Positions 1 to 64,000 of a DNA stretch of 64,000 nucleotides are shown in pieces. Below the pieces are notes generated by a model. It was given only the letters and a program-made list of their open reading frames with translations, did no database searches and was not told the origin of the DNA. Each line of letters begins with the position of its first letter. The stretch's first letter is position 1. Made by a program: the position numbers and the translations under genes. Source of the stretch: Paragordius varius (Eukaryota; Animalia; Nematomorpha); NCBI GenBank assembly GCA_964247055.1, contig OZ176051.1, positions 4,464,001-4,528,000 of the forward strand, read 5' to 3'.

Positions 1-3000
1 TACCTCACAGAAGCAGCCAGGTTTTGGTTTTATGTTTTCGGCTTGGCTCTCTCCCCCATCATCTTCCTATTTCCTTTCTTTATTTTTATATCTTATCCAT
101 TACAATTATTAAATTCTTAAAACATGTAATTCTTAGCAATTTAATTATTTTAAATTTCAATAATAGATTAAAAAGACCCAACTTAATAAGTCATTGTTTT
201 TTAAAGTAGTGTAAATTTATCATGATTAATTTTCTCAAATTCTTAGTTTTTTAAAATTTATAAATAATAACATTTAACACACTAGCCCACATATCTATTA
301 ATTATGAACCATAAACTAATCAACTCAGTGTGGAGCAGTGTAATTTTGATCTTTGTAGACAATATAGCTAGTTTTTATATAATACTGATGTCATAAAACA
401 ACTATCTCAAAATTTATTCCAGTTTTTATAAACAAAATAAGAAACTGTCACCATATTTTTAATCTCATCTTGTCATTTATTACCTTTACAAGGTTAACGA
501 TATATGTCCATGTCTTATAAATCTTACTGATAACATAAGTTAATTACAATATTTTGAAAGAAAATTATAATATATTATTATATATATATATATATATAAC
601 CATCCTAAGAAATGCAATGGTATGTTTTTTAAAATAAAAATTGATATACAGTAACTTATGGCGTTAAAAAAGTTATCTATAAAATGAAGAAATATTAAAA
701 ATATAGGCAAAAAACTTGTTTAATTTTAACCATTTATTGTTTTATATCATACGCTACTGTATACAAATCTAAACTGGCCATTAACACGCTACTTTATCCC
801 CATAATAAATAATAATATGAAAGATAAGATAGAGTAAGTAGAATTTATAGTTAGTTATTATTGAACGAAATTGAATACGTTTTAACAGGTATAAATATTT
901 TATATTTCGAATGGTGTCTAAATTGATCTATATATTTTTGATATCACAAAAAGTTAAAATTGTATTTTATCTTTTTAATTTTTACTCTTTCACCATTTCA
1001 AAAAATTTCGTTTTTACAACTTAAGGACCACTGTTTTTTTGCTTAAACCTCAAATTTAACAAATTAATACGCAGTTAATTTAATGGTCCATTCCACGATA
1101 AAAATATGCCTTTTAAAATATTTATGATGTATTAGATTAAATTACCTTAATTGAATGAGATAAATAACTTACCTACCTATTAACACACCTATATCATGAA
1201 TTTAATTTTTTGCCATAAAAACCTATGTTTTAGATTCTATATTTTATTTTATGCGTACTAATATTGAGCTCCAAAAAAATTATTTTTATTTCCAACTACA
1301 TTAACCCCATAAGTCATCAATATTTATGTGTAGAAGTAAATGATATAAAATCAAGCTAAAGAAAATCCCAAGTTTATTCATTCAAAACCAAAACTAATGA
1401 GTACCTAAATTCGTTAAATAGATATATATTTGTTCCACCCTCCCCATAAATATAATATTTTAAAACTTCAATATCTAATTAGAAGTAGAATAGGCCATTT
1501 AAAAATTGTTGCTTAAAAATTATTTTCATGTGATTTCATATGAGAGATATGCTATATAATAATATAAATATTAATAGCCGCTCTAGACCCATTCCATTTG
1601 AAATTGTTATAGAAACCGCATAAAAAACAAGGAAGGGAACCGATTTCTATTGAAAAGACAGTTTATAAAATTTTTATTTTCTAAATTTAATTTCTACGTT
1701 TTTGAAATTTGTTTTTATTTCACCCCATAAAAATAGGATTTCTCTAATTATAACTGTAAATAAGATATTAATTATAACTGTTAGCATATCTAACTTTAGT
1801 TATCTATTATCTATTTATCAATTTATATGGCAATCTGAAAACATACATTCATAATTTATCCAATTAAATTTTGTTTACATATGTTTGAGCAAAAAACTTT
1901 AAGGATGAGTTATTGCCCAGCTCAACTATGACCAGTTTGACCAATTCTTTACGATCCTAACTTAATATCACAAATGGAAAAATATATGTATATATGAAAA
2001 CAAAATTAAAACCAATCAAACTATCTATTAATATTGTAAATCACTACTAATAGTTATTAAATGATTGTATCAAAATTTTAAAGTTTTTGCATTAAATGTT
2101 TGGGTTCATGAAATGATTTGATTTTCATTTTCTCATTGATCGACACATGTTCAATTTTTTGGTTGTTTTAAAGGCGATTACAATCACACTCAGTGGCTTT
2201 TAAACCTCTGCCCTAAAAGTGCTTTTATGGCCCCGAATTATTCATTAAATTTTTTGATTTCCTATTTGAAGTTATCTGTCTATGAGTTAAATAGCTTTGT
2301 CATCTGATTTATTGGTAATATATAGTGCACGGCCGTTGAGATAAGGAAATTTTTTATAAAACCATTTAAATTTTTTTGGTTAGTATCACTATCAGGTGTC
2401 ATAAATAAGCGGTCGCAAAACTGGTTGTAAAATTATTAAATGCGTTCAGAAATGTCGTACTAACTTTAAAAAACAATAGCTATTTCTTTTAAATTAAATC
2501 AAACATCAATCTGCTCATTTTTTCCACAATTTGTCATAATTACTCTTAACATTTTATAATCTTTTTGGGTAGTTTTATATCCCAGAGCAATTTTAATTGT
2601 TATCTCAAAAAGTATTTAAGGTATTAGTCCAAATTAACAATATTCTTTCTTTAGCTTTTAAGGCACATGATTCATAAAAAATTTAAAAAAAAGAAAAGTG
2701 GTAAAAAAAACCTCTCAAACTTTTTCCCGCCATTTTTTTTAAAATTGCTAATACTAGGCAAATAAATTATATTACGGTTAGAAGAAATAAACAATTAACT
2801 TTACAGGTTACAATTTACCAGCAAAACTTTATATATATTGATTTTAAGCTCAGCTGTTTATTTAATCGAGTATTGAAACTGTCCTAATTTTAGATTCTAG
2901 AAGTTACAAAACTGTAATAAGCTTTTTAATACAGGAGAACAATTGATAATAAAATTTTAAATAAAAGAACTTTCAAAAAAGTAGTTACAAGATTGAGCCC

Positions 3001-3443
3001 TGGATATAGAACTACCCCAATATGTTATCGCTAGGTCATGAAATGTTAATCATGATTGAAATAGTTGGAAATGATTAATATTACATTGTATTTTATTACT
3101 ATGAATGAGGTTAACTCACATTTTTTATAGTTTTTTTATATAACACTATTTTGAATGAGATATGGTTGGGGGGAAACGATTTCGAAATGATTTTTTTTAA
3201 AGGAGAAGAAAAGCACATAATTTTTTAGTAATTATAATTTTGTCGTGGTCCAGGACATTTAACGTATGTTTTTGATCATATCTTTTATGTGCACTTATTG
3301 CTATATATATAAATAAAAGTAATAATCATAAAAATTGACCAAATTTTGTGATCATCCATAAATGATTTGATGTTATTAAACATTAGATAATGATAATTAT
3401 AATCATTTATAATAAGCTATAAAAAATATGAAAGTAATATTTG

Positions 3444-3483
<40 letters not shown>
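3444..3483. repeat. (GTTA)10 microsatellite
   Basis: Ten perfect GTTA units read directly from the sequence. Confidence 0.95.
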
Positions 3484-5400
3484 AGACTTCATTTTTTGAT
3501 TTGATTTCTAAATTTTATCAAGATTAAAAAGAGGGGAAAAGACATTATTCCAATAAAAAAAGGAGGAAAAAATAATTATATTAGATAAGAAATTATTACA
3601 GGCTGCTACTGGCTGGTTTTAAACAAGATAAATGGACACACTGATTTTTTCTGATTTCCTCGGAAATTAGTTAAAACTTTGTGGCCTTTTTGAGAAAAAA
3701 ATTACTAAAAAAAAGTAATTAATGCATGTAAAAAAGAAGGATGATGTTTCTCTTTGAGAAGGCCATAGAAATTTTTTTAAGAGTTTTATAATTATGTCGC
3801 ACACCATTTTCAAATTACCATCTTAATTTTTTTTATACTATTAAAATTATTCTAAAATCTGAGGATACCAATAAAAAATTATCATTAACCCAATATTGTT
3901 TGTGTTGATTCAATCATAATTTATCCAATCAATTATACTCGCATGCACCCTGTGCTCATTAATGTACAAATGAAATAAGCTTTAAAATGAAACATAGCAT
4001 AATTATTATCGTTTATTAGGATATTCAATATTAATTTATGCTAAAATCATGTAATGCTTATGTTAATACTAAAAAACCATTAAGGCACGCGGTGTATGCC
4101 AGTTTAATTGACATAATTCTTCAACGAGATGAAACTATATTGAATATTAATTTTAAAATCATCTATACTATAAATCGGTTTACCTTGAAAAACTAACATA
4201 ACCCCTTAACATCGGCTAAACTTAGGCTCTACTATACACATAATGAAAATGAAATTTATGATCATCAAATATTTTTTAGTGTTTCTTTTTTATCATGATT
4301 CCGTTATTCCCTTAAACTTTCATATGGTGCAGACGTTTCAATTCATATATTAAACAAATTGTCATTTTTATTGCTTTATCATAATTATGATTTTTTTTAC
4401 ATTTATACCTATAACAGAGTACCTAATATTATTGAAAATTGGAGTATCTTTTAAAATTTGATGTGCCATTATTTTAAGAGCTAGCGTTCAAAAAAGGTTA
4501 TTATTAGCAGTAATTTTATTGAAAAGCATCTTATGTACTAAACAGCAGTTCACCTGTTACGACAGTAGAAATATTCTTACTTTGGCTATTTAAAGTTTAG
4601 AGAATTAACATGAGGTTATTTTTTACTCAATATCTAACGCTTTTTTAGTTTAAATTTTTATAGTACTAACACCATAAATGAACAAACAATCGGCTTATTT
4701 TTTGAAGTGAGTGTGACCCGGAAATTACGGTAGATTATTAAAAAAAATATTCTATTAATAAATCTAATTCGGGTAATTAAATTCTGAAAAGAGATCCCTT
4801 TCTCCCATATTATTAAAATTTATAAGAGCACGATTTATATGTAATATATTGTTGAAAATGATATATTGAAATAGAAAAGTTACGTTTTGAGAAGGTTATG
4901 CTTGTATGCTTTACAATCAATATGTTAAACACTATAATCATTTACAATTATAATATTAAAATTTAAATAATTGGGTTAAGAATCAAGGTAATAATCAAAT
5001 TGACAGATATTCATAGTTAATTGTTGCCATATCAAAATTTCCCATCCTTATAACCCGTAGCAACAGTATTTTTAAAAATATTTTGTATATTAATTAAAAT
5101 ATTCAATAATTTATTATATTTTATCCAAAGATAGAGATGTTCAATAAATATCCACCTTAGAATAGGTCCATCATAATAACTAATAAAAAAGTTAGAAGAG
5201 CGAATTTTAGGCATTTGAGTCCCAACAGGCTCAATGATAGTTTCTTAATCAAAAAATAAAAACAACCAGAAATATAGTCAAAAACGAATAAAAATATACA
5301 TAAACGGCGCTCTAACAACTCTCACATATAGCGACAAACAAAACAACAAAATTAGGAGCTTTATTGTAACGTCAATAAATAAATATTTTAATATTCTATA

Positions 5401-6420
5401 CCAGGTGTAGTCATAAATTATTACCAGTTTGACTTAGAGAAGACGTCAATGAAAATTACGCAGACAACTAATTTGATACAGACCCCATTTTGTTATCCGT
5501 CATTATGCAAACACCCACCCAAAGGTCCGCCAAAAACTAGGCCTTATTTATATCATTCAGTAATCATGTAGAATTTTGTGGCTGAAAAAGAACATGTGCC
5601 TTAACACATTGCCATCAAAAAGGCTGTTAAAAGTTACAGTTTGCTAGTTGATACATATGATAAACTATGCTAATTGATTTGCATTTTTAAACATGGTTTT
5701 GAAATGTTACAAGTTATAAGAATACGTAAAAGAGAGTGGGCGCTTGGTAACCCACAACTGCGAAGACTCTAAAATGCAATTTTATTGGATGATTACCCAT
5801 AACTTAACAATACAAAAAAACAATCAATATAGGTATCCACAAGAAATGGGAATGACCAATAAACTTGGTAAATAGGTCCCACACAATTCGAATGAACATC
5901 AAATCAAAAATTGCTAAGTCACATATGAAGCCTTACTTCAACGCCACGAAAAGAAATCATTTTTGCATCAATTTGAAACGGGTGGTGAGAAATGACTTAG
6001 TTTTGTAATAAACCCAAAGCTGATAAATCGTGAGTTTGCCAAGCCGTCAACCCCAATGTTAAATCGCTTTCGCAAAGAAACCTCGCATCTGGTGAGAAAA
6101 AAATGTGTATTTTAAACTTTGAAAACCGGTAATAATCCACTCCCACCAAATACTTAATTTAAACCATGCATTAATCGAAAAAAGTATTTGATTAGAATAC
6201 ATGACAAATTTATTTATACACGACAATGCTCCTTCTCACGCAGCATAATCAGTGAAACACTATTGAAATTGCACCGATGCGAAATTCTTTGCATCCCTGA
6301 ACTCTCTTGACCTGGCGCCATGTGACCAATACTTCGCATCAATGGCACTATTAGTTATTATGGCATGGCGTTCATATACTACTTGGTAGATGGGTGAAAT
6401 GTGTAGAAGTCGATAACAAA
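5401..6420 (+). mobile_element. Decayed mariner (Tc1/mariner) transposon, copy 1
   Basis: TA followed by left TIR CCAGGTGTAGTCATAAATTATTACCAGTTTG, shared with copies at 42985 and 45325. Broken transposase remnants include an S-x-DLAPCD motif (~6300-6335, YSPDLAP-like) and a RW-x-KCVE-like C-terminus (~6390-6410). Many stops and frameshifts; right TIR not seen. Confidence 0.8.
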
Positions 6421-6616
6421 CCTTTAAATCAGCATTTGGGGTCGCGTAGCAAAATTATGGGGTCGCGAGTGATAAAAATACAATTTAACAAAAAATGTTT
6501 TTTAACTAAAATTATTGTTATAAAGAAAAATAACAATCATCGTGGATAAATATATCATAAAATCTTCTGGTTCGGAAAGAATGTTTATACCAGCATTTCT
6601 ATTCCGATCATTACAA

Positions 6617-7798
6617 TCTATATATTTATAAAAATGGAAAATGCTGGCTTTTTGATCTGTTTCCGGAAAACCGGTAGACCCATTCAAATCCAAATTTTCA
6701 AAATATAATCATTAATGAATGCCCCGATAATAGCTTCGCCCTTTTGAATTAGGCTCCCAGTTCGGGTTAACCCCGTGTAAAAAACAGGTTTTTTGAAAAC
6801 AAAAGTCCATAAAAATCGTGTCTTTGAGACAATTTTCGGGGAAAAAGTGATGGACCATTCGATTTCAAATATGATTATTTTTACTTTTTTTCGATTGCGC
6901 CGAACCTAGTCGGCTTATTTTTTTGATTTAGGCTCTCTTTTTACCCGTCCCTCCCCGTAAAATGCCATTTTTTCATAAAAACTAAATATTTTTTTGCCGA
7001 TGTTATAAGACCGTTAAAATTCACTGAGGATGAGTTTTTTTATTTGCTGCTAGGTAAACAGATAGCCGCAAAAACTGCGCCACTGTATAGAACTCACGTT
7101 GTTTTGGAGTTAATTTACAGAAAATTTGTGCAACCATATGAGCTCATTAGAAGCTCGAAATATTATCCGTAACTAGGTAAAAATTAAGGTCGGTTTTTTA
7201 TTAGCCGTTAATTCGGGGCCTTTATGCCCTAAAACGCCATCATATAACGATTATTTAGCATTGTATTTTTTTCGAAACCCATGAGACGATAGTATCAAAG
7301 TTGATTCCAAATATTTGCCCTATAAAGGCAAAAAATTTAACTCAGCGCTTTTTCCATATAGGTTTATGAGTAGGGGTCTACCGGTTTAAAACTGAGACGC
7401 CATATAAAATAGGCGTAGTTTTTGAACTAATCAAAAAACTTAAGAAGCCAGTTCAGTTTATGTTTCTGGGGAATTTATATAATATTCTTTCCTTTAAAAA
7501 GGGATCACAAATGATTTACTTTTTATTTTCCTTGATCCCAGCTGTATGAACACAATTTCAAGTTATTGACCATGACTTCGTAAAACGAAAATCGTATAAA
7601 TCCAATGATAGTTAAATATTAACTTTAATAAGGGACAGAATATGGTCAATTTCGAGTAAACAATATTTCAGCCTATGCAAATACCCGTAAAAGAATAATT
7701 AAAGGCATTCTTTTTATTAAATATGTTTATTATTATTTTTTATCTCCATTATCGGTGAGACTATGCCACACCGAAGCGTGACAGGGCCAGCTATCTTG
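6617..7798 (+). mobile_element. Probable non-autonomous Helitron-like element
   Basis: Starts A|TCTATATATTTATAAAAATG (Helitron-type 5' TC end after an A) and ends with a GC-rich CCGAAGCGTGACAGGGCCAGCTA/CTTG|T block. The first ~150 bp recur at 8111-8265. No coding capacity. Confidence 0.5.
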
Positions 7799-8110
7799 TA
7801 TAATACTACAAATCAGAAAATGTTATAGAATTTATAAAAAAAGTAGATTTATTTTTGTCAATCTATCAAAACTGAAATAATCCTGATAAATATTATCAAC
7901 AATTCTAAGTGTTATTTTGAAGAAACTATTATCTTTTATATTTGTTGAAGTCGTTAAGAAACTCGCAATCATAAATGGGGTCGGGAACTACAAAAGTTTA
8001 AGAAGCCCTACTATAAATAAATGCATAATTTTCCTTTCGAAATTCACGTTTTTTAACGAAAAACTGGTGGTACATTATTTATAAACTGTAAATTGTTAAA
8101 TGTTTTATAA

Positions 8111-8265
8111 TCTATATATTTATAAAAATGGAAAATGCTGGCTTTGTGATCTGTTTCCGGAAAACCAATAGACCCATTCAATTCCAAATATCAAAAAAAT
8201 ATAATCATCAATGAATGCCCCGACAATAGCTTCGCCCTTTTTGAATTAGGCTCCCAATTCGCAGT
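8111..8265 (+). repeat. Truncated second copy of the 5' end of the 6617 element
   Basis: Near-identical to 6617-6765 (TCTATATATTTATAAAAATGGAAAATGCTGGC...GAATTAGGCTCCCA), also preceded by A. Confidence 0.75.
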
Positions 8266-9508
8266 GCATAATATAATACCGGTAGAAATTTCATATCTGA
8301 CACATTTGCAGACATTTAGTCTCAAAATAAGGACATGAAAAAAGTTAATAAATAGTTCAGGCAAGAAGCATTTTTAGTTTTGAGCTCTCATGGGTTATAT
8401 TAAAAAATATAGTTCTTTTCAAACAATATATAAAGCCCATGTTGATGAGCTCTTCCAACTCAAATTCGTTGGGTCCCATATTTTCCTCATATTTTTTGAG
8501 TTTAACAGTTTAGAATTATTTTGAGGCACAGAAATACTACCTTAAGTAGTCATAAGATATTTCAGTCGTTTAAACTATTTAGCCGGCTCATTCACCTAAA
8601 TGCCAAGTTGAATGCTCATTCACTTCGCCTTTAGCTTTCTTATATTTTTTTTATGTTTTGTCTTTACAATTTTAATTTTTACTTTTAAATATGATACCGG
8701 CACATTTTCAAACCCTTAGATGTAAAGCTATCCATGTTCGGCACGTTAGATTTGCATATTACCTTTTATAAAAAAAGTTCCAAATAATTTTTTTATGAGA
8801 CAATTTATATGATATAATAAATTGGGACATGAATTTTAAAAGTGACGTTGCCGATTAAATTAACATTAACAAATGTCGAAAAAATGGTGAAAACGCTTGT
8901 GGCATTTATCACCTCATTTTGACGACACATCCAAAATTTAATTATTTGTTTTTTGGAAATAAGAATGGTGTTATAAATTCAAAATTTAAAATTTAACAAT
9001 GTTTATATTACATATATATCATTTTCCAATAATTAACCTTTATTAACTTTAAAAAGCAAGCTAGTAACAATTTAAATTTTTTAATGGATAATAAAAATTT
9101 AGTAATATATCGACCAAAATTTTTGATAAATCAAGTAAAAATAATTAACATATTTAACATAATTTTTATAAATATATAAGTTTTAGCTTGCATTTTAGAT
9201 TGCGCGCTTGAATGAAAATCACAAAGGTTAACAAAAAATTATCATTAAAAGGATGGATTACACACATTAATCGAATGATACAAATTTATATTTGCATTTT
9301 AAGGGCTGCCATTTTGGATGATATTCATATATATATATATATATAATTTGACAATGACTTTGAATTAAATATTAACATGGAATATATGTACAAATATATA
9401 CGCACATAAATTCCTTTTGGATTTCATATAAATTAATCTTTTAATTACCAACAAAAAATATTTTTTTAAATCGAAAAATATTTTTTATTATTAAATTTAC
9501 AAAATTTA

Positions 9509-12500
9509 ATGAAAATTGCGAAAATTATGTTGAGGAGGATATCCTTACTGGTATGAATAAAGTTATTTATATCAATGTTAATTTCATCAAATATTGCGGG
9601 TAAAACTTTTGATGATAGACAAAATCTTAGCCATACCAAATTTTTTCAATTATTTAATTATTCTAAAAACGTGTACTATAACATTAAAATTATATGTTCA
9701 AAAATATAAATTATACGGACAAAGCGTAAAAAATAAAGGACAATATTTTTTTAATAGACAGCCAAATTTTTTTAAAACTGATTTAATAAACTTTTTAATA
9801 ATTATTTTTTTGGGTGTGATTAAAAAATTTAGCAATCTGCATGAAAATTTATTTTTATTTTGCATGTGTCAGATTTGTTTTGCAATATTTCTGAATAAAG
9901 CGGATCTCGGTAAATGTGAACCAGAAGAGTTGCTTGTTAATGTTGCTGCGACACCTCTCATTAATGGTAGATATACTATAATATAATATAAAAATCAATC
10001 AAAGAACATTTATTACCTTCTTTAAAATCTGGGGGGAAATTCGAAATTATACGGACAAAACCTAAAAATATAAGCATAAATTTTCTAAAAGAAACCATAC
10101 TTTTTTAAACTCCTCATTTTTAAAAGAAAACTAACTCATTGTTTTAAATTGCGAAGTATAAATTGATATGTATATTGGTTACACAATCAATTATATATTT
10201 TACAATTGTAATTATGTAATTTATATGAGAAAAATTGAGCTTTATCAAAGTATGGTTGTCTTTTTTAAAAAAACATTTGTCTATATTTTTACTTTTTGTC
10301 TGTATAATTTCAGTTTTTACTGTAATATAATATAAAAAATTTATAGAAAAAGATGAAATGTTACAGACATAACGTATTAATTAAAAACGATTTTTTCTAA
10401 AAGACAACTATTTTTATTTTTTTAAATATAACCAATCATTTTGGGTTCCATAATAGAATTGTTAATAGTTTCAATTGCATAATTTGAATTGTAATTAAAG
10501 GTTTATGTGGGAACAATCAAGGTTCCAAGTATTGTCCTTTTTTATAATTTCAATATATTTATACGTATAAATAGATATGGATGGTGATGGTATTCCCGAT
10601 AATTTTAACACTACCCGTACAGTTGTCAAGATACGAGTAAAATTTTATATTTTTTTGCATACATAAATATATTTCTTACAAAAACTATTTGCTAATCTAA
10701 TGAAACAAGTAAGTCACCGAATGTAAATATAGAAAATTTGAATTGGTACATTTCTCGTGTGTACATAGGTTAATATAAGAAATTCTTTCGCTAAAATTAC
10801 ATATATTCCGTTGGTTTATTATTAATAGTAATTATGAATATGAATTTGAAATTAACTATTAGTTTTATAGATTTTTTTCATAAATTATATAATAAAAAAT
10901 ATATTTAAAGCCTATCAAAATTAAAATCACTGATATATGATTTTAATGCCAAGTTTTTGACACACTTATATTTGATCACAATATATTTTTGTATTTATAA
11001 AACACTATATAAAACGAAGCCAAAACGGCCATTAAAACAATGAAACCGGAACCAAATTTTTGGCAAATAGTTTTATGAAATGGTGTTTAGAAACTTTTTT
11101 TAAAAAAAAACGTGAAACTAAAATGAAAAACGGTTCCAGTTTCGAACCATAATTATATTTTCTGAGAGATTAAAAGATATTTAAAAAAATGATGTGGTTA
11201 ATATTTGTGTGATGTAGGGCTACATTTTCTTAAAATATCACGAAATGTAACCGGAAATTGTAAACAATTAAACAATGAACTTGTGATTTTTTTCAAATTA
11301 TCCAATAAATTAATGAATCCGAAATATTTTGCATGCCATTTTTATTATTATTTTATATTACGTAAGCATATCTTTTCCTTTTTGGCTGGTGCTTCTTAAA
11401 AGCAATTAAACATTTTTGAATGTAACCAAATCCTAATCTCAACAATATAAGACTTCTATTTTACTGATGGTTTTTATTTCTGACACTGGTTTAGGGAAAT
11501 AAAATTTTTAAAGTTCCGCTGCTGAATATGTAAATATTGTATGTTATAAAAAACACTCACTATATTAAATATAAACCCTATCATCTCATATTTAAACTGA
11601 AAGTAAAACACGAGTTTTTTATGCATTTGGTGAAAAATAATCCTTGTTTTCTTTATGATTTAGCCGACCGATAAGATGGCCTCTCAGACAAAAATTTCTC
11701 TACAAAAATATAAAAGGCAAGCCCCAGTCGATCCCCCGTTGACCGAAGTGATCGGAGATCGTGTGTCGAAAAATGTTGCCCGTAAGATTCATAGTTTTTC
11801 AAGTGGGCTGTTTTTCCGTTTTTCATTAACCCATTACTGGCTAATAAACTTAATTCCTCCTAAATTTCAATAATAATAAAAGCTATCTTATATATAAACA
11901 TAACCATTATTAATATTTATATAATTTATGTTACTAACAACACATCTTTGCAACAACAAAAACAACGCTCTTATACAACCGTTAGTTCCACAAGCAGCGT
12001 TAAATGAAGTAAGTACCTTGATGCCAGGTCCAACAATCATTGTTAATCCACCCATGAGACGTCAAACAGTTACTAATGTGCTACCAATAACCAATCCATC
12101 CCTCGTAACAGTCGCTCCGGTTATTGCAAGCGGAGCTAGACCTGCTTTGACTGGGACAGGACCTGTTATCGCAGCAGCAGGAGGTACGCTGGGTGGAGGA
12201 ACTTTAACTAACGTAGGAGTACCCGCACAGAGCCAGATAGGTGTTGTAGCAGCTTCACCTACAACATTTATCAATCAACAAGGGCCTCCTGAGTTTGTCG
12301 TACCTGGTCAAGGAGTTCAAACCATTCAATCCAACACAATTTTGAGTGAACAGAATGATCCAAACTTAGTGGCGAATGCTGAATATCTCTCTTATAATAA
12401 TTGGGATAGATTACTTGCAAAGAACCCGAGACGAGTTCTTTTTACAAATGTGTATGGCGATATCCATCCCCGTAGTTGGGCTCCTCCAAGGCCAGTGGAA

Positions 12501-12986
12501 TCTGTTAGAGAAATATTAGGGTTGCCTCCTCCCGTATTACAACCCATAGGTATTGATCCTCGCGAACAGTTATTTACATCCAACGGTATCATCCAAAACG
12601 AAGTTGTTGGACAATCAAACATTCAACAGCCAATCGCTGGTGGAACGTTTGGTGGATTTTCTTCGGGTGGAACTTCAGCTGTCATTCAACCATCAGTTGC
12701 AGAGCCAGTCGCAAGCAATTTCGGAGGAGCCGGTGCGGTGTCCCCCAGAATAATACCTCCTTCTCAACAACGAATCGCTTCTTCTGGGATAGTAGCTGGC
12801 TCAGTCGCACCAGCAATCGGAACCGTATCTGGCGGACAAAATGCTGTTGTTTCACAAACCCAGATCCCAATTATAACGCCAGCTCCGCGACCTAGAACTA
12901 CAAGCATCATTTATAGGACGATAGCGGTCCGGGTTACTACACCAATTAGTGTAGGAGCAGTCACTGTCGCACCGGTCGTCGTTTAA
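9509..12986 (+). CDS. Secreted Pro/Val/Gly/Thr-rich protein (438 aa), probably structural or extracellular; 5 exons
   Basis: Exons 9509-9550, 9873-9966, 10575-10636, 11664-11781 and 11986-12986 join in frame with GT-AG boundaries (1317 nt). The N-terminus MKIAKIMLRRISLLICFAIFLNKADLGKC resembles a signal peptide. It is followed by DMDGDGIPD, a KYKR dibasic site and the long low-complexity ORF 11928-12986. No family recognised. Confidence 0.75.
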
Positions 12987-13235
12987 CATTCATTATCCAC
13001 TAACATGCATTAACATTCAAAATATATCACATAATTTTTATAGTTTTGAAATTTCATATAATATTAAGCACACTGATATAAATTAACCATATTGCACTGC
13101 TAATAACACAAAATTAACACACTATCCTTATTTTATTGTTATAAGCTAACTAATCTTTGTAAACCCTAACAAATTAATCATATATTTGATACTTTTATAC
13201 TACATATTATGATTATATTATTTTAGCATATATTC

Positions 13236-13241
13236 AATAAA
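13236..13241 (+). promoter_or_regulatory. Candidate polyadenylation signal for the 11986-12986 terminal exon
   Basis: AATAAA 250 nt after the TAA at 12986, followed by a T-rich tract. Weak evidence in such AT-rich DNA. Confidence 0.35.
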
Positions 13242-13385
13242 GTGAATTTGTTTTCCATTTTCTATTAAGATTTACGTGAGGAAGTTATAATAACGTTAAA
13301 AGTTGTAAAAATTTTTGGTAAAATTAGTTTTTGAACCGGTAATTATAACCTTAAGCAATTCAACTATTTTTTAAAATTATTATAG

Positions 13386-16300
13386 CTGTATTAGCCACCT
13401 CACTTGGAAAATTGGCGAATGAAACCAACATAGAAAACCCACAAATCGTATCAGCTGTTCCAGTTGCCGAATCACTTACTGCTGTATAATTAATTTTAAT
13501 ATGCCAATAAGAAAATCCAAATTAATATTCTGTTGACCACCCCAGGGCAATTTACATATATTTTACAAAAATTATACCACCTCTTTATTTCAGCTTTTGA
13601 GTTAACTCTATCTTAAAATATAATTATATAATTATCCAACTTTATATAAGTTTAAAAAGATAGATATTAAACTTTCAAGCCTATTCATAAGATTTTAAAA
13701 CATGTTTCGTATTCTACCGCTATATAACTATTTATCCAATTCGAATAGCATATTCATTAGCAATGTGGCTGCAAAATGGTTATAATAAGCCAAAACATTA
13801 TAATTGGCCTATGCGCCCAATCATGTAGTTTTAAAATTTCGACACCGGGTAAACCGTAAAGAATAGGAAAATTATTATAACAATTTGTTAGATACAAATA
13901 TATTTAATAAGCCCGAATATGTTTTTTGGATATATTAATTACGTGGTTTTTACTTAGACTATTTATGTTAGTATAATTACGTTTAAACCTAAAACATTAT
14001 TTAAGCTGGTTTAATTTTTCAAAGAAAACATTGTTATAATAAAGATTAAACTGTGGTAAACATGGAAAACTTATTAAGTGTTTTCTTCGATTTATAAACA
14101 AGATATTTAAAATGTATATTGTTAATAATATAATTTATTTAGGGAACCCATTTTCAAATTTCCGTATCTTTTCGAAATTCACCCAAGATTATTCATTTTA
14201 GCATGTTTTACATTTCATTTTAGAATAATGGAAAAACAGCCATTGAACAAAATGATCTGTAAGCAAAATGTGTAAAATATTTCAATTTTGACACTTATAT
14301 TTTAGCTTTAACAGAGCTAACAAAAAATCTTATGTAGTATTTTATCAATTTTTAAGCGATATTTTATGAAAAGCCATTTAAACCATTTCTTAGTATTTTA
14401 TATCAAAGGGTAAATTTGATTGGAACGGTAAAGCATATAATAGGCAGCCCAGCCTAAACATTTTGAAATATAATATTTTCTCTGATATACAAAAGTATTT
14501 TGCTTTAAATTTAATAAAATATGGAAACTCTATCTATCAAATTCATAAAATTTTGAAAAATTCTTTAATTTTGATATTACAAATAAAAAATTTATTCTAA
14601 TAAGGCCAAGTTAATTTTGAAAACTTGTATGTCTGTAATAGTGCCCTTTTCACTTATATTGTATGATAAAAAAATTTTAGGCTTTTTTCTCAACAATTTC
14701 TTATACCGGGTTAAACTAATGAGTATATAATATGGATTTTCAATCTAAAAGTATTTGTTAATTTAGCCAAAAAATGAAATTGTTATTGGTTCCAAACCCG
14801 CTTCATTACCAATCAGAACAGCACGCGCACCAATTAACAAGAACAAAGATATGGTTGCTAATATTCTTGATCAAGCAGGTTTTAAATTTAATTTTGGCTT
14901 TTGACGGGCCCAAACTGTCTTACTACTTATATATTGGGTTTTTAATGCTCAAGATCAGTCATTGTGTTACAACATATCGAAATAATATGATTGCTTTGTT
15001 GTTACATATGGTAAACATATGTTTAAAAAAGGTGACTAGTTATTTTATTAGCACAGTCACGGTCAAGGTGCATTCTTTACCCGTCAAGTTCATTTCTTTC
15101 AATTAAATTTGATTAATTTTTGTTTACGACCAAACCGTGCATTTGTTAATAATCTATTTACCACGTCTACTTTATGATTAAATTTTAAGAGTTAGCATTA
15201 AAAATTATACAGATGCATTCACACAATAATCAATTAATGTATCCTATCCTTTAAAGAATTAAAAATAATGTTTCAGTGCTTACGTTCTATTACGAATTTC
15301 CTATGCAATATTATGAAATAATTTCATAATCTTAAATTTTTTAGGATTAAACCAAGAACAAAAGGCATTCATTATTAGCAAAGTAAACGAAGTACAATCC
15401 AAAGGAGGAATCAAAGTTTTAACGCCTTTAGAAAAAGCAAATATAGCGCAATCTATTTTATCTAATGATAAGATAAGAGCTTTTTTGGCTGTACCAGGGA
15501 ATAAAGGTACAACAAGCTTTCATTGCTGAAACTTAGGAAAATTTTAATTACAAATACTTAAAAACACAAGACAATATTTTTTCAAAAGACAGCCATGCTT
15601 ATTTACCTTATTTTTCTTATATAAACTATTTAATTACAAGTATATAAATGTTTGTATTACAAATTTCTTTATATACTTTGGATATTACAATTGGTTATAT
15701 TATAAAATAAATTTAAATAGGTATGGCGGTCTTTGAAAAAGTATATTTGTTTTTATGTTTAACCATTTTGTCTGTGTTTACTGTAAATGTTCAAAATTAA
15801 TTAAAAAATCCCTTTAAAGCGCCAATGTAAATAACTAACATCTAACTATAAAAGATAGTATACAAAAACGTCCAAGACTTAAAAAACAATGATTATATAT
15901 GAGTTTATTATTTATCTTACAGAAAAAGTGTTAGGAGCATTACGAGCCTCTGGAATTAATATCCCAATATCCCCTCTAAGTTCCATTATAAGCGCAGCAG
16001 GAACTCCTCAAGCCGTACCAGCTGTGGCTGGACGCAAAAAACGACAAACTGCCAGAACTTTAGATCTCAAAAACACAAAAGCTAAAATGGCAAACGCAGC
16101 TGGTGGTGTCCCAGCGAGTAATTTAATTTACGTTCATATCTTTATCTATCAGCGAGCGAGCAATTTTATTGCCAATCTTTATAATTATAATGAAATAATT
16201 ACAAAATGCAACCTTTTACTTTAATATATATTTTTAAAGAGTTTAAAAGTCCATAGCACATTAACAGCCACATAATTATAAACGATAATTGTGTAATCAA

Positions 16301-19300
16301 TAATAAATGTTAACAAAAATGCAATTCTATATGGCTCCAATTTTTAGTTAATAGACCAGCAGTTTATGTAACATGCAGAAATACTTGATTATAGACCATT
16401 TCCCAGTCTAAATAAACGTTTTCCCAGTCAATCGAAACATTTTCCCAATCAATCGTTCCCAGTCAATCGAAACATTTTCCCAGTCAATAACAACATTTTC
16501 CCAGTCGATCGAAACGTTTTCCCAGTCAATAAAAACATTTTCCCAATCAATAAAAACGTTTTCCCAGTCAATAAAAACGGTTTTATTTTTAATGATTAAT
16601 ATCAAAACAAGAATATAAAAACAACTTTTAACCATTATTAGCGTAATATATGGAGATAATTTTAATTAAAAACGCAATTATTGAATGACAATTTTTCCAA
16701 GTATATTCCAGTGCACAATCTAATGACTTATTCTTTAAATGTTATAGTTTTGGAATTTGAGTTAAGATAATATTTTTTATTTTATCGATGGTTCGCATTT
16801 ATATATGCGGTTAACTGAAAAAATCTTTAGTTACGGAGGAATTAATAAAATTTATAAAAATATACCATTTTTAACACAAAGGTCATTTGACACTTTATTA
16901 TGGATCTTAAACATAAATTTTACGCTAATTTTATAATAATTAACATTTGGTTGGAGGACTAAGGCGGCCTTCCGAGTATCTTTGTGCGGGCCGCAAAAAT
17001 TTTGAAAATCTATATGCAAAAATATGCCCACAAAATCTTAGTAATATTCATACTTACGCAATTATTATGAATGAATCTATTAAATTGGTAATGAATTAAA
17101 AAAATTTGTTATATTATGTTTGTATTTTACAGTCTTATTAATCGAAAAATTATGTGAATGCCCGTATATATTTTGATTGGGGAACCGTGTGCTTTTTGAG
17201 TTAAAAATGCGGCCCGCGAAGGCATTTAGTTACACCCTTGTTTTAGTCAAATATCCTTTTTATTAAATATTTTTAAATCAAATACACTTTTATCAAAAAA
17301 TATTATCGTTTAGATATTTTTTCCGACAGTATTTTTATCGACAAACCAAGCATATTTAAAAACTATTTGAAGAGCTCCGCAAATATTAATGCGAACCATT
17401 GATAAAATAAAAAATATTATCTTATCTCAAATTCCAAAAATATAACATTTAAAGAATAAGTCATTAATGATTGTGCACTGGAATATACTTGGAAAAATTG
17501 TCATTCAATAATTGCGTTTTTAATTAAAATTATCTCCATATATTACGCTAATAATGATTAAAAGTTGTTTTTATGTTCTTGTTTTGATATTTATCATTAA
17601 AAATAAAACCGTTTTTATTGACTGGGAAAACGTTTTTATTGATTGGTAAAATGTTTTTATTGACTGGGAAAACGTTTCGATCGACTGGGAAAGCGTTTCG
17701 ATTGACTGGGAAAATGTTTCGATTGGCTGGGAAAACGTTTCGATTGACTGGGAAAGCGTTTCGATTGATTGGGAAAACGTTTCGATTGACTGGGAAAACG
17801 TTTATTTAGACTGGGAAATGGTATAGATCAGAAGTTACATTTTTGTATCAGTTATACAGAGACAAAAACCCAAAAAACACTTTTACTCAGAGTTTATTAT
17901 TTATAGGATGTTATTATCATATTAAATATCATACATTTTAATTATTTTATAAGCTTCGTTCCGTCTTTATTTTGTTTTTCATATTTCATTCATTATTATA
18001 CAGAACTGACGAAGGACGCTATACCTCATGCTGAACCCATGGGTGCAGTTCCACTTTCTGAACCAATCGCAGTATTTTATATTTCATTTGGGCAAATAAG
18101 TGACCAATTATATTTAAAAAATTTATAAAATTTATATAACATTATGCCCTGAATGGTTAATCATTTTTAACACATTCCAATCCATCTTTTTTTTCATCTT
18201 TTTAAATAATATAAAAAATATTTTAATAGTCGTCGAAAATTGGAGCCAAACCTTTAACTCGAATAGCCCGTGCTACAACGGATGCCTTGCAAAACACAGT
18301 TAATAATTATCTTTCAAAAGCAGGTGTCCTCTTTATGTTTTATCATCTTTTGTTTATTAATCATTTATTTGTATGAAAAGATGTAATGATTATCTATTTT
18401 ATAAAAGGTTTGGACCCATCACAGATATCTTTGTTTACAAGTAAAGTTCAAGAAATTCAATCTAAGGGCGGGATTAATGCCCTAACTCCTATTCAAAAAG
18501 CTGGCATTGCCCAATCCATTTTATCGAATGAGAAAATAAAAGCTTTCCTTGCAGTCCCTGGAAACAAAGGTTGCTAAATACAAAGATTAATCTTTAAAAT
18601 ATTTAATTTAAAAAGACAAAATAAAGCTCCGTTCAAGGTTTGATTATGAAACTGTTAATTATTACGACCATTAAAAATATGGATTGAGGATTCGTTCATT
18701 AATTTTTAAGCTCAATTAACTTAAATGTTTTCTACTAATAAGACAGTCATTATTATATATAATTTTACAATTTTCGGATTTAAAACATGCGCCTCTGGCT
18801 TTGGTTAAAAAAACTCAGTTTTTTGCTTGCGTTACTATCTTTAAATTTTGCTTGATAAAAATAGCTACTGTCAGTAAAATAATTATTTTGATCGTAAACG
18901 ATGAATATTTGATTTAAATTTTGACACAAATCAGCCTATTACCCCTTTATTGGGACCTGAACTGTTAAAGAAAAAAATGCCTTCTCTCAAAGTGGCAATT
19001 TTAATCAGGTTTTAAAAATTATTCATATTTTTTAATTAAGATGGACTTTTTTATGTAAACTTTTTTATACTACCACAAATATCAAATAGACACAACAACT
19101 CGCTTTTAACATGCCAACGTATTTAGTTAGCTCGATATTATATAATAATCTTTTTTTATTCACGTAGAAAAAATTATTCAGGCCCTAAGATTGATTGGAA
19201 TAAATGTGCCGACATCACCTCTCGGTGCAATTGCCGGGGCAGTAGGAGCGCCATCCTCACTCCAAGCCATTGCGGGTTTAGCGGGTCGAAGAAAAAGACA

Positions 19301-22300
19301 GACTACTCTAGCAGAACCAGTTCCTAAAGTTTTAACTGCTATAAAGAGTCCTGGAATCTCACCCGGTATTTTTTAATAAATTTTACTCATGTTTAGTCAA
19401 AAAGTGTCTTCTACAACTACAACTACAAAATTACAATTTGTAAGCATTAAATAGAGTGCGCGTTAGCATTTTATTTTTATACCTTATTTTGTTACCCAAA
19501 ACGATGAATCGTATTATTCAAATAATATATATATAGGGTTGTTTTTAAAAAAATACTCTTTTTTTCAATTTAATATATATATATATATAAATATATAATT
19601 ATAAATTTAGCATTATCGGTAGACGATATAAACAATTACCAGATATTTATCAAATCAGCCAAAGAAGAAATTATAAAAGAGCTCTCGACAGACGAAAAAG
19701 AGGCTTTAAAACTTAAAGCCAAAATTTTGAGAGAAAAATGGGAAAAAATGACACCCGAACAAAAAGCAGCTCTTAAAGCACAAGTACTAAGTGACGAGAG
19801 AGTCAAAAAATTGTTGGAAGTACCAGGAAATCAAGGTAATAACATAGATAATTATATAAAATTTTAAGTAATCATATTATTCAAATAATTTATGTATGAA
19901 ATTAGGCCACAAAATTAGCAAAGGTCATTATTGTGTTAAAATTTAATATAAAAAGATATGAAATTAGTTTTACCATAAAATATTTATTTTAAATCGTTAG
20001 AGAAAGCCAAAATGTTAATTGCCAAAATCAAGGAAATGATCGACTCTGGAACATTGTTTGGAAGCACACCTTCCGTCTCAAGAAAAAAGAGGGAAGCAGG
20101 TAGTGTTTTATCCTATTATATTTTATATATTGGATCAATTGAATTAACTGCTAAAGGAAAATTGCAAAAAATCACAACCGGCGTGTAAATTGTTTTAGTA
20201 ACCGCGATAAAATTAAAAAAGTACACCCTTTAAGTTTGAATCAAAATATTGGTTTTTTATTGATTCGTAAAATTTATTTAGCATGGTTGTTACATATAAA
20301 TTGTTAATCATTAAATAAATTGGAATAACAAAGCATAATTTTTTTTGAAAGTTTTGTATTGAATATGTTGAGTAAAAAAATGTGTGCAAATTAAATATAT
20401 TATATAATATTTATGTATTCTTGTATCTTCAGAACTCAACCAGCGAGAAAAACGACAAGCTCCAGTTCCCTCAGCGGTTAATACAGGTAAACATTTTGTC
20501 AATTGTTGCAAAAATAATATTTGTGTCATAAAGCGTTATAATTTATTTTACATAAAAACATAAAATAGCCTTATCGGTAGAAGAATTAAATAATTACCAA
20601 ATCTTCTTGAAATCTGCCAAAGAAGAAATTCAGAAGCAACTGTCGGCGGATGAAAAAGTCATTCTTAAACAGAAAGCTAAGTTATTGAAAGAAAAATGGG
20701 ACAAAATGACACCAGAGCAAAAGGCTGCGGCTAAAGCCCAAATCTTATCCAATGAGAATGTTAAAAAATTGTTGGAGGTACCTGGTAATCAAGGTAAAAA
20801 CACATTAACCATTCTTTTTTTAATATTATACATTTTATATATGTGTGAACAAACTTATATTTTTCAAAGAACAAGCAAAAATCATTCTCAAAAAAGTTCA
20901 ACAAATGATTGATTCTGGAACGTTATTTGGTTCAGCTGGTGAAGTAGCTAGAACCAAAAGAGCCGAAGGTATTTAACTTTGCTAAAAGCCTACTAAATAT
21001 TTATAATTTTGAAAAATTTATTTAAACTCTTACAATTTCTGATATGTTGAATGAACCGCAATTTCCTTTTATTGGGCTTACTAAGTTTAGGATTAACTTT
21101 GCAGTTACAAATATTTATTTATTAACACATTTATTAATGCACCATTCAAGTCCATTCATTCAAATTACCCTACGATTTTATAAAAGTTTACAAAAACATT
21201 TAGGATGCTATACTACTTTATCCTTCCCGCTTACATCCATATATCACTCCCACAGTTTATATCAGTATATATATTTTTGCTAAATAAATCAAAGGTGTCA
21301 TCGCTACCGCACCCGATTCTTTAAAGGCTCAAGCCAAAGATTTTAAAGACAACTTAGGCCAAACTTTGACTGATGAACAAAAAATGATGTTTAAAACTAA
21401 GGGAGAGGAATGGAAAGCAAAGCTGGCTGCTGGAAATTTGACTGCAGAAAATAAGGAGGCTATCAAGCAAAAAATTATTGGCAACGAAAAGGTCAAACAA
21501 TTTTTGGCCCAACCCGGAAATAAAGGTAGCTAGCTATTATATTTTATATAATATTATTGACATTATCCTTAGACAAATCCGGCCTTGTTAACATCGGGCA
21601 AAAAACATGAGATTCAATCATCATTTATTTTATATATAATTACAAAATAAATAAATATCTTGTATTGGTATTTATTTTTTACTTGCTGATGATAATTATA
21701 ATAGATTTTATAAAAACTCCCGCATAGGACAAAATGAAAAGGAGCTAAAACTTTCGAAACATAAACTAAAAAAATACTCTTGTTAAAAGTATTTTTGGTT
21801 AAATATGCTTTTGCATTAAGCATTTACAATATTATATGTATGATAATATTCATAATATATGTGATATGTTATGTATAATAGAAAAAGCTCAACAATTAGC
21901 CGCAGGTCTTAAAGCAAAGGTTGGTGGTACTATGGTGCCTCAAGGTGATATAGTGGTTCGCAAACGAAGAGATATAGAAAGTTAATGAATAATATATTTA
22001 GTATTTTTTTGTTTAGCACATTATATATTTTAAGTATCCACGTACCTAGATATCGAAATCTTTTTTTATGAAACCAAAATTAGCTTTTGTCGTTCGTTGA
22101 ATACGGTTCTTTTGGAAATTTAATAATACTATCTGTGAAATATAAAAATAGAATCAGTAATTGTTTGACAAAAAATAATAAAACCGGCGAAAAAGTTCGT
22201 TTAAGAACAATTATCATGATAATCGTTTTTACAAAAATATATGGAGCTAGAATCTAACAATTAAGACTGATAGAAACAGAATTTTAAATTTTTTCATCCT

Positions 22301-25300
22301 GAGCCGTAATAAAAATATTCAATTTTACCAAATACTTATAAATTGAAACTCATTTGGATATATTTTTATATAATGTGTAATCTTTAATCTTGATTAAAAC
22401 CAAAAAATAGGTATTAAACTTTGAATAGCTTTTTAAATAATATATTTGGTTTTTGGTGAAAATAGTAAGTGAAATTGATATTGCAAGTAATTCCCGAAAC
22501 AAACGTGCCGCAGTAGAAGGTAATTGATTATTATAGAAAAAAGTTTATCGAAGTAATTTTTGTTTTCTATATTTTATGCATTTATCAGGCGTGGGTGTTG
22601 GAGAAAATAAAGATCTGAAAGCTAAAGTCGATTCATTAAAAGTAAAATTTGGCGAAACTTTGTCGGATGAACAAAAGGCAGCATTAAAAACCAAAAGTGA
22701 CCAAATCAAAACTAAATTCTCCGAAGGTCAGCTAACCACTGAAGATAAAAATGCTATTAAAGAAAAAATTTTGGGAAATGAAAAAGTTAAAGAATTTCTA
22801 GCTCAACCAGGCAATAAGGGTATATAAATTAAATATTTTCGATAAAATATAATTCAATATAAATATAGTTTCTATGTTACTGGAATCAGAGTTATGAAAA
22901 GCATTAGGATATCATTATAAGACATCTGTTTTGATATTACTAAGGGAGCTGGCCTAATTTTTCTATATGCAATGTTCATTTATAATATAATACATTTTAT
23001 AGAAAAGGCTCAGAAATTTGCAGGAGAAGTTAAAGCCAAAATAAATGCTAAAATTCCACAAGGTGACATAATACCCGCAGTTAGTACTAGGAGGCGTAGG
23101 GAAATACCAGGTTATTATACTGATTTGATATTATCGAAATTATTCATTCATTTATTGCTAAAATTTGTATTTAGTTGAGATCCAAATAGCCGAAATTAAA
23201 GAAAAATTATAACGATATAAGAAAGTTTTTTACACTTTTGTAGTAAGTGCTCCATATCAGAGAATGGCAAAATTTGAGCATGTTTTTCGTCATAAAATTT
23301 TGCTTCATTTTAAAAAATATCACTAAAATATATTACTACCTATAAAAAGTAAAACAATATTTTTAAAATATTTTAATTTTAAGATGTGGACTCCGAAAGT
23401 CCCAAATTTTTTCGCTCTTCTAAAATGGGCCGACCAGTCATCTTAAAATAAAGAAATGCCGGGATTGCGCGATAAAATTTTATATATTCTAAGTTTTGAC
23501 ATCAAAAAGTATTTTTGAAAAAATGCATATTTTTGCAAAAATTTAATTTTAAGCAAAATTTTGTTGAACCGTATTTTATCCTTTTTTAAGCATGGTAGAA
23601 ACGGTATAAAAACGCTTTTAGATATTATAAAAGCACTTTGTCCATATAATTTGTTTATGCTAAACATTCTATCACATCATAATTTTGATTAAAATATTCG
23701 TTCGTCTTAAAAAATATTTCAAATATAATTTGTGTTTTTTTATAAAAATTCACCAAAATTCGAAATTAAAATTCTGAAGCGATAGAAATGTTCAGCATCA
23801 TTAAATTATATATTAAAAGTGTTTTTATAATATCTAAAAGCGTTTTTATACCGTTCCTTATATGCCTAAAAATAGTGTGAAAAATGCTTCAACAAATTTT
23901 TGCTAAAAATTAAATTTTTGTAGAAAAGTATACATTTTTAAAAAAATATTTTTTTGATGTCAAAATTTAACATATATTTAAAATTTTTATCGTGCATACC
24001 CGGCATTGCGTTTGTTTTAAAAGAACTAGCCCATTTTCGAAGAGCGAAAAAATTTTGGACTTTGGGCCACATCTAAAAAAATATTTTAAAAAAATTGTTT
24101 TCCTTTTTATAGGTAGTTTATAATATATATTTTAGTGATATTTTTCGAAATGAAGCATTTAGCTTTCACCAAAAAAATTTCATGACAAAAAATAAGCTCA
24201 AATTTTGCCATTTTCTGATATTGAGCACTTACCACAAAAGTGTATAACTTTCTTATATCACTCGTAAGAGCCAAAACCAAAAGCACCATGATAATCCTGA
24301 TACATTTTTCTAAAAGAATATATTTAATCATCAGGTTGTTTTTTATACCCCCCGAAAATGGACGCAGTGTAATTAATAACATAAAGATATTTATATTACA
24401 CAAACAGTTCAACTACAAATGGAGGCTATAAAAGCGCAATTTGCAAAAATGACACCTGAGGAACGGGCAAAACTTCAAGCCCAAATACAAACGATTCAAA
24501 ATCGACTTAAAACTTTCACACCAGACGAAAAAGTTCAATTGCAACAAAAATTAGCCGCTAATCCAGACTTCGTAAACCTAAAAACATGGATCTCTCAACC
24601 TGGAAACAATGGTTTTTGTTATTAAGTGACATCTTAAAAACTGACGAAATTTAAAATTAAAATTGTTTAGGTGAGATATGTGCTCAGTTTAATTTGTGTC
24701 GTCATCAAACAACAAAATTAGTTAAAAATTAAATTTTGTACAAAATTAATATATAGCAAAAGACTCAATTGTTTTGAGTAAAACAAATAGTAGTTCTGTT
24801 TTATCCTTCTGTAATAATATAATAAGTGGAAAAAGAAAATTTTACCAAATTCTAAATCCCTATTTTAACTTTTATAATTGAGATGCAATAAATTTTTTGT
24901 ATTTTTAGAAAAAATAAAAAAAATAATCGCCGACATTTCATCCAAAATCAACGCAAAAGTAGTCCAAAATGTACCAAAACCAGCCCGAAAAAGGAGAGCT
25001 ATCGATGGTAATATTCTTATGCTAAATATATATACCTTTGCCATTAGTTAAATTTATTGTAAAATAGAAATTAGGCCATAAAATGGCAAACAATAACCGG
25101 AAAAATTATTATCCTATACATATATTCAGTTCAAAATCAAATCGAGGCTATTAAAACACAATTGTCAAAAATGACACCTGACGAACAAAAGAATCTTCAA
25201 GCTCAAATTCAAGCCATATTGAATCGGTTAAAAACTATGACACCAGAGGAGAAAGCCATGCTTCAACAAAAACTTGCAACCAATCCAGAATATGCCAATC

Positions 25301-28300
25301 TCAAAACTTGGTTAATGCAACCCGGGAATAAGGGTATTAAAACTTGGATAACAGCAACGATAAATAAATTATCAATTAATATTACTACATAAAACGATTC
25401 CAATTTTACAAATTTGTATTATATCAGAAAAACTCAAAAAATTGGTCGCAGACATCGGGTCAAAAATAAAAGCTCAATCACCTGCTGGAATGTTACCTAC
25501 CCGCAAAAGAAGGGACGTTGATGGTATGAATTTTAGTTAAATTAATTCATCTGCAACGATTATTTACTCAAGGATATTAATGAATTCTAATTCCCTTTTA
25601 TTTTATATAAATATTGAATGCATCAATAAAAGACTTTATTTTAGTGCAAGCTCAACTTGAGGCCCTAAAAGTTCAATTCGCTAAAATGACTCCTGCTGAG
25701 CGGGCTAACTTACAAGCCCAAATACAAACGATCCAAAATCGACTTAAAACTTTAACGCCAGACGAAAAAGTGCAATTGCAAAAAAAATTAGCCGCTAATC
25801 CAGACTTCGTAAACCTGAAAACATGGATCTCTCAACCTGGAAACAAGGGTTTTTGTTACTAATTTACATCTTAATTAAAACTTACAAAATTTAAAATTAA
25901 AATCGTTTAGGTAAGATATGTGCTTACTTTTGTGTCGTCATTTAACCACAAAATTAGTTAAAAATTAAATTTTTGTACAAAATAAATACATAGCAAAAGA
26001 CTCAATTGTTTCGAGTAAAACAAATAGTAGTTCTGTTTTATCCATAATATAATAAGTGCAAAAAGAAAATTCCACCAAATTTAACTTATATAATTGAGAT
26101 GCAATATATAATGTGTATTTTTAGAAAAAATAAAAAAAGTAATCGCCGACATTTCATCCAAAGTCAACGCAAAAGTAGTCCAAAATGTACCAAAACCGGC
26201 CCGAAAAAGGAGAGCTATCGATGGTTAATATCCTTAAAATATATACCTTTGCTATTATTAAAATTAATTGTAAAATAGAAATTACGCCATAAAATGCCAA
26301 ATAACCGGACAAATTATTATCCTATACATATATTAAACAGTTCAAAATCAAATCGAGGCTATTAAAACACAATTGTCAAAAATGACACCCGATGAGCAAA
26401 AGAATCTTCAAGCTCAAATTCAAGCCATATTGAATCGGTTAAAAACTATGACACCAGAGGAGAAAGCCATGCTTCAACAAAAACTTGCAGCCAATCCAGA
26501 ATATGCCAACCTCAAAACTTGGTTAATGCAACCCGGGAATAAGGGTATTAAAACTTGAATAACAGCACAACAATTAATACATTAATAAATATTACTATAT
26601 AACGATTCCAGTTTTACAAATAATATTTGCTCTTGTATTATGTCAGAAAAACTAAAAAACTTGGTCGCAGACATCGGGTCGAAAATAAAAGCTCAATCAC
26701 CTGATGGAATGTTATCTACCCGCAAAAGAAGGGACGTTGATGGTATGAATTTTAGTTAAATTAATTCATCTGCAACGATACATTTACTCAAGTATACTAA
26801 TAATTTCTAATTTCCTTTTTATTTAAATATTTAATGTATTAATAAAAGACTTTATTTTAGTGCAAGCTCAACTTGAAGCGCTAAAAGTTCAATTCGCTAA
26901 AATGACTCCTGCTGAGCGGGCTAACTTACAAGCCCAAATACAAACGATTCAAAATCGACTTAAAACTTTAACGCCAGACGAAAAAGTCCAATTACAACAA
27001 AAATTAGCCGCTAATCCAGACTTCGTAAACCTAAAAACATGGATCTCTCAACCTGGAAACAAGGGTTTTTGTTACTAATTTACATCTTAATTAAAACTTA
27101 CAAAATATAAAATTAAAATCGTTTAGGTGAGATATGTGCTCAGTTTAATTTGTGTCGTCATCAAACAGCAAAATTAGTTAAAAATTAAATTTTTATAAAA
27201 AATTAATACATGGCAAAAGACTGAATTGTTTTGATTAATACAAATAGTAGTTCTGTTTTATCCATAATATAATAAGTGCAAAAAGAAAATTCCACCAAAT
27301 TTAACTTATATAATTGCGATGCAATAAATTTTTTGTATTTTTAGAAAAAATAAAAAAAGTAATCGCCGACATTTCATCCAAAGTCAACGCAAAAGTAGTC
27401 CAAAATGTACCAAAACCGGCCCGAAAAAGGAGAGCCATCGATGGTTAATAAGCTAAATATATATACCTTTGCTATTATTAAAAATTATTGAAAATAGAAA
27501 TTAGGCCATAAAATGCCAAATAATAATGGAAAAATTATTATCCTATACATATATTAAACAGTTCAAAATCAAATCGAGGCTATTAAAACACAATTGTCAA
27601 AAATGACACCTGATGAGCAAAAGAATCTCCAAGCTCAAATTCAAGCCATATTGAATCGGTTAAAAACTATGACACCAGAGGAGAAAGCCATGCTTCAACA
27701 AAAACTTGCAGCCAATCCAGAATATGCCAATCTCAAAGCTTGGTTAATGCAACCCGGCAATAAGGGTATTAAAAGTTGGATAACATCAACAATTAATAAA
27801 TTATTGGGTGGGATGATAAAAAAATTTTTTTGACTTGACTTGCAAGTTTTTAAAGTCATGGCTTGTTTTCATTTGATAAAAAATCTTAACATTACGCGAC
27901 TTAAGTCAAGCAAGAAGACTTGATTCGGAGGTGATAAATAATCATATGATCAAGTAAAACTTAAAGATTTTGCAGGTGTGGTGTAGGGCACACTTGACAG
28001 ATTTAAATGGATAAAATTATTTTGGAAACTATTTATGTAAAAATTTAGGTTTTAAATGTAATTCAGACCTTTGTTAATGCTCTAAATTGTTACTTTGATA
28101 AATTTTGGCTAATTAACCTATTCATTGGTGGATACAAAAAGGGATAAATTTATAGAAAAACTCTGCTAATATTTAAGAACATGGCATATAAAAAGATGCT
28201 AAATATATCGATTCCGTGAACGCAAAAAAATTTGATTCTCGAAAATTTCTTAAAATTAATAATTAAATATTAATCTTGTAAAATTTCAAATCTTCGTTTA

Positions 28301-30043
28301 TTAAATAAAGGTTACTTCACTATTAACTAATGTAAAGAATTTATTTCATCATAAATTTATTTTGAATGTAAGGATAGTCAATTATATAATATGTTATATT
28401 GTAATAAACATCCTCCAATAATGGACTTCAAACAAAATGAGTAGTGTGGTAAAATAATGGAAAGTGTTTTAACGGAATCTAAAAAATTTTACCAGGCTCA
28501 ATATTTAGAAACTCTATAATATTAAATAAGATACGTGCCAATAAGTTTGAAAAACTTCAATAAATGCATATTGTATTAATTGTTTATCTTTTTGTGCCTT
28601 ATTTCATAAATTTTGGCTGAAAATGATCAAAATAATTTCCGTAAAATTCGAATTGGGTGGCAAAAAAATGTTACATTCATAAGCAAAAGACTTGACTTAA
28701 GTGTTTTTTTATCACCGATCTTCAAGTGTACACTTGCTGGCTTAAGTAATGTTGCTCAACTAGCCACGCTTGGCTTACAAGTCAAGTGCGACTTTTTTAT
28801 CACCCCACCCATTAATTAATATAACTATAAAACGATTCCAATTTTACAAATAATATTAATTGCTCTTGTTTTATGTCAGAAAAACTCAAAAAATTGGTCG
28901 CAGATATCGGTTCAAAAATAAAAGCTCAATCACCTGCTGAAATGTTACCTACCCGCAAAAGAAGGGACGTTGATGGTATGAATTTTAGTTATAATTAGGT
29001 CATCTGCAACGATACATTTACTCAAATATACTAATGAATTCTAATTTCCTTTTATTTTATTTAAATATTGAATGTATCAATAAAAGACTTTATTTTAGTG
29101 CAAGCTCAACTTGAAGCCCTAAAGGTTCAATTCGCTAAAATGACTCTTGCTGAGCGGGCTAACTTACAAGCTCAAACACAAGCAATACTTGATCGATTAA
29201 AATCGATGACACCTGAACAAAAAGCCGAATTACAAAAAAAATTGATGGCATCTAACCCTGACTTTTTGAAAGCCAAAATGTTTTTGTCGAATCCCGAAAA
29301 TAAGGGTAAATATGTATAAAAATCAAATATACTTTTTCTATTGTAAAAGATCGCACAAAAATTAAAATTTATAACAAAAATATATGAATGTAAAAAAACC
29401 GTCTTATAAACTAATACACATGATATTAACAACATCTCAAGACTTTTTTAGAATTTTTTCGGGTAAAAAATATGATATTATTTTTTGATATTGCACATCA
29501 ATGGACTGCACAAAAGATCAATTTCGTTTTGTTTAAAGATGTACGAAATGGGTTAATTAGGTGTTGTTTGCACAAAAAGAGGTTAGGCTGTATAATTATT
29601 ATACAAAATTAATTAACTAAGCGAATATTTCTGTATGTTACATAGTTTATTTGTCTTATTTTCATGTTTTATAGCCAAAGTTCAAGACTTGCTTACCAAA
29701 TTAAGAAGTAGTAATCAGATCTCGCCTGTCTCAGTTAGTATTAATCCTCTAGAGGTAATTATTGTATTCTTTAAACCGTTCGTATAATATTATCCATATA
29801 TAATTACAAATATTAGTTTATTAAAAATATTTAATTTGTTAGGCAAAAGCCATACCCACAAGTTCAAGAAAACGTCGTCAAGATGTACCTAACAGCGAGT
29901 TTGTGGATAATGTTGTTAAAAAAGTTACATCCGCTGTTGCGAATCAAAAGGGTAAATAGCTTATAGGATAAATTTTTCATCTTACCCTATTATAGCTAGA
30001 AGCGACTGACACACTTACCTTAAATATATACATATTATATATG

Positions 30044-30135
<92 letters not shown>

Positions 30136-31714
30136 TCAATTAATAATACGTAGGGCAAATTTCACAAATTTGTGTTTAAACATTTTACAGTTAAATTTTT
30201 TGAAATATACACAAAATAATAATAAATTAATAGGTCCATTAACGCCCGAACAAATAGCAAGTCTTAAAGCAAAAGCGGCACCCTTTAAAACTCAATTGGC
30301 AGCTTTGACACCAGATCAAAAGGTCCAAATTAAAACACAACTCGTACAAAACCCTGATGTTAAAACATTTTTAGCAGCCCCGGAAAATAAAGGTAACAAC
30401 GTGTCTAATAAATAAATTATATTTATTTAAAATAATTTTTTAATAGCGAAGATACTATAAAATAGACATGTTTCGGAACTTAAAAGGGAATTTTGTGTCG
30501 ATAAAAAATTTCATAATATTAAATATAATATAAATAAATAAATAAATGTGCATGTCTATATTTCTTTTCTTTCAATAAATTATATAAAATAATTAATATG
30601 GCCCATTTTAATTACATCTTTACGATATTATTAGCATTGGCTCAAAAAATTCGAACGATACAACAGGGTAAAGCTGTCCCCGTGTCGTCAGGCATAAAAC
30701 CAGCTGGTGCTCCCTTCCCAGTAGTCGCAGCTACTGGTTTCATACCTTCAGGCGATGTAATCAAACCTCCTGAGCCATTCACAAGTGGGACAACACCCCC
30801 AACTCCGGCCAAAGATAAAAAAGAGGGCGAAAAGAAAGATGGCGACGACAAAAAGGAAGGCGAGAAGAAAGATGGCGGCGAAGAAAGTAAGAAGGATGGC
30901 GAGAAAAAGGAGGGCGGAGATAATAAGAAAGAAGGAGACGAAAAAAAGGAAGGCGAAAAGAAAGAGGGAGAAAAGAAGGCTGAAAAGAAAGGCAAACTCA
31001 TAGGTAATTTATTAGGCATTACATATACAATAAGTAGTGGATAGATTAAGCAAAAAAGAATAAGCCATAAAAAAATTAGTAGATTCCATGATTGATGCAA
31101 TTTTAAGTGTAACATTGACCGGCTTCACATAAACCACAGTCGACGTGTAGCTTAGAATTATTATAAATTATTATAAAACTTTTGGACAAGTATGCATGAA
31201 AAATGATAAAATAAAATTATTTTTGTATGAATTATACCTAACCAAAAAAATAAGCTTTCTAAAATTCAAGAAATAGATAGAAACCATTTTATATCTGCTA
31301 ACAAAATATATTTATATTAAAAATTAAAAGATTCCGATTGGTGTACCCTATTATCCTATATATACACTATATATTACAGGTAAGAAAATCGCAAATACCC
31401 TTAAAAATCTTGCTCTAGATGCCGTACCCCTTCCAGGAGAACTCAAGAATACCCTGAAAAAAAGTACGGATATTAAAACGAAACGATCCATAAGTGATAT
31501 ATTAAGTAGCTTGAGTGGTAAAACTACACCCAATGTATCGCCCTATGGAGGAAATACGAATTCATTTGGTTCCAATCCAAACCCACAACAAGCAGCCTTT
31601 GATTCTCAACAACAATTCGGGCAAGGTCAACAAGGACAGTTTACACCTTACCAACAACCGTTACCGGCAGAAAAGAAATCGTTATTTCAAAGAATAGGTG
31701 GTAATTTTAAATAA
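13386..31714 (+). CDS. Furin-processed repetitive polyprotein with 14 helical modules (36 exons, ~1860 codons; 1965 aa if joined to exons 9509-11781)
   Basis: In-frame GT-AG exon chain: 13386-13483, 14767-14878, 15345-15506, 15923-16117, 18004-18071, 18230-18323, 18408-18569, 19168-19365, 19611-19835, 20001-20099, 20433-20486, 20569-20793, 20870-20968, 21295-21525, 21882-21980, 22466-22519, 22589-22819, 23003-23110, 24408-24611, 24909-25007, 25130-25333, 25428-25523, 25645-25848, 26125-26223, 26341-26544, 26647-26742, 26861-27064, 27345-27443, 27562-27765, 28880-28975, 29099-29305, 29675-29754, 29843-29951, 30234-30392, 30635-31003, 31380-31714 (TAA). Every splice phase matches and there is no internal stop. 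No start codon or first exon of its own was found. Confidence 0.88.
16396..17821. mobile_element. Foldback-type non-autonomous DNA element with ~460-bp inverted arms and 22-bp subterminal tandem repeats, inside a polyprotein intron
   Basis: 16396-~16860 is the reverse complement of ~17330-17821. Termini are CCATTTCCCAG...CTGGGAAATGG, with TA on the right and GA on the left. The arms carry tandem TTTTCCCAGTCAATCGAAACG-type units. The core contains a GCGGGCCGCA/GCGGCCCGCG MITE-like piece. Confidence 0.85.
23212..24369. mobile_element. Tc1/mariner-like non-autonomous element with long TIRs (left end truncated), inside a polyprotein intron
   Basis: ~23212-23750 is the inverted repeat of ~23790-24250. 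The right end is CAGTG|TA. Same family as 52130-53266 (shared AGATGTGGACTCCGAAAGTCCC). Confidence 0.75.
24475..29172 (+). repeat. Tandem array of ~1.22-1.24 kb units (4 exons and 4 introns each), three copies, within the polyprotein gene
   Basis: Homologous exons start at 24408, 25645, 26861 and 29099; the last spacing includes a 1005-bp MITE. Introns are conserved between copies as well as exons. Confidence 0.9.
27806..28810. mobile_element. 1005-bp MITE with GGG-starting TIRs and a 3-bp ATT target-site duplication (PIF/Harbinger-like)
   Basis: Left GGGTGGGATGATAAAAAA and right TTTTTTATCACCCCACCC. ATT at 27803-27805 and 28811-28813. The paralogous introns near 25365 and 26580 lack the insert. 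Confidence 0.85.
30051..30128. repeat. (AT)39 microsatellite in a polyprotein intron
   Basis: Uninterrupted AT run read directly. Confidence 0.95.
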
Positions 31715-32221
31715 TAATAAGTTTTTAATCAAAAAACACTTTTCCATTTTGCTGTCTGTGAAATATTTTAGTTTCACTTTTTATTTATGATAAATAATAA
31801 TTTTTTTCCTAACAACAAATTGATAGTTAAAACAAACTTGGATAATAAGTAAATCGCAAGACATACAAACGTACAATTTTTGCATCATCACTCAAACTAA
31901 ACATATTAAATCGATCAATTAAACTAGATAATGCCATTGAGAAAAGACTACACGCCAATATTTGTAAATTATAGAGTTAGTGGCTTATTCCAACATAAAT
32001 CATAGCCATAAAGGCAAAATATGGATGACTTTATATCATAAGTTTAACTATTTTACCAAAAACACTTATCTTTAATTATTATACTTACGAATTTTCATTT
32101 GACCATAAACTGTATCATTATAAATTTGTATAAATGTTTATAGCACCTGCATCGATATCAGATTTTGCTGCGAAACTTAATGCCGTGATGGTATTGGCAA
32201 ATACGTTGGGATAAGGCAAAA

Positions 32222-32260
<39 letters not shown>

Positions 32261-32624
32261 TTATTTCAAATATATGTTAACCTAATTATTATATTTTACA
32301 ATATAATCAATTTTGTGTACATAGTGCTTTAAACCATCAATGTTCATTCAAATTTATATCCTATAAAGATAGTAGAATTAGTTCATTACATACTCCAAGC
32401 TTAACCACAAAAATATTTATAGCAAAACCTTTTTTTATTTAGATAAAAATAGAATAATAGATAAAAATTTTGCGTTGTTGTATATGTATCACATTTAATC
32501 ACCTTCACATAATATATATTTTATATAAATCATAACATAATTAAACATAGATATATATATATATATATATATATAATAAATGTCTCACATATGAATAAAA
32601 ATGTTTATAAAATTCATCATCCAA

Positions 32625-35217
32625 TCAATAAACTGCTGTATCATTATTATTATTATTATATCCAAAGGAGTCTGATGCATATTTATCATTTTGTTCAAAA
32701 TCTCGATCGAAATTGAAACTTTTATCCAGCACGGATGATGCGGGGTAACCTTCATTTTCCACGATTCCAGATTTGGCAAATTTCTTAGCTAAGGCTTGAG
32801 CTATAAGTCTCATAGGTGATGCCGAATCGTTTATCTCAAACTCTACATTCTCATCAACATTATTTTCCTGGAGGAAAGGAGTGTTTATTTCAAACGTTTC
32901 TTGACAATTGTTTAGGTTTTCTACATTGGTTGTGGATTTATCTGGGTGATGTATGGTTGAATCATACAGTGATTGTTCCAATGTACATTGTTTATGAAAT
33001 CCAACATTATTTCGTTTACCGGGTGAATGTGTGAATGGAGCTTCAGAGCGTCTTCGAACATTTTTACCATGCGATATAAAAGATGATTTTCTGCTTGGGG
33101 GCATTATAGAAACTCTTTTATTACATTTCCTACAGCCACAGGGTGTTGTATTAGATCCAAGCTCCAAATTATTTTTGGTACAACTAAAATTAAAAAACAA
33201 ATTTTAATTGTAAAAAACGCACACGGAACTGCCATAAAATTCACAAGAAAGTTGTCGTTTACAGTCTAGGCAGTTTACAAATATTTTTAATTGGCATAAA
33301 AATGCAAAAAATCTACACAAAAAAGTTTAATTCCAATGATGTAAAGAATGACAGTGGCTATTTCGTAAATGCTAAAAAAAGTGTAGACCTAAAAAGTTTT
33401 ATACCTATTTATTAATGTTGGTGTGTTGATGTCAAATACACCTTAAAAATAAAGATATGTATGATATTAAAAATGATTATCCGTTTTACCAATTTTAACA
33501 ATCATATTTTTTAAAAAAGTTTGATATAATTATCCTATATCTCACACAAATATAAATGTTTAAAATCGCTTTTATTATTCGAAATTATAAAATAGTGTCA
33601 GTAAGATCCTATATAAACATAAAAGATCATAAAATAATAGCATAAAATTGGCTTTGTTTTTTTATTCGTATAATGAAAATTAATATATATATACTTGGGT
33701 TGAACCGAACGCAATTTGATATTTTTAATGTCATTGTGAAAGTTTGGTAAAAGTAATGGGATTGACGATTGTTTAACTGGTTCTTTGGTAACGTTATTTA
33801 TGGTGGATGTATCGTTCTGTAGTTTATTAATGAAAAATTAACAATTTTTTAACAGATATTTAACAACAAATCCCTATTTAAAAAGGTTTAATTCAAAAAT
33901 TATACCCAAACCAACAATATTAAACATAAAGTGTTATCTTTTGAATAGCGGATTTGAAAATATTATTTGTGAAATTATTTTTTTGTGAAATATTTTTTTA
34001 AAAAAATAATCTAGACAACTGGTTCCAAAGAATATTTTTGCTTAAAGTTATCCGATTCCATTGTCTATTAATCAAACGGTTCCAATTATGCTTCTATATT
34101 AAACTTAGATATATCTTTTAATTATAGTCACAAACATAGAATTATAAACTTATAACGCCGCGTTTTTATGATTAAAATAAATACTTTTAGTCTGCTTTAA
34201 AATACAAATAAAAAAATAAAATTAGAAGAAAACAAGCTTAACTTTGTAACAATATTTAGAAAAAAATATGTTTTTTGCATGGTTAAACAACAGCTTAAAC
34301 GTTTCTCCATTTTTCATCTGATAAAAAAAGCGAATAGTTCCGGTTCCAATCCCTGTTTTCACAGTTAAATTTGAAATTATAAAAAGACGAAACATAAAAA
34401 CTAAAAGACTAATATTTTTTAAATGTTAATTTTTTTAATACAATCATTTATATTGGGTTGCAAAATAAGAAATGATGTAAATTAGAAATATAAACCATAA
34501 ATTATTTTATAATCGTAATCATTTAGATTAAAATAAAAGAGGGTTAAAAATTGTTGCTCCAGAAAATTTTTTTTATGTATTATTATTAAAAATAAAACTC
34601 TTTTTTGAAAATATCCTATTTTCTAAAAATTAAAATTTAGACAAATACAAACCTGAGGTAAAACTCCCCTAGGCGTGGTGACAACTTTCTGTTGCAAAGT
34701 TTTGGACGGTAAAGGAGGGGGAGGTGGTGGAATAATTGGATTAGAATTTATAATATCTACTGTATTTGTTTTTGTAGTATTGGTACCGTTAAAATTTGAA
34801 CTTATGATTGTTGCAATTTGTTCTTTAAGTAAGGCCAGTTCCTTTTCCAATTCAATAATTCTGTCTTCTTTGTCGCTGGAATTGGATATGCTGATATTAT
34901 CATTCATGAAAAGATAATCATCAGTTTCTGATACTACATCAATTTCATCTCTCACAGGTTCAACGGAATAATTAATGTTTATTGGAATTGCAGTTGCCAC
35001 TAATCTTAGCGGTGAATATTGCTTGAGTAACGGTTTAATTTGCGGTAGCTAATAATAAAATTTTTTAAACTTGAATCGTATAGCGATTTATATCCACATC
35101 AAAATGTATTAAAATAAATATTCGAGTCATATTTATCATTTCATCGCATATTATTTTTATGTAATCAAATAGATTACCTAAAAAATTATTTATTTATATA
35201 CCGTTGTTGGAAAACAT
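32625..35217 (-). CDS. Mitochondrial fission regulator (MTFR1/MTFR2 family)-like protein, 399 aa, 5 exons
   Basis: Exons 35217-35202, 35177-35071, 35048-34653, 33816-33695 and 33183-32625 give 1200 nt in frame. Family motifs: SPLRLVATAIP, coiled coil RIIELEKELALLKEQIATII, PPPPPPLP, PNFHNDIKNIKLRSV and PMRLIAQALAKKF. The first two introns are 24 and 22 nt. Confidence 0.8.
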
Positions 35218-35286
35218 TATTTCAAATTTCGCTTCAAAACTAGTTTTGCCTAAATTAGTTATCAGTTGTTTTAGAAACGTTAGTTG
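35218..35286. promoter_or_regulatory. 69-bp interval between divergent start codons (bidirectional promoter or overlapping 5' UTRs)
   Basis: MTFR-like ATG at 35217 (minus) and SLC35G-like ATG at 35287 (plus). Depends on both start assignments. Confidence 0.55.
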
Positions 35287-38200
35287 ATGAACTTTGCGAA
35301 TGTTTCATTTGATGGTCATAATTATGTGTCTTTGAATGGGAATAACACCAAAAATGAGTATATTCTAAATAATTTTTAGCGTAAAACTTAAAAATTTTGC
35401 AAAACGGGGCTTTCATCAAACCTGGTATGTTAGTGGAAAGGCATACAAGTGTGTAAGATATTCTCCTTTTTTAGGGATTTTTTTAGGTAGTTTATAATTA
35501 AATTTTAGGAATATGCAGTTGCTTATGCATTGCCTTTGCTTCCCTTTTTATTTCCCGGATTAAATCTATATCACCCATGCAAATCACTAATGTTAGAATG
35601 GTGATGCAATTACTCTTGAGTGTACCCTTTCTCATTTATTGTTCTAATCCATTGTTACCTCTTAAACAAAAGAAATTATTGGTTCCCCTTTACATTAGAT
35701 GCATATCTGGAACTATTGGTGTAACTTGCCTCACATTCGCTTTATCTTACGCACCGATTGGTGATAGTAGCGCCATCTCATACACCTCCCCAGTTTATGT
35801 AGCCATTTTGGCCCGAATATTTCTCAAAGAAAAAATAACTTTTTCCGATGCTGGACTGCTTGGTTTAGCCATAACTGGTGTGCTATTCGTCACTCGTCCA
35901 CCATTTATCTTTGATTACATTAGTCAAAAGTTGGAGGAATACAGTGTGGGCCACGATCCTGCTGATATACATGCAGACCAATTCTATTATAATGATGTTG
36001 AACAACATGGGCATCAATCCTTTAACAACGCGCATACTTTATCATCGAATCTAGCTTTCTTATACAATAATGATAGCCTTAGGTAATTTAAATTTGGTTA
36101 TTTCATGAATTTATTTTATTTTTTTGCGAAAATTTGATTTTTTATTCATTTTTATTTTCTACCTTATTACAAAGTATATAGAGAGAGATAGGATAATGGC
36201 CGTTGTCAAGGGATTCCTTGGCTACCCGTCGTGACGGGGTTTATGTGTTTTATCATTGCATTTAAGAATTTTTTGTTTAATATATGTTTTTAGCTTTGCT
36301 GGACCTACTCTGTTTTTTTGTTGGCTTGAATTATTATATTTTTATTCAATTATTAGTTAATCTTTTTATGTAGCCGTAGTAGCCGAGTCTACGGATCTGG
36401 ATTGATTTTGAGATTTTTAGGGCATTTTTTGTTGATCATTTTGAGAAAATGTTCTTTTAAATGTACTTATCATGTTTTGTTCCATATTGTCCAGCACCTC
36501 TTGTGTTTGTTGATTTGCCATGTCTCACAGGCATATGTTAGTGTAGACCTAACCCCAATCAGGTATATTTTGTTTTTCTAGATATGTCTTTATATTGTTT
36601 TTTTACCCAAACCAAATCTTCGATATGTTCTTTAGTGAACTTCCTTGAGCGGAAATGGTATCACCAAGGTAGGTAAACTTTTGTGCTTTTTCGATGCTAT
36701 CATATATCTTAAGGTAGGATATGGCTTTTATTGGTGGATTATATTCTTTGGATAAAGCACATGGAGGGCTTATGTAATAATTATAACATCCCTTTTAATC
36801 CTGAGGATACTTTATGTACAATATGGACATTTGGTACATTGGGTAGAGTTAAGTCGCACATTTTTTGGGTACGCGCGTTTACGATGTATATAGGAATCTT
36901 ATTTAACACATCTTCGCCGTTTGACACAACAATCTAATTTATGATCATAATAAAAATATCAAAATTAATATATCCTTAGTCAAATCAATTTATATTTGAA
37001 AGTTTTACTGCTATCTTCCCATGGTGTTGACACGATTACCTTTTAATTAACAGCCAAGGGTAGTTTTTAATGTTTTTCAAAAACATCCACTTCGCAAGGA
37101 TTTTTTAATACGTCTTGTAAAAGCCTTATAAACCATAGATTTAAAAGATCATGGTAGACTTTAATTTGGATTCAGAGCATTATACATACTGCTTTTGCTT
37201 GCGTCTGCTCTTAAAATTTCATTTTTTCTTTATATTAATTTACCCGCTTTAACATCAATAATAATAGGAGAGCTAATGGCTTTTTTATTACTTTATATAG
37301 TTATTATACATATCCGTATGATTTAGGGATGGATTCACCAATACCAAATCTATCCCCATGAAAAAGAGTAGTAATTTACTTAATTACCCCAAGAATAAGA
37401 AAAATTATGTGAATGGTGCCATCCTCCTGGCCAAAAAGCGGGAAGAACGTCAACGGGCCCGTGAAACTATTAAACTTCAATACCCTAAACGGGTTTTGGG
37501 CCTTTGTTTTGCCTTCATATCATCAATTCTTACAGCCGTTGCCATGGTAACGATTCGTAAAATCAACAAACTCCCCTTCTCAACAGTCCTTGTCAACTTT
37601 TCTGTCGTTGGGGTCTTGGGGACTAGTGTCCTATGTGCTGCTATAAATCATTACTCCTTGCCAGATTGTATGAGCTCAGAGTACATTCCGATCGCTGTTT
37701 CACACGATAATATAACGCACAAAGGTTCTATCGCTTACACCCTACCCAAACATTACAGTCAAAATTTGTTTGGGACACGGCAGAGTTTTGCTAAAACTAA
37801 TGATATAACTAATGATAAGACAAGCGCCAATAATGGCACATTACTAAATCATTTGTTATTGGCTGGGCAAGGGAACATTACAAATTTGTTGCCTCATAAT
37901 ATGACTTTCGGGGAATTTGCCAAGGATGAAACGTTAAAGAGCATTAGGCTTGAAGGTGTTTCCGGACCCTTGCATATACATTATGTTAAACGTATGAATT
38001 GGGAACGGATCCATATACTTGGTATATATTTTCGAATGTGTACATGATTTATAGCAAAGCGATCCTAGTTTTACCTAGAATTTACTGCGCTTACAAAATT
38101 TTGCATATCTATATAAACGAGGCAATTTATACAGTAAAAAATACCATATAAAGATGGGTCAAATTTTATATAGCCTAAACTAAATCATTTTAATTGTGAA

Positions 38201-40448
38201 ATATATAATTGAGTGTGTGTTTGTCCATAATTATAGAAACAAATTTATTATTAGAGGAAAAAAATGTTAAATTCAACCGGTTGTAGTTTTTTACACATAC
38301 TCTACTACATGCCAATTAGCTAAAAATAATGTGAATTGGCCAACAATAAGTAGATACAGTTATTTCTTTTTGCAAGGCCTAACGTTGAATTTTTTTTAAA
38401 GAAAATTATTAAACAAGATTTTAAAAGTATGGTTGTCTTTGTGCAGTAAAAAATATTTGTCTTTATAATTTTAACTTTTTATATAGGTTCTGCCATCCTG
38501 GGAACCATGGCTCAATTCTTTTTGTTTATGGCACTTAGGGTTGAGAATGCCGGTGTAATTGCTGCAGTCAATAGTTTAACTATAGTCTTTACTATTGTAC
38601 TGCAAATTATGGTACAACGTAAAATACCGCCTTGGACTAGTTTTATTGGCTCATTGATTATCATAATAGCTATATGCCTTTTTGGTTACCGTAAATGGTT
38701 ACGGGAAAAGGAGAGACTTCGCGAAAAGTAGGAAATATGATAGTTTCATATTTGGTTTAATATCCATTTGCTGAAATATTCAGTTTTTACAAGAGTATTT
38801 TATGTGGGTAGCGATTTGGCTGATAATTACACTTTTTACACTTGTAAAATTTGTTATATATTAAATACAACTTTACTTAATAATATTTATAATTGCTTAG
38901 ACTTATGATTTGATATGGAAATAGAATTAATTTATGAATTTTTTATTACATCACAAAAAATAACGCATTTTCTTATTATTTTGGTAGTTTTTTGATAAAT
39001 ATATATCATACCCTTGTAGATTAATCCACAAATTATCAATCGGACAACGTTCAATAGTTGTTCCTGGGAGTCAAGCACATTTAGAATTATTGACTACCAA
39101 TCAACTACGGATAGAGAATAGGCGTAGACGAAATTTTTTGAAGAAAAGTCTTTCCATCGATAATACTAATGTAGCGAATGCATATCGAAACGCCATGTAC
39201 CCAACTGAATCTTTGGAAAATGTTCCAGTAAGGCAACCCTCATATCAAACGGTTCATAAACACGCTCCTAACTTCAATAACACGAGACAATCATTACCAG
39301 CGCGGAGAAAACGGTATATAGATGCGGTTAGGGCAGGGCGTTGGCCTGTCTTATCTTCGTCCTCGATGATATCTAAAACAAATTCCCTGTGCGATTTTGA
39401 TGAACATCACAAACGCAATGATAGCCAAAGTCCCCTCCCCGATAAGAAAAATCATCATGAAAATGGGGAAGGTAGCAAATCCAGTAATGTTTCCCGCGCT
39501 GCAACACCCCAAAATATGATACCTTTGACTTGTGTCACACAAATACCTCCTCCTTCTACCGCCACCCTAAGTGGATTGAATGTGTATAGCTCACTAAGGA
39601 GTATCCCGCCCTGTCTTGATACCATAGAGGAACAACGCAAAAGACCGCTAAAATGGATCAAAGGCAATAGCCTTGAAGAAGAAACAGGAGACGTATTTGA
39701 CGAGGAAGAAGACGATGATCTAAACTATGATATAGAAAATGCCCAGTTAAATACGCCAACTTTACAAGGAGGCGAAAATAATGAAAGACTGGCGGACCTT
39801 GAGAGGAGGTTAACACCCTTACCGGAACACGAAACTCTTGATTTATCGGCTTTGAATAGCGCAAAAACTGGCGCGAACGAAAAAATCACAAGCAAAAATA
39901 ATACAGGCACACAAATGAATGAAGAAAAAACAGCGATTACAACGTTTGATACATCGACAACCACCGCTAAACGCAAACGAAGGGAAAGTCTAATCTCCAA
40001 CATTTTGTCATCTATCCAAAATATTTTCGCTTCAACTAGCGGCGTTGCATCTAACCAGCCTTCACCATTGCCTTTAACACTTAAATCTAATACGGCTACT
40101 ACTATGTCCGAACATCCCACAAAACGAGCGAAACACAAGTTTAGATCAAATCAAGGAGCAAACGCTGATTTACTTCAACGTTCAAATACTTTAACGAATG
40201 CCGCTTTGGGCCATGCGCCTTTCCACATATATCACGATACTTTACCTGCTAAGTTTAGAAAATTTTCAGTTAATGATGCCAATATGTTGGATGCATTGGA
40301 TTTGGAAACTGATTATTTGGAACAACTCATGAAAAATGGCGAGTTTGAAGGCGACGATCATAACCTAGATGATTTAAGTGATAGTAATGAAGATTTGTGG
40401 AATGAAAATCAATTGACAGTTAATACTGTTATTGTTCCACAACTGTAG
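35287..40448 (+). CDS. SLC35G-like (EamA/DMT superfamily) transporter with large loop insertions and a probable long C-terminal tail (563 aa short form, 1038 aa long form)
   Basis: Exons 35287-35357, 35380-35486, 35509-36082, 37327-38021 and 38487-38731 (TAG). Alternatively 38487-38727 splices (AA|gtagga...tgtag|A, phase 2) to 39020-40448. Family motifs: PFLGIFLG, RCISGTIG, PIGDSSAISYTSPVYVAILARIFLKEK, GVLFVTRPPFIF, AQFFLFMALRVENAG, PPWTSFIGSLII. The first two introns are 22 nt each. Confidence 0.8.
36180..36940 (-). mobile_element. Internally deleted, decayed RTE-like LINE fragment in an SLC35G intron
   Basis: Minus-strand remnants IPIYIVNARVP (endonuclease-like) and YACETWQI (post-RT region typical of RTE-clade ORFs), with many stops. 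Confidence 0.55.
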
Positions 40449-42984
40449 TCGAAATAGATTTAGTATCAGTAATTATATCCATTTTTAAAATGAAAGTTTT
40501 TGCATTTCATTTCCAAAAAATATTCATTGTTATATTTTTTATCAATCAATTATAAGCACGGGTTTCATTCACCCTTTATAAATTAATATTTAATACTCAA
40601 AGTTAACCAAATTATTTATATATATATTTTTGTTCATTACTACACCTACTACAAATCAGTATTAACAGTATTTACCATCTTATTTATTTTTTAACATATG
40701 TAACAAATAAATGTCATATACCCCTAAGACTGCATTTTGTTGCCAATATATATATTTTCTGGGAAAAAATATATAAATGCGACTTTTTTGGGGGACCCAT
40801 TAGTAATAATTCCATATCAACCTTTGGCTTAAAATCGAAAATTCGCAATTTCAGCGGATATTATGCTAAGTAATGTTTTTGTTGGAGGCTAAATGCTTAA
40901 TCTATAAATATGTTTAAAATTATATTTTAGATGATTAATGTTTGTATCTTATTTTTTTAACTTCCAACGTTTCTTTTTTTAGGATTGAGATCTATAATAG
41001 GCACAGGAGCCATAAAAATTTTCAATATAGGATAGTAGATTATCACATTCAAATTTTTTTTTGAAAATGGCATAATTGTTAAAGCGCATTTCAATGTAAT
41101 TTATAGCCATGCTTATAGAAAGATAAAAAAAATTAGAGATATTTCCCTGCCTAATTCGATGTCGCTATTCTATCATTACAAAATTTGAGTTTAGAGTTTG
41201 TTCGCTATTAACTTTATTTTCTTTTAAGAATAAGTATATCTGGTATAGAGTTCACTTTGGAACATGAGTTTAAAAATTGATATAAAGGGAGATATTTGAT
41301 GGCTTAAATTTATGTAGAAGTGTTAATTTCTATATAATATGGATCAATTATTGGGCAATATATAAAGATGATGCAAAATGCAACAATTTAACTCAATAGG
41401 TCTTTGATAAACCTTGATTAGTGTGTAAAAATTTTATTCCTGTTTTTGTTTAAGGCCTTTAACACCATATTTTTTAAAAAACTTTCCATGCTTTTTACTA
41501 ACATAAACCTTTAATATTTTTAGAAAATATATAAGCGATCTATATATACTCCGTTTAATTCTAAAAAAATTCATATAACAGTAAAAATAAAAATTATACA
41601 GCCACACGTAAAAACATACAGACAAATATTTTTTTTCAAATTACAAACATACTTTTAAACACTTAATTTTTCATATAAACGTATAATTGTAAAATATGTA
41701 GTTGAATATATATTAATATAACAACATTTTTAAGATATAACACTTGACCCTTGGGGGTAATTTTAAGGGTAAATTAAAAATAAAATATCTTAAAAAATAT
41801 AAACATTGGGAAATTTTATAATATGCATTCTTTAGCCTTTAAAGCGCTTGATACAATTTTTTTAAAAAAATTTAATATTATAAAAAAATCCCAAACTTTT
41901 TTGCCGCATTTTTTTTAAATTTTTATTGAATCGTGAATGCAACAGGCAAATAAATTTACATTATGGTTAAAAAATATAAAATTTAATAATTTTACTTTTG
42001 TCATCTTTTATCAGCTGTTTGTTTAAATCAGCTTTTGGAGCTCAATGAATTGGGGACTCTATGAGTTCAAAAACTAAAATTAAATTTCCTTTAAATACAG
42101 AAGAAGAGGGGGTTTAAGGATTAAATTTTAACCATAACAGCTTTAAAACAGAGTAGATTGCTTACTACTTTAAGCTTTGGCTTGGAAAAATATCCTGAAA
42201 TGTCATCGCACGTACAATAAATTGCAAATGTAAGGAAGTGTTAAAATTATGGAAAAAAATATTTTTCTGTGTTTTTACATTTTGTCTGTTTAATTATATA
42301 TTTTACTCTACTTTATGACCATAAAACACATTTACAAATGAAATGAAATAAAAATTGTAAAAATTTAATTAATATGACTGTGAAAATAAGGTTTATCTGG
42401 AAATTATATAATAATATAAAAATAGCACATTCGTCAAAAACTCAAATATTGCTATTTAAAAATTTTGTCCATGAAACGCTGTTTCCATATTTTTGGCAAA
42501 CAAAATTCGCTAACAATTTTGCAAAGATCACTCACCCAAAGATATAAGGCTTGAAGCAATCATTATATTCTCGTTGAACATTGGCTTTATACACCCGTTT
42601 TAAAAACCAAAACAATGTTAAAAAACAGTCAAACCGCGGTTTCAAATGGTGCCAAAAATATGTTTTTTTAATTTTCACAGTAATATTTTATTTTTTGTTA
42701 TCTATTGAATTTAATATATATTTTTATAGATTTTTCAGAAAAGGTAGCATACTAAAGATCTATATGGTAATAATCATTGGTCAGTTCACATTAGTGTTTT
42801 ATCATAATTAAGCATCTGTAAAAATCTAAAAAGACCGAAATCGGAACATTTATGTAAAATACCATGGGACAAGAATCAGAATATGTTTATCAAAATAATT
42901 GGAGCCGGAATTAATTTGCAAAAAAACAATTCATCCGGAAGTGATTAAAAATAATTTAGTAAATGTGATTCCGTTGCCAATCAC

Positions 42985-44020
42985 TCACCTGTATTCATAA
43001 GTTATTACCGGTTTGACTAAGTGAAGACGTCAGGGAAAAGTACGATGATGATTAATTCAATACAGACCCTGTTTAGTTCATCTAACATTAATTTAAGGAT
43101 TCACAATTTAAACCAAAAAACTGATGTTTAACATTTCTGTACATGTCAAAGTTTGTGTCTAAGAAAAACATTTGTAGCACGCATAGCCATCAAAAAGGGT
43201 GTTGAAAGTTGTCGGTTTTTGATTAACTGATTAACACAGACATGGTTTTGATTATAAAAAGTTTAATTTAGAGTGTGAGCGCTGGAAAGAGATCAGTGCA
43301 AGAGTTATTGGATGATGATTCACCTAAAACTCGAAGGCGATTGGCACAAGCATTACATGCATTACAAAAAACAATGAAAGATGTCTGCTAGCAATAACAG
43401 AGACAAATAATTTCGATAAAAGGGTTTCATACAATTTAATTGAGGGTCGAATCGAAAATCGCAAAGTCCCTAGAGCCTGCTTCAACGACACAATAAAATC
43501 ATTTTTACATGAAAAACGAGTGATGAGAAATAACTTTGTTTTGTTAATCGGAAGGGGAAAAATCGTGACTCTCACTTTGCCAAGCCGCTCCATCCACAAT
43601 AAGCCAATTCGCTCCGGCAAGAAAACCATACGCTGTGTTTGGTTGGACCAAATCGGTATAAAATTCCGTGAAATTGTTAATTCACAAGACCATCGCTAAC
43701 ATTTATTCTATCATACATTAATCGAAAAACCGGAATGAGCAAAACATGGCTAAGTGATTTTGTTACATCAAAAAGCTTCCTCTTCAGCAAAACTCTGAAA
43801 AACACCTAAAATAGCCTTAGATAATTTTTCTGCATCCGCTGAGATTTCCTGACTGTCGCCATCTGACTAATAGCACATTGGAACACACCCTCCAGAACAG
43901 CATTTTAAAAATGTTAAAAACGTTGAAAAATGGCTTGACAAACGGTTTTTAACACAATTGCTGTTTTCCTCATATTCAGGATATTCTTTATGATGGAAAT
44001 AATTATTATCATACATATGA
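42985..44020 (+). mobile_element. Decayed mariner transposon, copy 2
   Basis: Left TIR variant TCACCTGTATTCATAAGTTATTACCGGTTTG. Transposase remnants KPIRSGKKTIRCVWLDQIG (~43600-43660) and QHFKNVKNVEKWLDKRF (~43895-43950). Right boundary approximate. Confidence 0.8.
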
Positions 44021-44333
44021 TAAATATATAACGCTGTTTCATTTCTATCAGCTCCATTATACACGGTGCCACATTCATTTCAAGAAATATAGGAATTGTC
44101 TTAAAATATTGATTTTATCTCTATTTAAAAAACTATATAATAAGCTAATTAGTTAAATAATTTCAACCTATTATTATTTTTTATTTTGTCACCCCTAATT
44201 TGGCCAGTAATGAAAAAACTTTTAAATATTTCAATTATAAATACAAAAAGAATTTATGATTAATAAAAACATCAATCTATAAAGCATCAAATGGATCCAT
44301 TTGATTTTCATACTATCCGCTTCTCAAAATAAG

Positions 44334-44882
44334 TTAAATACACCAACAAAACAGTGATTTGCAACAACAACAAAGACATACGCAGAGGAATATTAATAGG
44401 ACGATAACTAAACCTGGCAGTGCGAGGTAAAGTAAATACTTTTGAGATATAATACATGTTGGGTAATACGTATCAGCTAAAGTACATTGATTGGCCCAGG
44501 TAGGGAGTAGTTTTCCGATAGGATATATGTGACAACTTTTATCAGTTGAACAAAAGAAGCACGAAACATTGAAATTGGGCTTCGTTACATTTTTCATGCC
44601 GCTAGGAATGTTGTTGGTTATATTTCTCAATGGTCTGTAAGCTAAACATTGTTTACAACTTGTGTTGGAATACAGCAGACATGGGTCCATATTTTTTCCA
44701 TGTGGATCTAGAATGTTCATAAATTGGGAAATTTGGGGCAAATCCCTTTTCGATACTCGTGTTTCATAGGCATCAAAAAAATTTATATAAGAGATTGTGA
44801 AATAATAGCAAATAAAAAGAATGTTCCAACATTTTGAAAAGTCACATTGAAAACTAAATTTATTTTTAAAGGTTGAAAGCAT
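44334..44882 (-). CDS. PTTG1IP (PBF)-like type I membrane protein
   Basis: Single 182-aa ORF: hydrophobic N-terminus, PSI-like Cys pattern (PCLLYSNTSCKQCL...SCFFCSTDKSCHIYPIGKLLP...CTLADTYYPTCII), a TM segment and a CLCCCCK cluster. Exact start and C-terminus uncertain. Confidence 0.75.
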   Translation of the reverse strand: MLSTFKNKFSFQCDFSKCWNILFICYYFTISYINFFDAYETRVSKRDLPQISQFMNILDPHGKNMDPCLLYSNTSCKQCLAYRPLRNITNNIPSGMKNVTKPNFNVSCFFCSTDKSCHIYPIGKLLPTWANQCTLADTYYPTCIISQKYLLYLALPGLVIVLLIFLCVCLCCCCKSLFCWCI

Positions 44883-45324
44883 TATATGTGGTTAACATTA
44901 TCAAAACTAAACAATATAAATTTTGTTGTTTATTAACAAGTGTGAAACTTAATATATATGTGTTATACATAAGCGTTACGTAACTCGACATACGTTGCCA
45001 ATCGACTTATCAATGACAGTTTATAACAACATCAACTATATATGGCTTAAGGATTACAATCTCAAGTATTTAATTGATATTTACAACCTTAATTAAGTTT
45101 TAATTTGTTGTTAGACTTATTTATAAATGTAGAAGAGTTAACTTAATTTGTGTCATTTTACCTAAAATTTAAACTCCTAAAAAAGCTTTGAAACAGAATC
45201 TTAGATTAAGAGGTTAGTTTATAATAGTCACATAAGTTGAAGCGTTGTAGACCCCAGTCATAAAAGATGGTCTTTCTGCTGTTCGTCCAAATCTCAAAAT
45301 GCCTGTTTAGTTTGCTTGAATATA

Positions 45325-46418
45325 CCACGTATAGTCATAAGTCATTACCAGTTTGAGTAAGAAAAGCCGTCAGCATAAAATACGGCCGATTAATTATAAA
45401 TAGGCGCCATTTTGTTCATTTGACATTGTAAATACGCAAAGTTGAGTCTGTCAAAAACTAGTCTTATTTTATGATTCAATATGACAAATTTTGCATTTGC
45501 GGGTCGCGTTGCTTTTCTTATTCCATCAGAATAAAAGGCTCTTAAAATAGTAAAACCATATGGTGTACATGCTCCTTCGATCAATTATACAAAACATAGT
45601 TTCGAAAATTTAATATTTGGGATTATGTGAAAAAAAGTGGGACTTTAGTACAAGACACAAATTGGATGACGATATAACTTAAACTCTAATAAATATTTCC
45701 ATACACATCACAAAAAATCAGTTTGAGTCAACGATCAAAAGGAAAAACTTATAAACTAGGTGATCCCACACAATTTGAATAAAGTTTAAATCGAATATCG
45801 CAAAATAACTTGTCCTGCTTCAATGACACGAAAGATAATCGTTTTATCGAATTACGAGTAATGAAAAGTGGCTTTATTTTGACTAAGCTGAAAAAATCGT
45901 CGCTTTCACCTTCCGGTTTATAAACATTAAGGCCAAATCGTTTTAGCAAGAAGACTATATTCTGTGTGTGGTAGCAGAAGGACATTGGTTTCATAAACTT
46001 TTAAAACCCGGTGAAAGTGTTAATGCACAACTCCTCAACAAATGATGAATTTTCACCATACATAGAAAATGTTTTTGTTAATTGACAATGCTCCGTTCGA
46101 TAAAGGAAAACCAGTGAAGGACAGCTAAAAATCCCTTTGATATCAAATTCTTGATTTGCTGTACTCTCCTGACCTGGTGCCATTTAATTATTATGTCAAT
46201 GGGGGGACACTCGCAGCGCAGCATTTTAATAATTTTGAGACGTTGTAAAATTACTTGAATGGTTTTCCGCAAAAGACAAACAGTTATTCTGGTATGGCAT
46301 TCATATATCAAATGAGAGATGGCCGAAATTTGTAGAAACCAATAAAATCAAAATAAATGGATTTTTTTCAAAATTACGTGCTTTTTAGCAAAAACGGTAG
46401 AGACTTAAATACACCTGC
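45325..46418 (+). mobile_element. Decayed mariner transposon, copy 3, with both TIRs
   Basis: TA|CCACGTATAGTCATAAGTCATTACCAGTTTG on the left and AAAACGGTAGAGACTTAAATACACCTG on the right. Remnants RPNRFSKKTIFCVW and YSPDLVPF. Confidence 0.85.
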
Positions 46419-47039
46419 TCGTTTATTATATCAATTTTGATGTGTTGTAAATACGGGTGCCACATTAAGGGTCATGTTCTAAAAATATTTTTGGAGTTTT
46501 TATGATCCTTAAAAAAACGGTTTGAAAAATGTATTTGCTTTTTCTTCAAGATGACTAAAAAGAGAAATCTAAAGTTTTGAAAAATATATTATAAATTTTA
46601 ATTAATTAATTAAGATATATTTTATCTGAAAAATAATTTGAAAGAAATTTATTCGTTATAATCAATTATTTTGCGGAAATTTACAATTTTTCCTATTTTG
46701 CGTTACCATATATTTGCAATATCTTGGTATTTGCAACCTTAAATTTTGTTGAAATTATATCTTAGGCCTGGGGATAACTGATCTTGAATATTTACTGTTT
46801 TCTAAAATACTAATATATCATAAATGATGAATGATAAAACGAAAACTTTTTTAATAAAATAAAGCTGTTCATCACATTTGTATTAATGTTAAAAGCCATA
46901 GATTTTTTAGGTGATATGCATTAATATTTTAGAATATATTTTGAGTTATTTAATGCTAAGTTTTATATAATATACATTATATATACATGGCACAAATTTG
47001 GGTGGCATCATACAAAAATATCCTGCTGAAATCAATATA

Positions 47040-47760
47040 TACTGATAAATAAATGCATCGGATTTTCTACTTTTGATTTTGGGCTTTACGAGTAATTTAA
47101 GAAAGTGATTTTTACTTTTGTTATAATTTCTATTATCGTTTCTCATAATTATTGCGCGCGAAATAATTTTTTTATAAAAGTTAAATGTTTCATTTGATAA
47201 AACATCAATATAATAAATTTACAAATTCAGTATTAGTCTCCCTCTAAAATGGTTTAGACGCAAAAATGGCCAGATTGCGATATAAGTACTTTTTATATGC
47301 TAGATTATGGAAGCAAATAAATTATATTTTACAATGCACACAAATAGAAGATCCTAATGAAAAATATATACACTGATAAATAAATGTATAAGGATTTTAA
47401 TAGTGTTTTTGGTTTTGGTTCTTACGAGTGATATACGACAATTATTATCACTTTTGTGGCAACTGCACCATATCAGAATAATGAAAAAATTCGCGCATAT
47501 TTTGCTAAATAAAATATACTTGAAGAACGCTAAATGTTGGCTTCAAATAATATCACTTAAATATATTATAATCTAAATATAGCAAAATTTTACAAAATTT
47601 TAAAATTTAGATGTGGGTATCTGTCTAAAATGGGCAAGTTTTCTTAACCTTATATCAAAAATGCCAATATTTAGCAAAAAAATTGAATATGTGCCAATTT
47701 TTGACATTAAAAAAATATATTTATTAAATAAATGGATATTTTGCTTAAAACTTAATTTAT
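47040..47760 (+). repeat. Two truncated left-end fragments of the 23.2/52.1-kb Tc1-like family
   Basis: ACTGATAAATAAATG starts at ~47041 and TA|CACTGATAAATAAATG at ~47369, followed by sequence similar to the left arm at 52130. Confidence 0.55.
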
Positions 47761-49530
47761 AGAAAAGTTTTGGCGAAGTGAGTTTCATGGCATTTCGAAG
47801 CATGGTGGAACTGTATTACATTACATTTTTTATAATAATAAAATTCTATCATTCTGAACATTTCTATTTGTGAGAGTAGATGTTAATCATCATTGTATTA
47901 TAAAGAACTGCGGTGGATTTATATGAATAAATTGTATTGTTAAATTATAAGGGTGCACCTTTAGGAGTAAATTGCTATAACAATCAAGATTTTTGCAACA
48001 TGGACGGGCTGATAGGGGCTCAATTAAAAAAGCGTTAGATACTGCCTGTCCCATACCGAAATCGTGTTTCATAGCCAACAAATGTTCAAAAAATATTTTC
48101 ATACATGAATGGGGCGGAATTAAGGGGTTGAAAAAATGGCTTACTCTCCCTCCTCGCATTTATAAATAACAAAAAAACTTTATTTGCATGGGCTTAGACG
48201 GTTCCCAAAAAATTGCTTCAATGTCAATATTATTATAAAGCCCCTATTTCCACACTAAAAAGTTATCTTTAACCGCATGCTACAAAATACTATAAAATAC
48301 CCTTAAAATTTGTCACATTTTAATATTTTTAATTTGCTTTTATCCAATAATGTCTCTCATAATTTGGGATATCTTTGCATTAGAAATTATACAGCTCCAG
48401 GATTTGACAGGCATGCTCCCTGCGGCATATTTACACAGAATGATCCTTACCGCCTTCCTACGCTTTTAAATGCACAGGCAGGGCATTTAGCGAAGTGTAT
48501 GAATGTTAGTTTTCTGGAGCTACCTATAAACTTTTAGTATATTATTTTTTAACACTTTGATTCAAATTGGGGTCTCTAAATACGCCAGACTAAACTTGAA
48601 TTAGAATTTTTATAAAACTACTGAAGGAAACGGTCCCAATTTAAATTTAGGCTTCTATCCTAATAAAAATTATATAAATATGCCAAAATATCTAAATAAA
48701 ATTTTGTGTTCCATGTCAAACTACTTCGACGCCATTTTTATTTTACTAAATTTTTGCAAAATATCGTCCTCATTTAATTTTAAGGGTAAAATTAAAGCTA
48801 ATTTTTTATTTAAACTAACATTGATAGAAATAGAAAAAGCGGTTTGTTTTGTATTATTTTTTAATTTTAACATTGCACACATGTCAGGTTGACTAAATTT
48901 TTGCCTTTCGGTTTTAGCTTAAAATAATAATATCAATTATTTTCGAATGAAGTTTTTTATATATTTCGGTTTATTAATGTCATATAAGTGCAAAATTTTG
49001 CCATGGTTGCGATTCCTTTCATATTTTTTAAAGAATTTAATTGTCAGTCTACCTTAATTTGATCGAAGAACTAAAATGAATGTGTTGTATTCAAGTATAA
49101 ATATTATTTAAAAAGCACCTAAATTCGACAAAAGATATTCCCGTAATTTTTTGATATCTAACATATTTTCAAAAGTATAAAATTCACAATGTCCATCTTT
49201 TAAGGTACCACAAGAATACTGATATATTTTAATATATTGAGATATTTTAGCACAAAATTACTTATGTTCGTTGGTATAAATTAATTTTGTAAAAAATATT
49301 TAAAAAAGTGATAATTATATATAAAATTTTATATAAAATTTTCTGAAACTAATTTTCGTGAGTTTTTCAAATATTAAAACCTTTTCTAACTGTAAAAATT
49401 AAAATAAATATAGTAAATATTTTTCTTAAAAAGTTTATTAGGTAAATATATTTTATGGCCTATTCCGACCGTAAAGTGTTTATTACATATGATTTTCATT
49501 GCTATTTCCTCCAAACTGTAGCGTGTTGGG

Positions 49531-50190
49531 ATGGTTTAATATTTTATAAAATTTTAGTTGTATTCGACGCAAGCAAAAATTGTTAAACCAAATGGCGAAG
49601 AACCAGATAAATTTGAACAATCAATGTCCCAAGCATTGCTAGAATTAGAGATGAATTCGGATTTAAAGCCACAATTAAAAGATTTGTACATATGTGGAGC
49701 TAAGGTAAATTATTGTATATATTTTTAGCGATTTGAAATTGACGGAAAAAAGGTGATTGTGCTCTACATACCCGTTCCTCAACTCAAAAATTTTCAAAGA
49801 ATTCAAACCCGTTTAGTAAGAGAGTTGGAAAAAAAGTTTAGTGGAGAACCAGTGTGTTTTATTGCAAATCGAAAAATTTTACCCAAACCATCAAGAAAAT
49901 TAAGGCTCAAAGAGTTAAAACAGAAAAGGCCTAGGAACAGAACTCTTACTTCCGTCCATGATGCTTATTTAGATGATTTAGTATTTCCGGCTGAGATTGT
50001 TGGAAAACGAATACGATATAAATTAGATGGGTCAAGGCTAATTAAAGTACATTTGGACAAAAATCAAAAACCGAATCTTGAGCACAAGGTTAATTTATTA
50101 CATAATTTTTAGGTCGATGTCTTTTCAAAAGTATACAAAAGGTTAACTGGCAAGGATGTCGTCTTTGAGTTTGTGGTTCCGTTTTTTTAA
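49531..50190 (+). CDS. RPS7: 40S ribosomal protein S7 (eS7), 195 aa, 4 exons separated by three 24-nt introns
   Basis: Exons 49531-49533 (ATG), 49558-49704, 49729-50088 and 50113-50190. Translation: [38 protein letters not shown]...[25 protein letters not shown]...[30 protein letters not shown]...[29 protein letters not shown] follows the stop. Confidence 0.97.
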
Positions 50191-50876
50191 ATAATAAAAT
50201 AAATATTTAAAATATATATTTTTATTAGCCTCAATTCATTAAAGTTTTATGGTAGCTTATAAATTATTTCATAAGCATCCACGAATTCGAATTTTTTATT
50301 CCTTGGCTAATTTTATATTTGAATACCGATTCCATATAATTATAACCATTTTGACAAATCATCATGTTTTGATTGGTTTTTCTATTGCTTTGGTATCTTG
50401 GATTTGATCTCTTGCGAATTTTTTTTTGAATTTGCTATATAATAGATCCTTTTTACAGTATCGTTATTAATAGTATTTTTAACGTCTATTAGTTCTGTTT
50501 TGAAATAGGTTTTTCAGTAAACACTAAAATAAAACAATTTCAACCAAACAATATATTTTGCTTTTTAATAATGGCTTTATCAATATTATGGGTGCCTTTG
50601 TCAAAATTCTTTCACCATTTTTGACATCAATGATATAGCAGTCGCCAGCATAAACTTTAACATCGTATAAACCTATAAGACAATCGGATTCCCTAAATTT
50701 TTAGAAAGTTGTCTTACTCATAAATATTATTTTAGCTTTGTGTCAGAAACCTTTTAAAATATATTGCTAGATACTAATATCTGAATGTTGCAGTCGAGCA
50801 GATGTTTACTTTTAAATTATAGGAGTAACCGGTTTACAGAGTGTCAACAAAAAAAATAATGAGAACTATATGTATA

Positions 50877-52119
50877 CAATGTGTGCAAAAAAGAGGGTCA
50901 TTTAGATTTAACGAAAAAATTTTTTTTTCATGAGATAGCTTACGACCAACGTATTCATTTGCCGCAAAATTTTTTATTTGTTGACCTAGTTTTATTAAGA
51001 AAAAATCGAAATCGGGCAAAAAGTGAAAATTAAGGATAATCAAAAAATAATGATAAAATCTAAAATATTATCGTTTATTATCATTTTAGGAGATATTTTA
51101 ATATATAAATAGCCTAAAATCATATAGTTAGGGTTTCTATAAAATTTCAAGTGAAAAGCGCTTTTCTTTTATCACACTTAAAAGACAATAAAAATTGATG
51201 AAACTATATTAAAATAATTTTTTTTAATTATTTACTACCTAAACTGACTATTAAAATCTTAACATTCATATTTTATTCAGTAAAATAACTTTTAAATCAA
51301 AATAAAACCAAAAATATTGTTTTTTATTTTTGCATTTTTTTGTCATCTGGTTTATGATTATATAAAAAATTTATACTGTTTTATTATGGATTCTTAAATG
51401 ATTAGGAATAATTAAGTATATATTTTATGCAAAGTAGGATTTAAAAGTAGTGGAATATCAACCAACAATCCTTACAATTTCCTGTAACAAGTCTGTTTTA
51501 TAAATTAATATTTGTATTTTGATTTGTACGGATTGTTGGTTGATATTCCACTAATTTTCAATCCTATTTTGCATAAATTATATACTAAATAATTCACACT
51601 CATCTAAGAATCCAAAATAAAACAGTATAAATTTTTTATACACTCATAAACCAGATGACAAAAAAATGCAAAAATAAAAAACAATATTTTTGGTTTTATT
51701 TTGATTTAGAAGTTTATTTTACTGAATAAAATATGAATGTTAAGATTTTAATAGTCAGTTTAGGTAGTAAATAATTAAAAAAAATTATTTCAATATAGTT
51801 TTATCAATTTTTATTGTCTTTTAAGTGTGATAAAAGAAAAGCGCTTTTCGCTTGAAATTTTATAGAAACCCTAACTATATGATTTTAGGCTATTTATATA
51901 TTGAAAATATTTCCTAAAATGATAATAAACGATAATATTTTAGATTTTATCATTATTTTTTGAATTATCTTTCACTTTTTGCCCAATTTCGATTTTCTCT
52001 CAATATTTCAAAAACTAGGTTGTCAACAAATAAAAAATTTTGCGGCAAATGAATACGCTGGTCATAAGCTATATAATGAAAAAAAAATTTTTTAGTTAAA
52101 ATTTTTTTTTCACACAGTG
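50877..52119. mobile_element. Tc1-like foldback element: ~600-bp inverted arms, ~40-bp spacer, TA flanks
   Basis: 50877-~51481 is the reverse complement of ~51521-52119. Termini TA|CAATGTGTG and CACACAGTG|TA. Confidence 0.9.
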
Positions 52120-52129
52120 TATATATATA

Positions 52130-53266
52130 TACTGATAGGAAAATGTACAGGATTCATGGTCCTTTTGGGTATTGCCTTATTGAGTAATTTAAGGATGTAA
52201 TTTATACTTTTGGAGTGTGCCTTATATCAGAAAATGACAAAATTTGGCACATTTTTTAAATCAGATAAACAACATATAAAAAGCAACAATATTTTTAAAA
52301 ATTAGATGTGGACTCCGAAAGTCCCAAAAAATATTTCTCTTTTAAAATGGGCTAATCGTGTACCGTCATTTAATGGCGAATCCCCATACAAATGAATGAT
52401 GATGAAAGTGTTTGGATTGCGCGATAAAAATTTTATATATGCCATCAATTAAAAATATTCCGTATGATGTATACTTTTTTCAAAAATTTATTTTTAGTAA
52501 ATTTTGTTGAAGCGCGCTTCATACTATTTGAATTATCATAGATACGGTTTAAAAACGCTATAAGATATTATAAAAACACTTTTTCTACATTCGATGATGC
52601 TGAACATTTTTATAACTTAAATTTAATTTAAAAATTGGTTTGCTTAAATTTTTTTGAATTTTTGTAAAAAAAACAATATTTATTTAACATACATTTGAAG
52701 CTAAGCGAATATTTTGATCAAAATTTTGAGGTGATAAGTGTTTAGCAATTAAATTAGGCGAAAGTGTTTTTATGGTATTATTAAAACGTTTTTTAACCGT
52801 TTTTATGACAAAATAGTATAAATGCGCTTCAACAATTTTTTTTTTAAAATTAAATTTTTGAAACAAGTATGCATATTTAAAATATTTTTACTTGATATTA
52901 TTATTTAGCATATATATTTATTATCGCGCAATCCCGGCATATTTGTGTTCATTTTAGGATGATTAGTTACATTTTAGAAGGACAACAAAATCTGAGACTT
53001 TTCGAGCCCTCACTATAAATTAAAAATATTGTTTTGTTTTATGTTGATGATATATTATCTAGTGATATTTTGTGATGAAACCTCTAGCTTTCATCAAAAA
53101 AATTTATTTAAAAATGTGCTTAAACTTTGCTATTCTGATATGAAGCACTTACCATAAAAGTGGAAACTTTCTTAAATCATTCGTAGGGGCCAAAACCAAA
53201 AATACCATGATATGTCGGAATGTAATTTTATCAGGTTATTTCTTTCTACCCAATTTCGGACCAGTG
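52130..53266. mobile_element. Tc1/mariner-like non-autonomous element with long degenerate TIRs
   Basis: Left (T)ACTGATAGG and right CCAGTG|TA. Arms are mutually inverted and similar to 23212-24369. Confidence 0.75.
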
Positions 53267-53402
53267 TAATTATATTTTATAATACATCCTAATTAAGGAG
53301 CTTAAAATATGTTTTGTAAAAAATAAGTTTCAGGTCTCAACACACCTAAAGCTAAACCTTTTTTAATTTAATTACTACTTAATCCTTTTGGTATTTGTTT
53401 TA

Positions 53403-53608
53403 CAGTGGTGCTGAAACCGCGGCCCACGGGCAGCAGGCGACCCTAAAAATAATTGGCCCTGAATATTTATTAAATTTTTTTATGTACTTACTTTGAGTAT
53501 AAATCTTCAAATGTGTTAAACAGCTATGAAATTTTTATCGGTATTATATTATGCACGGTCCGTGAGACTAGAAATTTTTTGGCGGCCTTTTTATTATAAA
53601 TACCACTG
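53403..53608. mobile_element. Short MITE-like element
   Basis: Terminal inverted CAGTGGT...ACCACTG with internal GCGGCCC motifs like those of hAT-derived MITEs. No clear TSD. Confidence 0.4.
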
Positions 53609-54940
53609 TTACCGGTTATTCCGTAAATAATAATGTAAAAAATCTGTTATAGTAAAATTTACTTATTCATATTTGGATTTATCGGTCATAACTTTTAATA
53701 GAAGCTTCACCAATCTACTTATAACGAGGAAATAAACATTAACAATTATACAAGTATTCGTTTGTTAAATTAGTCTCGTAATCTATCAAAGTTAATATAT
53801 GCAACATATGAACATCCTAAAACAAAATATGAAGCAATCGTTTCAACTGTACTTTTAATGCATTGAAACCCATTATGTGTGGATACGGGGTTACTTCTTT
53901 AACGGTAGTGCTAAGATTTTAATAACCATATTTTTTTACATAGGATATAAGTTGAAGCAAATATATAATTTTATGAGCCCATGAGAAAAAATCCCTTAAT
54001 TTGATATTTTTGCACAACAACCCACCGCTGGTCTCTGTTGATAGTTAAACAAGAGTGGTCTAATTAAGACTACTGGTAGTTATCATTAGAATTTTGTTGG
54101 CCAGGCTTAGACTATCTGTAATGCGGTGTTTATAATCATACATATATGGTATAAAATATATATTTTTTAATTATGTCACGCATAAAAGCTCCTCTGTAAG
54201 ACAAAATATTTATCAAAGAAAATGACCTTTCTATTTAAATCGATTACACCAAATAGATACAATTCTAATTTTAAAAAATAAAAATATAGAATAAAATTTT
54301 ATTTTATTAAAAAAGAGTAATATTTGTGCCTTAACATTTATTAACAGCTCGGAGATCCTTTAATAGAAATATAAAATTGATATATGGGATAAATAATTTA
54401 TTAACTCTATATTTGATTAGATATAATCACAATAATAAAAATTTGAGCTTAATATGCATCACAAAATAAAAATAATACATATATAAATATTTTGTGTTTA
54501 ATAAAAAGAGTATTAAAATAATTTGTAAAAGTTGATATGTTAATTTTTGTTCAAATAATAAAATTAGCTTTTATGCTTTGATATATATACATATATAAAA
54601 TTAATCTAATATTTTAAAAACATGGTTGGTTTTATTATAAAAATGTAAAAAAGCTAAGCATATTTTGCATATATTGGTCAGTTATTATTAAGACAGTAAA
54701 TATTAAAAATATAAAGACAAATCATAAAAAGAGAAAGATAAATATTCTAAGTATAAAGAAAACCAATTTTATTATATACCATTGTTATAAGATACGATTT
54801 AATATTTTACGATCGTAATCATTTAAGTATATAGAGCATATGGAAAATATGATTTTCTTTACAAAAAAATTCAAGTCTTTTACGTTTTTACGTTGTGTCT
54901 TTATAAAAATTTTTACTGTAATAATATTATTATTATATAA

Positions 54941-59281
<4,341 letters not shown>

Positions 59282-59519
59282 CTAGATGATGATAAAATGT
59301 AAATGTAGGGCATATGTTAAAAAATAGGTAATATTGTAATTTATTGCACAGAGGACTATATTAATTTATTTAATAACACTTTGATCTATTGGATAATTGA
59401 CTAACAATTAATTTATGCTTAACATTATCGAACACATTGCAGCTTAAATAAAAAATAATATTCATGGATTAAAAAAAACCCAATATTTATGGCGTTTTCT
59501 AATTTAATATTTGGTAATA

Positions 59520-61055
59520 TTCTCATGTGAGTTTTAAGGATATGCGTATTTTCCCGTCTCTAAACATATCCAGTCCATTGTAACCGGAGTGTATGGTATA
59601 AGTTTAAGGGTTTAGTATAGTTGAATTTAGATAAATTGTGTGCAAATAATATTGCTTTCAGTAGTTTCGATTCAGTGTTTATGAGTTTGTTTTTGACATC
59701 GGCCAGAATTCAGATCCGTATGTCTGGACGGGACGAATGGCTGTTGTATAAATGGCACACTTAGTTTGTAATTTGATGAATTTATAATTATTATTATTTT
59801 AACGAATGGTATTTTTTCCACATTTGTAATATGCGATGTTAAATTGCATGTTCTATTCCACCATCGGCTGATATCTTATCACCCAAGTAGCGAAAATTGC
59901 TTACTGTTTCTATATTGAAGGGATTGGAAATTGGGTTGATTGCTAAATTATTTATTTATTATTTATACTCCCAAGCATTTGTAACTTTCATCGTTGTCAT
60001 TTAGAATTTTGATACTACTACATTGTACCCTTTAAGAACAAGAATTACAGCGTACGGAGTTTGATTAAACTTCTTTTTTACAAATGTTCCACGGGTTTTT
60101 AGAGATGGAATCATCAGACATTAATTTAGTTTTGGAGAAATTGACTTTTAGTCCGTAGCTTTGTAGGGTGCCATTCCACAAACGAATTTTCGCCATGAGA
60201 TCGCTTTCAGTTGTCGATGTTATTAGAGGTCGTCGGCAAAAAGAATTTGGTGTGGCATGCCGGTTGCGATGTCTTTAGTTATTTCTTCCATAATGACATT
60301 GAAAAGGGTGGAGCTTAATATGGATCCTTGGTGGAGTTCATTTTTTATTAAGAAATTTTTCCTTAGTCCAAACAGTGTTTAAATCTGGGCATTGGTTTCG
60401 ATATAAGTGCTTATTAAGGTTATCAGCAATTCCTCAATGCCTTGACGTGTAAGAGCCCATGAAATAAGATCTCTTGGAATGGCGTCAAAGGCTCGTTCCA
60501 TGTCAAGAAAAGTGTATTATAAAAAAGTTTTTTTAGTGTATGAGCTTTGAAGTTGTTTTAACAAGAATATGGCTTCTATTATAATTTTATTTGGCAGGAA
60601 CCCACATTACATTTCGTTGAAATGTAATTTGGACAGGATTTCAAAAAAAATTTACTTTTTCAAAGACTTTCATTGTGTGATCTAGTAATTTTATTGGCCG
60701 GTAGGATTTGGGCAGTAGAGGATTTTGCTTTTTTGTATATGGGTATGATATGGCTGTTTTCCCAGTCAGCTGACATTTTTTATATTTTATTATATTATGA
60801 GTTTACTAACTGAGGGTCAATCATTTCAAGCACGTCAACTGTGAGCTCTGAAGGGCCAGGGAGTTTTTTATTATTTATTTTTGGTAAAGAAGTATTGATA
60901 TCTGAATTTTCCAAGATTTCAGCAAAGATTTGAATAGGCATCGACGTGTAGGGATAGTTATGAGATTGTTTAAATTTAAAATTTCTAAAAAGTGAATAAG
61001 ATAACTGCTTTTAACAAGAACTGGTTCATTAATTATTACATTGCTTACTCTCACT
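59520..61055 (-). mobile_element. Decayed RTE-like LINE, RT and 3' part, in an Akt intron
   Basis: Minus-strand remnants FLDMERAFD, HQGSILSSTLFNVIMEE and RLQWTGYV. Reverse complement of parts of 62380-63300. Confidence 0.8.
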
Positions 61056-61065
61056 GGGTTAAAAT

Positions 61066-63600
61066 GGGCTGGACATGTTGAGAGACTGGAAGATACGCAT
61101 ATCCTTAAAAGTCTGAAAATTTACTCGGTTAAGCTACGATCCGGTAGATACCAGATGGCTCAATACCCACTCACCTCAATTTCTCTTATTTATAAATCAC
61201 CTTAAATATCCCATTCTAAGCCTCTTTCACCTCATTCAGAAGGGTTATTCCGCAAGAAAGAACATTCTGGAATGTAAAGGAGCAAATGTCACAACTTTCT
61301 AACACTAATTATGACAAATTCACTCACCCAAACTTAATTTGGGAGCTATAATGTTAACTCTTTAAATAAAAAAAACCTATGAGATCATCTTAGCTTTACA
61401 AAAGAGCAATATTTCAATATGTGGTCTTCAGGAATGCCATTGAAAAAAAACGGCACTACATCGATTGTCAATTGTCATCTATATTGGTCCGGTAACAATA
61501 TCAATAAGATATCTGGAGTTAAATTCCTTATGCATAATAATTACTATGATAATATAACTTCTATAAAGTACATAAATGACCCCACATTAAAATTTTACTT
61601 CGTGATAAATATTTAATCTTTTCTCCATTTCTCAATGAATTTATAATTAAAATGGGTGACCTTGATGTTCATTTTGGGTAGCAATAATGCTGATATCCAC
61701 GGAGGTTATGGAACTGACTATATAAAGGACAAAGGATCATGTTTGATTGGTTTTTTTTACAATAAACACGTATTTAAAAAAATCAGAATAATCATTATTA
61801 TACATATGAGTCTGTAAACCTCAAATCTATGATTGATTTGTTCCTGACAAATAAAAATCAAAAAAACTTTCATCAATGTTACAGCAATATACGAACTGCA
61901 GTTAAACCAAAAACTGATAGTCTTAAAAACCACCTTAGCATGTCTTAACCTAAAATCTCCAGACGAAAGAATTATCAAAAGATCTGACATAAGATGTTTA
62001 AACTATAAAAAACTGAGAGATGACGCGCAGAAAACGGCCCAATTTTAATCTCCCGTAACTAAAAATTTGAGAAAACTCACACCCAACCTGGGAAAATTTA
62101 AAAAATACTTATATCCATAGAGTTGAATGTCTGGTAAAGAGGGAAACATCAAATAAAAGTCATCCAAAAAATATCAATTTTAATGGAATTTTATAAAGTG
62201 AAAGAGTATATAAAACAGAAAATTTTTGGCATATAAAATTTGGTTTAAGGAAAAAACACCATTAAATAAAAAATTGCATGTAGATTCCAAGAGTTTATGT
62301 CGAAAAATTATCAGGGAAGCCAAAAATGAAGAAGCTCTAAAGTATGCGAAAATTTATATAAATAAGAAAACTGTATATAAATGGGCTAAAAACAATAATA
62401 ATAACACATCTGCACCAAAATTAATGAGTGGCAATAATAAATAAACCATCTGTTGTTAAAAACAGCTATCTTAACTACTTTTCAGAAATATTAAAATTAA
62501 ACAATCCCATAACTATCCCTATCACGTCGACGCCTATTCAAAGCTGCGCTGAAAACTTAACAGATTCAGATATCAATACCGCTTTACTTAAAATAAAAAA
62601 TAAAAAACTCCCTGGCCTTCTGAGTTCACGGTTGACATGCTTATTTCAATGTCATTATGGAAGAAATATCGAAAGACATCGCAGACGGCATGCCACACCA
62701 AATTCTTTACGCCGATAACCTCGTAATAACATCGACAACCGAAAGCGATTTCATTCGTTTGTAGAATGGCACCCTACAAAGTTACAGACTAAAAGTCAAT
62801 TTTTCCAAAACTAAATTAATGTCTGATGATTCCTTCTCTAAAAACCCGTGCAGCATATGTAAAAAAGAGTTTAATCAAACTCCGTACGCTGTAATGCTTG
62901 TTCTTTATGGGTACACAAAAAATGTAGTAGTCTCAAAACCCTAAATGATTACGATAAAAATTACATATGCTTGAAATGTAAAATAATAATGTTATCAATA
63001 ATTTAGCAATCAACTCGATTCCCAATCCTTTCCATGTGGAAACAGTGAGCAGTTTTGCTACTTGGGCGATATGATATCAGCCGGTGGAGGAATAGAACAT
63101 GCAATTAAACATCGCATATAATAAATGTGAAAAAAATTCCACTCTTAAAAATAATAATAAATAATAAATTCGTCAAACTACAAATTAAGTGTGCCATTTA
63201 CACAACAGCCATTCGTCTCGTCCTTACATACGGATACGAATCCTGGCCGATGTCAAAAAAAAGAATCCAAACTCATAAACGCTGAATCCAAATTATTGAA
63301 AACAATATTTTTCGCAAACAATCCATCTAAATTCAATCAAAACGAATCCATAAACCCGTACCATATATCCAATCTCAACCCCATCAACAATGTAATCAAA
63401 AATCTCCATTTCATGTTAAAAGACGGCGTGATACCCATAATCTTAAAACAATAAAAAATTACTCGCTTGAACTACCAGCGAAATCCGGTAGACCTCATAC
63501 CACATGGCTCAACACAATACCAAAGGACCTTGAATCGCTTAATTTAAATATAGAATTAACCGAATCAAGAAAAGATGGTAAAAATTCGGTGTAGACAAAT
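61066..63600 (+). mobile_element. Decayed RTE-like LINE (APE endonuclease plus deleted RT), preceded by a short 3'-end fragment, in an Akt intron
   Basis: 61066-61165 encodes KWAGHVERLEDTHILKS. From ~61340: GSYNVNSL...ICGLQEC and YWSGNN (APE-like), then LFQCHY/ILYAD-type RT remnants and GRPHTTWLNTIPKDL near 63490. Numerous frameshifts. Confidence 0.8.
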
Positions 63601-64000
63601 CCCCATACAAATGATTATCATGTAAGTTATAACCTTATAATAATGTATAAAACTTATTATAAGGGTAGATAGTGCTTGATGTAAAAAAATCCAATTTTTA
63701 AAAAATATATTTTATGTTCATATATCTATTAAACCAAAAACCTGAGCAAAAATTTAAAATGCTATAATGTGTACTGTAAAATTATTGAGTAGGAAATGTT
63801 ATTGACACAATTTATTTTTTCATGAAAAAACTTTTGTACTCAAATACGCAAAGAGAGTAATGTACCAAATTTGCAAATAATGACAAAACGTGACTTTAAA
63901 TAAATGCGTTTTAACACAAAAAAGGCAAAGTTAGTGATCCAAAAACTATATCATTTTAGGATTAAAAAAGTATATTTATACAAACAATATTATATATAAA

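Follow-up and report, generated by a model that had tools for sequence, protein, structure and literature searches.

A probable lineage-restricted tandem-repeat polyprotein gene with furin-type sites between predicted helical modules in the horsehair worm Paragordius varius

The window analysed here is a 64-kb (64,000-nt) stretch of Paragordius varius contig OZ176051.1 (assembly GCA_964247055.1). Within it, a chain of 35 exons on the + strand was rebuilt by script between positions 13386 and 31714, with AG and GT flanks at 35/35. The chain has 34 introns and encodes 1834 codons, the sole stop being terminal, and 29 of the 35 exons are in phase 1-1, a class typical of shuffled extracellular modules. 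A first-pass annotation of the same DNA had given 36 exons and approximately 1860 codons; the in-frame splicing held, with a minor difference in exon count and length, and its example of a mature unit of 100 aa was an exact match to residues 875-974 of the rebuilt chain. The donor at 16107, in module 1, was the least certain splice site of the model, and a candidate extra exon at 13892-13945 was judged spurious. The features of the locus are listed in Table 1.

Table 1. Features of the polyprotein locus and of the DNA immediately upstream, in window coordinates
Feature	Coordinates	Strand	Details
Candidate shared 5' coding exon	11676..11783	+	ATG start, phase-1 donor C/gtaaga; putative join, from phase
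Large P/G/V/A-rich exon with terminal stop	11986..12986	+	Upstream gene or same gene
First recognisable polyprotein exon	13386..13483	+	Strong phase-1 acceptor, score 8.5 vs 2.3 at alternative 13356
Module 1 pre-exon, with RTAR	14767..14878	+	
Module 1	15345..16107	+	Helical exon 15345-15506; linker exon 15923-16107 (RKKR)
Module 2	18230..19365	+	Pre-exon 18230-18323 (RIAR); helical 18408-18569; linker 19168-19365 (RRKR)
Module 3	19611..20486	+	Helical 19611-19835; linker 20001-20099 (RKKR); 54-nt spacer exon 20433-20486 (REKR)
Module 4	20569..20968	+	Helical 20569-20793; linker 20870-20968 (RTKR)
Module 5	21295..22519	+	Helical 21295-21525; linker 21882-21980 (RKRR); 54-nt spacer exon 22466-22519 (RNKR)
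Module 6	22589..23110	+	Helical 22589-22819; linker 23003-23110 (RRRR)
Modules 7-12	24408..28975	+	Two-module (a/b) unit x3; helical exons 204 nt; linkers 96-99 nt, RKRR each
Module 13	29099..29951	+	Helical 29099-29305; linker exons 29675-29754, 29843-29951 (RKRR)
Module 14	30234..30392	+	Final helical exon; PENK end; without subsequent convertase site
C-terminal tail	30635..31714	+	Exons 30635-31003, 31380-31714; stop 31712-31714

All 14 modules of the first-pass annotation, with their paired helix starts and P(G/E)N(K/Q/N) ends, were recovered. In the alignment of the 14 helical exons (A1), each carried two starts of the (L/M/F)(T/S)xx(E/Q)(K/R) type and ended in PGNK, PGNQ, PGNN or PENK, and in 11/14 the following exon opened with E-K. 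Cys and His were absent from the entire 1834-codon chain, which bears out the earlier description of it as Cys-free. The first tail exon was Pro-rich at its start and then carried K/E/G-rich repeats of 11-13 aa, and the second contained KTKR and a Q/N/G-rich end.

The polyprotein exons are selected coding sequence, far beyond chance. Paralogous exon pairs gave dN/dS of ~0.04-0.19, with dS saturated in the older pairs, and the youngest duplicate had 97% exon versus 91% intron identity, with nearly all indels intronic. It is the combination of 35 phase-compatible open exons in a genome of 28% GC, dN/dS well below 1 and higher exon than intron identity that identifies this as real coding sequence. 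Between 24 and 28% of the 31-mers of a stretch comprising 38% exon were present in another sample and under another species label. Modules 7-12 are the youngest part of the array. The array would have expanded through duplication of symmetric phase 1-1 exons, and the gene offers a clean case of this mode of growth. The reads of runs X1-X4 over 10500-16360 were genomic DNA, with even depth across introns and no splice joints, and sampled words from the gene were found 0 times in the small RNA runs of the species. All units would be transcribed as a single mRNA.

Exon 13386..13483 opens at a phase-1 acceptor, so an upstream exon is required. No start codon or signal peptide for the chain was found upstream of 13386, the candidates being hydrophilic or poorly supported, and the earlier claim of secretion was not borne out at this level. 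No ATG with a usable donor was present in 12987-13386. The only phase-compatible upstream ATG exon was 11676..11783, whose donor fits the acceptors at both 11986 and 13386; it encodes K-Y-K-R followed by QAPV, is hydrophilic and lacks signal-peptide character, and its 'KRQAPV' string recurs in the spacer exon 20433-20486. Exon 11986..12986 contained several internal phase-1 donors (e.g. after 12585); no Pfam family was found for it, and a word-indexed homologue search returned nothing at E<=0.001. A hydrophobic stretch read from the DNA just before 13386, IQLFFKIIIAVLATSLG, was rejected as a signal peptide, as it needs the weak acceptor 13356 (2.3 versus 8.5) and lies mostly within the T-rich tract preceding the strong acceptor 13386. 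Also rejected was a short 'MKN' exon (11123), which lies within a 443-nt segment skipped by a contig of another sample (X3). An exon at 9864-9966, beginning 'MCQICFAIFL...', is a conceivable signal-peptide candidate.

The chain contained 15 R-x-K/R-R sites, compared to 0.42 expected from composition. All 15, together with the other basic sites RTAR, RIAR and KTKR, were found in the order given by the first-pass annotation, and the periodic furin-type sites of its polyprotein architecture are real. There was one site per linker exon, at a constant position and between repeated units. Arg occupied P1 and P4 in 15/15 sites, the P1' residue was Q, E, A or D throughout, and the sites accounted for 41 of the 66 Arg. 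This fixation of Arg at P1 and P4, despite the great excess of Lys over Arg in the whole chain (256 versus 66), suggests that a protease reads the sites and that they are not simply basic patches. The protein can be said to keep arginine almost wholly for protease sites and to avoid Cys and His. Two pairs of sites, RKKR...REKR and RKRR...RNKR, were 10-17 residues apart, with the second site of each on a 54-nt mini-exon, and these pairs look like spacer excision.

Such motifs could also act as nuclear localization signals, the classical monopartite consensus being K-K/R-x-K/R. The product would then stay uncleaved inside the cell, probably in the nucleus or nucleolus, as a Lys-rich protein of helical repeats, consistent with the basic, Cys-free composition (14% Lys), the K/E-rich low-complexity tail and the failure to find a signal peptide. 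However, a nuclear localization signal tolerates Lys, whereas here Arg is invariant at P1 and P4 although Lys is four times as frequent, and most Arg falls within the sites. Neither 15 evenly spaced linker sites preceding Q/E/A/D nor paired sites around spacers of 10-17 residues have an obvious nuclear rationale, and a nuclear role is considered quite unlikely.

Convertase processing into basic units of about 96-160 aa is the best reading of the sites, and K/R-x-K/R-R cutting is the maturation route of the nematode polyprotein allergens (PMC3079579). The units were all basic (pI 9-10.4), with typical sizes of 96-109 aa and 10.7-11.9 kDa. We infer secretion and cleavage of the polyprotein. Once in the secretory pathway, the chain would meet a furin/kexin-type proprotein convertase that cuts behind each R-x-K/R-R, and the basic tails would then be trimmed by a carboxypeptidase. 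The predicted products are ~13-14 helical proteins of about 96-160 aa and pI 9-10.4, related without being identical and lacking Cys and His, along with two short spacer peptides and a C-terminal fragment of ~310 aa and low complexity. At four of the new N-termini the first residue would be Gln, with possible formation of pyroglutamate.

The helical character of the units, as claimed in the first-pass annotation, was predicted by AlphaFold2 in two models at low confidence. Both runs used single helical exons, and DSSP assigned 4-5 helices per exon (pLDDT 66-68, pTM 0.27-0.36). Foldseek searches of the PDB with the module models gave 0 matches, and with VIA-align the best Z was 3.9, with no tertiary fold match. 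The helices had also been described as amphipathic; this was not supported, as the mean hydrophobic moment at 100 degrees was not above that of shuffled sequence. Alternation of hydrophobic and polar residues at i/i+2 was enriched (z ~4-5 on the Eisenberg scale), and the commonest Pro-to-Pro gap was 22 residues. Each unit may be pictured as a set of Pro-punctuated helices with T/S-P-E-E/Q-K capping boxes at their starts.

The i/i+2 alternation is one of the observations consistent with a precursor of structural or surface material, such as cuticle, egg-string, larval-cyst matrix or an interfacial film, in which the units would assemble instead of carrying ligands, with cleavage either incomplete or an aid to assembly. 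The composition of the low-complexity tail (Pro-rich, K/E/G-repeat and Q/N/G-rich) and the neighbouring, possibly joined, P/G/V-rich exon of structural look agree with this. Against it, both AlphaFold2 models consist of helices, not strands, cross-linking residues are lacking (no Cys, 0.4% Tyr) and the gene is tied to no tissue. A material of this kind is considered unlikely.

The module had been described as unrecognised, and no named family claimed it in searches of Pfam, the PDB, the ESM Atlas and representative proteins. HMM, profile and Foldseek searches with the helical exons gave no confident match to a characterized family. None of the modules, linkers or tail passed a Pfam cut-off; sub-threshold matches to the DUF3106/LTXXQ clan occurred in 7/14 modules, and the best DUF3106 score was 18.2 bits, with the cut-off at 24.3. 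A word-indexed search with one helical exon returned zero candidates, the best score in the ESM Atlas was 0.69 and Rfam found nothing within the window. No relative with the polyprotein architecture was present among 1.84 billion representative proteins, and the best 150 profile matches contained 0 comparable convertase-site arrays. The gene is probably lineage-restricted.

The best matches in the hmmsearch of the 1.84 billion representative proteins were bacterial secreted TPEEK-repeat proteins carrying DUF3106, DUF1104 or LTXXQ, with E down to 1e-16; for bacterial proteins that pass DUF3106, E was 1e-16 to 1e-9. The match was statistically significant and depended on residue order, real sequences scoring 54-77 bits compared to <=6 for shuffled or reversed controls. 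The modules and the bacterial periplasmic DUF3106/DUF1104/LTXXQ (Spy/CpxP) proteins have in common a two-helix core with (M/L)(T/S)PE(Q/E)(K/R) starts ~23-25 residues apart, and the core resembles the bacterial DUF3106/LTXXQ-type TPEQK repeats at the motif level. In contrast to the hairworm array, the bacterial TPEQK proteins are small and single, with their own signal peptide and without convertase sites, whereas the hairworm modules fall below every Pfam gathering score and have an additional conserved N..K..L..PGNK end.

Acquisition of the TPEQK core from bacteria, followed by amplification, would make the units ATP-independent extracellular chaperones similar to Spy and CpxP, both of which appeared weakly in the PDB search. 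An hhalign comparison of the module with the bacterial set (A4) gave 97.8% over 47 columns, but this value is inflated and circular because A4 was drawn from the matches of A1. The bacterial scores moreover accumulate over repeats of a short helix-cap motif, no single module reached a Pfam cut-off (18 bits at best, 24.3 required), and the gene has a host-like composition and 34 spliceosomal introns. The top PDB sequence match of the A1 profile was 9zem, a de novo designed helical repeat, showing how easily the motif emerges. A bacterial origin is highly improbable, and the resemblance may reflect convergence on a helix-capping motif.

Taken together, the locus is probably a real, selected and lineage-restricted tandem-repeat polyprotein gene, the product of which would be cut by a convertase into ~13-14 helical units after secretory entry. 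Our best guess, by analogy with the roundworm polyprotein allergens, is that it acts outside cells, in the body fluid or at the surface, as an abundant carrier or coating protein. Tandem-repeat polyproteins that yield folded proteins instead of short peptides are uncommon, and the best-known example, that of the nematode polyprotein allergens (NPA), is regarded as restricted to nematodes. With a polyprotein of different structure in the sister phylum, it becomes testable whether this strategy for making small helical proteins in bulk predates the nematodes or arose on two occasions. The role of such proteins in a parasite that absorbs nutrients via its body wall is a second testable question.

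Among other known systems, the exchangeable apolipoproteins (ApoA1/A4/E) have a 22-mer Pro spacing that is matched by the hairworm chain but a helical hydrophobic periodicity that is not, the moment not exceeding that of shuffles, and the Pfam Apolipoprotein model scored ~14 bits, far from its cut-off of 90. We know of no sequence relation between the hairworm polyprotein and Drosophila Baramicin, whose products are presumably short peptides, unlike the ~100-aa helical proteins of the hairworm gene. In Baramicin, furin sites within a single precursor allow tandem related peptides to be freed (PMC8423362), and furin-site release of tandem repeats is shared with this and other multi-product immune polypeptide genes. 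The fungal KEPs are secreted repeat precursors from which a kexin-type convertase produces many near-identical products (PMC6339444, PMC7329392), but they have dibasic KR sites, yield short peptides, belong to another kingdom and are unrelated.

The comparison with the nematode allergens made in the first-pass annotation stood for architecture but failed for sequence similarity. The Pfam scans of the 14 modules returned no NPA family at E<=10, although an NPA model exists in that database, and the A1 profile did not match ABA-1A at E<=10 among all PDB sequences. In both the NPAs (ABA-1 of Ascaris, gp15/400 of filariae) and the hairworm gene, one precursor contains numerous helix-rich units in tandem, each internally repeated twofold, with regularly spaced K/R-x-K/R-R sites and divergent units in one array (PMC3079579). 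This common plan, along with the position of Nematomorpha as the sister of Nematoda, would be expected of a deeply diverged NPA homologue (ABA-1 type) that roundworms and horsehair worms both received from their shared ancestor and that binds fatty acids or retinol. However, each NPA unit has a single absolutely conserved Trp (PMC3079579), whereas Trp was missing from 5/14 hairworm modules and occupied three differing positions among the remaining nine. The hairworm units are also smaller, ~100 aa (typically 10.7-11.9 kDa) versus ~133 aa and ~15 kDa. Introns split every module into 2-3 exons, while NPA repeat regions have few or none (PMC3079579). Combined with the failed searches, these differences make NPA homology very unlikely. 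Other differences are the lack of Cys in the hairworm chain and the report of NPAs only from nematodes. The NPA unit folds as a seven-helix double bundle; the hairworm helical exon, modelled alone at low confidence, gave no fold match. Fatty-acid and retinol binding is an NPA trait, and lipid binding by the hairworm units would be pure analogy. It is doubtful, though conceivable, that horsehair worms have their own polyprotein of small helical carriers, either an NPA counterpart too diverged to be recognised or the same strategy invented separately in the sister phylum, which would supply many variant hydrophobic-ligand binders from one transcript to the body fluid or surface. We class the hairworm gene as a new family of a known kind, namely tandem-repeat polyproteins.

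The polyprotein gene and its architecture are real. G+C content is about 28% across the whole window, in which intron-rich animal genes are present, and the + strand carries a recurring series of open coding pieces between 13000 and 32300. Exon boundaries were set by script, with the flanking dinucleotides checked for each, and a splice-site matrix trained on the gene's own exons was used to search for mini-exons. One mini-exon was recovered by the matrix and a second by reading the intervening sequence; a laxer splice-site scan gave no further mini-exons. The final model comprises 35 exons, all bounded by AG...GT, and 1834 codons with a single stop at the end; 29 of the 35 exons are symmetric (phase 1-1). 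The first-pass annotation had placed 36 exons and ~1860 codons over the same span, and its 36th exon was not found. Its coordinates, 100-aa example unit and absence of Cys were all reproduced by the scripted exon chain, as was its list of 15 R-x-K/R-R convertase-type sites plus RTAR, RIAR and KTKR.

Coordinates of features in and around the polyprotein gene (window positions)
Feature	Position	Description
Insertion/deletion polymorphism	11009–11451	443 nt; in sequencing run X3, one contig of a second sample with the same species label has 27 other letters instead
ATG exon	11676–11783	closed by phase-1 donor after 11783
Open exon	11925–12986	same strand as the gene and directly upstream; ~350 codons, P/G/V/A/T/S-rich; G+C locally higher (36%)
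P/G/V-rich exon	11986–12986	runs to stop at 12986
Weak acceptor	13356	score 2.3
Polyprotein gene	13386–31714	+ strand; first exon opens at strong phase-1 acceptor, score 8.5
Inverted-repeat arms	16391–16810, 17377–17829	~420–450 nt, 94–96% complementary, ~570 nt apart; 21-bp minisatellite, 9–10 copies, in each arm
Mini-exon	20433–20486	from splice-site matrix
Mini-exon	22466–22519	from reading
Long introns of young array	23111–24407, 27766–28879	~1.1–1.3 kb vs ~100 nt in sister-copy equivalents
(AT)n microsatellite	30024–30129	~53 copies; intron ahead of last helical exon
Ribosomal protein S7e exon	49753–50109	Pfam E 3e-49; useful taxonomic marker

Each module contains one helical exon of 159–231 nt, after which comes a linker exon bearing a convertase site. 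In the alignment of the 14 helical exons (A1), every exon has two (L/M/F)(T/S)xx(E/Q)(K/R) helix starts, ~22–25 residues apart, and a conserved N..K..(F/L)L..PGNK end. Modules 1 and 2 have an additional pre-exon (with RTAR and RIAR, respectively), modules 3 and 5 each have a 54-nt spacer exon behind them that bears another site (REKR for module 3, RNKR for module 5), and modules 7–12 form an a/b pair in three copies. The C-terminal end of the chain passes from a Pro-rich stretch through K/E/G-rich repeats to a Q/N/G-rich tail. The 1834 residues include no Cys and no His, with Tyr and Trp at ~0.5% each. If every site were cut and the basic residues were trimmed off, the predicted units would be 96–160 aa long, with pI 9.0–10.4 and net charge +3 to +11.

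A large inverted repeat, resembling a foldback or MITE-type element, lies in the 2.1-kb intron that follows the linker exon of module 1. The length of the two long introns in the young array suggests insertions later than the duplication.

The R-x-K/R-R sites number 15, one per linker exon, against 0.42 expected from composition. Although Lys far outnumbers Arg in the whole chain (256 vs 66), Arg occupies P1 and P4 in 15/15 sites and 41 of the 66 Arg fall within convertase sites, so that this residue is largely confined there; P1' is Q, E, A or D without exception. Differences between paralogous helical exons are mainly synonymous, with dN/dS of 0.04–0.19 in young copies; in older pairs dS is saturated and dN is 0.17–0.36. 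In the youngest duplicated unit, identity is 97% in exons vs 91% in introns, and gap columns are nearly all intronic. Of the 31-mers in a queried stretch that is 38% exon, 24–28% also occur in another sample with the same species label and in a second species label. Taken together, the site excess, Arg usage, dN/dS, exon and intron identity and 31-mer sharing show that the gene is a protein-coding sequence under purifying selection. Convertase processing of the chain, as a prediction, is strongly suggested by how Arg is used in it. The sequencing runs covering the region (X1–X4) are DNA, with even depth over introns and no splice joints, and sampled words of the region were absent from the species' RNA runs, which are tiny. 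Secretion, expression and function of the polyprotein are what we infer.

At the 5' end, no usable start was found at 12987–13386, where all ATGs reach stops without a donor. A hydrophobic string just upstream of 13386 was rejected as probably intronic, since it needs the weak acceptor and lies mostly in a T-rich tract. Further upstream, the donor of the ATG exon is phase-compatible with both the P/G/V-rich exon and exon 13386, and several phase-1 donors within the large P/G/V-rich exon could likewise feed 13386. Because these donors fit, an upstream first exon borrowed by the polyprotein, as proposed in a companion to the first-pass annotation, is plausible but unproven. The ATG exon carries K-Y-K-R followed by QAPV, an echo of the spacer exon, where REKR precedes QAPV, and has no signal-peptide character. 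The open exon, for which no Pfam family and no homologue were found, could either form the N-terminal portion of the polyprotein gene or belong to a separate neighbour. The polymorphic segment farther upstream may represent a mobile element carried by the reference.

Sequence relatives were sought among 1.84 billion representative proteins with a profile built from the 14 helical exons. The profile matched 213 proteins at E<=0.001 but none below 1e-30, and there is therefore no multi-module protein of this type in the library; no module reached any Pfam threshold. Both results agree with the earlier statement that the module was not recognised as any named family. The top matches among those read or scanned were small bacterial proteins with a signal peptide and TPEEK repeats, and of ten that were scanned, most pass Pfam DUF3106 and some DUF1104 or LTXXQ. 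The signal depends on residue order (54–77 bits for real sequences vs <=6 for shuffled or reversed ones), and hhalign against the bacterial set gave 97.8% over 47 columns, a value inflated by picking the set from profile matches. No comparable convertase-site array occurred in the best 150 of the 213 matches. The bacterial resemblance is read as a likeness of a helix-capping repeat and not as membership of the DUF3106, DUF1104 or LTXXQ families.

For structure prediction, two single helical exons rather than spliced units were submitted to AlphaFold2 with paralogues as the alignment. The models had 4–5 helices per exon with breaks at the T-P motifs, at low confidence (pLDDT 68 and 66, pTM 0.36 and 0.27); Foldseek returned no matches in the PDB, and VIA-align no structural match above Z 3.9. 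The proposed amphipathic character was not borne out, as the hydrophobic moment at 100 degrees was on average not above that of shuffled sequence (z -2 to +2 by scale). An i/i+2 alternation (160–170 degrees) was enriched (z 4–5 on the Eisenberg scale), and the commonest Pro-to-Pro gap was 22 residues.

In a PDB sequence search with the A1 profile, the top match was a designed helical repeat, with Spy and CpxP at E ~0.1; ABA-1 was missing even at E<=10. The nematode polyprotein allergens (NPAs), to which ABA-1 belongs, are found in nematodes only; their ~15-kDa units have seven helices, an internal duplication and a Trp that is absolutely conserved, the precursor is cut at K/R-x-K/R-R, and the repeat region has introns rarely or not at all (PMC3079579). 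The likeness to NPAs drawn in the first-pass annotation extends to the overall plan, the type of site and the internal duplication, but breaks down for sequence similarity, unit size, intron content and the conserved Trp. Membership is not demonstrable, yet by analogy the hairworm polyprotein would resemble an NPA precursor in how it works on paper. As a sequence family it is new; the kind of system to which it belongs, the tandem-repeat polyprotein, is already known.
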